This document shows, piece by piece, positions 1 to 64,000 of a stretch of DNA of 64,000 nucleotides. The translations under genes were made by a program, and so were the position numbers. How positions within the stretch are numbered: position 1 is the stretch's first letter; each line of letters starts with the position of its first letter. A model generated the notes under the pieces. The model was given only the letters and a program-made list of their open reading frames with translations. It did not search any database and was not told where the DNA came from. Origin of the DNA: Dendrobates tinctorius (Eukaryota); the NCBI RefSeq assembly GCF_039654945.1, contig NW_027361797.1, positions 20,026,001 to 20,090,000 of the forward strand, read 5' to 3'.

Positions 1-370
1 CACATTGTTGTGTTCTACGCTGAGCACTTACGTTGGGTCTTTTGTGTAAATCCCACAATAATTCAATTCAGACGAACCACCCACCATAATGAGGTAGATG
101 GAGACACTTTGGAGTCCGTTTGAGTCTGCTTTGATGGTATCCATCTTTTTAGGTGTACACAGATCTGTTGTCGTCCACACTTGTTCTCTAAACAGACGCC
201 TTAGATGATGACACACCGCCGGAACAGAGACCAGTCCAAAGTGACCCCATCTGCCTCATAAATGAGTGGTTTCGTCCGGGGTTTTGTCTGCATCGTGGTT
301 TTGGGGAATATACAACGAATCCCCAACGTAAGCACTCAGTGGAGAGCGCAGAATAATTGTGAGCCCAGCC
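1..370. mobile_element. PIF/Harbinger-type MITE, left end outside the window
   Basis: Ends TGTGAGCCCAGCC followed by TTA (371-373); CTGAGCACTTACGTTGGG near 20-37 is inverted relative to CCCCAACGTAAGCACTCAG near 321-339. Confidence 0.65.
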
Positions 371-813
371 TTATTCCGATTTTTGGGAGGTAGAGTGAAC
401 AAATAGATAGTGATAAGGTGGATTTATTCTTCGAGTAGGTGCAATTACAGCAATACCAGATTTCTATTGGGATTTTTTTTAGGCTTTGCTGCTATCACAC
501 AGTAAAAGAAGTTTTTTTTATAAAGATTAGTTTTCTCGTCGCCATATTCTGAAAGCTTGTTTTTACAGGATGAGTTGCAGATTTTTTTTAGTATCATTTT
601 AAGGCACATAATATTTTTTTGATCACTTTTTATTCAGATTTTTCAAGCACAAAATTAACAAAACCTAAGCAATTCAATTATTGTTTTTATTTTTTATTTT
701 TTGCACCGTTTACCGTGCGGTAAAAGTGATAAGACTGATTTGTTCGTCGGTACAATTAAAGATATTCCAGATTTATATTTTTATGCTTTTATATTTTTAC
801 AGACTAAATGTGC

Positions 814-1280
814 ATAATAAAGTGCATAGTGGGAACAGGCTAAAAACAGCCAATCATAAAGTGCATAGAAATATGACTCCTTGAAAAAAGCCACGGTAGG
901 CGAAACGTACATTGGAGGGAACTTGAGACGCACTGTGCCATTTATTATGGGTATCTATGATCTAGTCATATTTTCTATGCACTTTATGATTGGCTGTTTT
1001 TAGCCTGTTCACACTATGCACTTTATTATTGCTATTATGTTCATATGATCACTTTGCTATTGTGGCCAATGTGTCTATTATGCATCTATCTCCTTGTGAT
1101 ATTATATTATGGTATTTTATTATGTCCACTTGCTCTGTTTTTCCTTTTTTGTGCAATTAAATAAATTTATTTGAGTCTTTATTTTTCCGGACTCCTTTTG
1201 TTTTTTTCATCTTTTTTGAGAAGGTTATGCTAATAATGAATATCCATTTATGCCTTGGAGTTATTAAGTGATTTTGTTGT
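814..1280 (+). mobile_element. Penelope-like element end (pLTR remnant) with inverted repeat and degenerate hammerhead
   Basis: ~65-bp inverted repeat 814-878/964-1029 encloses CTCC-TTGAAAAA-A-GCC..GGC-GAAA-CGTACATT-GGAG; followed by an AT-rich tail with AATAAA near 1160. Confidence 0.55.
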
Positions 1281-1364
1281 TCACTAAGTTGTTGGCTTAC
1301 TATACCATCTAATCAAAATAATTGAATACTTTGACAATAAAAAAATAGTTTGTCTGCTACATAC

Positions 1365-1428
1365 CTGTAACGATGATCCTTCAGAACTCTGTTGTCTGTA
1401 TATGTCCTCTCTGTTCTCTCCAGCTGGA
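1365..1428 (-). other. candidate internal exon of an unidentified host gene
   Basis: Minus strand tttcattttcag|64 nt|CAG/gtatgt; two frames open (PAGENREDIYRQQSSEGSSLQ or QLERTERTYTDNRVLKDHRY); non-repetitive context; no protein recognised. Confidence 0.3.
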
Positions 1429-2059
1429 CTGAAAATGAAACTGGATAGACGACTATGGCAATTGTCTACTGATAAGATAAAATAAAACACCCCCCACCCT
1501 TTAGGATAAGAGCTCAGAGTAAAGCAAACACACTTTTCAGACAGAATTTATTAGTACTCTTTCAGGTCAGCATTTCACAGAAATTAGATCAGGGAACACA
1601 AGCAAAAAAAGAGAATATGTTCATTTACAATATGAAATGTTGTGAACTGAATTGAACTATTTTACATGAACAGCAGGGTAAAAATATTTGGCCCATAACT
1701 ATACTGGAAGGTAACCCATCAGCAGTATTGTAATGAGAAGATGTATGTATGTGCAAATCTGCATGGACCAAAAAGGACCTAAATAAATTGATAAATAGTA
1801 GTAGATGTAATATATAGTCCATGGCTCCTTTATTTTACTCATAAAATGGCTGGAGATCACTATAAAAGGCTATCAGTCATTTTTGACCAAACAGTACAAG
1901 TGTATAAAAAATTGTGGAGCAAAAAGTAAACAAAAAAAAAAGTACCCATAGTAAGAACCCCTCAAATGAGGAAAAGTCAATCAACCACAAGTTTCAGAAC
2001 CGCATCTTGAATATTTTAAAAAATATTAAAGTTCAAAATCGGTCGTTTTTGACCGAACG

Positions 2060-3798
2060 TAACAGCAGGGACACAACCTGGTTTACGGGTCCTGATTTCT
2101 CATATCGTTCAATGCCTTACAGTGCAAAATCAGACACCTTTGAACTGGTAGACCCAGATACAGATGAAGAAATCTGCCCTCAGGTATCCGTTCTTCTAAC
2201 GGTGGCTTCAGACAATTACCTCAAATCCCACCATTTCAGCAGGTTTTCAACCTGGAACTCACTTGTTCGTGCCATTGCTTGCTTAATTCATGTGGCTCAG
2301 TCTTACAAATCAACATCACCCACCAGTCAGAAGCCTTTTAAAGGAAGGCACCACTGCCAGCAAGCCTTTACTGCTCCAAACCTGGAAAATGCCAAGAACA
2401 TGATCATTCGTACCACACAATGTGAGTGTTACGCGAAGGAAATAGACAACCTCAGCAAGGGTCAACCCATTTCTGACGACAGTGTCTTGAAAAAGCTTGA
2501 TCCAACCAGTCTCACTCCCGCCATGTTACTTACTCAGAAAACCAATGATCCCAGCGCTCCATTGGGAGAATTCAGCAACAAGGACTGTTTTGAATAGGTC
2601 ACCGAGGAGGAAAAAACCTAAACATGCTAAGCACAGAAAAACCAGAGAGGTTGGTAACTATGCAGATTGTAGATCCCTGATCCTACCACACAACTAGCAG
2701 CAGCCGTGAAGCGTGCCTACGATGAACCTAGACGCCTCGTCACGACAAGAGGACTAAATATGCCTAAAGCAAGAAAAGGGAAAACTAACTGCCCCAGAGC
2801 AGACCCCAAAGGAATAGACAGCCCCCACACATGTATTGACGGTGAAACAAGATGAAAACACAAACACAGGTAGGAAAATAGGCTGAGCAAACAATGGGGC
2901 CCAAACTAACTAGAAAGGAGAGGAAAGGACAGACACTATCTGCAATCTGCCCAAAACCCTACAAAATAATGTCCAACACTTCTGATAACAAAATTAACCC
3001 TGAAGTCACTAGACTTCTCCCACTATATCAGCACTCTGAAATATTCTGAGACAGAGCAAAAAGAGGCCAATCTAATAAGGGACAAAAAGCAAATTGGCAA
3101 ACACAGATAAATAAGAGTGGAAATTCAGCACAGCCCAAGCCGAGGCTGGCTGACCACACAAAAAACAGATTAGAACAACAAAATCAAGTGTGAACATTAA
3201 CAGAGAAACTTAGCTTGAGCTGACTGGAACACAGCTGAGAACCAAGATCTGACAAGCAGAAGGAATCACCAGCAAATGAATAGGGCGTCGGCTGTCTTAA
3301 ATCCAATCTGAGACTCCTGAGATCCAATCGTCATCCTCATTCTCAGGTGGCAGATCTCCACCGATCAAATCAGCCTCACTACCTCCCGTTACCACCAGAG
3401 GGAGTCTGGAAGGAGAACTCACAACTGGTGAACCAGAGAATGAACTCATAACAAAGGACCTCTACAGACGTCGATGGAGACAAGTTCAAAGTCTCTCCAA
3501 AACTTTCTGGGATAGATGGAGAAAGCAATATCTCTCCACCTTACAGCCTAGGAAGAAGTGGCAGATCAACAAGCCGAACATCAAACCTGGTGATATTGTG
3601 CTCATGAAGGACAGTCAGACACATCGAAAAGAGTGGCCTCTGGGCCTCATCACCAAGGTATTCCCAAGTAAAGATGAGAAGGTGTGCAAGGTCGAGGTCA
3701 AAGTGTGGAAGGCTGGGGAGAGTAAAATATTCCTCAGACCAGTTGTGGAGCTAATTCTATTGCTTTCGCCAAAAGAGCCTGTAAGTGGCATCAGTTGA
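2060..3798 (+). pseudogene. BEL/Pao LTR retrotransposon pol remnant (integrase core deleted, interrupted by a solo LTR)
   Basis: Pao-type motifs WFTGPDF, FSRFSTWNSLVRAIA, LTPAMLLTQK and C-terminal WRQVQ..FWDRWRKQYL..GDIVLMKD..WPLGLITKVFP..RPVVELILL; polypurine tract CAGGCGGGGAG just before 3813. Confidence 0.9.
2586..3453 (-). mobile_element. solo LTR (probably Gypsy) inserted in BEL pol
   Basis: TGTTTTGA...TCATAACA termini; AAGGAC on both sides (2580-2585, 3454-3459); removing it restores NKDLYRRRWRQVQ. Strand is tentative. Confidence 0.85.
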
Positions 3799-3812
3799 TG
3801 CCAGGCGGGGAG

Positions 3813-4523
3813 TGTTCTGCCCTCTGAATATAGGGCAGCCTGTTGAGTTACGTGCTCTGAATAAAGCAATCTGTTTGTATTATTGCTGGGTTAATTATAG
3901 CACCATCTAGTGGTGGCTGAATTTATAGCTGCATCTTAAACAGCATTCACAGTCTGTGCCTTTAGCAGAAGCAATGCACTTTGGGATTGAAGCAATGCAT
4001 TGTGGGAACTATGCAGTGTATTCTGGGATGAAGGAGACTCCATTTTCCTTTTGTGGATCTCATAGGACGCACATGTGAATTTTGTCCTCCTGTTACCTTT
4101 GTTTTCCTGTAACTTCTCTTCTTGAGTTGCTATCTGGGTAGAATATATCTGGTAAGGATGGTAAGGATCAGTGTTTTCTTGCAATGCAGTGATTTACAGA
4201 GGTGTTATTTACTGTCTAGCAGCAAGGAGATGTCATTAACCATTTAGCTACCAGTTCATAGTGAATGTAATCAGGGACTCATATATTCTCATGTAATGTG
4301 TGCATCACAGTACACTTTCCATAAAAGTGTTAGCTGTGTTATCATCGGCCGAATACTTACTTATGTCATTTGTATTCCTTGTAGTTTTACTGCGCATGTT
4401 CTATACTGTTCACCAATAAACAAGCTAGACTACAGAGAACAGTCTGCTTATTTGGAACACAGAACAGTGGTTTATGCTGAATGCTGAATTGCACACCGTG
4501 TCACCGTGTATGAAGGCAGAACA
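3813..4523 (+). mobile_element. 3' LTR of the BEL/Pao element
   Basis: TGTTCTGCC...GGCAGAACA inverted termini immediately after the PPT; internal AATAAA near 4415. Confidence 0.9.
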
Positions 4524-5310
4524 ATTACTTTATTCACTTTTTTGTCAGTCAGTACGGTGAAAAATAGACATTTTTGGCATTTTTGTTTATTAATTTTTTT
4601 ACAGCGTTTGCCATACAGAATAAATAATAGGGCAATTTTATAGAGTGTGTGGTTCCGGATGCAGCGATACCAATTTTCTATACTTTTTTTGTTTTTTTTG
4701 CTTTATCATAAACGCTGAGTTTTGTGTGTCGAAATGGATTTTAGTGATTTGTGTGCACTTATTTTTGCAGTTTTTTTAACTTTTTTACATATTTTACGTA
4801 ACTTTTTACACTTTTTCACTTATTTCCACTCTGGGACATGTATAATTTTCAGTTTGATCACTGGTCTCATACACTGCAATACTCGTGGTACAGCAGTGCG
4901 AGACTGTCAGTGTCTCACTGACTCTGCCTGTGAGACCCAGCTTATAGTTGGATCTCACTGGCCACCGTACCCTGGGGTCATCAAATGACCTTAGGGTACC
5001 CAGGTAACCATTAGGATCCACTATTTTTATTGTGGGGGTCCGATGGTTACTAAGGGGATCTTTTAACCCCATTGTAAACACTTAAATACTGCTGTCGCCA
5101 TTGACAGCAGTATTTAAGGGTTAATCGGCCCCGATGAGCCACAAAACCGGTCAGGGCCAATACCCCTGGCACCCATTGACATGTACAGCTGACACCCACA
5201 GAAATTGCTGCCGCTGGGCGGTGCTATTCTCTTAATCCTCAGCGGCACTGAGGATTAAGGCCCCATAATGACCACCATTAAAAGGCGTATCTGCCATGTT
5301 TAAGGGGATA
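4524..5310. mobile_element. degenerate end of a piggyBac-like non-autonomous element
   Basis: Resembles the right arm of the 20897-24840 element; ends TAAGGGGATA (cf. AAGGGG|TTAA). Similar sequence at ~374-800. Confidence 0.45.
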
Positions 5311-5448
5311 GAGAGCTCAATTTCTCCAGCAGTGACATGCTATTCTCTGAGCAGATGATTTACATTTCCTAAACCAGTCTATAAGGAATACATGTATCTG
5401 ATGAAGGTCAGGGATCTGGCCAAAGCATTATGCACTAAACTGTGGATT

Positions 5449-5700
5449 GCACAGTGGCTCAGTGGATAGCACTGCAGAACTTTCAGCGATGGAGTCCTGG
5501 CTTTAAATCCCACCAATTACAACATCAGCAAGGAGTTTGTATGTTCTCCTCATGTTTGCATGGGTTTCCTCCCACATTCCAAAGACATACTGATAAGAAA
5601 TTTAGATTGTGAGCCCCATCGGGGACAGTGATGATAATGTGTGCAAACTGTAAAGCGCTGCGGAAAATGTTATCGCTATATAAAGATTATTATTATAATA
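5449..5700 (+). mobile_element. V-SINE (tRNA-derived SINE)
   Basis: A box GTGGCTCAGTGG, degenerate B box, V-domain GGAGTTTGTATGTTCTCC..GGGTTTCCTCCCAC..CCAAAGACAT, L2-like tail TGTAAAGCGCTGCGG..GCTATATAAA, (ATT)n end. Confidence 0.85.
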
Positions 5701-5785
5701 AAACACAATAATTTGCATCTTTCTATTAGTGCCAAGTTCTTCAATGTTACTATATGGGATGGGTTCCACTTTGCCGGAACTGTAA

Positions 5786-6750
5786 GGCTGAGTTCACACG
5801 TGGCGTTTTTTTCGCGTTCCCGCGGCGGTTTTAACCGCGCGATTTTGCCGCGAAAACGTGAAAAATAAGCATCCCATGCATTCCCATGGGATTCCACAAT
5901 GCTGTGCTAATGCTGCATTTTTTACCGTGGCGGAATCGCTTCACGGTAAAAAACGCAGCATGCTCATTAATTTAGCGGAATCGCGGCGATCCCGCACCCA
6001 TAGGAATGCATTTTTCTGCTTACTTTCCGCATGTGGCTGTGCACACCATGCGAAAAGTAAGCAGAACATTTGCGGATGGTACCCACGGTCCGGAGGAGAG
6101 GAGACTGTCCTCCGGGCTTTGAGTACCATATCCCTGTAAAAAATAGAATTTAAAATAAAAATATTGCTATTCTCACCTTCCGACGTCCCGCACAGCCTTC
6201 CCGCCTCTCTCCACGCTCCCGGTCCCAGTAAGCCTTTGCGAGCGATGACATCCGTTTTCACGGGATCGTGAAGTCTCACGGTCATTTGCGCGACGTCATC
6301 GCGAATGACCGCGAGACGTCGCGATCCCGCGAGAACAGACGTCATCCCGGTAATTGTCGCAAAGGATTACTGGGACCGGGAGCGTGGAGAGAGGCGGGAA
6401 GGCTGCGCGGGACGCTGGAAGGTGAGAATAACAATATTTTTTTTTATTATTATTTTTTACATTCTATCTTTTACTATTGATGCCGCATAGGTGGTCTCAA
6501 TAGTAAAAAGTTGGTCACCCTCGTCAAACACTATGTTTGACGAGTGTGACCAACCTGTCAATCAGGTCTCCAAACGATACTCCAGATCGCTTGGAAAACG
6601 CTAGCAATTCTGCAAGCTAATTACGCTTGCAAAATGCTAGTTTTTCCACGAGAAAATCGCGGGAATTTAAAATGCGATTTTCCCGCGGAATGGAATTCCG
6701 GAATTCTCGCGGTAATTTCCGTGAGAGTTACGCTACGTGTGAACTTAGCC
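5786..6750. mobile_element. PIF/Harbinger MITE
   Basis: TIR GGCTGAGTTCACACGT/ACGTGTGAACTTAGCC; TAA TSD at 5783-5785 and 6751-6753; internal palindrome ~6145-6445; CpG-rich (young). Nested in an older MITE ending near 7228. Confidence 0.9.
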
Positions 6751-7329
6751 TAAGATGCTGCATTTTTTACACAGCAAAGCGTACAGTATCAAAAACTCAC
6801 CAAAAACTCATTGTGGGCACAAAGAATTACAGTACTAGCAAAGACATGGGATTTCAAACACTTGTTTTTTTTTCTTGACTGTTTTTGATAACTACTGCAC
6901 CATGTCAATTTTGTCAGTATTTTGAAAGCATTTTTTCACCCATAGAAAGCAAGAAGAAAGTAAAGAAATGCTGCCAAAAAAATATGCAACAGCATTTTTC
7001 ACTGCATTTTTGCAGGGCTTTGGGTGAATAAAACTAACTTTATTAGACATGTATTATTGAAAAACTACACGTTATCTGCACCCAAAAAAACGCTGTGATG
7101 AAGCACAACAAAAAATGCTGTAAAATCACTGAACAGGCGTTTTGAAAGAGGTTTTTTTTTTGCTGCCAAGAGAGCAGGTTTTGTATGCCGGAAAATTGGA
7201 ACAAAAACACAGCTTGTGAACATAGCTTTACTTCTGTTTTTGAGGGAAGTCATTTTGGCAACAAACCCTTTCTGTTGTCTTTGCCATTTTCTACACATCA
7301 CTGTTACTCTAGTCCAGGGGTGCACAACA

Positions 7330-8210
7330 TTTTTTCCCTCGTTGATTCTTCCATCTCTTGGCATCACAGACCTATCTTGGATCAATTCATACCTCACTGA
7401 TCGGACATTCAGCGTCTCCCACTCACCTCCTTATCTTTCCCTCTATCTGTCCGTGTCCCCTAAGGTTGAGTTCTAAGACCGCTGCTCTTCTTAAATCTAA
7501 ATCTTTGAGAGCTCATAGAGTCCCACATGTATCAGCATTTCATCCTTTTTCTACACTAGATTTCTAAAACTTAATATGGACAAAACAGAATTCATCATCT
7601 TTCCCCCATCTCACTCAACTCCCCCCAACAGACCTATCCATCAAAGTAAATGGCTGCCGCAAGTTTGCTGTCTCAGGGTAACTCTTGACTGTGATCTCTC
7701 CTTAAATCACATATCCAAACCCATCTAATCCACCTGCCCCCCCTCTATTCCCTGGTTTCTCATTTCTGTCAATCCCTTCACTGGCTCCCCATTGTCTCCA
7801 GGTACTTACCTGCATGCGACCACCGATCTTCACAAGATCTCCTTCTCTAATCCCCTCTTATCTCCTCTTCCAATAATCATATACAAGATTTTTCCCATGC
7901 ATCCCTCTACTCTGGAACTCTCTACTCCAACATATCAGACTCACGCCTACTGTGGAAACCTTCCAAAGGAACCTGAAAACTCACCTCTTCCGACAAGCCT
8001 TCAACTTGCAGTAACTCTCCTCTATACTGCTGCATGACCACATATACCCTCTCCAACTGTATCCTCACCCATTACTTGTAGAGTTTGAGTCCTCAAGGGC
8101 AGGGTACTCTCTCCTCTTGTACTAGTCAGTCTCTTATTTTGTTTAAGATTAATGTGCTTGATTTTAATTATGCATATCCCTTTTCAAATGTAAAGTGCCA
8201 TGGAATAAAT
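7330..8210 (+). mobile_element. L2 LINE 3' fragment, internally deleted
   Basis: RT remnants WINSYLTDRTFSVS and LKLNMDKTEFIIFP; L2 3' tail ...TGAGTCCTCAAGGGCAGGG...TGTAAAGTGCCATGGAATAAAT. Confidence 0.85.
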
Positions 8211-8220
8211 TACCTTGTAA

Positions 8221-9481
8221 TCTATATATATAAAACTGAATGTATGTATATGTGTATCACCAACCAATCACAAAGAAGCTTTCATTTCGCCAGAGCTGTT
8301 CAAAAGAAGCTGAGCTGTGATTGGTTGCTATGAGCAAGTTTTCCAACTTGACAACACCTCAGCAGACACTGACTGGGTGGGAGAAATCTGGCATCCCGGG
8401 GAACATAAGCTCCCAGCCATTGTCTGCGCCACAGATAGGAGCACAGAGCACTTTGGTTTTGACCCCAGGCCTCTCTTAAAGGGATCCCCGGTATGGAAGT
8501 AAAAACCATTCCACTCAGCTCTGTGGTTCTGACCCCAGGGTCTCTTAAAGGGATCATTGGTGTGGAAGTTAGGTCAAATCCACTCTGCACTTTGGTACTG
8601 ACCTCAGGCCTTTCTTAAAGGGATCCCTGGTATGGAAGTCAGGGCAATTGCCTTCAAATGCTCTGGTACTGACCCCAGGCTCTCTTAAAGGGATCTCCTG
8701 TATGCAAGTCAGGGCAAATCCATCCAGCGCTCTGGTTCTGATCCCAGGCTCTCGTAAAGGCATCCCCGTTATGGAAGTCAGGGCAAATCCACTCTGCGCT
8801 TTGGTACTGACTCCAGGCCTCTCTTAAAGGGATCTCCAGTATGGAAGTTAGGGTAAATCTACTCAGCACTCTGGTTCTGATTCCAGACTCTCTTAAAGGG
8901 ATCCCCGGTATGGAAGTTAGGGCAAATCCACTCAGCGCTCTGGTTCTGACCAAAGGCCCCTCTTAAAGGGATCCCTGGTATGGAAGTGAGGGCAAATCCA
9001 CTCTGCACTTTGGTACAGACCCCAGGCCTCTCTTAAAGGGATCTCCGGAATGGAAGTTAGGGTAAATCCTTCAGCGCTCTGATTCTCACCCCAGGCTTCT
9101 GTTAAAGGGATCGTTGTTATGGAGTTCAGGGCAAATCCACTCAGCGCTCTGGTTCTGATGCCAGGCCTCTCTTAAATGGATCCCCAGTATGGAAGTTAGG
9201 ATCGTTCCACTCAGCACTCTGGTTCTGACCCCAGACTGACGGGATGATGTGGGATATTAGGGGGAGTAGTCCAGTGGCTCTGGCTGACGGGATGATGTGA
9301 GATATTAGGGGCAGTGGTCCGGTGGCTCTGGCTGACGGGATGATGACCCATATATTATAGTGAATGTGGAGTGGGCGGGGCTCTACACTCAGCTTTATAT
9401 ATATAGATATAATCATTATAATTTCTTATAACTAGCCGTAGTTAGTTACTATGCCCGGGCAGCGCCGGGCTCTTCAGCTAG
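8221..9481 (+). mobile_element. non-autonomous Helitron
   Basis: A|TCTATATATATAA start; GCCCGG-gcagcg-CCGGGC hairpin 9453-9470; CTAG|T end; no TSD. Confidence 0.85.
8445..9235 (+). repeat. ~69-70 bp minisatellite, about 11 copies, inside the Helitron
   Basis: Unit CTGGTTCTGACCCCAGGCCTCTCTTAAAGGGATCCCCGGTATGGAAGTTAGGGCAAATCCACTCAGCGCT; core recurs at ~8475, 8544, 8614 ... 9171. Confidence 0.95.
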
Positions 9482-10563
9482 TAATTAATAATGATTCAGC
9501 CCTTTACTGTTATCCTGATTAGCTGGCATGTGTTTTAGTTTAGATTTATTTGATTTTTCTCAGGGATTATACGTTATATAAGTGGAGAAAAATTGTAGGT
9601 TATAACATTACTGCAACCCCAGAACCACATCAGTACATGAATACAGCACCAGATCCACAAACAGTACATGCATGCAGTGCCAAAAACAACCATCAGTACA
9701 TGAATGCAGCACCAGAAACACTGTTAGGACATTGATGCTGTACATGTATATGGCACCAAGCTAAATACATTGTTCAAATGTACTGTCTGGTCAGCGTCCT
9801 ACATAATTGTATTGCATGGACCTACAACTCCCAGTATGTTATTTTCAAAGGTAAGGAGAAACTGGGAATTGTTAACAGCCATCATCAGTCTGTTGACAAT
9901 GCAGGAACCACAGTATTGATGAGACTCAGACACAGTATCACAGATAGAAATTTACATCTGGGTACCTTATAGTTGGTATCTTCTTTAATTGCATTTCACA
10001 CCCAGAGCTCATCTCTCCAGGCTTCACTGTTCTCCAGTCTTCAGCAGCACTTCCTGACACAGTACCCTTAAAAATAAAAGTATCATTGTAATGCCTCATA
10101 AATAGAAATAGCTCACATGCTTTGCTCCAGAATAAATATTTGCTCCTCACTGTGCTTCCTGCACAAATATCCCTCCACACTGCCCTTCTCCATATTCCTG
10201 ACACACTGCACTTTTCCACAATGCCTCCCTGATATTTTAATCTTTAATCTTTGTGATAATCTTTGCTTAATCTTCTGCCCTTCCATGTAGTATTTACTGG
10301 TGGAATCAGCAGCAGTGTGATGAGGTCACAGTATGCTAACCTCATCATGCCACTGCACATCAGGTCGGGGGCTGATGGGCTCTCCTCTGCATCAGTCCCG
10401 GCACCCAAGAGTTCAAACGTATCCACATCTAAAATACAAAAATACATTTGAACATAAGTGGAAGGGAGCGACGTCTCCTGGTCCCTGCGGGCCACAGCAA
10501 ACCCTTTGTGGGCAGCATGCGACCTGCAGGTTGTATGTTAAGCAGATTCGCTCTAGACTATAA

Positions 10564-10970
10564 AGGTACTGTCACACTTAGCGATGCACCAGCGATCCCG
10601 ACCAGTGATATGACGCGGTCAGGATCGCTGGTACATCGCTAAGTGGTCGCTAGTGAGCTGCCACACAGGCAGATCTCACCAGTGACATATCAGCGGTCGG
10701 GGGTCGCTACTTACCTGTCAGACGAGGCGATCCTGACGTCCTCCCACCTGCGTCCACGCGTCGCTCGTCTCCACAGCAAGAAGCCCAGCAGGAAGCTGAC
10801 GACGAGAAATGGCTCAGGACGTTCTCGCGCGATCAGCGATAACCAGCGGGGGAGCGGTCTGGGGTAAGTATCAGACATAGCGATATCGCTAGCAATATCA
10901 CTATAACGTCACAAAAACCAGTGATGTTATAGCGATATTGCTAGCGATATCGCTTAGTGTGACAGGCCCT
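10564..10970 (+). mobile_element. PIF/Harbinger MITE, family A copy 1
   Basis: AGGTACTGTCACACTTAGCGAT...ATCGCTTAGTGTGACAGGCCCT with TAA flanks; near-identical inverted copy at 48508-48913. Confidence 0.9.
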
Positions 10971-11573
10971 TAATACACAAATGTAAAAATCACAGTGCTA
11001 CAATCCAGTGAGGCCTGTACTGCCACTGCTGTATTATCTGCAGCACAGCAGGTCAGTAGAAACATACAAATGAGAGAAATACAAATGAGCACAGTGCAAT
11101 GTAACAGAATCCCTACAAGTAAAAAGATTAAATAAAAAACACATCAAAACTCATGCAAAAAAAAGAAAACAGGGTAAATATATCTCACAGTACAGTTATT
11201 GTAAAAACATGGCATAAAGAATGTAAAGAAGGAAGAAGTTGAGAACACACTAATAAAGAAAAGCCTGCAAGACCTCACAATTCCCCAAAAAAGAAGAATA
11301 ACAAAATGTAAAAAATAAAAAATAAAAAAATGGAGACATTGGGAATGGACTTTAGGAATCATGCAACTAAGAAAAAATTGGTCAAATCAGAGAAGACTGA
11401 AGGAAGAATTTGCCACAATTTTAATTAAAGGATATGGACATCTCCAAGTGCATTTTTTTACTTAAATATATTTTTAGAGCTAAAAATAATTTGGCAGGGT
11501 GCTTGTAACTCTTATCTTTATCTGAGCTTCTCTCAGTAGATTTATGATTTCATGGCAGTTCCGCTTTCCTTTA

Positions 11574-11892
11574 GGGGTCATTCAGGAGTCCAATTTTTTT
11601 CATATAGGAGAAAAACGGACCAATTATTTCGATCAGAGTTTGATCACAGTTTGGTCCGAGTGTCATCGGTTTTTCATGTACATGGAGAAAATTGAAAAAC
11701 GTTTTTTAACCTTCTCTTTTCTGACAGCCTGAAAATTAGACCAAACTCTCGTGTCATCAGAGATCCGAGTGCAGTCCGATTTTTTTTTCATGGACCCAAA
11801 GACTTGCATTAGCAATTTTGATCAGACAACCAAATCGGACATAAAAAGCACAGATAGCCCCCGACATGAAAATCTATGCCTGAAAGAGACCT
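11574..11892. mobile_element. degenerate Harbinger-type MITE
   Basis: TTA|GGGGTCATTCAG ... CTGAAAGAGACC imperfect TIRs. Confidence 0.45.
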
Positions 11893-12480
11893 GTGGTCAC
11901 AAATCATAAGGGAGGAGCTCAAAAAATAGATTATTAAAAGAGTTAGTACCTCTCCTTGAGAAAAAATTCACTGATAGATTGTTGGTGAATTTCATTTTGA
12001 AGCCTGAAATAGACAAAGGCTATTGAAGGCTAACAGTGCAAAATAAAAAATAAAATAAGAATCCAGATGGGGCACTTACGACTTAGCAGGTAACAGGACC
12101 TCTCTAATTCTGCATCTACTACTCGTGTTTGTTCCAAGTTCCACTGGCAAAAACTTTTTCAATTATTTTTCCTTGTCTCTGGCATAGGCACAGTATGTGA
12201 ACCATGAAAAAAATTAGGAAATTCCCGCAACCGCAAAAGTAATAAAGCATCACATTTATTGGTAGATTAAAACATGAAAAAGAAAAATTTTAAACCCTCG
12301 ATAGTATAACGGTCAACACGTTTTGAGCTACACTAGCTCTTAATCTTGCACAACCCTAATTAAAGTTGCTACAAAGAAGACAGCTGTAGATGATATGCAC
12401 AATCAAGTATGTTTCGGTCTCTATGTATAACAGAAACAGGTAGGTGGCTTGGATATTAACTCAAGGGCCCACATAGAGTG

Positions 12481-13632
12481 ATGGTGGCTCAGTAGGTTGA
12501 ACTGTTGATGTGCAACTTTGGGTTCTGGGTTCAATTCCCAGTAAGGGATTGACTGTGAGAGATAGAGGTTTATCTAGAGGATATGATGTCAGACATTGAA
12601 GGTGTGGCACATAGAACCCACGGTGCACTGCTTTAGTGCCTTTGACAATACCTTTGAGTCATGCAGCACTCTACCGACAAGACTAGGATATCTCCCTGGT
12701 ACCTGGGTGACCCTTAAATATTTTTTGTCCCAACAATTAACTTTTCAATTTTCGAATATATTCCCATATTCCCCTGATGAGTCCTCTATAATCAGTGGAT
12801 GAAATGCGTCTGGGGGAGCATAATATAAATTTGAAGACAAAAAAAGGATAGTCAGCTCACCTATGTATGGGCTTTTTCTCATCTGTTCCTGACGGATGAA
12901 GGTTGAGCAGCCAATTCAGCAATGCGGAAGAAAAAGATGATGAATCCAGCAGGAACAATAAGTGGTTAAAAATGTTCAATTTTTATTCATCCATATGAAA
13001 AATATTATCCTTTATGGCAAACCACGCAAAAAATATTTTTAGATTACAGCATAGTGCACATATGGCAGTGTTTTATATTTATATTTTCGAATATATTCCC
13101 ATATTCCCCTGATGAGTCCACTATGACAGGTGGATGAAATGCGTCGGGAGGGAACTTAGGGACTATATATAGGACAGGTTAACACTTGGGGACTGTCCTT
13201 GTTAGGACAGAATAAAAGCATGGGGCACGACAGGGTAGTTTTGCAGTACCATATACCCTGCCCTGGTCTCCTAAAACTAAGGATGGCTTGCTCTCAACAC
13301 CTAAGGGGTAAGACTGAACCTGTTTTCAAACATGCACTGGAGATATCTTAAGCACTTTTCTATTTTGTGTTATATTTGTGGTTCATTTTATGTATCCCAG
13401 TTTTTAGACAGATATATTAAAAGTTGGGTTTTATAATTTCTATTATCTATCTTTGCTGCCATTATCTAACTGATCGGATTTCTCTGCTTGAGCACTTCAA
13501 TTCCCAGTAAGGACAACATCTGAAGGAGTTTGCATGGGCTTTGTCCAGGTACTTTGGTTTCCTCCCACACTCCAAAGTCATACTGATAGGGATTTTAGAT
13601 TGTGAACCTGAATAGGGACAGTGAAGGTAATT
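12481..13632 (+). mobile_element. V-SINE split by a Penelope-like insertion
   Basis: 5' half with A box and B box GGTTCAATTCC to 12546; body resumes at 13496; 17-bp duplication TTCAATTCCCAGTAAGG (12530-12546, 13496-13512). Confidence 0.85.
12547..13495 (+). mobile_element. Penelope-like non-coding insertion with two minimal hammerhead motifs
   Basis: CTGATGA-stem II-GAAATGCGTC at 12774-12810 and 13109-13145; flanked by the 17-bp TSD. Confidence 0.7.
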
Positions 13633-14365
13633 AACAATGAGTATATCGGAAAAGATTTAAAGTTGTTGGATTTAACGAGAAAAATCAATTTGCACACTGA
13701 ACAGTGAGGCCCATGTCCTTCTCTGTCCTTACCTACATTGAGGTTGGCTGACAACAAGTAAGGTTTTAATACTAGAGACAGGATAGGATTCTCCTAATTG
13801 GGTCACCTTGTCGTGGTGGGATGGATTTTACACTTTTTTTTAACTAAAATAGTGTTACCAAGTACCCTATGTTATGTGCCTGTATTATTCCTATTTACTG
13901 AGTTATTTACTCTCTAAAGGCTATATGCTCATTTTGTTTTGTTTTTTTCAGTTTCATTTTTACCATCAATGTGTCATTAGTGTTTTTCATCAGTGTTTTG
14001 TCGATGTGTCCATTTCTACCATCAGTTTTCCATCTGTGTTTTTCAAGGTTGGATAAAGACATAAATAAATTACACAGTTTCTTTTATACTTTGCAATGTT
14101 AAACACATACAGCACAATGACACACAAATGCCATCCGTATGCTGTACGTGTATTTCATAGATCTATGGATTTGCATTGGCTCTTGTCATCTATACTTCCA
14201 GAAAAGAACAGACATGTCAATAGCTCCATAGATTATAATGAGTGTGTGTTTATCTGTGTAAAAAACAAAGGCAAACCAAATGTTTGAATAAGGCCTTATG
14301 CAAAGGACAATTCCTTTATAAATGGATGCAAATGAATTTACTAAAAGGATCCTATTTACTAAAAT

Positions 14366-16190
14366 TCATAGAATCATGGTATGTTAGATTTGGAATTGGA
14401 CCTCCAGGGTCATTATGTCCAACCACTGCTCAATGCAGGATTCACTAAACCATCTCAGATAGATGTCTGTCCAGCCTCTGTTTGAAGACTTCCATTGAAG
14501 GAGAACTCACCACCTCTCGTGGCAGCCTGTTCCATTCATTGATCACACTCACTGTCAAAAAGTTTTTTGTAATATCTCATCTGTATCTTCTCCCTTCAGT
14601 TTCATTCCATTTTGTATTATGTTTCCATGTTCAGATGAGAATAAGGATGATCCCTCTGTTACATCCCTTCAGATATTTGTAGACAGCTAATAAGTTGCCT
14701 CTTAGTCTTCTTTTTTGCAAGCTAAACAATCCCAGATCCTTTAACCGTTCCTCGTAGGCCATACTTTTCAGTCCGCTTACCATCTTCGTAGCTCTTCTCT
14801 GAACTTGCTCCACTTTTCCAATGTCTTATTTTTTTAAATGTGGTGCCCAGAGCTGGACACAGTATTAAAGAAGAGACATGACCAAGAAGGAGAAGAGGAT
14901 GATAAATACATCACCTGATTCAGACACTATGCTTCTCTTAATACATCCAAGAACTGTGTTTGCCTTTTTTGCTGCTGCATCACACTGTTGACTCATGTGC
15001 AGTCTGTGATCTATTAGCATACCCAAGTATTTTTCATATGTGCTGTTGCTTAGTTCCATTTATCCTATTCCGTAGTTATAATTTTCACTTTTCTTGCCCA
15101 GAGGAAGAATGTAGTATTTCTCCCTGTTAAAGACCATTCTATTAGTCGCTGCCCATTGTTCAAGCTTTTCTAGATCCTTCTGAATCCTTTCTCTGCCTTC
15201 TCTAGTGTTAGCTATCCCTCATAGATTTGCATTGTTTGCAAATTTGATTATTTTACCTTCAGTTCCCTTATCTAGATCATTTATAAAAATCTTGAACAAC
15301 ACTGGTGCCAGGAGAGAGCCTTGTGGTACCGCACTTGAAACACTCTTCCAATGAGATGTGCAACCATTTATTACCACTCTGTGAGCATGATCACTGAGCC
15401 AGTTATGATTTCACCTAATCGTAGACTTGTCAATCCCATACTTGGTCATTTTTTCAAAATGGATAGTATGAGATACTTTATCAACTGCTTTGCTGAAGTC
15501 AAAATATACTATATCTACTACATTTCCCTGATCCACCCAGTCAGTGATTCTATCATAGAAGAAAATTAGAAAGGTCTCGCATGACTTGTTTGCTACAAAC
15601 CCATGCTGGCTCTGGTTAATTGTTGTATTTGTATCCAAGTACTTAAATACATGCTGTATAATAATTTGTTCAAAGACCTTTTCTGGTATAGAAGTAAGGT
15701 TAACTGGCCTGTAATTCCCTGGCTCCATCTGCTTTCCTTTTTGAAGATAGGGACAACATTTGCCCTTCTCCAATCTTTTGGGACTTTTCCTGTTCTCCAG
15801 GATTTTTTAAAGATTCTGGTTATTGGTTCTGCAATTTTCTCCACTAACTCTTTCAGTACCCTAGGATGTAATTAATATGTAACAGGAAATTTACATTCAT
15901 TTATATTTGTTAAGTGTTCCCTCACCATCTCTCTGTTTATATATAGTGGGCATTATTTTATTCCTTTGATGGTACCGTGAAGATCAGTTGATGTTACATT
16001 TGTTTTCTTAGAGAACACAGATGCAAAATAGGAATTTAAGAGTTTGGCCTTCCTAAGATCATGTTTGACCACTTCACCCTTTTCATCCTGTCAAAATCCT
16101 ATAACATGCCTGACTTTTCTTTTGCTTTTGACATACCCCCAAAATCCTTTTTTTACTGTTTCTTGTCTCCCTTTCAAGCCTGATTTCCAT
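14366..16190 (-). mobile_element. CR1 LINE, 5'-truncated RT pseudogene
   Basis: [62 protein letters not shown]; 3' end ATGATTCTATGA on the minus strand; multiple frameshifts. Confidence 0.95.
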
Positions 16191-16345
16191 CTGATTTCCA
16201 TTATAGTATCAATTATATTAGCAGAAAAAATAACGTCATTAAATTAAATTGTTCTAAGAAACAGCAATAATCATAAGTCACATGCAGATATAAACTTACA
16301 ACCAAATAAACAACACGTTTTGAGAAATTTAACGGTTTTTTATTA

Positions 16346-18760
16346 CACTGGGGAACACAATTTTTATTGCTTAGATCTGACACTTGTTGTTGACTTTCTT
16401 TTGACTTCTGAATTCAAAAGTGACGTCAGTCAAATTTTTAACCCATTGGATACCCTTCTTTTTGTCTCTAAAACTGTAGAAAATGTACATACAGTGGAAA
16501 GTAAAGAAACTAATTACCTAAATGTAATGTATTTAAAGCTATCTTGTCCATACAAAGGGTATATTGTTACTGTAAGTCAAATAAGTCAAATTGTGTGCAA
16601 GTAGTAAAGTTAGCTAGCAGTTAAGGTAAAAATTTACAATTATAGCTTTTTCTAGAGTGTTCAATTTGTTGACAATCTTGCCTGATGCTCCATCAATAGT
16701 CAGCTATCATATGGACATCCCATATACCCTGATACCATCTCTTCATGACCTTAAAGGGAACCTGTCACCCCCCCAGGGCGTTTTTAAGTTAAAGAGCCAC
16801 CTTCAGCAGCACTAAGGCTGCATTCTGTGAAGGTGGCTCTTCTTTTTCTGACCCCTAGCAATGCCGAAATACTGACTTTTATAAATAGGTCCTCTTACCT
16901 GTAACGCGTCCCATAGGTATGGTGTGTCCCTCTGTATCAGCCACATTCCATCCGTCCATCATGCCTGTGTCTTGCATCTGGCCACCGCCTACCATCCGTC
17001 CATCATGCCCCTTATCTTGTGCCTGTGCGCGGCCCACCATCCGTCCATCATGCCCCTTGTCTTGTGCCTGGGCGCCGCCTACCATCTGTCCATCATGCCC
17101 CTTGTCTTGTGCCTGGGTGCCGCCCACCATCCATCCATCATGCCCCTTGTAATGTGCCTGGGCGCCGTGCACCCTCCGTCCATCATGCCCCTTGTCTTGT
17201 GCCTGGGTGCCGCCCACCATCCATCCATCATGCCCCTTGTCTTGTGCCTGGGTGCCGCCCACCATCCATCCATCATGCCCCTTGTCTTGTGCCTGGGTGC
17301 CGCCCACCATCCGTCCATCATGCCCCTTGTCTTGTGCCTGGGCACTGCCCACATTCTGTCCATCATGCCCCTTGTCTTGTGCCTGGGTGCCGCCCACCAT
17401 CCATCCATCATGCCCCTCGTCTTGTACCTGGGTGCCGCCCACCATCCTTCCATCATGCCCCTATGCACCGCCACCTCCTCCTGTTTTGTATGAACTCTTG
17501 TAACAGCGCAGGCGCCGGCATACAAAACAGAATGAGGTGACAGCGCACAGGGGCATGATGGATGGATGGTGGGTGGCACCCAGGCACAAGCCAAGGGACA
17601 TGATGGATGGATAGTGGGTGGCACCCAGGCACAAGACAAGGGGCATGGTGGATGGATGGTGGACGGCGCCCAGGCACAAGACAAGGGGCATGATGGACAG
17701 ATGGTAGGCGGCGCCCAGACTCAAGACAGAGGCATGATGGATGGCTGGGAGGTGGTGGCCAGATGCAAGACACAGGCATGATGGACAGATGGGAGTTGGC
17801 TGATACAGGGGAACACACCATACCTATGGGACACATTACAGGTATGAGGACCTATTTATAAAAGTCAATATTTCGGCGTTACTAGGGGTCAGAAACAGAG
17901 AGCCACCTTCACAGAATGCAGCCTTAGTCCCACTGAAGGTGGCTCTTTAACTTAAAAATGCCCTGGGGGGGTGACAGGTTCCCTTTAAAATCTTGGTGGA
18001 ATCGCTCACCTTGCTCATCACTGACTGCACCAAGGTTTTCAGAGAAGTTAGCAAATGGGTATGCAGAAAAGGATCAAGTTGCAACCAAACATTTTGTAGC
18101 TCTCCAAGAGTTTCTGAACAATTTTGCTGCAATTGTTTGCTAATGTGTTTCCAAGAAAGTCCTTCACAAGATCTTTGAATAATAAACAAGCATTCTTTTT
18201 GAGATCTGACATTGTCCTGATGAAATGTTCATCTTTGATGAGCTGCCATATCTGTGAACCTTAAAACACAGTGGTCTTTATTTTTTCAAATAACAGGCTA
18301 GGAAATGCTGACATGAGGTTCTTGAAATAGTCTCCTTCAGTTGAAAAAGCTTTAACGAATTGTTTCATGATACCAAGTTTTATGTGCAGGGGTGGGAATA
18401 TAATGTTCTTTCTGTCAACAAGTGGATCATGTCGAATGTTTGGATCATCAGGTGTGAGGTCAGATCTTGGAAGCAAATTCCTCTTCATCCAATACTTCTC
18501 ATGAGCTCTGCTGTTGAACTTTTACCGAAAACAAGAATACTTGGTGTATCCATGCTGATGACCAGGAAGTATATCATTTTTAGGTCATCACAGATGATCC
18601 AATTGTGTTTGTGATATTGGAATAACTCAATGACTCTCTTTATGTCTCTGTATTTTTTTCAAAAATGAGAAACTGAATAGCCAATTGTGACTGCACTAAA
18701 TAATTTGCCTTTGTGGAGGAGGACAATCTTTTAGCTCCGCTTTGAGCTATTGATGAACAG
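16346..18760 (-). pseudogene. Tc1/mariner-superfamily (m44-like) transposase remnant split by a T2-MITE
   Basis: HNWIICDDLKM, IIFPPLHIKLGIMKQFVKA, LGAVSDEQGERFHQD/KVMKRWYQGIWDVHMIADY; TA|CACTGGGG terminus at 16346. Family label is from memory. Confidence 0.75.
16755..17984. mobile_element. Kolobok-type T2-MITE with long TIRs and a 45-bp minisatellite
   Basis: TTAA|AGGGAACCTGTCACC...GGTGACAGGTTCCCT|TTAA; arms inverted over more than 200 bp; 45-bp unit about 11 times on the left and about 5 times inverted on the right. Confidence 0.95.
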
Positions 18761-18768
18761 ATGTCCTT

Positions 18769-18935
18769 TAGTGATGAGCAAGTATACTCGTTGCTCGGGT
18801 TTTACCGAGCATGCTCGTGTGTCCTCCAAGTATTTTGGCATGCTCGGAGATTTAGTTTGTGTCGACGCAGCTGCCAGCTGCATGATCTGCAGCTGCTAGA
18901 CAGCCTGAATACATATGGGGATTGCCCATTTGCTA
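18769..18935. mobile_element. hAT-type MITE end fragment
   Basis: TAGTGATGAGC terminus with CCGAGCATGCTCG subterminal palindromes. Confidence 0.55.
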
Positions 18936-19561
18936 TACTGTGCAGATACTAAAGTGCCATAGCCGTAATTATTAAGAAGCGCTATATATAAAGTGTTACA
19001 GTATTTTACATGCGGGAAGAGTTCAAAGGTAACAACTTATCTGTTTAGCTACATGATAATAAAAACCACATATATAAAAAATAAATGATTTTTTATTCAC
19101 CCATCAGCACAAGCATGTATGACAATCTCAGGGGTGCCCCCATATATATCATCCAGAGGCAGCACACAGATTTCCAAGTATATCTTGGCATGTCGCCTTT
19201 AGTTAGTTTTACAGTTCATTCAGAAGTTGTAATAATTTTTACATCTATACCACCTCTATGCATGATGATTATATTCCCCAGTATAAAATCTCCTCTAAAT
19301 AGTAAGTTGTCAAAAGAATATTTTATACATCTGGTAAATTACAGATTGACAATACTGAGTATCAGCAATATCAGCCCTTTGTAACACATATAAGCCCATA
19401 TGTCAGTCAAAAGGCCTCCTACTGATAGAGGCCCAAACTTGGGATGGTTATCAAAAATATGTTGGTAGAATTAACCACATATCAACATTTTATGAGTCTG
19501 TTTCATTAAGTTGACCCTCCCCAAGGTATGTTTAAAATTATTTGGATAGAGCTTCACATAC

Positions 19562-19684
19562 AAACAGCATATGCAGCAAACACCTGTGATGATAAGTAAA
19601 AGGATATCCAGATAAAGGGCATATGCGGTATCAAATATATATATTCCAGAGATTGTACATAGGTTAACGGAAAAATATACATAT
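19562..19684 (-). other. candidate exon encoding a hydrophobic (TM-like) segment
   Basis: tgtattttag|123 nt|gtatgt; open frame YVYFSVNLCTISGIYIFDTAYALYLDILLLIITGVCCICC; non-repetitive context; not recognised. Confidence 0.25.
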
Positions 19685-19722
19685 CTAAAATACAATATCC
19701 AGGAATTACAATATTTCATTAA

Positions 19723-20216
19723 GGCCTGTTTCACACTTCAGTTTTTTTGTGTCAGTTAAAATCCGCCAAAAAGGCGGAAAACGGATCCGTTCCTAACTGA
19801 TGTGAACGGATGCCACCGGATCCGTTATTTTGACGGATCCGCCGAATGAAGAATTTTAAAGGAACCGCTGCCCGGGAAGGAGAGAGAGAGAGAGATATTT
19901 TTTTTTCTCTGTCCGCCAGAAATGATTTCAGGGTTAAATTTCCTCCTGACTTCATTCCTCTGGGCATGCGCTCTATAAAAATGCGGATCCTGCAGTACAA
20001 AAAACGTTACATGGTCCGTCCAGGCATCTCGGTGGACGCAAAAAAATTGACGGATCCGCAAAAAAACGGATCCAACGGATGGCCATCCATAAAGATCTGC
20101 CGGTAATGCAAGTCAATGGGGAAAAAACGGATCCGCCCCAAAAAATGGCGGATCCGTTTTTTTGCAAAAACGGCGGGTTTTGACTGATCGTCAAAAACGG
20201 AAGTGTGAAACAGGCC
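19723..20216 (+). mobile_element. PIF/Harbinger MITE, family B
   Basis: GGCCTGTTTCACACTTC...GAAGTGTGAAACAGGCC; TAA/TTA flanks; many CGGATCCG motifs. Confidence 0.9.
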
Positions 20217-20219
20217 TTA

Positions 20220-20512
20220 GGCCTGTTTTACACTTCCATTTTTGACGATCAGTCAAGTTCCGCCAATTTTGAAAAAAAACGGATCCGCCATTTTTCTTTG
20301 CGGATCCGTTTTTTTCCCCATTGACTTTCATTATTGGCAGATCCTGACTGATTGCCGTCCGTTGCATCCGTTTTTTTGAGGATCCGCCACGATCTTAGTG
20401 TCCGTCACCATCCTCAAAGATCTCCAAACGGAGCTTGCAAGGTTTTTTTTGCCGGCGGATCCTCCAGACACTGAATTAACCCCAAAATCTGTCTGGGTGC
20501 CGGACAAAAAAA

Positions 20513-20553
<41 letters not shown>

Positions 20554-20688
20554 TCCTGGCCAGCGATTCCTTTAAATTTCTAAAAACGGATCCTGTGCCA
20601 TCCGTTCACATCAGTTGACAAAGGATCCGCTTGTCTGCCTTTTTGGCGGATTATAACTGATGCAAATAACTGAAGTGTGAAAGAGGCC
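20220..20688 (-). mobile_element. PIF/Harbinger MITE, family B, inverted second copy
   Basis: TTA|GGCCTGTTTTACAC...GTGTGAAAGAGGCC|TTA; approximate reverse complement of 19723-20216; contains (CT)n at ~20516-20550. Confidence 0.9.
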
Positions 20689-20896
20689 TTAGATGTCATG
20701 TTGGTATCCACAAAAAATATACTACTGCTACAGCAGAATTTGGGCTATAACAGCCAGCAAGTATCTGTATTTGCTTACAGCACACTGATTGTGTGGTTAC
20801 TTTGGGGCTCTAAGTATTTTACTGTATAATACCATGACCCATTGTTTGTCTCTTGATTTCTGTCTGCTTTTTCTCAGACTTTTTAATTGATTTTAA

Positions 20897-23800
20897 CCCC
20901 TTCACTACCAAGGGTGGTTTGCACGTTAACTCCCGGGCCAATTTGTACAATTCTGATCACTGTCCCTTTATGAGGTCATAACTCTGAAACGCTTCCATGG
21001 ATCCCGGTGATTCTGACATTGTTTTCTCATGACATATTGTACTTCATGTTAGTGGTAAAATTTCATTCAAATAACTTGCGTTTATTTGTGAAAAAAATGG
21101 AAATTTGGCAAAAATTTTGAACATTTCGCAATTTTCCAACTTTGAATTTTTATGCCCTTAAATCACAGCTATACGGCACACAGAAAACTTAATAAATAAC
21201 ATTTCCCACATGTTTACTTTACATCAGCACAATTTTGGAACCAAAATTTTTTTGTTAGGAAGTTATAAGGGTTAAAAGTTGACCAGCGATTTCTCATTTT
21301 TACAACACCATTTTATTTTTAGGACCACATCACATTTGAAGCCACTTTGAGGGGTCTATATGATAGAAAATACCCAAAAGTGACACCATTCTAAAAACTG
21401 CAACCCTTAAGGTGCTCAAAACCACATTCAAGAAGTTTATTAACCCTTTAGGTGCGTCACAGGAATTTTTTGAATATTTAAAAAAAAATGAACATTTAAC
21501 TTTTTTTCCACAAAAAAAATACTTCAGGTTCAATTTTCTTTATTTTACCAAGGGTAACAGGAGAAATTGGACTGCAAAAGTTAATGTGCAATTTGTACTG
21601 AGTACGCTGATACCTGATATGTGGGGGGGAACCACTGTTTCGGCGCATGGCAGACCTCAGTAAGGAAGGAGCGCCGTTTGACTTTTTCAATGCAAAATTG
21701 GCTGGAATTCAGATCGGACGCCATGTCGCGTTTGGAGAGCCCCTGATGTACCTAAACAGTGGAAACCCCCCCCCAAGTGACCCCATTTTGGAAACTAGAC
21801 CCCCCAAGGAACTTATCTAGATATGTGGTGAGAACTTTGAACCCACAAGGGCTTCACAGAAGTTTATAACGTACAGCGGTACAATTAAAAAATCATATTT
21901 TTTCCACAAACATCATCTTTTAGTCCCCATTTTTTTATTTTCCCAAGGGTAACAGGAGAAATTGGACCCCAAAAGTTGTTGTTCAATTTGTGGGAGAAAA
22001 CTACTGTATAGGGACACGTCGGGGCTCGGAAGGGAAGTAGTGACGTTTTGGAATGCAGACTTTGATGGAATAGTCTGCGGGTGTCATGTTGCCTTTGGAG
22101 AGCCCCAAATGTACCTAAACAGTGGAAACCCCCACAAATGACCCCATTTTGGAAGCTAGACCCCCTAAGGAACTTATCTACATGTGTGGTGAGCACTTTG
22201 AACCCCCAAGGGCTTCACAGAAGTTTATAATGCCCAGGCATGAAAATAAAAAAATCGTATTTTTTCCACAAACATGATCAATTAGTCTCCAATTTTTTTA
22301 TTTTCCCAAGGGTAACAGGAGAAATTGGACCCCAAAAGTTGTTGTCCAATTTGTCCTGAGTACGCTGATACCCCATATGTGGGAGAAAACTACTGTATGG
22401 GCACACATCGGGGCTCGGAAGGAAAGTAGTGACGTTTTGGAATGCAGACTTTGATGGCATGGTCTACGGGTGTCATGTTGCATTTGGAGAGCCCCTGATG
22501 TACCTAAACAGTGGAAACCCCCACAAGTGACCCCATTTTGGAAATTAGACCCCCTAATGAACTTATCTACATGTGTGGTGAGCACTTTGAACCCCCCAGT
22601 GCTTCACAGAAGTTTATAACGACCGGGCGTGAAAATAAAAATATTGTATTTTTTCAACAAACATCATCTTTTAGTCCCCTTTTTTTTATTTTCCCAAGGG
22701 TAACAGGAGAAATTGGACCCCAAAAGTTGTTGTCCAATTTGTCCTGAGTACGCTGATACCTCATATGTGGGAGAAAACTACTGTATGGGCACACATCGGG
22801 GCTCGGAAGGGAAGTAGTGACGTTTTGGTATGCAGACTTTGATGGATTGGTCTGCGGGTGTCATGTTCGTTTGGAGAGCCCCTAATGTACCTAAACTATT
22901 GAAACTCCCCACAAGTGACCCCATTTTGGAAACTAGACCCCCCACGAAACTTATCTAGATGTGTGGTGAGCACTTTGAACCCCCAAGTTCTTCACAGAAG
23001 TTTATAACGCCTGGGCGTGAAAATAAAAAAATCATTTTTTTCCGCAAAAATGATATTTTTGCCCCCAATTTTTTATTTTCCTAAGGGTAACAGGAGAAAT
23101 TGGACCCCAAAAGTTGTTTTGTAATTTGTCCTGAGTAGGCTGATACCCCATATGTGGGGGTAAAACACTGTTTGGGCGCATGGCAGAGCTTGGAAGGGAA
23201 GGAGCACCATTTGACTTTTTCAACGCAGAATTGGCTGGAATTGAGATCAGACGCCATGTTGCATTTGGAGAGCACCTGATGTTCCCAAACAGTGGAAACC
23301 CCCCAATTATAACTCCAACCCTAACCCCAACACACCCCTAACCCTAATCTGAGCCCTAACCCTAGCCCTAACCCTAACCCTAATGGGAAAATGGAAATAA
23401 ATACATTTTCTTTTAGTTTTATTATTTTTCCCTAACTAAGGGGGTGATAACGGGGGGTTTAATTTACTATTTATGGCGGTTTTTATGTTTGGCGGCTGTC
23501 ACACGCTAAAAGACGCTTTTTATTGTAAAAATAGTTTTTGCATCACCACATATTGAGAGCTATAATTTTTCCGTATTTGACCCACCGAGTCATGTGAGGT
23601 CTTATTTTTTGCGGGACAAGTTGACATTTTCATTGGTACCATTTTTGGGCACGTGACATTTTTTGATCGCTTTTTATTCCGATTTTTGGGACGCAGAATG
23701 AACAAAAACCAGCGTTTCATGAATTTCTTTTGGGGGGGTGCGTTTACACCGTTCTGCGTGTGGTAAAATTGATAAAGCGTTTTTATTCTTCGGGTCAGTA

Positions 23801-24840
23801 CGGTTACAGCGATACCTCATTTAGGTCTTTTTTATGTTTTGTCGGTTTTTTGCAATGAAAACAATTTTATATAAAAAAATAATTATTTTTGTATCGCTTT
23901 ATTCTGCGAGCTATAACTTTTTTATTTTTTTGTGGATGATGCTGTATTGTGGCTCGTTTTTTGCGGGACAAGATGACGTTTTCAGCGGTACCATGGATAT
24001 TTATGTGCATCTTTTTGATCGCGCGTTATTGCACTTTTTGTTCGGTGGTATGATAATAAATCATTATTTTTTGCTTTGTTTTTTATTTTTATTTTTTAAG
24101 GGGTTCGCTAAAGGGGTTAACTAATGGGACAGTCTTATAGGGCGGGTCGCTACGGACGCGGCGATACCAAATATGTGTACTTTTATTGTTTTTTTTTATT
24201 TTGAAAAAATGGATTTATTGGGGAACATTTTTTTTTTTACTAATTTATTTAGCGATTTTTTTAAAATTATTTTTAACACTTTTTTTTTTTTTTTTACTTT
24301 ATTACCTTGTCCCAGGTGGGATATCACTGTCCTGTGACAGATCGCTGATCTGTCACATCACAGATCACTCTGACAGATCAGCAATCTGTCACAGGCAGTT
24401 CTGCAGACTTCCTCATGCCTGCGCTTTGCAGGCACTGAGGAAGCCAGCTCCCTACAGGCCCCCGAAGGCCCCCGTCGCCATCTTGGATCCGGGGGCCTGT
24501 AGGGAAAGAGACCCCCGCAGCAGCGCTGCACATTGCACTGCTGTGGGGGACTCAGGGAAGCACGGAGGGAGCCCCCTCCCTGCCGATGCTTCCCTTTAAC
24601 CCCCGGTACACCGCGATCCCGTTTGATCGCGGTGTACAAGGGGTTAACGTGTCGGGGCGGTCCGTGACAGCCCCTGACACATTGTGCCGGGTGTCAGCTG
24701 TGATAATCAGCTGACACCCGGCTGCGATCAGCGGCGCTCACCACGTGGGCGCCGCTGATCGCTGTGATGTAATATTCCGTTCATGGTAATTAGGTCCAGG
24801 GTCACATGGACGGAATATTACGTCCATTGTAGGTAAGGGG
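20897..24840. mobile_element. large non-autonomous piggyBac-like element with ~388-bp internal tandem repeats
   Basis: TTAA|CCCCTT...AAGGGG|TTAA; AAGGGTAACAGGAGAAATTGGAC recurs at ~21550, 21945, 22308, 22696, 23083; (CCCTAA)n patch at ~23318-23383; no transposase ORF. Confidence 0.9.
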
Positions 24841-25104
24841 TTAAACAAGTGTTTGTTTGTTGTGCTCACTGAAATAAATAAATTTGTTGATTTTGACTAT
24901 ATGACTTGGTGGTGATCCCTATATTTTGGTGCATATACCTTTTTCTTGTGTGTTCCTATGTAAATTTGTATGCATTAGGTGATCCCACCCTAATTAAAAT
25001 TTAGGATGGTGCCCGTTTACCCCATTTCTTGTGAGTCAATAGGATGTTACTACTTGCAGTTTAACAATACTTCCAGTCCAAGCACAGAAGACAAGCAGCT
25101 GTTA

Positions 25105-25570
25105 GGGTACCGTTACACATAGCGACGCTCCAGCGATCCCGACAACGATACGACCTGGTAAGGATCGCTGCTGCGTCGTTACATGATCGCTAGTAAGCTG
25201 TCAAACAGGCAGATCTACTCAACGACACAGAAATGATGCGGTGATCCGTATAACCTCGGCGATTGTTGGGACCTTGTCACACAGCAGCTATTCTGACGAC
25301 TCCGACCTCGATAGAGTGTGTTCTGAGTCGCCAACGAGCTCGCTCGTCGTGGTTATGGTGTCAAACACAGCGATGCATGCTGGCCAGCAGGACATCAATG
25401 ATCAAAAATTGGCCTAAGACATTCGAGCACGATCATCGAGATCACAGTGGGGGGCCGGTCGCTGCTATGTGTCACACGTAGCGAGATCGCTGGCAAAGTC
25501 GCTGTTGCGTCACAAAATCGGTGACGCTTCAGCGATCTCGCTAACGATCTTGCTATGTGTAACGGGGCCT
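25105..25570 (+). mobile_element. PIF/Harbinger MITE, family A relative
   Basis: TTA|GGGTACCGTTACACATAGCG...GCTATGTGTAACGGGGCCT|TAA. Confidence 0.88.
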
Positions 25571-26189
25571 TAACGTAAGAGTCTATGTTAGTAGTGGATA
25601 TTCAGTTTTACTATTAAACTCTATTTCAATGCCTTAGTGGCATTTCAGAACGTTTGCATTCTTATCATTTATTGCTCGTGTTTCCTTCTTAAACGATTCC
25701 TATCCTTTTTTATTACATAATTAGCTGAAACCAATGCATATGGCTAACTGCTCTTTGGTGGTCACAGTAATGCCTAGCTGTCATAAAATATCAAGTGAGA
25801 AAAGTACATGGCACAGAAATCATTTTCGATGTGAAGTGCCGAACATTGTGCCTACATTATACCACACATGTATGACCTTCATTGCATTGCATTGCTCTTT
25901 ATCACAAAGAACTTGTTGCTTATATGAACATTTAATCAATATTCAATATCTGTTCGAGTTGCTGTCTGTGCTGCGAGTGATTAATGGGTTGTAGTGCAAA
26001 TATTATATTATCAGGCAAAGGAAGCAGGTGTAATACGAGCTACGGGAATTATAGAAACAGTGATCGTGACTGGGTTGCAGCTTCACTTTATCTGTAATAC
26101 ACTGTGTGCACAATTTTTTTCCATTTTTTTTATTTTTGATGATTAATTTTATTAAAGAACAACTACACTACAACGGTCAATCCAAAAGG

Positions 26190-26820
26190 TTAATAAACCT
26201 GAAAACCTAAATATGTAGAAAGTAAAAGTTAGGTTTTAATTAAATAATTAAAATTTGCGGATGCCTGATGAAGGAAACCGTGTTTTTTCCGAATCTAGTC
26301 GAAGAGGAATTGGTCCACTGTGCTCCCTGTAATCTATCACGTGACCAGTGACATCATGAAAGTCCTGTTGGCTCATCTCACGCCACAGCTTCACATCCTG
26401 CACACGGCACGCCGGCGCACCGCAGGAAGAGGGGAGCGAGGAGTGTCTGTCACCTGCCGGGACATCACTCCTTAAGAGCCGGGGTATTAACCCACGTTTA
26501 TCTGGCAAACATCATTCAATCTGACTTCACATCAAGACACACAGCACTCTTTACTGGTCCTCTGGAGTCCAGACATTCGCTCAGATTACACCTTAAGGTA
26601 ATAACTACCTAACTTGGAGCAATCCAATTCATTTGTGTGTATTTTTAGGTCACTTCAAGCTAAAGGGGTTCATTATTAAGTGCAAATTTTAATTATTTAT
26701 TTATATTTTATTGATCACATTGGTGGTGTGTGTTCCTAATTTGCAGCAAGTGTTCCTCTCTCTTTTTTAAGGTTACTAGTGCCACCTACAGTCTATACTA
26801 GAAAAGTTAGGTTTTGTCTT
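26190..26820 (+). mobile_element. Penelope-like remnant with degenerate hammerhead
   Basis: CTGATGA-A-GGAAA..TTTCC-GAAT-CTAGTC at 26265-26300; AAAAGTTAGGTTTT repeated at ~26224 and ~26802. Confidence 0.45.
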
Positions 26821-26834
26821 TCTTAGTAAAATAT

Positions 26835-28097
26835 TTATGTGTGCAGAATTAATGGGTAACTATTAGTGCGTAGTATTATTATTCAACTATATGAAAAATG
26901 TAAATTTTCCCATCTCAGTTGTTGATTTTCATTGGTTAGAGTAAGAATAATAACCAAATAACTAAGAAGGTACAAAAATAAATTTCGGATATTTAAAAAA
27001 ATATGTCAGTGACTTTTATAGCCACTCTTCAATAATTGTCATAAGTCTCAGTTTCATAAGCTGCTGACAATCAACTTTTTGGGCAGCAACAACTGCAGCC
27101 TCTCAAATTCTGCTCACAGAGGTAACTGTTTTACTTCACCTTAAATCTTTCATTTAAGAAGGACTCACAAGTTCTCAATGGGGTTTAGTTTAGATGAAGA
27201 AGGAGTCTTGTCATTATTCTCTCATCTTTACCGGCAGCCAAGCAGTGGAGACTTTGATGATTTGATGGAGCATTGTCCAGTATAAAATTCATGGTTTTTT
27301 TAAGATGCAGTCTTTTTCCTGTACCACTGCTTGAAGAAGGTATCTAAAAACTGTTAGTATGCATGGACTTTTTTTAGTCCATCTTCAACACGAAAAAGTC
27401 TAACTAGATCATCTTTAATAATTCCAGTCCATAACAGTAACCCACCTCCAACTTGTTGGTGTCTTAGTCAAATTGGAGATCTGTGCCCATTTTTGATCCA
27501 GCCATGGGCCCATCCATCAAGAGTCACTCTCATCTCATCAGTCCATAAAACCTTTGAAAAATCTGTCTTCAGATAATTCTTGGTCCAGACTTGACATTTT
27601 CATTTCTGTGTCTTGTTCAGTGGTGGTCGGTTTCAGTCTTCCTTACACCAGTCATGCACTGGAGGATAAGATTTTCCTGGTCACTTCTCATTTGATTATT
27701 CTCAAATCTTTGGCAGTTAACGTGCAGTTTTTTTTCTCAAGACATTTTTGTGACCCTATTGATTATCTGCAGCAAAACTTTTGATGGTTCACGCCTCAAT
27801 ATCTTAGCAAATTCAAAAGTGCTGCGTCTTTATGATCTGTGACATTTTGTGACTTTTCGGAATCAGTTACATCTCTTTTTTTGGCCCATTTGAAGAAAAA
27901 CAACTGACAAATATTTCTGCATATTTTGATAAAGGGTATTGTACCCTTAGGCCGCACCCTCCTTCAATACACAAATACACATCACCTGGTCTGCTTCTTC
28001 CAATAAACATTTAAGTTTATATGATTTGGAGTTGGAAAACCTGTCTAAAAATGATGATATGGTCAAAATACTCGCAAACCTAATAACGGTGCACAAA
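26835..28097 (-). pseudogene. old Tc1-superfamily transposon remnant
   Basis: Minus-strand KTDFSKVLWTDEMRVTLDGWAHGW, FILDNAPS, LNPIENL; degenerate TIRs GTGTGCAGAATTAATGGG / CCTAATAACGGTGCACA. Confidence 0.75.
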
Positions 28098-28854
28098 ATG
28101 TATTTGGCACAAAGTAGAATATCCTTTTTTAAAGTTATTTGGTCCTGGCTCTCCCATATATTTTGTGCGTCTATGTGCATTTTTTAATCCTAATCATGAA
28201 CTTTGTAACAATTTTGAATAAAGTTAGTATTTTTTACAGTCAATTATTTTCACTTGTCTTTGTTTTGAGCATACATTTATTTTTAGTGCGCCTTCTAATA
28301 GACAATATTCAGTTTTTTCCATAGTGTGCAATTATTGGTGTGTCAGTATATAAATGTGCAGAAAGCCTTTTTGCAAGGGGATGACAACACCATATTTTTG
28401 GCCAAAGGTTTGGAATGAGGTATATAATATATGAGCATATAATGCTGTGATGTTTGGGTGCTGACATACATTAGGCTTAGGAGTGCAATGCTCAGTGTTC
28501 TAGATGGTAAAACTGCAATGGTTGTCAGTTAATATATATTAGAGTGATATTATTTGCTGATCACAGCACATCATTATAAATTATCCTGCAATATCTAAGC
28601 TTGTCACTATAACTCACAAGGCCAGAATCAGACGTTGACATGTCACACTAAATCTGCTAAGGATCCAGACTATCCCGATGATATCATTAGACAAGTTCAC
28701 ACTACAATTATTTAATAGTTGGATGCATTACCAAGAGTTGAATTTTAAGAATGAACATTGAGCTTTAATTAGAAAAACTACTATTTTAGTGAAAAGATTA
28801 CATTAAATAACAAAAAAAACATACTTAGTGCGCTACAACAGGTTAGGATACATA

Positions 28855-30453
28855 CAGTGGGGAAAAAAAGTATTTAGTCAGTCAGCAATAGTGCAAGTTC
28901 CACCACTTAAAAAGATGAGAGGCGTCTGTAATTTACATCATAGGTAGACCTCAACTATGGGAGACAAACTGAGAAAAAAAAATCCAGAAAATCACATTGT
29001 CTGTTTTTTTTTTCATTTTATTTGCATATTATGGTGGAAAATAAGTATTTGGTCAGAAACAAGCAATCAAGATTTCTGGCTCTCACAGACCTGTAACTTC
29101 TTCTTTAAGAGTCTCCTCTTTCCTCCACTCATTACCTGTAGTAATGGCACCTGTTTAAACTTGTTATCAGTATAAAAAGACACCTGTGCACACCCTCAAA
29201 CAGTCTGACTCCAAACTCCACTATGGTGAAGACCAAAGAGCTGTCAAAGGACACCAGAAACAAAATTGTAGCCCTGCACCAGGCTGGGAAGACTGAATCT
29301 GCAATAGCCAACCAGCTTGGAGTGAAGAAATCAACTGTGGGAGCAATAATTAGAAAATGGAAGACATACAAGACCACTGATAATCTCCCTCGATCTGGTG
29401 CTCCACGCAAAATCCCACCCCGTGGGGTCAGAATGATCACAAGAACGGTGAGCAAAAAGAACCACGCGGGGGGACCTAGTGAATGAACTGCAGAGAGCTG
29501 GGACCAATGTAACAAGGCCTAACATAAGTAACACACTACGCCACCATGGACTCAGATCCTGCAGTGCCAGACGTGTCCCACTGCTTAAGCCTGTACATGT
29601 CCGGGCCCGTCTGAAGTTTGCTAGAGAGCATTTGGATGATCCAGAGGAGTTTTGGGAGAATGTCCTATGGTCTGATGAAACCAAACTGGAACTGTTTGGT
29701 AGAAACACAACTTGTCGTGTTTGGAGGAAAAAGAATACTGAGTTGCATCCATCAAACACCATACCTACTGTAAAGCATGGTGGTGGAAACATCATGCTTT
29801 GGGGCTGTTTCTCTGCAAAGGGGCCAGGACGACTGATCCGGGTACATGAAAGAATGAATGGGGCCATGTATCGTGAGATTTTGAGTGCAAACCTCCTTCC
29901 ATCAGCAAGGGCATTGAAGATGAAACGTGGCTGGGTCTTTCAACATAATGATCCAAAGCACACCGCCAGGGCAATGAAGGAGTGGCTTCGTAAGAAGCAT
30001 TTCAAGGTCCTGGAGTGGCCTAGCCAGTCTCCAGATCTCAACCCTATAGAAAACCTTTGGAGGGAGTTGAAAGTCCGTGTTGCCAAGCGAAAAGCCAAAA
30101 ACATCACTGCTCTAGAGGAGATCTGCATGGAGGAATGGGCCAACTTACCAACAACAGTGTGTGGCAACCTTGTGAAGACTTACAGAAAACGTTTGACCTC
30201 TGTCATTGCCAACAAAGGATATATCACAAAGTATTGAGATGAAATTTTGTTTCTGACCAAATACTTATTTTCCACCATAATATGCAAATAAAATGAAAAA
30301 AAAACAGACAATGTGATTTTCTGGATTTTTTTTTCTCAGTTTGTCTCCCATAGTTGAGGTCTACCTATGATGTAAATTACAGACGCCTCTCATCTTTTTA
30401 AGTGGTGGAACTTGCACTATTGCTGACTGACTAAATACTTTTTTTCCCCACTG
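28855..30453 (+). mobile_element. near full-length young Tc1 transposon
   Basis: TA|CAGTGGGG...CCCCACTG|TA; ~205-bp nearly identical TIRs. Confidence 0.97.
29223..30237 (+). pseudogene. Tc1 transposase with one frameshift and loss of a catalytic Asp
   Basis: Paired-like HTH N-terminus (MVKTKELSKD..RSGAPRK), frameshift near 29455-29480, [27 protein letters not shown]. Confidence 0.95.
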
Positions 30454-30549
30454 TACATAGTGGAGTAAATAAAGTCTTTTTACTTTGGAGTTCAGTGTTA
30501 TAACTACATTTTTTCCAGTTTAAGCATTTAACTATAGACTAGTCATATT

Positions 30550-32680
30550 TAGAGATGAGAGAACTTTTCAAAGTTCGGTTCGGCAAATATCCCGAGGTTC
30601 ACCGAACATGTTCACCAAACAGTTCGTCGAACATACCCGAACCCCAGTGAATTCAATGAGAGGCAAAACCAAACACATAGACAACACCTTCAGGGGGGCC
30701 AGAAAGCTTGCCAAACAGCTCAAATTAATGGCAGACACCAAGAAAAGTGGCATCAATTGACCCAGTGTACATATAGTATAATTGCGCAGCATGGATGCAT
30801 GGGACAGGGCTTCGACCAGCATTTCTAGCTGAAACATTGATCATTAACTTGTGGATGAGTGATAGTTGTAGGCCTAGTGCTCTGAGAGCCCTGCCAAATT
30901 CAGGGAACACACATGAAGGAAACACAACTTGAAGTCCAAACATTTCCAAAAATTATGGGCAGACAACAGGAAAAGTGGCATGAATTTACCCACAGTAGAA
31001 TTTTGATGATGGCACAGCAGCAGTCAACCATGGGCCATGCATGAAGTACCAGGGTCTGGGCCAGCATTTAGAGCTTTGAATTTAACTTTCAGTTAAGACG
31101 AGGTAGGTAAGAGACTGGTGTAAGCCTTCACTGCTGGGAGCCCTGATACCTTATGAAACAGCTGAAACTAGATTTTTGTTCAGCCACACTCAGGTGGCAC
31201 AAATATCAGCTTGGTAGACCACAAATGTTATAAAAAATTAAGAACACAGATCAATTCACCCACAGTAGAAATTTTAGAATGACAGAGCAGCAGTCACCCA
31301 TGGGCCATGTATGAGCCATCAATTTCCCCAGAGTAGAAATAGTATAATGGGCCTCTGACACACCTTACACTACAGGCAACTCACCAGAGGGATACCCAAG
31401 TTTGAGTCTCCACATTTCCAAAAATTATTGTCACACACCATTAAAGTGGCATTAATTTCCCCAGAGTAGAAATAGTATAATAGGCCTCTGACATACCTTC
31501 CACTACAGGCAACCCACCAGATGAAGACCCAACTTTGAGTCTCCACATTTCAAAAAATAAGTTTCTAGCATTAGCAGCAGTAGCTACAGCAGGCACAGAA
31601 GCCATGACAAAGGTGTCACAGACTGAAATAAAGAAAGATCAATGCATCACGCTAAAAACGACACCATCGCCTAGTTATTGGAGATCCATGACTTGTTCAT
31701 CTTGATGAAAGTTAGGCGGTTCATATTTTCAGTAGACAGCCATATGCGCTTATCTGTCAGTATACCGCCAGCAGCGCAGAATACACAATCTGAGAGAACA
31801 CTAGCTGCCGGGCATGACAAAACCTCCAAGGCATGACAGGCAAGCACAGGCCACTTTTCCTTTTTTGAAGACCAAAATGCAAAAGGGTCAAAATTCCCCT
31901 TGATGACGTTGATTTTGAGCTTGAAATACTTCTGCACCATCCTCTCCAGTCGCTCAAAACGTGTCAGACTTGTACTCTGTTCTGCTGATTTAAAATATGT
32001 GTGTAACGACTCCCAGAAATTGGTTATGCAATTTTTGTGTTGACAACTCGAAATTCCCAGGGTTGGAACTCTATAACTGTGATGAACACTGTGTGCTTCA
32101 CTGCTGTCTTGGGGAAAACCAAATTTAAGTTAGTCTACAAGCGTGTTTCGATTCTCCAGCACAAGCACGTCCCTTTCCAGGACAAAGCATCTGGCAAAAT
32201 GTACTCTTGTACCAGCAATCTAACAGAGTGGCAACCCAGTAGTCAGCACTATTTAAAATCCTTCCAATACGGGCATCATGTTGCAGATAGTGCAGCAAGA
32301 AGGCGCTCATGTTTCGGGCGCTCCCATGAGGTCTAAGTCCTCGATATGTTGGTGGCGGGATAACACTCAAGCTTGCGTCCTTCATCCCTTCCGACAACCA
32401 GGGACAACAGAGAGAGGATCATTATCTACTTAACCTCCTGATTGTTGAGCATCCATCACCTCTTACTCCTCATCCTCCTCCATTTGTTCCTCGGCTCCTG
32501 CACCTTTACTAACAGTTTGTCTGGTACCATGAGCCACCCTGAATCCCTGTAATCCACCCTCCCATGGCACCCACCTGTGTGCCATAAGTGAGGTGACCAG
32601 GGTTCATCAGCTATGAGCGCAGTGTGTTCCAGCTGGCATGAAGAGTGTTTGCATCACTGATGTGGCAGCTCTTCAAACCA
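30550..32680 (-). mobile_element. hAT (Ac/ZBED-like) transposon remnant with dimerisation domain
   Basis: TAGAGATGAG terminus with GTTCGG subterminal repeats; DPFAFW..WPVLA..LSCPAASVLSDCVF.AAGGILTDKR..LTFIKMN at 31671-31940; ~134-bp internal direct repeat. Confidence 0.88.
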
Positions 32681-33039
32681 TCAGGATCATCATGGAACAT
32701 GCCCATTAATGGATTATCATGGGAAAGGTGAGGAATATGGTGTTTTATTATTTTTATCTTTTACAGGGGACATGGGTATCGGTGGATTATCATCGGACAG
32801 GTCAGGAATATGGTGTTTTATTATTTTTGTTTTTTTACAGTGGGACATGAGCATCAATTGGCAGAAAGGTGAGTATAACTTTGCTATTTTTATTTTTTGT
32901 GAATAAATATGTAAAAGAGGGTGGGGAGGTTTTATTTCAAATAAAGGAGTTTATTCTTGTAGTGTCTTTATTATAATCTGACTATGGGGTTAGTAATGTG
33001 GGTGTTTTATAGACTCAACTGTATAGTGACAGATCTCTA

Positions 33040-33442
33040 ATACTCTGTAATTCTTCTGCACTGCAGAACATTAGAGCAGCATCTGACATGCAGGGAACTG
33101 GAGACTTTTTGCCAAGAAGAGTGAGCAGCTTTACCATCTGAGAAAATAAAGAACCTCATCCACAACTACCACAAAAGACTTTTAGCTGTCATTAATGTTA
33201 GATGGGCAATACATGGTATTAAGAAATGGGGTATGTAAACTTTTGATCAGGATCATTTGGATATTTTGGGTTGTCATTATGATAAAAAAGAGAAAACACA
33301 GTAGTTTGACAATAAATGGCTTCACCCAACCACTAACGATGAGTGGAAAAAAAGTTTTGGTATTATCATTCATATTCTCTGAAAAAAAGCCAAGAAAGCA
33401 AAACTTCTGCTGGGGTATGTAAACTTTTGAGCACAATTTTAT
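33040..33442 (+). mobile_element. Tc1 3' end fragment (IR/DR type)
   Basis: Transposase C-terminal remnant; GGGGTATGTAAACTTTTGA repeated at ~33229 and ~33412; followed by (TA)n. Confidence 0.75.
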
Positions 33443-33447
33443 ATACA

Positions 33448-33481
<34 letters not shown>

Positions 33482-33603
33482 TATATATACACAGTATAGA
33501 TTTCTCAGTGCACCTTGTTTAATTTGCTCTGCCTATGTAAACAGGCATTTAACTCCTTTAAATTTGCATCATTTGTCATATGTTGTCATTTGATGTGGAC
33601 TTA

Positions 33604-34009
33604 GGGTCCCGTTACATTTAGCGATGCACCAGCGATCCCGACAATGATACGACCTGGTCAGGATCGCTGGTGCATCGCTAAATGGTCGCTAGTGAGCTGC
33701 CAAACAGGCAGATCTCACCAGCGACGCAGCAGCGATAAGCGATCCATCTGCGTTTGCTCTTACCTGTCACACCGCAGCGATGATGACGACTTCCGTCTGC
33801 GTCCATGCATCGCTAGTCGGCGCCAGTGGGACGCCAACGAGGGAAAAATGGCCCAGGACATTCGAGCGCGATCAGCGATATCCAGCGGGGGGGCCAGTCG
33901 CGGGTATGTATCACATGTAGAGAGATCGCTAGCGATATCGCTGTTGCGTCACAAAATCGGAGACGCTTTAGCGATATCGCTAGTGATCTCGCTATGTCAG
34001 AAGGGGGCT
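33604..34009 (+). mobile_element. PIF/Harbinger MITE, family A relative, nested in an older MITE
   Basis: TTA at 33601-33603 and 34010-34012; shares both ends with 10564-10970. Confidence 0.85.
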
Positions 34010-35556
34010 TTACACAAGCGCATTGCACTCTGACCAATGTTATTCAAAGAGTCAGTGCTCATCTGTGATTTTTTCCTCAGCGCTAATTGAACTGAGGAGA
34101 AAATTGCAGCATGCTTCGAGTGGATGCCAGAATCAGATCGCACTTGCCTATGCAAGTCAACCAGTGCAAGAAAAAAAATCAGATAGCATACGGACCATGC
34201 ATGTCTCATCAGGTTTTTATGCACACATCTCAAAGGAAACCCAACTTTTCATCGGCCAAGTACAGTAAATTCACAGCTGGAATCCTCAGAACAGATAGAT
34301 ATCATGTAGCTATTTAATGTCACAACCCTCTACATATAATAAACTAGCACTCTTTAATTCCTTTCATGTGGCACTAAAGGGTTTTTAAACTTATTAAATC
34401 TATTAAATAAAAAAAAAAATTATAAATAAAAAAATGACTTGGGGTCCCCTTTATTTTTCATAACCAGCCAAGGTAAAGCAGACAGCTGCGGGTTTATATT
34501 ATCATGCTGGGTGGATCCCTAGTTATTGGACCCTTCCCAAGCTAAAAATACCAGCCCGCAGCCACTCCACAATTGGTGCATCACATGAGATGCACCATTT
34601 GTGACGCTTGATGTGGTGGCAATTGGGGTAATAGTTTATGGGGCTGATGTCAGCTTTGCAATGTCAGCTGGCATCAAGTTCATGGGTTAGTAATGGAGAG
34701 GCATCAGACACACGCATTACTAGCCCAGTAATAAAAAAAAACACATACACCGAAGAGATCATTTATTTTAAAATACATTCCCCACACAACTCGCTCACCA
34801 ATTTATGAAAAAAAAAATAACAAAAATCAAGACACAATGTAGTCCACAGAATCCATAGTAGTCCAAAATTGGGAACATGAAATACATAAAAAGTGAGAGG
34901 TCCAGAAATAAAAACAGGAAATACTCCCGCATTCACCAATTTAGTAATAAATGGAGTACTATGTACTATGGAGTATCGTCCAAGAGGGGGGAAATTGAAA
35001 ATAAGTGCAATTCCACAATTGTTTATTGTTTTTTTTTTTTATTTATCATATTCACTGTATGCCATTATGATTCTGCAGGTCGGTACGAATACACAGGTAC
35101 CAAACATCTAGAGTTCATTTTTTACTTAAGTGGTGAAAAAATCCAAAATTTATATGAAAGTTTTTGCGTTTGTCGCCATATTCCGAGACCCATAGCATTT
35201 CCATTTTTCGGAATCTGGGTTTGGGTGATGGTTTATTTTTTGCGCCCTGAGCTGACATTTATATGGATACTATTTTAGGGGTAGATATAATGTTTTGATT
35301 GTCTTTTATTGCATTTTATTGCAATATTATGTAATTTCGATTCTTTTTTTTTTCGTTACACCGTTTACTGATCTGATTAATTTACTTTATATTTTGATAG
35401 ATCAGACATTTCAGAATGCAGTGATGCCAAGTGTGTATTTTTTTAATTTATGCTTTCTTTTCAGTGTGCAGAAGGGGGGTGATTTTAACTTTTTTTTTAT
35501 TTTTTCAGATTTTTCAAAACTTTTTTCACTTTTTATTGTATTGAATAGACCCCTTA

Positions 35557-35935
35557 GGCTGTGTGCACACACTGCGGATTTTGCTGCGGTTCCACAGCGG
35601 TTTTGGCCGCTGCGGACCCGCAGCAGTTTCTGCTGCGGTGTACAGTACAATGATTCCCTATGGGAATCAAAAACCGCAGTGCAGACGGTGCGGAATTTTC
35701 CGCGCGGATTATCTGCGGTTTTCAATCCGCAGAAAGAATTGACATGTCAATTCTTTCTGCGGATTCTCCTGCGGTTTGCCATCTCCTCCATTGAGGAGAT
35801 GAAAAACCGCAGGGCAAAACCGCAGAGCAATCCGCAGGTAAAACCGCAGGTCTTTTGACCTGCGGTTTCACCTGCGGATTGTACAAAATCCGCGCGGATG
35901 AATCCGCACCTTTTCCGCAGCGTGTGCACACAGCC
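35557..35935. mobile_element. PIF/Harbinger MITE inside a degenerate piggyBac-like element (~34990-36290)
   Basis: Perfect 14-bp TIR GGCTGTGTGCACAC; TTA TSD on both sides. Confidence 0.93.
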
Positions 35936-36399
35936 TTAAGAGACTTGAAGCTGTGATCGTCTGATTGCCTGTGCTATAGATAGCAGAAATCACGATCTCC
36001 TATGAATGACGACTACAAGCTGGTGTTCACAGGAGTATCAGAGTACCAGACATGGGGGTCTCCTGCAGAGCCCTGGCTGCCATGACAATCCATCGGCATT
36101 CCCCAATCAAGTGACAAATGCGCCAATGGGCGGGATTTGTTACGTGCTCCCAGCTGGCACATGTTAAATCCTTCTGTTGGATATTGACAGAGGGAATTAA
36201 GTGATTAACAACCACGGGTGTAGCTCCAATCCACCTCTGACTGTTAAACGTACATGACAGCTGTGCGCTGCCCGTGAACTGACATCAGGCAATCACGCCT
36301 GCATGTTGTGGAGGCCCCAGATCCTGCCCCGCAGTGTTCAGTGTGTGTGTTATGATGTATTCACACAGCGAGTCTGGGAATCTGGGACCTCAGCAACAC

Positions 36400-36874
36400 G
36401 CAGACGTGATCACCTGATGTCAGTTCACGGGCAGCGCGCACTGTGCATGCCCAAGAAACTGTTTTCACAGAGCAAGCGCCGGCATAGGAGACAGAAGGAG
36501 GCAGGGAACAGAAGCAGAGCAGGGGCATGATGGATGGCTATGGGAGGAGGGGCACAGATTGCAGAGCAGGGGCATGATGGACAGCTATGGGAGGCGGGGC
36601 ACAGATGGCAGCACAGGGGCATGATGGACGGCTATGGGAGGCAGGGCCCAGACGCTACAGAGACATGATTGACGGCGGGGAGGTGGCTGATTCAGGGACA
36701 CACACCATACCTATGGGACGCATTACAGGTATGAGGACCTATTTATAAAAGTTAATATCCCGGCGTTACTGGGGGTCAGAAACAGAAGAGCCACCTTCAC
36801 AGAATGCAGCCTTAGTGCTGCTGAAGGTGGCTCTTTTAGTTAAAAACACCCTGGGGGGGGGTTACAGGTTCATT
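36400..36874. mobile_element. right arm of a T2-MITE related to 16755-17984
   Basis: 36700-36870 matches 17812-17984; 47-bp repeat beginning GGGGCATGATGG at 36522, 36569, 36616. Confidence 0.85.
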
Positions 36875-38279
36875 TTAACCTGGACATTCAACCTGGTTAA
36901 CCTGAGAAAAAGCCAATACAAAAAATGCTGTTTACACCCAATAAGTAATTTAAAGAAGACTGTTAGATAACAAATGTATGCAAAATATTCTCCAAAACTG
37001 GACAAACAAAATACACTCTCACTTACATAAAAGCGGCGTGAACTTGAACCATGGTGCAAAAGTCTTTCCCAATAATATAGAGTGTATCACTCTAATGTTA
37101 GCAAGACATAAGGGGCCCAAACCAACTGATGAGAACTTGATATAGCAACAGAAACAGGATGAGATATAGCATGCCTAAGGCTTGTAGCATTATCATAGAT
37201 AAGAATATTTACTTATTTTATTCGCTTATATAGCGCCATTAATTCTACAGCACTTTACAGATATCAACATCACTGTCATCCATGAGAATATAATGAGAAT
37301 AAGAATAAAAAGAAATGAGAATGATAAAAGAAAATTTACACATAAATTAAAATCTAAAGATAAATATGAATGAGAATATAAAGAAATACAGCAAACAATG
37401 TATTTTCCAACATAAATATCACCCACAGTCAGCATATAGGACCAAAAGTCTTGATAGCGTAGTAGGTAAAGGATCACAGTCAATGACCCTAAGCTGGATG
37501 GCGGCTTTGTCAGGGGTATTAAAACTTAAAAACCATACATGTTTTGTATCACTAAAATCATATTGACTCAGAATAAAGCCAAAATGTTTTGTTTTGGTTT
37601 TTTTCTGCTGCAAGGTGAATGGTGTAAATTTAAAGTTAAATAGCTCTTTTTGTCCATTTCTCCCTCACTCCGTAAGTAATAAAAATTTAATAAAAGTTAA
37701 TCAATGCATTAACTATTTCAAAATGACATTGAAAAAGAAACTCACAATGCAAAAAAAAGCGCCCCTATATCAATATCATTAATATCATTGTACAATAATA
37801 CAATTATGACTTTCTGAATGTGAAAATGGAAAAATGTCTCCCACATTAGGCTCCGTAATGAAAGCAGTAAATCCTCTAATAATGAAGTGGTTAAAGTTGT
37901 AATGCAACCAAAATGTATAATAGCAGAATTTAGAGTTCCGTGAAAGATAATGAATTCACATCACACAATCTAAAAATATATTAACTGCAGTTAATCATTT
38001 ATAACCTGGTCATAAATAACTTGCGTGAATTAAAATATCACGGAAATACATTGATTGTATACATTAATCCATCATGACTTGATATATAGATAGATGTACC
38101 GCAGCTCAGAGAAAATTAATGTGCCAAAATGGACTCACGCGTAAACTAAGATACCAGGCAATGAGGGTTGCACCACCTAAATACAGGAAAAATATATATT
38201 TGCACTCTGCTAGCCAGTAGATTGGAAAATAATGAAAATTGTGTGACAGTTTCATTGTCTATTGATGGTGGCCTGCTCC

Positions 38280-39030
38280 ATGGTTGTGATGTCCTTACGA
38301 GGTCTGATGGGCATATTCTTTAACTGATGTAAGATAACACAAGTCCATATGATACATTCATTCTTGCTCTGAGGTACAATGGTTAATAAAAGGTAATCAA
38401 TGCTAAGATATATTTTAAAATGCCATTGAAAAAAAACAACTCATTATACAAAAAACAAGTCTTCTACAGCAACATTTACAGAAAAAGGATGTTATAAGTT
38501 TGTATTGCCAGACCCTTCTGTCTCTCTTGGATTTGAAGTTTCCTTTCAAGACGAATATTTTTATGTCCATGACGCTGCGATCAGGGCTACAAAAATGTTT
38601 GGCCAAAAGCAAATCTATCCATTTTTTTTATAGGCAGGCGATGAGAATTGATTTGTGTTTTAAGCTTTTGTTCTAATTCCCCTACATATAGACTCCAGTT
38701 GGATATTTTAGGCTTATAAGTACAGTAAGTGGACCACAATAGTTGTGGTGCAGCCAAAGGTATCTGAAATCTTGTAGTTCTGATGTGAATTTGGAACGTT
38801 TTTCTTGTCCATAGTTATTTTTTGGGGCCAAATGTAACGGTGCCCAGGGCAGCAGCCATGTGCGAGTATTACAAATTCTGTGCCCCGGCATGCTACATAA
38901 AAATGGGGTTCCTGGGTGTGTGTGTCTCTTGATGCTGCAGTGGAAATCTTCATGTTCAGCACTACCACAGTCTGCAAGACGCAAGAGCCTTTTATCTGCA
39001 AGATGAGGATACCAGACATTTAGTTAAAAA
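38280..39030 (-). pseudogene. old L1-clade endonuclease remnant
   Basis: Frameshifted motifs in expected order: QETH, ITM..NVPNSHQ (cf. YAPN), FVLKGNF (cf. GGDFN). Confidence 0.45.
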
Positions 39031-39121
39031 CACAGTCCATTTTACTAACCAACCAGCCAGCATTCAACAGATAGCAGGCAATACACTTGTTATTTACTCT
39101 GCACCAGAGGCACATGCTTAA

Positions 39122-40274
39122 CCCCTTTCCGATATCGGGCATAATAGTACGCCAATGTCGAACTCCCTCCCGATATATACAGCTAACATAACTAGTTAAA
39201 TGCTGCTGTCAATCTCTGACAGAGGCATCTAACTCGCTCTTCCGGCAAGCGCGCCGGAAATCCCGCCCATCGGCGACCCCCGTCACATGTTTGCGGGTCA
39301 CCGATGAGATGGCATGACAACCAGAGGTCTCCAGCAGACCTCTATGGTTGTCATAGCCAGATTGTTATAAGCGAAACCCAGTGGTCGGTGCTCACAGCAA
39401 GTGAGCATTTCTGCTACATACAGGCGATTTGATCATCGTCTGTAAGTAGCAGAGCCAATCAGACAACTGCAGCTTATAGTCTCCCATGGAGACTATTGAA
39501 GAATGCAAAAAGTTAAAAAAAAATGTTTTTAAAAATAATAAAAAATAAAATATAAAAGTTCAAATCACCACCCTTTCACCCCATTCAAAATAAAACAATA
39601 AAAAATCAAATATACACATAATTGTTATTAACTCAGTCAGCATCGCCCAATCTATCAATATAAAAAAAGAATTAACCCGATCGGTAAACGGCGTAACAAG
39701 AAATAGTGAAAACGCCAGTATTACTTTTTTTTAGGTCGCTGCAATATTGAATTAAAATACAATAACAGGAGATCAAAAGATCATATCTGCACCAAAATGG
39801 TATTATTGAAAACGTCAGCTCGACGCACAAAAAATAAGCCCTCACCCAACCCGAGATCATGAAAAATGGAGACGCTATGGGTATCGGAAAACAGCACAAT
39901 TTTTTTTTTTTCAGAAACTTTGAAAATTTTTTTCACCCCTTAAATAAAAAAGAACCTATAGATGTTTGGTGTCTCTGAACTCATAATGACCCGGAGTATC
40001 ATAATGGCAGGTAAGTTTTAACATTTAGTGAACATGGTAAAAAAAAAGAAACAAATGACATTCGGATGCACCTTTTTTGCAATTCCACTGCACTTGGAAT
40101 TTTTTCCAGTTTTCCAGTACACGATATGTTAAAATAAATGGTGTCGTTAAAATGTACAACTCGTCACGCAAAAAAACATGCCCTCACATGGCCATTTTGA
40201 CCAAAAAATAAAAAAGTTATGGCTCTGGGAAGAAGGGGAGCAAAAAACGAAAAAAAACTCTGGTCGTTAAGGGG
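39122..40274. mobile_element. non-autonomous piggyBac-like element
   Basis: TTAA|CCCCTTTCCGA...TCGTTAAGGGG|TTAA. Confidence 0.88.
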
Positions 40275-40599
40275 TTAATGGTTGCAGCCACATTATCTAA
40301 AATGCTAAAAGTTCACAGTTTAAGCAGATGACTTCCATAATACTAGTGTAGCACCAAGCGGGTAGGTATGTTTTGCTGTGGTAATGTACTCAGACTAATC
40401 TTTACCTGGGAACTGACATAGAGGAGACTCCCTGAATATCTCTTCCTATTTATGCTCAAACCAGGTGACATCATACCACAGACCGCAGCTCTCAGATCTG
40501 TCCAGCACTAGGACCATTCCCATTAACTACTCTAAAAGCGTTCCTGTATTCTCTCACCGTAGGTCCCTTGACTTGCCCTCTGTAAAAGAGACCACTGCC

Positions 40600-41270
40600 A
40601 CCACTGAAGTGCTGTTGATGAGTCTTGCTTCCTTTGCCACTGATTCCCATACACACCGAATGATATTCTACTTCCCTGAGGGTATCCTGTTCTGTCCCTC
40701 TCTCAACCTTAGCTAACTTCCTGTTCCTGAAACTACCCAGATATTCTCAAACCTCCTCCCCACTATGGGTCGGTCCTACAGTTAACTGTCTCTGACTATG
40801 CAGCCTGTTGCTGGGCAGACTTAACCTTTCACACAGTTCTATGCAAACATTAAAACACCTACCTCTATCATTCATTACATTACTTTACATTGTCTATAAC
40901 ACTGCCGCATACTATGCATATTATACGTCACATGGCGATGAACAACATTATGCAGGCAAACATTATCTCTATCTTAACCTATATCCAGAAAACCCATTTC
41001 AATATTACAAATCACAATTCACATTACATCAATACAATTGGTGTCTTGAGGGGGGAACGCGACAGGCTGTTCACCTCCTTATATTCCTCCCCTCTTTAAT
41101 TATGGTCATCCTCGACTATCTGGAAAACCTACAAGACACCAATGCACACTACAAAGAAACAATCATAACATCAATCAACATAAAATTTCTGGCTTCTCTT
41201 CTCCAGAAGTACTCTAACTTGGTCCCCAGAAACATAATGTCCAAGTTGTTTATAACAAGGGACCATTAGG
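40600..41270 (+). pseudogene. old L1-clade RT remnant
   Basis: GGAACGCGACAGGCTGTTCACCT = frameshifted GTRQGCPLSP, preceded by an LY..P-like motif. Confidence 0.5.
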
Positions 41271-43119
41271 CCAACAGTCCATAAAATGGAGGTAAAGTCC
41301 TTTTTCTTTAATTGTTGACATCATTATTTAGATGACAAAAGAGTGACATGTCTCCAGGCCTCATCTTCAGTGGCACTGTTGGTGAAATTTAGCTAAACAG
41401 AGGTAATTCCAATTTTCCTAGCTAAAATGACACTTTAGCTGAGTCTTTCAGTGATCAATCTCTTCAGCCAACTTTTCAGGAACAGTGCAAATGAAGTGCT
41501 CGTGACTACATTTTTTTATATCTGTGCCTCCAGTCTCACTGACTCATCTCTTCTCAGAACCACAACTATCAAGACTTGGCTGACACTTTCCTGTTCACAG
41601 AGGCTTAGAGACTCCCACAAAGTTGCTGACCATACGTTCACTTTCCCAACTCCCCTACTAAGAGTATTTCGCTGCCACAAATGGATTTATTCCTAGCTGT
41701 TCCCCTTCTCACTTTCACTGTTGTCCCCAGTAAAGTTTGCTTGAGCCAGAGCCTCTTGCTTCTTTGCCAAAACTAAATTCTCAACAGAATCTCCTATTCC
41801 TGTTACTAACACACAATCCCTAATCCTCCTCCCCAATATTGGCTGGCCTTACAAACAACGCTGTCTTTCCAATTAACAGGAACTGCAGCCAAAGAAAGAT
41901 AACTTTTGAATTCATTAGAGTAAAATACATGTATAAATACATTTAAACTCCAGGAATGTCAGAAGAGTGGAACGCCATCTTAACCACCATCACACAAGGG
42001 CCACATTGTCATACTGAACCAATCCAGGGACCAAACTAAAAATTTAAGGGGTAGTAACTTCTGTGATATTCGTGGCAAATCAAAAATATATACTATAAAT
42101 GTCTGATAGGTACAAATTCTATTTACAAGACTTTTGCTTCTAAAAATCAGCACTCTACTGGTACGTCCACATTGGGCTTTTTGACAAGAATTTAGAAATA
42201 GATTCTGCTCCTAAATCTACATAAAAAAAACATGTAATATTCTTTGAGTAAATTTCCGAGTGAATTTACTACTTTATTTACATTATTTTGAACATTTTGC
42301 AGTAATACTAATAGGAAACTAATTCAAAGAGTATTTGAAGCATTTTTATGTGGATTTTCAGTAAAATCTGCTTCTAAATCCTTGTAAAACTGGGTGAATA
42401 GGCCCTAAAGAGGAATCAGTCATACATACGCAATGCTCTTTACGATAGATCATGGTTTTTTTCCTTCCTACTTAATGATTCAGAACTCCCATAGCCTACA
42501 GTGGAGAGCGCCTCAGACATGTGAGGCCACCTGTCTGATTCACATACTACCTTCTGGAGTGCCAAACTGTTGAGACCATATTCTCCTGATGTATAAGGCA
42601 TCCAGAGATGTCTATACATGGCACCATTAGTACCTGCCAATCACTGCTCCTCAGCTACTGCCACTGCTCTTCTGTGTGAGGCTTCCTATATACAGTATAG
42701 CTAACCTGTCAGTCAAAAATTTATTCTGTCCATATGGTTGGGGGCTGCATAGAATGTCATCACGGGTCACACGTGGTCCCCGGGTCGCAGGTTGTGCACC
42801 CCTCCTCTACAGTCTATAGGAACATATATGAATGTGGCAGATTTACAGAAAGCTCCTTCTATGTGACATCCATAAAATAACCTTCAGTGCTTACTTGATT
42901 TAAGAATAAGAGCTTCTTCATCACTAGAAGTGTTAACGATATAATACGCACCCAGCAAAAAGGATAATTTACTATACATTTTATAGAAAACATTTAATAT
43001 TCAAATTGCCTCTTCAGAGAGGAAGACTAGAACTCTATAGCGCCACCTGTTGTAAGCAGCGATCCTACAACTCCCTATTGACCCTTTAACGAGCCTTGAA
43101 ATATGACTTAGGATAAAAG

Positions 43120-43201
43120 CCAAATCAGAATCTCAATTTGCAGACACTGTGTTTCGAGTTGTTGCCCCCTCATCAGTGCAAAGTGTAAGATCTGATTTGG
43201 C
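43120..43201 (-). ncRNA. extended type I hammerhead ribozyme
   Basis: Minus strand GCCAAATCAGATCTTACACTTTGCA-CTGATGA-GGGGGCAACAACTC-GAAA-CACAGTG-TC-TGCAAATTGAGATTCTGATTTGGC: intact core, GUC cleavage triplet (C at 43143), long stem I with internal loop. Confidence 0.88.
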
Positions 43202-43245
43202 TAGGTGAGAGACTTTGGACTGAGGTATCAGGGGTAATGTTTCTT

Positions 43246-43336
43246 CTTGTGGAGAGTGGCATACCGGCCCTGGCATGCTGATGTAAGGAGGCTTATTTGC
43301 GAAGTAATGCTACTCTGGGAAATTTAATATGAAAAT
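43246..43336 (-). promoter_or_regulatory. snRNA-type promoter-like motifs (octamer, SPH, PSE)
   Basis: ATGAAAAT (43329) and ATTCAAAT (42999) each differ from ATGCAAAT by one base; TTCCCAGA..AGCATT is SPH/Staf-like; TCTCCACAAG (43255-43246) resembles the recalled Xenopus PSE TCTCCNNATG. Confidence 0.5.
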
Positions 43337-44289
43337 TAACTCTTCAAAAGGAAGAGGACTAAAACTTTATAGCGCCACCTGTTGCAAGTCACTATCGACC
43401 CTTTAACGAGCCTTGCAATATGACTTAGGATAAAGGCCAAATCAATTCCCAGAAGAGCATTGCAAGGTACGTGGCCCCGGGGTCTTTACCATCAGAAGTA
43501 ATCAAGGGAACAGAGCGAGCTAGGGCGCCCATAGTGTTAGGGACAGGGAAGGAACCCCTGGTCCTGGGTCACCCGACAACAGAGTCGTGACACTTGCAAA
43601 TAGGCCACCTCACCTGCCCTTTGGGCTCGCTCAAACCACTGTATTAGTCAGTTGAGAGCTATCCAATTTTTTAATTGGATAGCACTCAGGCCAGTCATAT
43701 CTAATGGGGCAGTTGAGGTGACCTATTTAATGGGGCAGTTCACATTTTTTCTCATACCGATTAAGCATGAAAAAAAAATCCCTGCATACTACCATTTGAT
43801 GTGCTAATCAGACGAGACTCAACCATTCTAGTCTATGAGTGTGTGGAAAACATTGGATTGCATTGAGATGATATACTGTTCTCCATCTTCTCCTCACCTG
43901 TGCTACGAATCTGTCATCCAAGCACTAAACCAAGTTCTTTGTTTATGACATCATCACATGGACTGTAACCCAGTCAGCAATTTCCTACGCTGTTGCTCCC
44001 TTTTTCCTGTTGGCAGCTGAACCAGTCATTACATTTTACAAGTCCATATATTTCTACTTCCATATTGTAGTGTTTATTGTACTTATTCTTCCATCGCGAA
44101 GGTTGCCTAATGACTCACAAAGATCATTCTCTAAGAAGACTGATTCATCTACCACAAACCACAAAATAAAGAATGTAAAGTTTCATTCCAATTGAAGTGA
44201 AATAATGTACAATGGCCACCATCCACCAAAGAGACATTACTGGACTATATGAACAAAGGCAACTATTTTTTTATGATGTTTTATTGTAT

Positions 44290-45295
44290 TGGGTCGCCAT
44301 CCCAGGGCTGTGGGGTACTCGGTACCAGGCCGGTGTCAGCGGGATGTGTCACAGCAGCGGTGACCCGGTCCGTGGCCCTGGGCGCCCAAGTATTAGGGGA
44401 GATTGAATGGTGGAATGTAGTTAATGGAATAGTTTGTGACGCCACCTGTGGTGTTCGGCAAGTGAGATGTTAAGCCGACGCTGCGTGCAGATCCACTGGG
44501 ACTTATGGTATGGTGCAGCAAAGATGTAAAAGCTCCCCACAGGTGAAGCTGTAGTCCCAGGGCAGTGTAGATGTGGTTGGCACGGGGATGTAGCAGTGCC
44601 GGAAGGGTAGGAAGCAGACAAAGACACAGCGGGGTGCAATTTCTGTACCTTTACTTGATAAATGCAGTCCAGGATCCTGATTACAGATGGTACTGGAGCA
44701 GGCTAACCTGGAAGCAGCTCAGGGATTCTCTCTCAGCAGATGGGCTGTGCAGTCTCCTTCTTAGCGCTTATTTGAGTGAAGTACTCCTAGTACTGAGTTA
44801 CACTGAAGTTCCTCCTAATTCTTTTCTACTAGCACTCCTCGTATGGCAGACAGCTGTAGCCGCTATTCCTCTCTTGGCTCACTCTGTGCTGTTGTGCCTC
44901 CGAGTCTTAGATGGGAGTAGGGCATTTACAGCCTCCTACTCCTCTGGTGTCTGTTGCAGGACCGTTAGTATCCCTACAACCGTGGAGACCAGGCTCCAGT
45001 TCATGCGCTCTCGCTGTGAGGGAGCTCTCTTTCCTCAGCTCAACCTCCAGCTTCTCTCCACACATCTGCACACGTGGACCTCCTCACACTAACTGACCAC
45101 TCCTTCCTCTTGGCCCTCAGAGAGCACTCCTCCCCTCAATTCCAGTTCAGAGTCCCCCCTGCTGGCCTGGAGTGGAACTGTGTTGCATGTATAGGTTAAC
45201 TGCGAGAGAGACCCTTCACTGCTTCCAAGCATGACATCACCCTCCCTGGAGGAAGGCAAAGTCACTGTGGCGGCCATACTCCTGGGGGCGCCACA
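44290..45295. mobile_element. Gypsy-type solo LTR
   Basis: TGGGTCGCC...GGCGCCACA termini; GTAT TSD at 44286-44289 and 45296-45299. Confidence 0.85.
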
Positions 45296-45847
45296 GTATT
45301 TAAAAGACTTTAATATACTGTAAAGTTTTAATATCTGACTTGTCGAAGTCAGGTATGCCAGTGCTATTTACATACCAGTGTTACCAGTGATACCAGTGTT
45401 ATTTACATAAGCAGCCCAATTCTCTCAGATGAGAGAATCGACGATCATGTTACTGTAGGAGAACTGAGCATGGGAGACAAAGTGTTGCAAAGCTGTGCAG
45501 CCTTCAGACTTGTACAAAACTCTGCGAAGCTATTCCCAAAGAGAAGAGTTGCAGAGGGGACAGAATTAGGCAGTGCCCCGGATCAGGTGCCAGTGATGAA
45601 ACCATCCGTCGATATAAAAGGTCAGAGCACCAAAACAGGAGGTGATTTGGAGCCAAGAGAGGAGACAGATGCTCTTGTTGCAGCTCCAGCAGCCGAGATA
45701 GTAGGCTGCAGCCACGGGTACCAGCTAGGGCTGACCTAGACGATGACCATCAAGCACCAAAGACCAGAGATACGCCGATTAAGGTTCAGATTGCACTCGT
45801 CAATGCCGGTCAAGCATCGAAGACTCTAAGGATGCTGGTCAAGGTTT

Positions 45848-46474
45848 TTTTTTGTAATCAAATATTTTTTATTACAACAGATAACCATATTGTAATACAG
45901 TCTGACACAAATTCCAGACAGATACAAAATGTAATGTAAAAAGCAGATTGATACATTTTCCTTTTTTAACATAACTAGCCCCTTAACTCAATAACCCACC
46001 CCCCTACCCCCTCCCTTCCCACCAATCCCATCCCAATATCCTTTATACTTCAGCTAATACATCACCTCTTAGTAAACTGAAGCATAGCTTTTCAGATGCA
46101 CAACTTTATAAAAATGAATTTCTCTCCCAAACAATCAAACTGGACCCAGCCTAGCCTGCAATAACTCTGCAGACGCCACAACTGGATAGTCCATCTATCT
46201 GCCCCAAACATTTTCAAACTTTGTATGTTGCCCTCTCTTAATATATATATTCCTTTCCATGAGAACAATAAAATTAACTTTATTGACAAATTCTTTTTTG
46301 ACTGATGGTCTTTCATCCAACCAATGCATCACAATAATCTTCCTGGCAGCTTACAACAATCTTGCAATAGCCAATTTCTCACATTCATCAGCAACAATAT
46401 CACCCACACATCCCAAGAGGCAAGTCAGCAGGCTACGCAAAATATTTACCCCCATCACTTCTTGAATCAAGTTA
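45848..46474 (-). mobile_element. 5'-truncated L1 with TSD
   Basis: 16-bp TSD ATGCTGGTCAAGGTTT (45832-45847, 46475-46490); poly(T); minus-strand ORF2 C-terminus AARKIIVMHW..KFENVWGRW; TT/AAAC target. Confidence 0.85.
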
Positions 46475-47409
46475 ATGCTGGTCAAGGTTTAATACCTAGA
46501 CTATGCCAGTCAACAGTCAAGGACCAGACCCCATCGATTTGGATTGAGAAGATGCTCGTCGGCGGTCAAGCACCGAAGAGGTCCTGTGAATACCCAGCCA
46601 GAGCCTTCAGCCTGGTCCAGTGATCAAAGGAGATGTGTGAGATGGGACGTCACTTCTAGCACAGAAGTATGGTATCGAGCGTGGGCAGGAGGCTGGTTGC
46701 GAACCAGATTGGGTCCGGCTAACGCTAGAGCAGTCCAGAGAGCATAAATAGACTTTGTAAGAAAAATGTATGGCTAGTGAGATGGAGCAGCAACCCTCAT
46801 AAAGGCCCAGAAAGCCACAGAAACTTCTAGAGACTGTTCACTCCAAATAATGGTCTTGCACTTCCTCCCACTAGAACTAGATTGGACTGTAGACTCGGAG
46901 TTTATTCTGAAGTTTCTTGTTGTATGCTAATCCATATGCATCTGTTACGTAATTGCTTGTCAAATAATCTGTAAATATTGTCCTTTTGTGATTTGTCATT
47001 TTCATTATCTGTTTCTATTTCATATCGTTAATCCAATAAGTAAATTGTTGTTTCTACCTGGTGCCTCTGCTGTTGCATTTACACACCGACTTATAATACT
47101 ATAACCTTTCAGAAATAATTCTATCCAACACATTAAATAATACAAAATACACAAATTAGTGAGCACGGAGAGCAGATGACGCAGAAAAATAACAGCTAAT
47201 ACAGATAGATGACCTAGTTGAGCAACTTAATTCTTTGGGGAAGGCTCGTTCCATGTCCATAGCACATTGCTGGGCACTAATCCAATAACCAGTCACTAGC
47301 ACAAACTTCAGCTATAAATATCCCAAGAATGCCACATACTTCATTACAATGTATAATGCCACACTCAATAAGTGACCTCAATGCGTTTTTTTGGAGGGAG
47401 CCTAATCCA

Positions 47410-48413
47410 TGAGTGGTCAGTACTGCACGGGTCATTTTAATTACTGCACTTTATTTACCGTATATGTACTTTTTGGGTCTAATTCTGGACCCTTAAACGT
47501 GGGATTTTATCTATGAATTTGGCACACGTTTGATTCATAGAACAGTTATGTGTCTGTCACTATTACGAATATATTTACTCTTTTTCACATTTATTCCATT
47601 TCCGCTTTTCGCTGTTGCCCATGAAAGCGGTCAGGGGTATTGCAGACTGTGCTCGTTGGTGACATATGTGGGTACACCCACTGCACAATTGTGAATTTCA
47701 GAAGTAATGCCAGCAATGACTTGTGTTCCCACTACACATGTGCCGCTTTTCACCATCTACCATATGCAGTTGCTTCGGATGTCACATCCGCTCCCCCCAG
47801 TGATGCATCATCGGGATTAGCTGTGTAGGCTCCTACATATAGATGGTTTAACACACAGGTAATCACAGCCCCCCCACCCCCCGAGGAAGACCACTCGAAA
47901 CGTGCGTTGGGGCTGCTCTTTGCACTCATCCACATGGGCTACTATGGTTAAGATGGCCTTCGTGGGTATTCACTTTCTTTATCTTGTGTTTTCATACTTC
48001 TACATTTTGTATGCAAACCTGACCAGACCCACATCCTGTTACCCCTTTTTTTTCTATAGACATTATACCCTACTTTATCTGCCTTAACAGTTCTATGGAC
48101 ACAGTATTTTTGTACTGGCTATGTTCCACTTGATTGATAGTTGCCAGTCTTTTTCTGTCACATACCTATTTACATTAATATCCATGTTAGTATTTCATAC
48201 TGCCTGTAGCTATATGTATTTGCCTTCATTACGCATACCCGTGACTATTTGGTGGATCCGTAGCATTTTACAAGTAGTGTCTTTGCTATACGTTATAGAT
48301 TTAAGGAAGCGTCCATTAGAATTGTTTCTTGGCTCTATTTTATTATTGGGCGATTTGCCATGACATATTAATATAGCACAATACAATGCTTTCTGTTCAG
48401 TTGATATTGATCT
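47410..48413 (+). mobile_element. Penelope-like remnant flanked by ~75-80 bp direct repeats
   Basis: CCCC-CCGAGGA-AGACCACTC-GAAA-CGTGCGTT-GGGG at 47877-47912; repeats at 47335-47409 and 48414-48494. Confidence 0.55.
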
Positions 48414-48507
48414 CATACTTCATTACAATGTATAATGCCACACACACAATAAGTGATCTCAATGCATTTTTTTTTTGGGGGGGAGGCTAATCCAAAGCAG
48501 TAAGTAA

Positions 48508-48913
48508 AGGGCCTGTCACACTAAGCGATATCGCTAGCAATATCGCTATAACGTCACTGGTTTTGTGACGTTATAGCGATATTGCTAGAAATATCTCTAT
48601 GTGTGATATTTACCTCCGACCGGCTCCCCCGCTGATTATCGCTGATCACGCGAGAACGTCCTGGACCGTTTCTCTTCGTCAGCTTCCTGCTGGGCTTCCT
48701 GCTGTGGAGACGAGCAACGCGTAGACGCAGGCGGGAGGACGTCAGGATCGCCTCGTCTGACAGGTAAGTAGCGACCCCCGACCCATGCGATGTCGCTGAT
48801 GAGATCTGCCTGTTTGGCAGCTCACTAGCGACCACTTAGCGATGCACCAGCGATCCTGACCGTGTCATATCGTGGTCGGGATCGCTGGTGCATCGCTAAG
48901 TGTGACAGTACCT
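48508..48913 (-). mobile_element. PIF/Harbinger MITE, family A copy 2
   Basis: Reverse complement of 10564-10970 along its whole length. Confidence 0.92.
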
Positions 48914-49176
48914 GATTGCGGTTTTACCTTCTACAATGATGAGTATAATTTTATTTTATGTTGGATAAAATTCAAGCTGGATTTATGTGACTTAGCAAAA
49001 TTCTTTAACCTGTGGCTGTTTGCTTTTAGTATTGGATGCAATATTACACACATTATATTCCTAAAAATTAAGTTGATATTTTTTCCTATTAAATGGATTG
49101 CCTCATGGGCAAAATTCTTATCCAATTACCCTTTTACGGAATAGGGATGTAATTATGGGTGGTCTTTTATTCATAA

Positions 49177-50161
49177 TTAGATGTGTGCCCGATGCTATCG
49201 CATTGGGAGGGCAGTAACATCACAATGGGGGGCAGCTTTGTGGCGCTGGGGGTGGCGGCCCACCCACTTCCGTGCAGTCACAACCGGCAGGAAAGACAGT
49301 GTTTTGCAGCCTGTAGTCGTGTGTAGTCAGGAGGTGGGTCCTGGCAGGGGTCCAGCCGCGGCATCACTCTCATTACTCCCCCCTCATTACACCCTCTCGG
49401 TACACCCTTCTCACAGCCGGCAGGAAAGACGTTATTTTGCAGCCTGTGCTGGAGATGGTGTGTGGCGCCACCAGAGGGTGGCCGCACCCAATCTCCAGCA
49501 CAGGCCTCAAGCCGCGGTCTATCCTGCCGGCTGTGACTGCACGGAGGTGGGTGGGCAGGCAGCGGCTGGATCTGATGCGTGTAGTCAGGCGGTGGGTCCT
49601 GGCGGGGGTCCAGCGGCGGCATCCCTCTCATTACTCCCCCCTCATTGCACCCTATCATTCTACCCCCTTCATTACACCCCTCTCGTTATATCCCCTCATT
49701 ACACCCCTTTCACAGCCTCGTGATTGCAGTGGTGGCCTGGATCCGAGCGGCAGCTGGGATCTGAGCGGCGGCTGGGATCCAAGCAGTGGTCGGGATCGCA
49801 GCGGCGTTCGGGATAGCAGCGGCAGCCTGGATACGAGCGGCAGCCTGGATACGAGCAGCAGCGGGGATCCTAGTGGCAGTTGAGTTCTCAGCGGTGTCCT
49901 GGATCCGAGCGGCTGCTGGGATCCCAGCGGCAGTCGGGATCGCAGCCGCATTCGGGATCGCAGCAGCTGCCTGGATCCGAGCGGTGGTCGGGATAGCAGC
50001 AGCGTTCGGGATCGCAGCTGCGTCCTGGATCCAAGCGGCATCACTTGGGTGTTCCAAAATGGCGGTTGGCGTACTTCCGGTGCGGTGCAGTGGATTGTGG
50101 GATTCGGGGACATCCAGACGGAAGTGGATGACAGACAATTTAAGGCAATTATATATATAGA
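49177..50161 (-). mobile_element. non-autonomous Helitron with internal GC-rich repeats
   Basis: Minus strand A|TCTATATATATAATTGCC start at 50161; hairpin CCCGATGC-tatc-GCATTGGG 49188-49207; CTAA|T end; 15- and 21-bp GGATC repeats at ~49730-50040. Confidence 0.8.
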
Positions 50162-50317
50162 TGTTATCATGCATTGCATGGTTGGCTTTTCACTTGAATG
50201 CCTGGCATGCTATTTTCCATCCAGCGCGCTGTTAGAGAATTCGGGTCTGGGGTGATTAACTGATTAAAGGGCTGATCTTTTTTAAGCACGACTTTTATCT
50301 CTTTTATGACTGCACAC

Positions 50318-51299
50318 TAGGGTGACCGCAAAAAATCGATGTCGTAATTTTGTCCGTCTGGACCCCACAAAACGATTCCCCTTTCCAGATATTGAGATAG
50401 CCAAAATTTGAGCTCGATCAAACGACGTTAACCCGTGCCGCTCGTCGCTCAAAGTTTGAAAAAATCCAAATTGAGGTATTTTAAGATTTAGGTATTTTGC
50501 ATAGTATGTTAGACTATAAAGAATGTGACAACAACATTGCAGAAATAGCCCTGACCAAATTTTTGAACCATTTGTGGTATTTGAATGCAGAGTTGGTGGG
50601 ATTATCGTTTTTTGATCCCACCATTACAGACAATGAAAAGTTGTTAATGGCTAATAAATTGCTCAGTAGCACAGATGAACCATCAGAGCACGCTAGGGTT
50701 GTAAATCCAAAAGTTAGGAAAGAAAAATTAAAAGAGGTAGGAAGTAACCGACTTTAACGACCTTCTGACAAAAGATGAAGAACAAAAGCAATATGTCCTG
50801 CAAGTTGTAAGCAAATGCCGAGCATTATATTCTGACGTTTCAAAAACTACTTTAACAAAAGCTCTAGAATAGATTAGATAACTATGTAAAATTATCAACT
50901 CATGTAGGTTAGCGTGCTCTGATGGTTCATCTGTGCTACTGAGCAATTTATTAGCCATTAACAACTTTTCATTGTCTGTAATGGTGGGATCAAAAAACGA
51001 TAATCCCACCAACTCTGCATTCAAATACCACAAATGGTTCGAAAATTTGGTCAGGGCTATTTCTGCAATGTTGTTGTCACATTCTTTATAGTCTAACAGA
51101 CTATGCAAAATACCTAAATCTTAAAATACCTCAATTTGGATTTTTTCAAACTTTGAGCGACGAGCGGCACGGGTTATCGTCGTTTGATCGAGCTCAAATT
51201 TTGTCTCTCTCAATATCTGGAAAGGGGAATCGTTTTGTGGGGTCCAGACGAACAAGATTCTGACATTTTTTCCCCCCCATATGAGATCCGGTCACCCTA
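50318..51299. mobile_element. hATm-derived foldback element
   Basis: TAGGGTGACCG/CGGTCACCCTA TIR; perfect 8-bp TSD CTGCACAC; inverted arms each encoding KF.NHLWYLNAELVGLSFFD; centre encodes LTKDEEQKQYVLQVV. Confidence 0.92.
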
Positions 51300-51666
51300 C
51301 TGCACACCATTTTTTGACATCATTGCATTAAGCTCCTGCAATCTAGTGGCAGACAGCAGGGAAAAAGAGGAAAACAGAAGCAGTCCTTGGGCAGGCATCG
51401 GGCTCCTCTTTTCTAAACTACACAGCTCCCAATGAGCACTATGTTGTAAACAGAAGCATTAACAATGAAAATTCTTCTATTGGGTAAGAAATTCACATGA
51501 TGAAAAAAATAATAATAAAAAAGTCTGAAAAACCTGACCATATAAACTATAAATAAAACATAATTTATTTGATATCTATCTTAACCTGGAGAACTAAGTA
51601 AGCAGGTTATTTATTCTGAAGTGTGAACAGTATAAAAAAAAACAAAACAAAAGCATAAAAAAATTA

Positions 51667-53111
51667 CCGTATATACCCGAGTATAAGCCGAGATTTTCAA
51701 CCCATTTTTTTAGGCCGAAAGTCCTCATTGTCTCAGGGGGTTGGCGGGGGAGCGGCATGAGCCGGCGGCTGCCACATCATACTCACCCCCTCCTGGTGCA
51801 GTCTCTGCACTTCCCTGCTTCTCAGATGATCTCCGACGCTGGCAGCTCTTGCTGTGTTCAGCAGTCATATGGTACCGCTCATTAAAGTAATGAATATGCA
51901 CGCTTCTCCACTCCCATAGACGTGAAGCGCATATTCATTACTTTAATGAGCGGTACCACATGACCGCTGAACACAGGAACAAGCTGCCGGTGCCAGAGAC
52001 CATCAGAGAAGCAGGGATGTGTAGAGACCGTGCCAGGAGGGGGTGAGTATGATGGGGAGGATGGGGAGAAGCCATACGATATTCACCTGTCCCCGTTCCA
52101 CTACCGTGCTGTGCTGTCTTCAGCATCCTCTGGCTGTGTCGTTCAGGTCAGAGGGCGCAATAATGTGTTTAGTGCACGCCCTCTGCCTCAAGTCACTGCA
52201 GAGACCCAGAAGACAGAGCGGCACCTGGCAGTGGAATGGGGACAGGTGAATATCGCAAATGCCGAGGGCCTGAGCCAGCGGCGACACCGGCATCTGGCCT
52301 CCAGCAACGAGAGGTGAGTATGTCATTTTTTTATTTTTTTTAATCGCAGCAGCATATGGGGCATACTATTCTATGGAGCATCTTATGGGGCCATCAACCT
52401 TTATGGAGCAGCATATGGGGCATATTATACTATGGAGCATCTTATGGGGTCATCAACCTTTATGGAGCAGCATATGGGGCATATTTTTCTATGGAGCATC
52501 TTATGGAGCCATAAACTTTTATGGAGAACTATATGGGGCATATTATTCTATGGAGCATCTTATGGAGCCATCATTAACCTTTTATGCAGCATTATATGGG
52601 TATATTTTAATATGTAGCATCTTATGGGGCCATTATTAACCTTTGTGCAGCATTATATGGGGCATATTTTTTTGGATGGGGCCCATCTTGAACTTTATGG
52701 AGCTTTATATGGGGTGTATTTTGTATGGAGCATCTTATGGAGCCATAAGCTTTATGGAGCAGCGTATGGGGCATATTATTCTTTAGAGCATCTTATGGGG
52801 CCATTATTAACCTTTGTGCAGCATTATATGGGGCGTATTTTGTATGGAGTACCTTATGGGGCCCATCATGAATGGTATGGAGCATTATATGGGGCTCCTG
52901 ATTCAATATGGATATTCAAATACATTTAACCTATTGATGTCTCAATTAATTTTACTTTTATTGATATCTATTTTTATTTTTTAAATTTACTAGTAGGTGC
53001 TGCATTTTCCAACTAGGCTTATATTCAAGTTAATAAGTTTTCCCAGTTTTTTGTGGCAAAATTAGGGGCCTTGGCTTATACTCGGGTCAGCTTATACTTG
53101 AGTATATACGG
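51667..53111. mobile_element. TcMar (Tc2/pogo-like) MITE with minisatellite
   Basis: TA|CCGTATATACCCGAGTATAAGC...GCTTATACTTGAGTATATACGG; palindrome ~51780-52050; TATGGAGCATCTTATGGGGCC repeats at ~52350-52900. Confidence 0.88.
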
Positions 53112-54136
53112 GACTTCCCCTAGTCATGTCACAAAGAGTATATAAATTACCAAGTAACTTTTATGTACCTTCAAACCACACCATAAAAATAAACCATGAA
53201 AAATAATATAAAATAAAATGTAAAAAAAACTGTTGAAATTCAGAGAGGAAAAATGAAAAAAGAGCCATCCTAAGAATGGACAGGTCATTTCTTCTCTCCG
53301 CTTAACGGTTTGAGAACCCTGAAGCGGTTTAAAGAGGTGACATAAGACAGAACATGTGCACAGCAATATCATTTTTCCAATGTTGTGCATCATGTTCATT
53401 TTAGGAGGCTCTTTTGTGGCACTTTTTCAGGAGCATTTCCACCTAAAAATGATGTTGTGTGCACATACATTCAGCCTGGCAAATAGAGAGTTAAAGATTA
53501 TTTTTCTTTCCTTTCTGTAAATCTGGCAAAAATGGAGAATTTTAGTGATTGCATCAACAGAATAAATAGACTGTGGTTTCATTACTTTAGAAAAGTTGAA
53601 TGTAAATCGATGCTTAGTGAAATATACATGTGGAAAATGACTGCTGGAACTGAATAAACTGCTTGGATGGAGCTTAGGGCAATAAGTGACAATCTGTAGA
53701 TAAAAGCTAATTTTAGTATGCATGTAGCTCAGATAGACTGGAGTGAAATGGTCTTTGTGATCCAAACCAATCAACTGTCCAGTGCTTTTTCTGCAGAAAA
53801 TAATTTCCAGATGGATAACCAGTTACTAACATGCAGTACTGTGGACTGTGAGCAATAGAGAAAGTCATAAAAACAGCTTTCCATACACTCCACTCTACTT
53901 ATTATCCTGAAGAGACCTGAATAATTACAGGAATCAAGTCCACTTTATTTATTGCATAGCTAGGAAGCACCGGGACATGTGATACCCTTGCAGACATCTT
54001 TATTTCATCATTGCTGTACCGTTGGAAGGCTTTCCCTATCCAATAATTAATATAAGGCAAGCAGGTGAATCCTTACCTTTTAACAGCATGCTGTCTTCAG
54101 CTCTACACTGATTATTTTATTTTTTAATACTCTTAA

Positions 54137-54954
54137 AGTGGTGGTCCGAAATCCAAATTTATTTTCATCCTTAATCTCTATCAATTTAATGCCATAATTT
54201 AAACTATTTTCTAATATACTTGAATTAAAAATTATCCTTCCCTAGCTACACTATCTTACTGCTTTTCTTTCTTTTTTTATGCTTCCTTTTCCCAGTGCAT
54301 GCTGGGATTCCCAAATGCATCAAACATATCAGGGGACATAAGCTGCATTTACTGCCTCATCCTCTGCCCATTCCTTGAATCGAAGAGTTATCAGTGATGC
54401 TCTTTTCAAGGGCTGGGTTAGTCCTTGCTCTGTCCCTGCATGACGTGCACAATGACAGCGCACCCTCTTGCTGCCACCAGAGAACACTGTCTGTGCGCAT
54501 TGTCAGATAAATACCCAGCATGCAGAGGCCAGCGCCACCCCCAAGAGTGATGGTACTTGTTGAGTCAGTACTGTTCTCTGTTAGCCAAGCATTCTTATAA
54601 CGTTCTCTGTGGCCGGCTCGTTACTGCTGATCTGAGCTGGAGAGAAAGCGTGCTGTCATTGTGCCCATTGCACAGCGTATATCGCACAGGGACTAGCCCA
54701 GCCCATGAAATAGAGTCGTTGATGACGCTTTGCTTCAGGGATGGGGCAGAGGTGGATAGAGCATGGACTGGGATTCTCAAACAGAGCATCATCAAAAAGG
54801 AAGGAGAAAAAAAAAGAAAGAAAAGCAGTTAGATAGTGTAGTTAGGGAAGGATAGCGAATTTTTAATTCAAGTATACTAGAAAATAGTTTAGATTAAGGC
54901 ATGAAATAGATAGGGATTTAAGATACAAATTAAATTTCATTTCGGACCACCCCT
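54137..54954. mobile_element. Kolobok-type T2-MITE
   Basis: TTAA|AGTGGTGGTCCGAAAT...ATTTCGGACCACCCCT|TTAA; long degenerate inverted arms. Confidence 0.85.
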
Positions 54955-55690
54955 TTAAAGCAACAGAAACTCATTTTTATATAAATAGAGTTCCAAATTT
55001 TTTTCTAAGTCGCTGGCCTCCTTCTGTGCCACTACAGAGAGTTTAGCGCTAACTGCACTTTGTTATTAATACAGATGAGTGAATCAATAAATAACAAATA
55101 ATTTTCGTTATGACTTTCCCAAAAATTTATTTTCAGCTGATCACCATTTTGTTGGTATGTTTTGAGGGCCAAGGAGGGATAGAAAAGATAAAAAGAATAG
55201 AGAAAAAGAAATGATCCAGAAGTTTGAATTTTTGGACCAGGGCCATGGTCTCTGATGGAGGAGTTAGTAGTAACAGCTGGACAACTTTACTGAGTTAAGC
55301 TGCTTTTAGGGTATAGTCCCAAGGAATGTAAATTGCACTACCTCAAATCCATAGAAAATCTACATGAGTTACATGCTGATTTGTAATGGATGTCACTGCA
55401 GATTGCAATGCATTCCATTGGGTGAAATCTCGGAAGAAAATCCAGACCATAAAATTAACATGTTGTAGATTTAAAATCAGTTTTACACAGCGCATCTTTA
55501 AGATACAGTAATGTCGCATACACTTTGCTAGAACTGTATTAAGATATGAATTATTCCCTGGAAAATCCAGACGTAAAATCTGCAACATAGCTCCACGAGA
55601 TATGTTCACGTGTCATATGTTTGTGTGGTGGGTGCATGATGAATTCTGCTGGTATCACTGTCAGGATACCATTTAGTCATCAGCATTCAG

Positions 55691-56050
55691 GTGCAATACC
55701 CATTCCTGCTAATACATGTGGCGACAAATGACACAGCAAAAAACGACCTGGAAACCATCTGCAGTGACTTTGAAAACTTAGGTAAGAAAGTGAAAGAACT
55801 GGGAGCGCAGGTGGTCTTCTCTTCCATCCTCCCAGTGGATGGCCATGGAACAAGGAGGTGGAATAAAATTCTGCAGGTGAACAACTGGCTACGTCGATGG
55901 TGCCGTCAGCAAGGATTTGGATTTCTGGATCACAGAGTGAATTACCTTTATAATGGACTACTTGCTAGAGATGGGGTGCATCTTACGAAGACTGGAAAAC
56001 ATGTATTTGGAAGTCGCCTTGCTACACTAATAAGGAGAGCTTTAAACTAG
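55691..56050 (+). pseudogene. CR1 ORF1 SGNH-esterase domain, 5'-truncated
   Basis: LIHVATND, VVFSSILP, NNWLRRWC, DGVHL..G motifs; ends just upstream of ORF2. Confidence 0.9.
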
Positions 56051-56257
56051 AACAATGTGGGAAGGGAAGCAAAAAAAAAAAATAGCCATACACCTGACAA
56101 ATGCTATTGAGAACTCTGCTATTAGAAATGGGAGGAAAGAACAAAGACAAAAAATCTAAATAATAAAAATATTGGAGAAAGAGAAACCAATCACAAACTA
56201 AAATGTTTCTATACTAATGCACAAAGCATGGGCAACAAACAAGGAGAATTGGAACTA

Positions 56258-57335
56258 CCGTATTTTTCGGACTATAAGATGCACCGGACCATAAGACGCA
56301 CCCCAAATTTTGGGGTGGAAAATAGGAAAAAAAAATAATGTGTCAAATTGAGGTCCGTCTTACAGTCCGAATTCAGCTTATCAGCGAAGGGATCAGCACA
56401 GGTAGAGGAGTGGTCACAGGGGTCGTTCGGTGGTCCATGCTGGTGCAGTGGTGGTGCTCTGTGTCACAGGGTGCTCTGTGGGGTGGCTGTGCTCCGTGGG
56501 GTGGCTGTGCTCTGTGGGGTGGCTGTGCTCTGTGGGGTGGCTGTGTCCATGGGGTGGCTGTGCTCGTGGGGTGGCTGTGTCCGTGGGGTGGCTATGCTCG
56601 TGGGGTGGCTGTGTCCGTGGGGTGGCTGTGTCCGTGGGGTGGCTGTGTCCATGGGGTGGCTGTGTCCGTGAGGTGGCTGTGTCCGTGGGGTGGCTGTGCT
56701 CTGTGGGGTGGCTGTGTCCGTGGGGTGGCTGTGCTCTGGTCACAATATACTTACAAATCTTGTTGCGGCGGTCCCGTGGCAGTGGTCCCAATGCAGCCTT
56801 CCTGTGCTCTGTGGTGCAGTGGTGTCAGGGCTCTGTAGTGTGGCTGCAGCGGGGCTCTGTGCTGCGTGGGGGGCTCCGCCGGCATTTCGTTAAAGCCCGA
56901 AAGCCCCCCGCAGCTCCGTTGCTGCGACGCGGAGACCTCCGGACAGATGGCCGCCATGGGCCTCCGGAAAGATGGCCGCTGCTCAGTTTCAGATCTCCAC
57001 AACGAGATCTTGTCCCGAGATTTGAATTTGAGTTTGCGCCGCTCCCAGCGGCCATCTTTCTGAAGACCACCGCGTTGCAGCAACGGAGCTGCAGGGGGCT
57101 TTCAGGCTTTAACGAAATGCTGGCGGAGCCCCCCACGCAGCACAGAGCCCCGCTGCAGCCACACTACAAAGCCCCGACACCACAGCCCCACAGAGCACAG
57201 GGAGGCTGCATTGGGATCACCGCCATGGGACTGCCGCAACAGGATTTGTAAGTATATTGCGACCATAAGACGCACCCCCATTTTCCCGAAAAATTTTTGG
57301 GGAAAAAAGTGCGTCTTATGGTCTGAAAAAAATGG
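56258..57335. mobile_element. TcMar (Tc2/pogo-like) MITE in CR1
   Basis: TA|CCGTATTTTTCGGACTATAAGATGCAC...GTGCGTCTTATGGTCTGAAAAAAATGG|TA; 17-18 bp minisatellite at ~56476-56737; palindrome ~56742-57259. Confidence 0.92.
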
Positions 57336-57341
57336 TACTAA

Positions 57342-58732
57342 GGCTGGTTTCACATTTGCGTTTTTTAGTGCTGGAAAAAAACGCACACCTGCGCATGCGT
57401 TTTTTCCCCTATATTTAACATGGGTGCGCATACCTGCGCGCTGGTAAGCGCATGTATGCGATTTTCATGCGCTGCATTTTTTTGGGGTGTGCGTTGGGAT
57501 TTTCCAGATGCAGCATGTTGCATTTTTTGGCCCTGCAAAAAAGCGCATGCGCACATATGCGCACGTTTTGCGCTAAAAATGGCCATTATAGCCTATGGAT
57601 GCGCATATGTGCGCACTGGCATGCTCATGTATGCGTTTTTTTGCATATGCGTTTTTTTTTTTAAACCATGGAATTTAGGGGTTTGGGTTAGAGTTAGGGT
57701 TAGTTAAGGGGGTTTAGGGTTAGGGTTATGGTCAGGGTCAGGGTTGGGGTTTGGGTCAGGGTTAGGGTTAAGTATGGTTTTGTTAAGGATTAGGGTCATG
57801 GTTAGGGTCAGGATTAGGGTTAAGTATGTTTTTGTTAAGGGTTAGGGTCAGGGTTAGGGTTAGGGTTAGGGTCAGGGTTAGGGTCAGGATTAGGGTTAAG
57901 TATGGTTTTGTTAAGGATTAGGGTCATGGTTAGGGTCAGGATTAGGGTTAAGTATGGTTTTGTTAAGGGTTAGGGTCAGGGTTAGGGTTAGGGTTAGGGT
58001 TAGGGTCAGGGTTAGGATTAGGGTTAGGGTTAGGGTCAGGGTTAGGGTCAGGATTAGGGTTAAGTATGGTTTTGTTAAGGATTAGGGTCAGGGTTAGGGT
58101 CAGGATTAGGGTTAGTATGGTTTTGTTAAGGGTTAGGGTCAGGGTTAGGGTTAGGGTTAGGGTTAGGGTCAGGGTTAGGGTCAGGATTAGGGTTAANNNN
58201 NNNNNNNNNNNNNNNNNNNNNNNNNNNNNNNNNNNNNNNNNNNNNNNNNNNNNNNNNNNNNNNNNNNNNNNNNNNNNNNNNNNNNNNNNNNNNNNNNNNN
58301 NNNNNNNNNNNNNNNNNNNNNNNNNNNNNNNNNNNNNNNNNNNNNNNNNNNNNNNNNNNNNNNNNNNNNNNNNNNNNNNNNNNNNNNNNNGTTTGGGTTA
58401 GGGTTAAGTATGATTTGGTTAAGGGTTAGGGTCAGGGTTAGGGTTAGGGTTAGGGTCAGGGTTAGGGTTAGGGTTAGGGTCAGGGTTAGGGTTAGTAAAG
58501 TCATGGTTTGGGTAGTGTGAGGGGCCACCTAAAAATGTTGGAAAAAAACGCAAACGCGGTAAAAACGCGCTAAAAACGCATACAAACGCATAAAAACGCT
58601 GCGTTTTTTTCATGCATGCTCATAAAAATGCTTGAAAAAAACGCAGCAGTTGTATGCTTATGTATGCGTTTTTTCAATGCGTTTTTTTGCGGGAAAAACG
58701 CGCTGCAAAAAAAAGCAAGTGTGAAACTAGCC
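57342..58732. mobile_element. PIF/Harbinger MITE carrying a telomeric-like array
   Basis: TAA|GGCTGGTTTCACA...TGTGAAACTAGCC|TAA. Confidence 0.9.
57675..58513 (+). repeat. interstitial variant telomeric array (TTAGGG/TCAGGG) spanning an assembly gap at 58197-58390
   Basis: TTAGGG, TCAGGG and TCAGGA hexamers punctuated by TTAAGTATGGTTTTGTTAAGG. Confidence 0.95.
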
Positions 58733-59104
58733 TAACGCAGGAAAAGAAATATGATGTCATTGGAATCACTGAAACTTGGTGGGATGATACACATGATTGG
58801 AATACAAGGCTAGAAGGATACAACTTATTTGCAAGAAACAGACTTGATAAATGAGGAGGAGGTGTCGCATTGTATGTTAGAAACACGTGTATCTGCACAG
58901 AGATTGAAGCTTCAGAGACTGGGAGTTCTGTGGAAACTGTTTGGGTAAGAATACAAGGACAAACAATGGAAAGGACACCATTGTAGGCATTTACTACAGG
59001 CCACCTGTGCAAGCTGAAGATATGGATGAACTCTTTATGCATAAAATGGCCGAGTTCTCCAAACAATATGATATAGTTGTCATGGGAGATTTCAACTATC
59101 CAAA

Positions 59105-60274
59105 TGTCACGGTCATGTATGTCTGGACGCATCGAGTACCGCAAGGCGAACCCATATGACACACGTGACCCTGGATACACCGCCTTCAGTTGGGCGAATT
59201 TAAATAATAAGATGTGCAGCTGGATACACCACCTCCAACTGGCGAATTTAGGTATTACACGTATTTATACAGTAGTCTGGAAACCCTGCCTCCAGTAAGG
59301 CGAATTTAAATAATAAAGGGGAACCTGGGTAACATTAACAATGGTGGGCCCTGTGATAGGGAATAGGGACGTGGAGACCTCCTGCACTCCCCTGAGCCAG
59401 AGTCCCTGCACTCCTAACGTTCCCAATGCCGGTTCCGCACTGGGTGACGCACAGGAACCTTAAAACCCTGACTCGCCCTGACCCTAAACCCTCACTAGGG
59501 AATTGGTCGGTGCGGAAATTAATCCCACCACTGCACTAAACACACACAAGGGAAAATGACAATACAGGGGGAACACCACTTAGCTTTGCTCTGTTGCGTA
59601 TGCTCCTAGCAACAGAGCCCACCACCTGCGTGCATCTTCTCCTCCACCCGGATCCATCACCATAACCGGATCCATCACCATAGTGCAGCCTTGGAGCAGA
59701 GTCCACCATCAGTTGCAGCTGCCAGTAAACAGAGTCCCAAAGATAAGTCCACCTTCTGCCAAAAAGTCCAGCATGCTTGAGTCCAGTTTCCAGTTTTCAG
59801 CAACCAAGTCCAGCATGCTGAGTGCAACTCTCGCCATCGTCGCCACTCCACCAAGCCATGCAAGCACCTCCTGCTGACACCATAAACTGCGACTCCACCA
59901 CGCCAATGCAGCCCTCCATGCAGACTCCATAGCTGACTCAACCCCTCTGGCTGGGCAGCCCAGGACTCTCATTCAGCTCCTTCATTCACCCAGGCTTCCT
60001 TGAGTGACTAATTCACAATATCACCAACAGTGATCAAACACATCTGACACTCTTTTATAGAGCCTCACACCTGATTTGTAATTAAGTGCACATTAAACCA
60101 AAGAAACTAAAGTGCACTACCGCTCACCACCACCGGGGCAACTTAGAATGAATGACACCATGTGTAATAATTCTAATGGCCACCGGGGGGCAATCAACCC
60201 ACTTTGGCACCAAGCCAAAGGAAAAAAAGTTCACTTTGTCCATTTACTTGTCAGATCCACCTTGGATCATGACA
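59105..60274. mobile_element. solo LTR in the CR1 endonuclease
   Basis: TGTCACG...CATGACA termini; CCAAA/CCAGA 5-bp TSD with one mismatch; removal restores GDFNYPDICW. Confidence 0.88.
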
Positions 60275-62486
60275 CCAGACATTTGTTGGGAATCTCTCTC
60301 AGGCAAAACTAACAGGTCAAGGAAATTCTTATCCTCTCTTGCTGACAACTTTATCTTTCAAAAGGTAGGGGAGAAAACAAGGGGAACTGCTACCTTGGAT
60401 CTAATCCTTATAAACAGGGAGGAAATGGTTGAGGAGGTAAAAGTGGCTGGGACCCTAGGAGGTAGCGACCGTGCTGTTTTAGAATTTTGGATAACTAGAG
60501 GAGGAAGACCTGTGAAGACTCAGACGTCAAGGTTAGATTTCGTTAGATTTCAGAAAGGCAGATTTTAAGGGATTCAGAAAGAGAATTGGAGGAATCCAAT
60601 GGCTGGATATCTTTAAGGACAAAAATGTCCAGGAAGGATGGGAAATCTTGAAAAATGAAATTCTCAAAGCACAATTGTTAACAATTCCAAAAAGAGGGAA
60701 GAATAGGAATAAGGAAACCAGGATGGATGAGCACAGAACTTAAGCACATGCTAAAAAGGAAGAAAGAAATGTTTCTAAAATAGAAAGAGGGAGGCATATC
60801 TAAAGAAGAATATAATGCTGTCTGCAGAACCTGCAGGGCACAAATCAGATTGTTAAAGCTGACAATGAATTGAGGCTTGCAAGAGATGTCAAAAGCAATA
60901 ATAAAGGATTTTGGGGATATGTCAAAAGTAAAAGAAAAGTCAAAGATGCTATAGGATTTTTACAGGATGAAAATGATGAAACGATAAGACAGGATGTTGA
61001 GAAGGCCAAACTTTTAAATTCCTATTTTGCATCTGTTTTCTCTCAGAAAGGAAATGTAAGAATGAAGTGATAAAACAGAGTCTGCATGGGTTTGTAACTA
61101 ATAAGTCATGTCAGACTAACTTAATTTCCTTCTATGACAGAATCACTGATTGGGTGGATCAGGGAAATGCTGTAGATATAGTATATCTTGACTTCAGCAA
61201 AGCATTTGACAAAGTATCTCACATAATCCTTATTGAAAAAATGACTAAGTATGGAATGGACAAGGAAACTGTTAGGTGGATTCATAACTGGCTTAGTGAT
61301 CGGACCCAAAGAGTGGTCGTAAATGGCTGCACATCAAGTTGGAAGAATGTCTCAAGTGGGCTACCACAGGGCTCTGTCCTGGGCCCTGTATTTTCAACAT
61401 CTTTATCAATGATTTTGATGAAGGAATTGAGGGTAAACTGATTAAATTGGCTGATGACACAAAGCTAGAAGGGATAGCTAATACTAGAGAAGAGAGAAGA
61501 TTCAAAAAGATATAAATAAACTGGAGCAGTGGGCAGCAACTAACAGAATGGTTTTTAACAGGGAAAAATGCAAAATACTACATCTGGGCAATACAAATGA
61601 AGAAAGCATATACAGAATGGGAGGAATAGGGCTAAGCAACAGCACATGTGAAAAAGACTTGGGTATACTAATAGATCACAGACTGAATATGAGTCAACAG
61701 TGTGATGCAGCAGCAAAAAAGGCAAATGCAATTCTAGGATGTATTAACAGAAGCATAAAATCTAGATCACGTGAAGTCATTATTTCCCTCTACTCCTCTT
61801 TGGTCAGACCTCATCTGGAATACTGTGTCCAGTTTTGGGCGCCACATTTTAAAAAAGACATCAACAAACTGGGGCAAGTTCAGAAAAGAGCGACCAGAAT
61901 GGTGACCGGTCTGCAAACCCTGTCTTATGAGGAAAGGTTGCAGGATTTGGGAATGTTTAGCTTGCAAAAGAGAAGACTGAGAGGAGACTTAATAGCTGTC
62001 TACAAATATCTCAATGACTGTCACATTGCAGAAGGATCATCTTTATTCTCATTTACACAAGGAAAGACTAGAAGCAATGGGATGAGACTGAATGGGAGGA
62101 GACACAGATTAGATATTAGAAAAAACTTCTTGACAGAGTGATCAATGAGTGGAACAGGCTGCCACGAGAGGTGGTGAGTTCTCCTTCAATAGAAGTCTTC
62201 AAACAGAGGCTGTACAGATATCTGTCTGGGATGATTTAGCAAATCCTGCTTTGAGCAGGGGGTTGGACCAGATGGACCACGAGGTCTCTTCCAACTCTAA
62301 AATACTATGATTCTATGATTCTACATCATCATCGCTATTTTTTTTGTTTTTATGTTCCCAGCTGTTAAGCAAATTTTAAAAAAAAGTCTGGAAAACTGTT
62401 TAATGCCTTCTGCTATATGCTATGTCTAAAATTGGCTGAGATAAGGTTCTTACTATCTGCTTTATACCCTACCTAGTTCTCTCATT

Positions 62487-63022
62487 TAGCTCTGGCAAAA
62501 ATTAAGAGACCACCAAATCAAAACCCTGTCATGGGCAGCCCTTTCTGCAGACCTGAACCCCATTGAAAACCTCTGGAATGTAATCAAGAGGATGATGGAT
62601 AGTCACAAGCCATCAAACAAAGAAGAACTGCTTACATTTTTGCGCCAGAATCAGTGTGAAAGACTGGTGGCAAGCATGCCAAGACACATGAAAGCTGTTT
62701 TTAAAAAAAACATGGTTATTCCACAAAATATTGATTTCTGAACTCTTCCTGAGATAAAACATTAGTATTGTTGTTTCTAAATGATCATGAACTTGTTTTC
62801 TTTGCATTATTTGAGGTCTGAAAGCACTGGGTTTTTTTTTAATTTTGACCTTTTCTCCTTTTCATAAAAAAAAAAAATCATTGCTTAGAAATTCAGAGAT
62901 ATGTTATCAGAAGTTTATAGACTAAAAGAACAATTTACATTTTACTCAAAAATATACCTATAAGGAGAAAAATCAGACAAACTGAACATTTAAAAGTGGT
63001 CTCTAAATTTTTGCCAGAGCTG
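62487..63022 (+). mobile_element. internally deleted Tc1 derivative
   Basis: TIR AGCTCTGGCAAAAATTAAGAGACCAC/GTGGTCTCTAAATTTTTGCCAGAGCT; residual [14 protein letters not shown]. Confidence 0.88.
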
Positions 63023-63049
63023 TCTACTGTATATATATATATATATAAA

Positions 63050-64000
63050 CTAGCTGTTTACAGCCAGCTAACGCTCAGCACGCTCATTGCTATCTAATTA
63101 ATGCTGCTGGTGAATAAACTGGTAATGTGTGGGGACAGAGCCTCGTGTGGTAATGTGGGGGGACGGAGCCTCGTGTGGTAATGTGGGGGGTGGGATTATG
63201 TGTGGTAATGTGGGGGGCGGGATTATGTGTGGTAATGTGGTGGGGGGTGGGATTATGTGTGGTGATGTGGTGGGGGGCGGGATTATGTGTGGTAATGTGG
63301 TGGGGGGCGGGATTATGTGTGGTGATGTGGTGGGTGGGCAGGATTATGTGTGGTGATGTGGTGGGTGGGCAGGATTATGTGTGGTGATGTGGTGGGGGCA
63401 GGATTATGTGTGGTGATGTGGTGGGGGCGGGATTATGTGTGGTAATGTGGTGGGGGGTGGGATTATGTGTGGTGATGTGGGGGCGGGATTATGTGTGGTG
63501 ATGTGGTGGGGGGGCGGGATTATGTGTGGTAATGTGGTGGGGGGCGGGATTATGTGTAGTGATGTGGTGGGGGGCGGGATTATCTGTAGTGATGTGGTGA
63601 GGGGGCAGGACTATGTGTGGTAATGTGGTAGGGGGGCAGGATTATGTGTGGTAATGTGGTGGGGGGGCGTGATTATGTGTGGTGATGTGGTGGGGGGCGA
63701 GATTATGTGTGGTGATGTGGTGGGGGGCGGGATTATGTGTGGTGATGTGGTGGGGGCGGGATTATGTGTGGTGATGTGGTGAGGGGCCGGGAATATGTGT
63801 GGTGATGTGGTGGGGGGCTGGACTATGTGTGGTGATGTGGTGGGGGGCGGGGCTATGTGTGGTAATGTGGTGGGGGGGCGGGATTATGTGTGGTGATGTG
63901 GTGGGGGGCGAGATTATGTGTGGTGATGTGGTGGGGGGCGGGATTATGTGTGGTGATGTGGTGGGGGGCGGGATTATGTGTGGTGATGTGGTGGGGGGGC
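63050..64000 (-). mobile_element. Helitron 3' end plus ~30-bp G-rich minisatellite running off the window
   Basis: A|CTAG at 63049-63053 with adjacent imperfect GC hairpin; unit GGATTATGTGTGGTGATGTGGTGGGGGGCG repeated from ~63190 to the end. Confidence 0.75.

What the first reader, a model, noticed from the sequence alone, without database searches (positions are those of the whole stretch)
42992..43617. 330-bp retrozyme/satellite-2-like unit: extended hammerhead downstream of a snRNA-type promoter
Seen: a repeat with a 330-bp period (42992 vs 43322) whose minus strand holds a complete type I hammerhead. It has CUGAUGA, GAAA, GUC at 43145-43143, ~21 bp of stem I with an internal loop, and short stems II and III. 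About 45-55 nt upstream of stem I is TCTCCACAAG; further up are SPH-like and octamer-like motifs, and the two octamer copies are each one different base from ATGCAAAT. Known: newt satellite 2 is a ~330-bp hammerhead repeat transcribed from octamer/PSE elements, and non-LTR retrozymes yield self-cleaved monomers and circular RNAs. Inference: this is a frog counterpart, a protein-free element that is transcribed and processed on its own, possibly uncharacterised in this lineage.
Basis: partly seen in the sequence, partly recalled or inferred. Interest (0 to 1): 0.9.

Follow-up and report, generated by a model that had tools for sequence, protein, structure and literature searches.

The report
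Decayed frog hammerhead retrozyme copy
This stretch is an old, worn, one-and-a-third-unit copy of a very abundant frog mobile repeat that carries a self-cutting hammerhead RNA, a kind of element already described in frogs and salamanders, and this copy is probably dead.

Summary
The minus strand of 43202-43118 carries a complete type I hammerhead with GUC at 43145-43143. My descriptor expects about 0.003 such motifs per random 64 kb. The "330-bp repeat" is only 1.37 units: a full unit at 42992-43321 and a 123-nt partial unit at 43322-43444 that has no hammerhead.

Contigs from four sequencing runs, under four coded organism labels, show the unit belongs to a very abundant family. More than 11,000 contig pieces matched in each DNA run, and other copies show head-to-tail joints. 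The most shared part is the hammerhead and the block just 3' of it.

Compared with the family majority, this copy has a weakened helix II and mutated octamers. It differs by about 15% from the other copies laid on it and has no target-site duplication. With only one cleavage site it cannot release a unit-length RNA.

Frog retrozymes are already published: 57 Xenopus families, present in all seven amphibians sampled. The snRNA-type promoter idea gets limited support. The family majority restores an exact ATGCAAAT next to an SPH-like box. However, the PSE-like box lies in the least shared segment, and one "octamer" lies outside the unit. This scan raised the same promoter idea earlier on other DNA of this genome. 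Ordinary overall.

The parts
42992..43321 (-). Full ~330-nt retrozyme unit (non-coding) holding the only hammerhead
   Evidence: Repeat register. Repeat depth starts sharply at about 42986-42992, and DNA to the left is single copy. No ORF of 70 aa or more lies inside it.
43322..43444 (-). Partial upstream unit (5'-truncated on the minus strand): 123 nt, 90% identical to 42992-43127 over 120 aligned columns, with a 15-nt deletion and no hammerhead
   Evidence: Other family copies continue from about 43441 into helix I and the hammerhead ('goes back 276' joints with inserted letters).
43118..43202 (-). Type I hammerhead with extended helix I. Core CUGAUGA 43176-43170, helix II 43169-43156, GAAA 43155-43152, helix III 43152-43144, C17 at 43143. 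Predicted cleavage between 43143 and 43142.
   Evidence: Sequence. Descriptor scan (unique in the window, 0.003 expected). Fold z = -4.7. Weak covariance-model hit, RF03152 at 20 bits.
43156..43169 (-). Helix II, degraded in this copy to 3 pairs (G-C, G-U, G-C) with an 8-nt loop. The family majority has 4 G-C pairs and a 5-nt loop.
   Evidence: loose-end consensus before 43166; base 43165 left out in about 100 contigs per DNA run; 43157 A>G is the majority in three of the four runs and a minority in X1.
43246..43255 (-). PSE-like TCTCCACAAG, 44-53 nt upstream of helix I and 103-112 nt upstream of the cleavage site
   Evidence: Sequence. Background frequency equals shuffles. It lies in the least shared segment of the family (43234-43295).
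43304..43321 (-). SPH/Staf-site-like box (TTCCCAGAG...). CCCA is at positions 3-6, but position 12 is G, with the C at position 13.
   Evidence: Sequence. Staf-site definition from PMC3082894. Family majority letters at 43312, 43305, 43303 and 43301.
43329..43336 (.). Octamer-like ATGAAAAT (+ strand letters). The family majority has C at 43332, which gives an exact ATGCAAAT.
   Evidence: In one search, 43332 A>C appears in nearly all contigs of all four runs.
42999..43006 (.). The same octamer position in the full unit, ATTCAAAT (one mismatch)
   Evidence: The X5 loose-end consensus before 43025 reads TATGCAAATTGCC (agreement 0.76).
43040..43053 (-). CTCF-like box kept in both unit copies (second copy at 43372-43385)
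   Evidence: 2 mismatches each. A 17-nt block is identical in both copies. The family loose-end consensus is 1 mismatch from the motif.

Best explanation
The stretch 42992-43444, read on the minus strand, is an old, 5'-truncated, 1.37-unit insertion of an abundant amphibian non-LTR retrozyme family. These are ~330-nt non-coding units, each with a canonical metazoan type I hammerhead, the same kind of element as newt satellite 2, the axolotl retrozymes and the published Xenopus retrozyme families.

The published model for the family is as follows. Multimeric transcripts are cut at each GUC by hammerheads that pair as dimers through their short palindromic helix III. The monomers are circularised by a host ligase. 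Reverse transcription, probably by Penelope-like element enzymes, yields new tandem copies.

Shown here: the hammerhead anatomy, membership of a large family, head-to-tail forms elsewhere in the genome, and the decay of this copy.

Inferred: this copy is inactive. It has one hammerhead only, helix II is reduced from four G-C pairs to three pairs including a wobble, both octamer positions are mutated, it differs by about 13-18% from the other copies laid on it, and no target-site duplication remains.

Also inferred, and weaker: the family may carry its own snRNA-type enhancer and promoter, with an octamer and an SPH-like box about 160-190 nt upstream of the cleavage site and a PSE-like box about 50 nt upstream of helix I.
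For: The hammerhead core and its three helices are present and unique in the window.

Family size and spread: at 80% likeness or more, 11,391 and 12,968 contig pieces were laid from two DNA runs under different organism labels, and 279 and 1,057 from two runs guessed to be RNA. Repeat depth starts sharply at about 42990. The most shared part is 43079-43202, which is the hammerhead plus the block 3' of it. Head-to-tail joints (43297/43300 to 42993/43004) appear in three runs.

Decay of this copy: the family majority has a 4-bp G-C helix II that this copy has lost. The two unit copies are 90% alike over 120 aligned columns. Pieces of other copies show 22-34 differences per about 160 nt (table 8).

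The unit has no ORF of 70 aa or more, and five larger ORFs checked nearby gave no reverse-transcriptase or GIY-YIG Pfam match.

Literature: canonical metazoan hammerheads have helix I of 6 bp, helix II of 4 bp and a short palindromic helix III, and act as dimers (PMC4209133). Axolotl and other amphibian retrozymes of about 330 nt form linear and circular RNAs (PMC7229834). Xenopus has 57 retrozyme families related to Penelope pLTRs (10.64898/2026.07.22.740005).
Against: No Rfam hammerhead model reaches its threshold, and Hammerhead_1 gives nothing even at E up to 10.

There is no target-site duplication of 6 nt or more, so retrotransposition of this particular copy is not shown.

The whole unit folded as a circle is no more stable than shuffles (z = -0.43), unlike the highly self-paired circles described for some retrozymes.

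I could not identify this family among the named Xenopus families.

RNA evidence is only from contigs of runs guessed to be RNA, so expression is not shown.
Confidence: 0.85

Rival explanations
1. The unit family is an autonomous transcription unit. An octamer plus SPH-like enhancer and a PSE-like box drive RNA polymerase II snRNA-type initiation near the 5' strand of helix I, as reported for newt satellite 2. On this reading the locus is a decayed example of a promoter-bearing retrozyme.
For: The family majority letter at 43332 (A>C in nearly all contigs of four runs under four organism labels) gives an exact ATGCAAAT. The homologous site in the other unit is restored in the X5 loose-end consensus. 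An exact octamer on either strand of a 330-nt unit has roughly a 1% chance expectation.

On the hammerhead strand the octamer lies 7 nt upstream of a TTCCCAGAG... box with the CCCR core of Staf sites. Adjacent OCT and SPH boxes are the known layout of snRNA-type enhancers (PMC2235858).

TCTCCACAAG sits 44-53 nt upstream of helix I. From my memory, Xenopus U1/U2 PSEs read TCTCCNCATG near -55.

The newt satellite 2 promoter is on record through the citation of Coats 1994 in PMC2220036. An earlier follow-up in this scan (s1-362229) reached the same suggestion on other DNA of this genome.
Against: The SPH-like box lacks the highly conserved C at position 12 (PMC3082894).

The PSE-like box lies in the least shared stretch of the unit, and other subfamilies diverge immediately upstream of helix I (loose ends at 43202 and 43211).

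In this window such motifs are no more frequent than in shuffles.

A specialist review states that metazoan retrozymes seem not to harbour promoters and are probably transcribed by read-through (PMC7761336).

No transcription start, cap or polymerase data are available. The PSE consensus I used comes from memory, because the original papers are not held.
Confidence: 0.35
2. The unit is the solo pseudo-LTR (pLTR) of a Penelope-like element whose coding part has been lost, rather than a separate non-autonomous retrozyme.
For: Penelope pLTRs carry hammerheads (PMC4209133). Xenopus retrozyme families group as sisters of pLTRs (10.64898/2026.07.22.740005). A 5'-truncated upstream partial copy followed by a full copy is the usual Penelope insertion form. 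The same window holds a pair of minimal Penelope-type hammerheads at about 12774 and 13109.
Against: No ORF of 70 aa or more overlaps the unit or lies between its two copies, and the five larger ORFs checked between about 38.7 and 46.6 kb gave no RT or GIY-YIG match.

This hammerhead has a canonical helix III and an extended helix I, not the minimal form typical of metazoan Penelope elements.

The left flank is single copy and the right flank is an unrelated repeat.
Confidence: 0.1
3. The hammerhead-like motif is a chance match inside an ordinary repeat and has no ribozyme meaning.
For: Rfam gives no significant hit. Helices II and III are only 3 bp in this copy.
Against: The descriptor expectation is 0.003 per 64 kb. 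The hammerhead region is the most shared part of a family with more than 10,000 contig pieces, and the family majority has a better helix II than this copy.
Confidence: 0.03

Closest known systems
Xenopus and amphibian non-LTR retrozymes (Li, Clavereau & Pollet 2026 preprint, 10.64898/2026.07.22.740005; Cervera & de la Pena 2020, PMC7229834)
   Same: A non-coding ~330-nt unit close to the amphibian mean of 316 bp, a type I hammerhead, many dispersed monomers plus tandem forms, and intergenic or intronic remnants.
   Different: This locus is a 1.37-unit remnant with one weakened hammerhead and no target-site duplication. I could not assign it to a named family (REP4, Penelope-6_XT and others); published primers do not match.
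Newt satellite 2 (Epstein & Gall 1987; Coats, Zhang & Epstein 1994, as cited in PMC7229834 and PMC2220036)
   Same: A ~330-bp unit, an extended hammerhead with a short palindromic helix III implying dimer action, and octamer-type motifs upstream of the ribozyme on the same strand.
   Different: Sequence homology to the newt unit was not tested because no newt sequence was available. The promoter is functionally shown in the newt and only motif-level here. The frog SPH-like box is off by one position at the key C.
Hammerheads in pLTRs of Penelope-like elements (Cervera & de la Pena 2014, PMC4209133)
   Same: Type I hammerhead in a retroelement repeat, dimer-mode helix III, about 9,000 motifs in Xenopus tropicalis, and a 5'-truncated tandem insertion form.
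   Different: No RT or GIY-YIG ORF was found nearby. This hammerhead has a canonical helix III and a roughly 23-bp helix I, whereas the metazoan Penelope form is minimal.

Membership tests
Type I hammerhead ribozyme | Conserved core C3-U4-G5-A6-N7-G8-A9, G12-A13-A14, A15.1-U16.1 pair, H17 | tested here: met
   All positions are present at 43176-43143 on the minus strand.
Type I hammerhead ribozyme | Three helices around the core, with helix I open and helices II and III closed | tested here: met
   Helix I has 6 bp, an internal loop and about 17 bp. Helix II has 3 bp (4 bp in the family majority). Helix III has 3 bp.
Type I hammerhead ribozyme | Covariance-model score at or above the Rfam gathering threshold | tested here: not met
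   No hit at gathering. In E-value mode only RF03152 appears, at 20 bits against 56.3 required. Hammerhead_1 is absent.
Type I hammerhead ribozyme | Self-cleavage after H17 | not testable with these tools
   Needs in vitro transcription. Only 1 of 9 Xenopus dimers cleaved in the 2026 preprint.
Metazoan non-LTR retrozyme | Short non-coding unit (about 170-400 nt) repeated head to tail, each unit with a hammerhead | tested here: inconclusive
   This locus has 1.37 units and one hammerhead. Other family copies show head-to-tail joints.
Metazoan non-LTR retrozyme | Many dispersed genomic copies | tested here: met
   More than 11,000 contig pieces at 80% likeness or more in each of two DNA runs.
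Metazoan non-LTR retrozyme | Target-site duplication flanking the insertion | tested here: not met
   No shared flank of 6 nt or more at 42991/43445 or at 42991/43593.
Metazoan non-LTR retrozyme | Expressed as unit-length linear and circular RNA | tested here: inconclusive
   Family contigs, including one head-to-tail joint, occur in runs only guessed to be RNA. Contigs cannot show ends or circles.
Newt satellite 2 | Sequence homology to the newt 330-bp unit | not tested
Newt satellite 2 | Functional snRNA-type promoter (PSE plus octamer enhancer) | tested here: inconclusive
   The family majority has an exact octamer. The SPH-like box fails at position 12. The PSE-like box is at background frequency and in the least shared segment.
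Penelope-like element pLTR | Flanks an RT plus GIY-YIG ORF | tested here: not met
   Only short ORFs between 38 and 48.5 kb, and the five larger ones scanned gave no RT or endonuclease domain. A badly decayed ORF could have been missed.

The most novel reading that the evidence does not exclude
Frog retrozymes of this family carry their own compact snRNA-type enhancer and promoter: an exact octamer, an adjacent SPH-like box and a PSE-like box about 50 nt before helix I. If so, their RNAs start inside each unit instead of depending on read-through transcription. This would extend the 1994 newt satellite 2 result to anurans and contradict the current review statement that metazoan retrozymes lack promoters. 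The conserved CTCF-like box would add a possible chromatin role.
Probability: 0.35. Interest if true: 0.5.

Novelty: already known. Interest (0 to 1): 0.22.

Why it matters
As a locus it matters little. It is one decayed copy among thousands of a kind of element already catalogued in frogs.

The useful residue is at family level. Reads from four runs under four coded organism labels agree that the family majority has an exact octamer next to an SPH-like box, on the hammerhead strand. That gives a concrete and cheap test of whether animal retrozymes carry their own promoter, as shown for newt satellite 2, or rely on read-through transcription, as the current review holds.

Tried and rejected
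- Rfam at gathering threshold over the whole window gave nothing. In E-value mode on 42800-43700 it gave only a 20-bit RAGATH-1-hammerhead match.
- TRF found no array at the locus.
- BLAST of the unit against the window found no further copy.
- I tested whether the second copy extends beyond 43444. It does not; the score equals shuffles.
- A metagenome scan for the family hammerhead core returned two phage or bacterial-type hammerheads (L001, L002) and no frog DNA, so no independent copies could be aligned.
- Published Xenopus retrozyme primers were compared with the unit. None scored above shuffles, so no family name could be assigned.
- A search for target-site duplications found none.
- A circular fold of the whole unit was no more stable than shuffles.
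- Coats 1994 and Schaub 1997 are not held in the library. The Xenopus PSE consensus therefore rests on my memory.
- Pfam on five neighbouring ORFs gave no retroelement domain.
I report only the majority letters and loose-end consensus strings that the reads tool printed.

Full report
**What is in the sequence**

Read on the minus strand, 43202-43118 holds a complete type I hammerhead.
- The 5' strand of helix I is 43202-43177.
- CUGAUGA is at 43176-43170.
- Helix II with its loop is at 43169-43156.
- GAAA is at 43155-43152.
- Helix III is at 43152-43144: three pairs (A-U, C-G, A-U) around a 3-nt loop.
- The 3' strand of helix I is 43142-43118.

The minimum-energy fold recovers the long helix I: 6 bp next to the core, an internal loop, then about 17 bp. 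The fold has z = -4.7 against dinucleotide shuffles.

I wrote a descriptor requiring the core, at least 4 bp in helix I and at least 3 bp in helices II and III. It finds this site alone in the 64-kb window and 0.003 sites per random window of the same composition.

Rfam does not recognise the motif. Nothing reaches a gathering score. With permissive settings only the RAGATH-1 hammerhead model matches, at 20 bits and E = 1.3.

**The repeat**

The "330-bp period" is real but incomplete. Unit 1 is 42992-43321. The second copy starts at 43322 and ends at 43444, inside the 3' strand of helix I. It carries a 15-nt deletion and is 90% identical over 120 aligned columns. Beyond 43444 the alignment score equals that of shuffled sequence.

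The locus therefore holds 1.37 units and a single hammerhead. On the hammerhead strand the partial copy lies upstream. This is the usual shape of a 5'-truncated tandem retro-insertion. I found no target-site duplication of 6 nt or more.

**The family**

I laid contigs of four public runs, under four coded organism labels, on 42800-43700 at 80% likeness or more.
- 11,391 and 12,968 pieces came from the two DNA runs.
- 279 and 1,057 pieces came from two small runs that are only guessed to be RNA.

Left of about 42990 the DNA is single copy. From there to about 43605 it is repeated.

The most shared part is 43079-43202, which is the hammerhead and the 60 nt that follow it on the RNA strand. The least shared part is 43234-43388.

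Other copies show head-to-tail joints (43297/43300 to 42993/43004, in three runs). Other copies also continue from about 43441 into a hammerhead. The family therefore exists as full units and as tandem or circular forms elsewhere.

The interval 43462-43592 belongs to a different repeat. Its copies continue leftward with a different consensus, and its family ends at 43592. The 17 nt at 43445-43461 are unassigned.

**State of this copy**

The family majority differs from the window copy at many places.
- In helix II most contigs lack base 43165, and the printed loose-end consensus gives four G-C pairs around a 5-nt loop. Having G at 43157 is the majority in three of the four runs. This is the canonical metazoan helix II of 4 bp (PMC4209133). 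The window copy keeps only G-C, G-U and G-C.
- Pieces of other copies differ from this one at 22-34 positions per roughly 160 nt (table 8).
- A circular fold of the whole unit is no more stable than shuffles (z = -0.43).

Amphibian hammerheads with a short palindromic helix III are reported to cleave well only as dimers (PMC7229834; PMC4209133). Releasing a monomer also needs two cleavage sites. I therefore infer that this locus cannot yield a unit-length or circular RNA by itself.

**Promoter motifs**

TCTCCACAAG is at 43255-43246, 44-53 nt upstream of helix I. The pattern TCTCCNCATG with up to one mismatch occurs 15 times in the window against 14.7 in shuffles. Only its position is suggestive. 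That consensus is also from my memory, because the primary papers are not held.

One-mismatch octamers occur about 2 per kb here.
- TTGCAAAT at 43594-43601 lies outside the unit.
- ATGAAAAT at 43329-43336 and ATTCAAAT at 42999-43006 are the same unit position in the two copies.

The informative result comes from the family. At 43332 nearly all contigs of all four runs read C, which gives an exact ATGCAAAT. A loose-end consensus restores the same octamer at the other copy.

On the hammerhead strand the octamer lies seven bases upstream of TTCCCAGAG..., which has the CCCR core of a Staf site at positions 3-6. The box lacks the conserved C at position 12 and has it at position 13 (PMC3082894). 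Adjacent octamer and SPH boxes are the known layout of snRNA-type enhancers (PMC2235858).

Two points count against the idea. The PSE-like box lies in the least shared segment, and other subfamilies diverge just upstream of helix I.

I could not obtain independent copies to measure per-column conservation.

**Comparison with what is known**

Satellite 2 of newts is a ~330-bp hammerhead repeat with an snRNA-type RNA polymerase II promoter (cited in PMC7229834 and PMC2220036). The axolotl has about 126,000 such hammerheads in retrozymes that give linear and circular RNAs. Xenopus tropicalis has about 9,000 minimal hammerheads.

A 2026 preprint reports non-LTR retrozymes in all seven amphibians sampled. 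It describes 57 Xenopus families with a mean consensus length of 316 bp, related to Penelope pLTRs. Only one of nine dimers cleaved in vitro.

The kind of element is therefore already described in frogs. A specialist review says that metazoan retrozymes seem to lack promoters (PMC7761336). A conserved octamer block in frogs would be a modest addition to that picture.

This scan has raised the same idea before on other DNA of this genome (s1-362229). It has also judged sister loci ordinary (s1-366788).

**Verdict**

This is a real hammerhead in a real retrozyme family, but the copy is decayed, incomplete and probably inert, and the element type is known. The promoter reading remains a family-level hypothesis at about one chance in three.

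Noticed in passing
window 43040-43053 and 43372-43385 (minus strand): A CTCF-like box (ACAACAGGTGGCGC and GCAACAGGTGGCGC) is kept in both unit copies, inside a 17-nt block that is identical although the copies are only 90% alike. The family loose-end consensus is one mismatch from CCASYAGRKGGCRS. The window holds 15 sites with up to 2 mismatches, against 8.5 expected.
   Followed up: partly
window 12748-13150 (+ strand): Two minimal Penelope-type hammerheads lie 335 bp apart, with CUGAUGA at about 12774 and 13109. Only the second passes my descriptor when helix III is relaxed to 1 bp. This is a different family from the one studied here.
   Followed up: partly
window 43462-43592: A fragment of an unrelated abundant repeat abuts the 5' end of the retrozyme. 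Its family continues leftward with a different consensus and ends at 43592. The 17 nt at 43445-43461 belong to neither repeat. How the two came to be joined is unexplained.
   Followed up: partly
window 43079-43140: Outside the hammerhead core, the most shared block of the family is the 60 nt just 3' of the cleavage site on the RNA strand. A 19-nt stretch (43080-43098) is identical in both copies. Its function is unknown. It might be a 3'-end or reverse-transcriptase recognition signal.
   Followed up: no
L001:10986-11012 and L002:4302-4328: The metagenome contigs matching the hammerhead core pattern carry bacterial or phage-type hammerheads between short genes. They are unrelated to the frog element.
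   Followed up: no
window 58197-58390: A run of 194 N (assembly gap or masked). I left it untouched.
   Followed up: no
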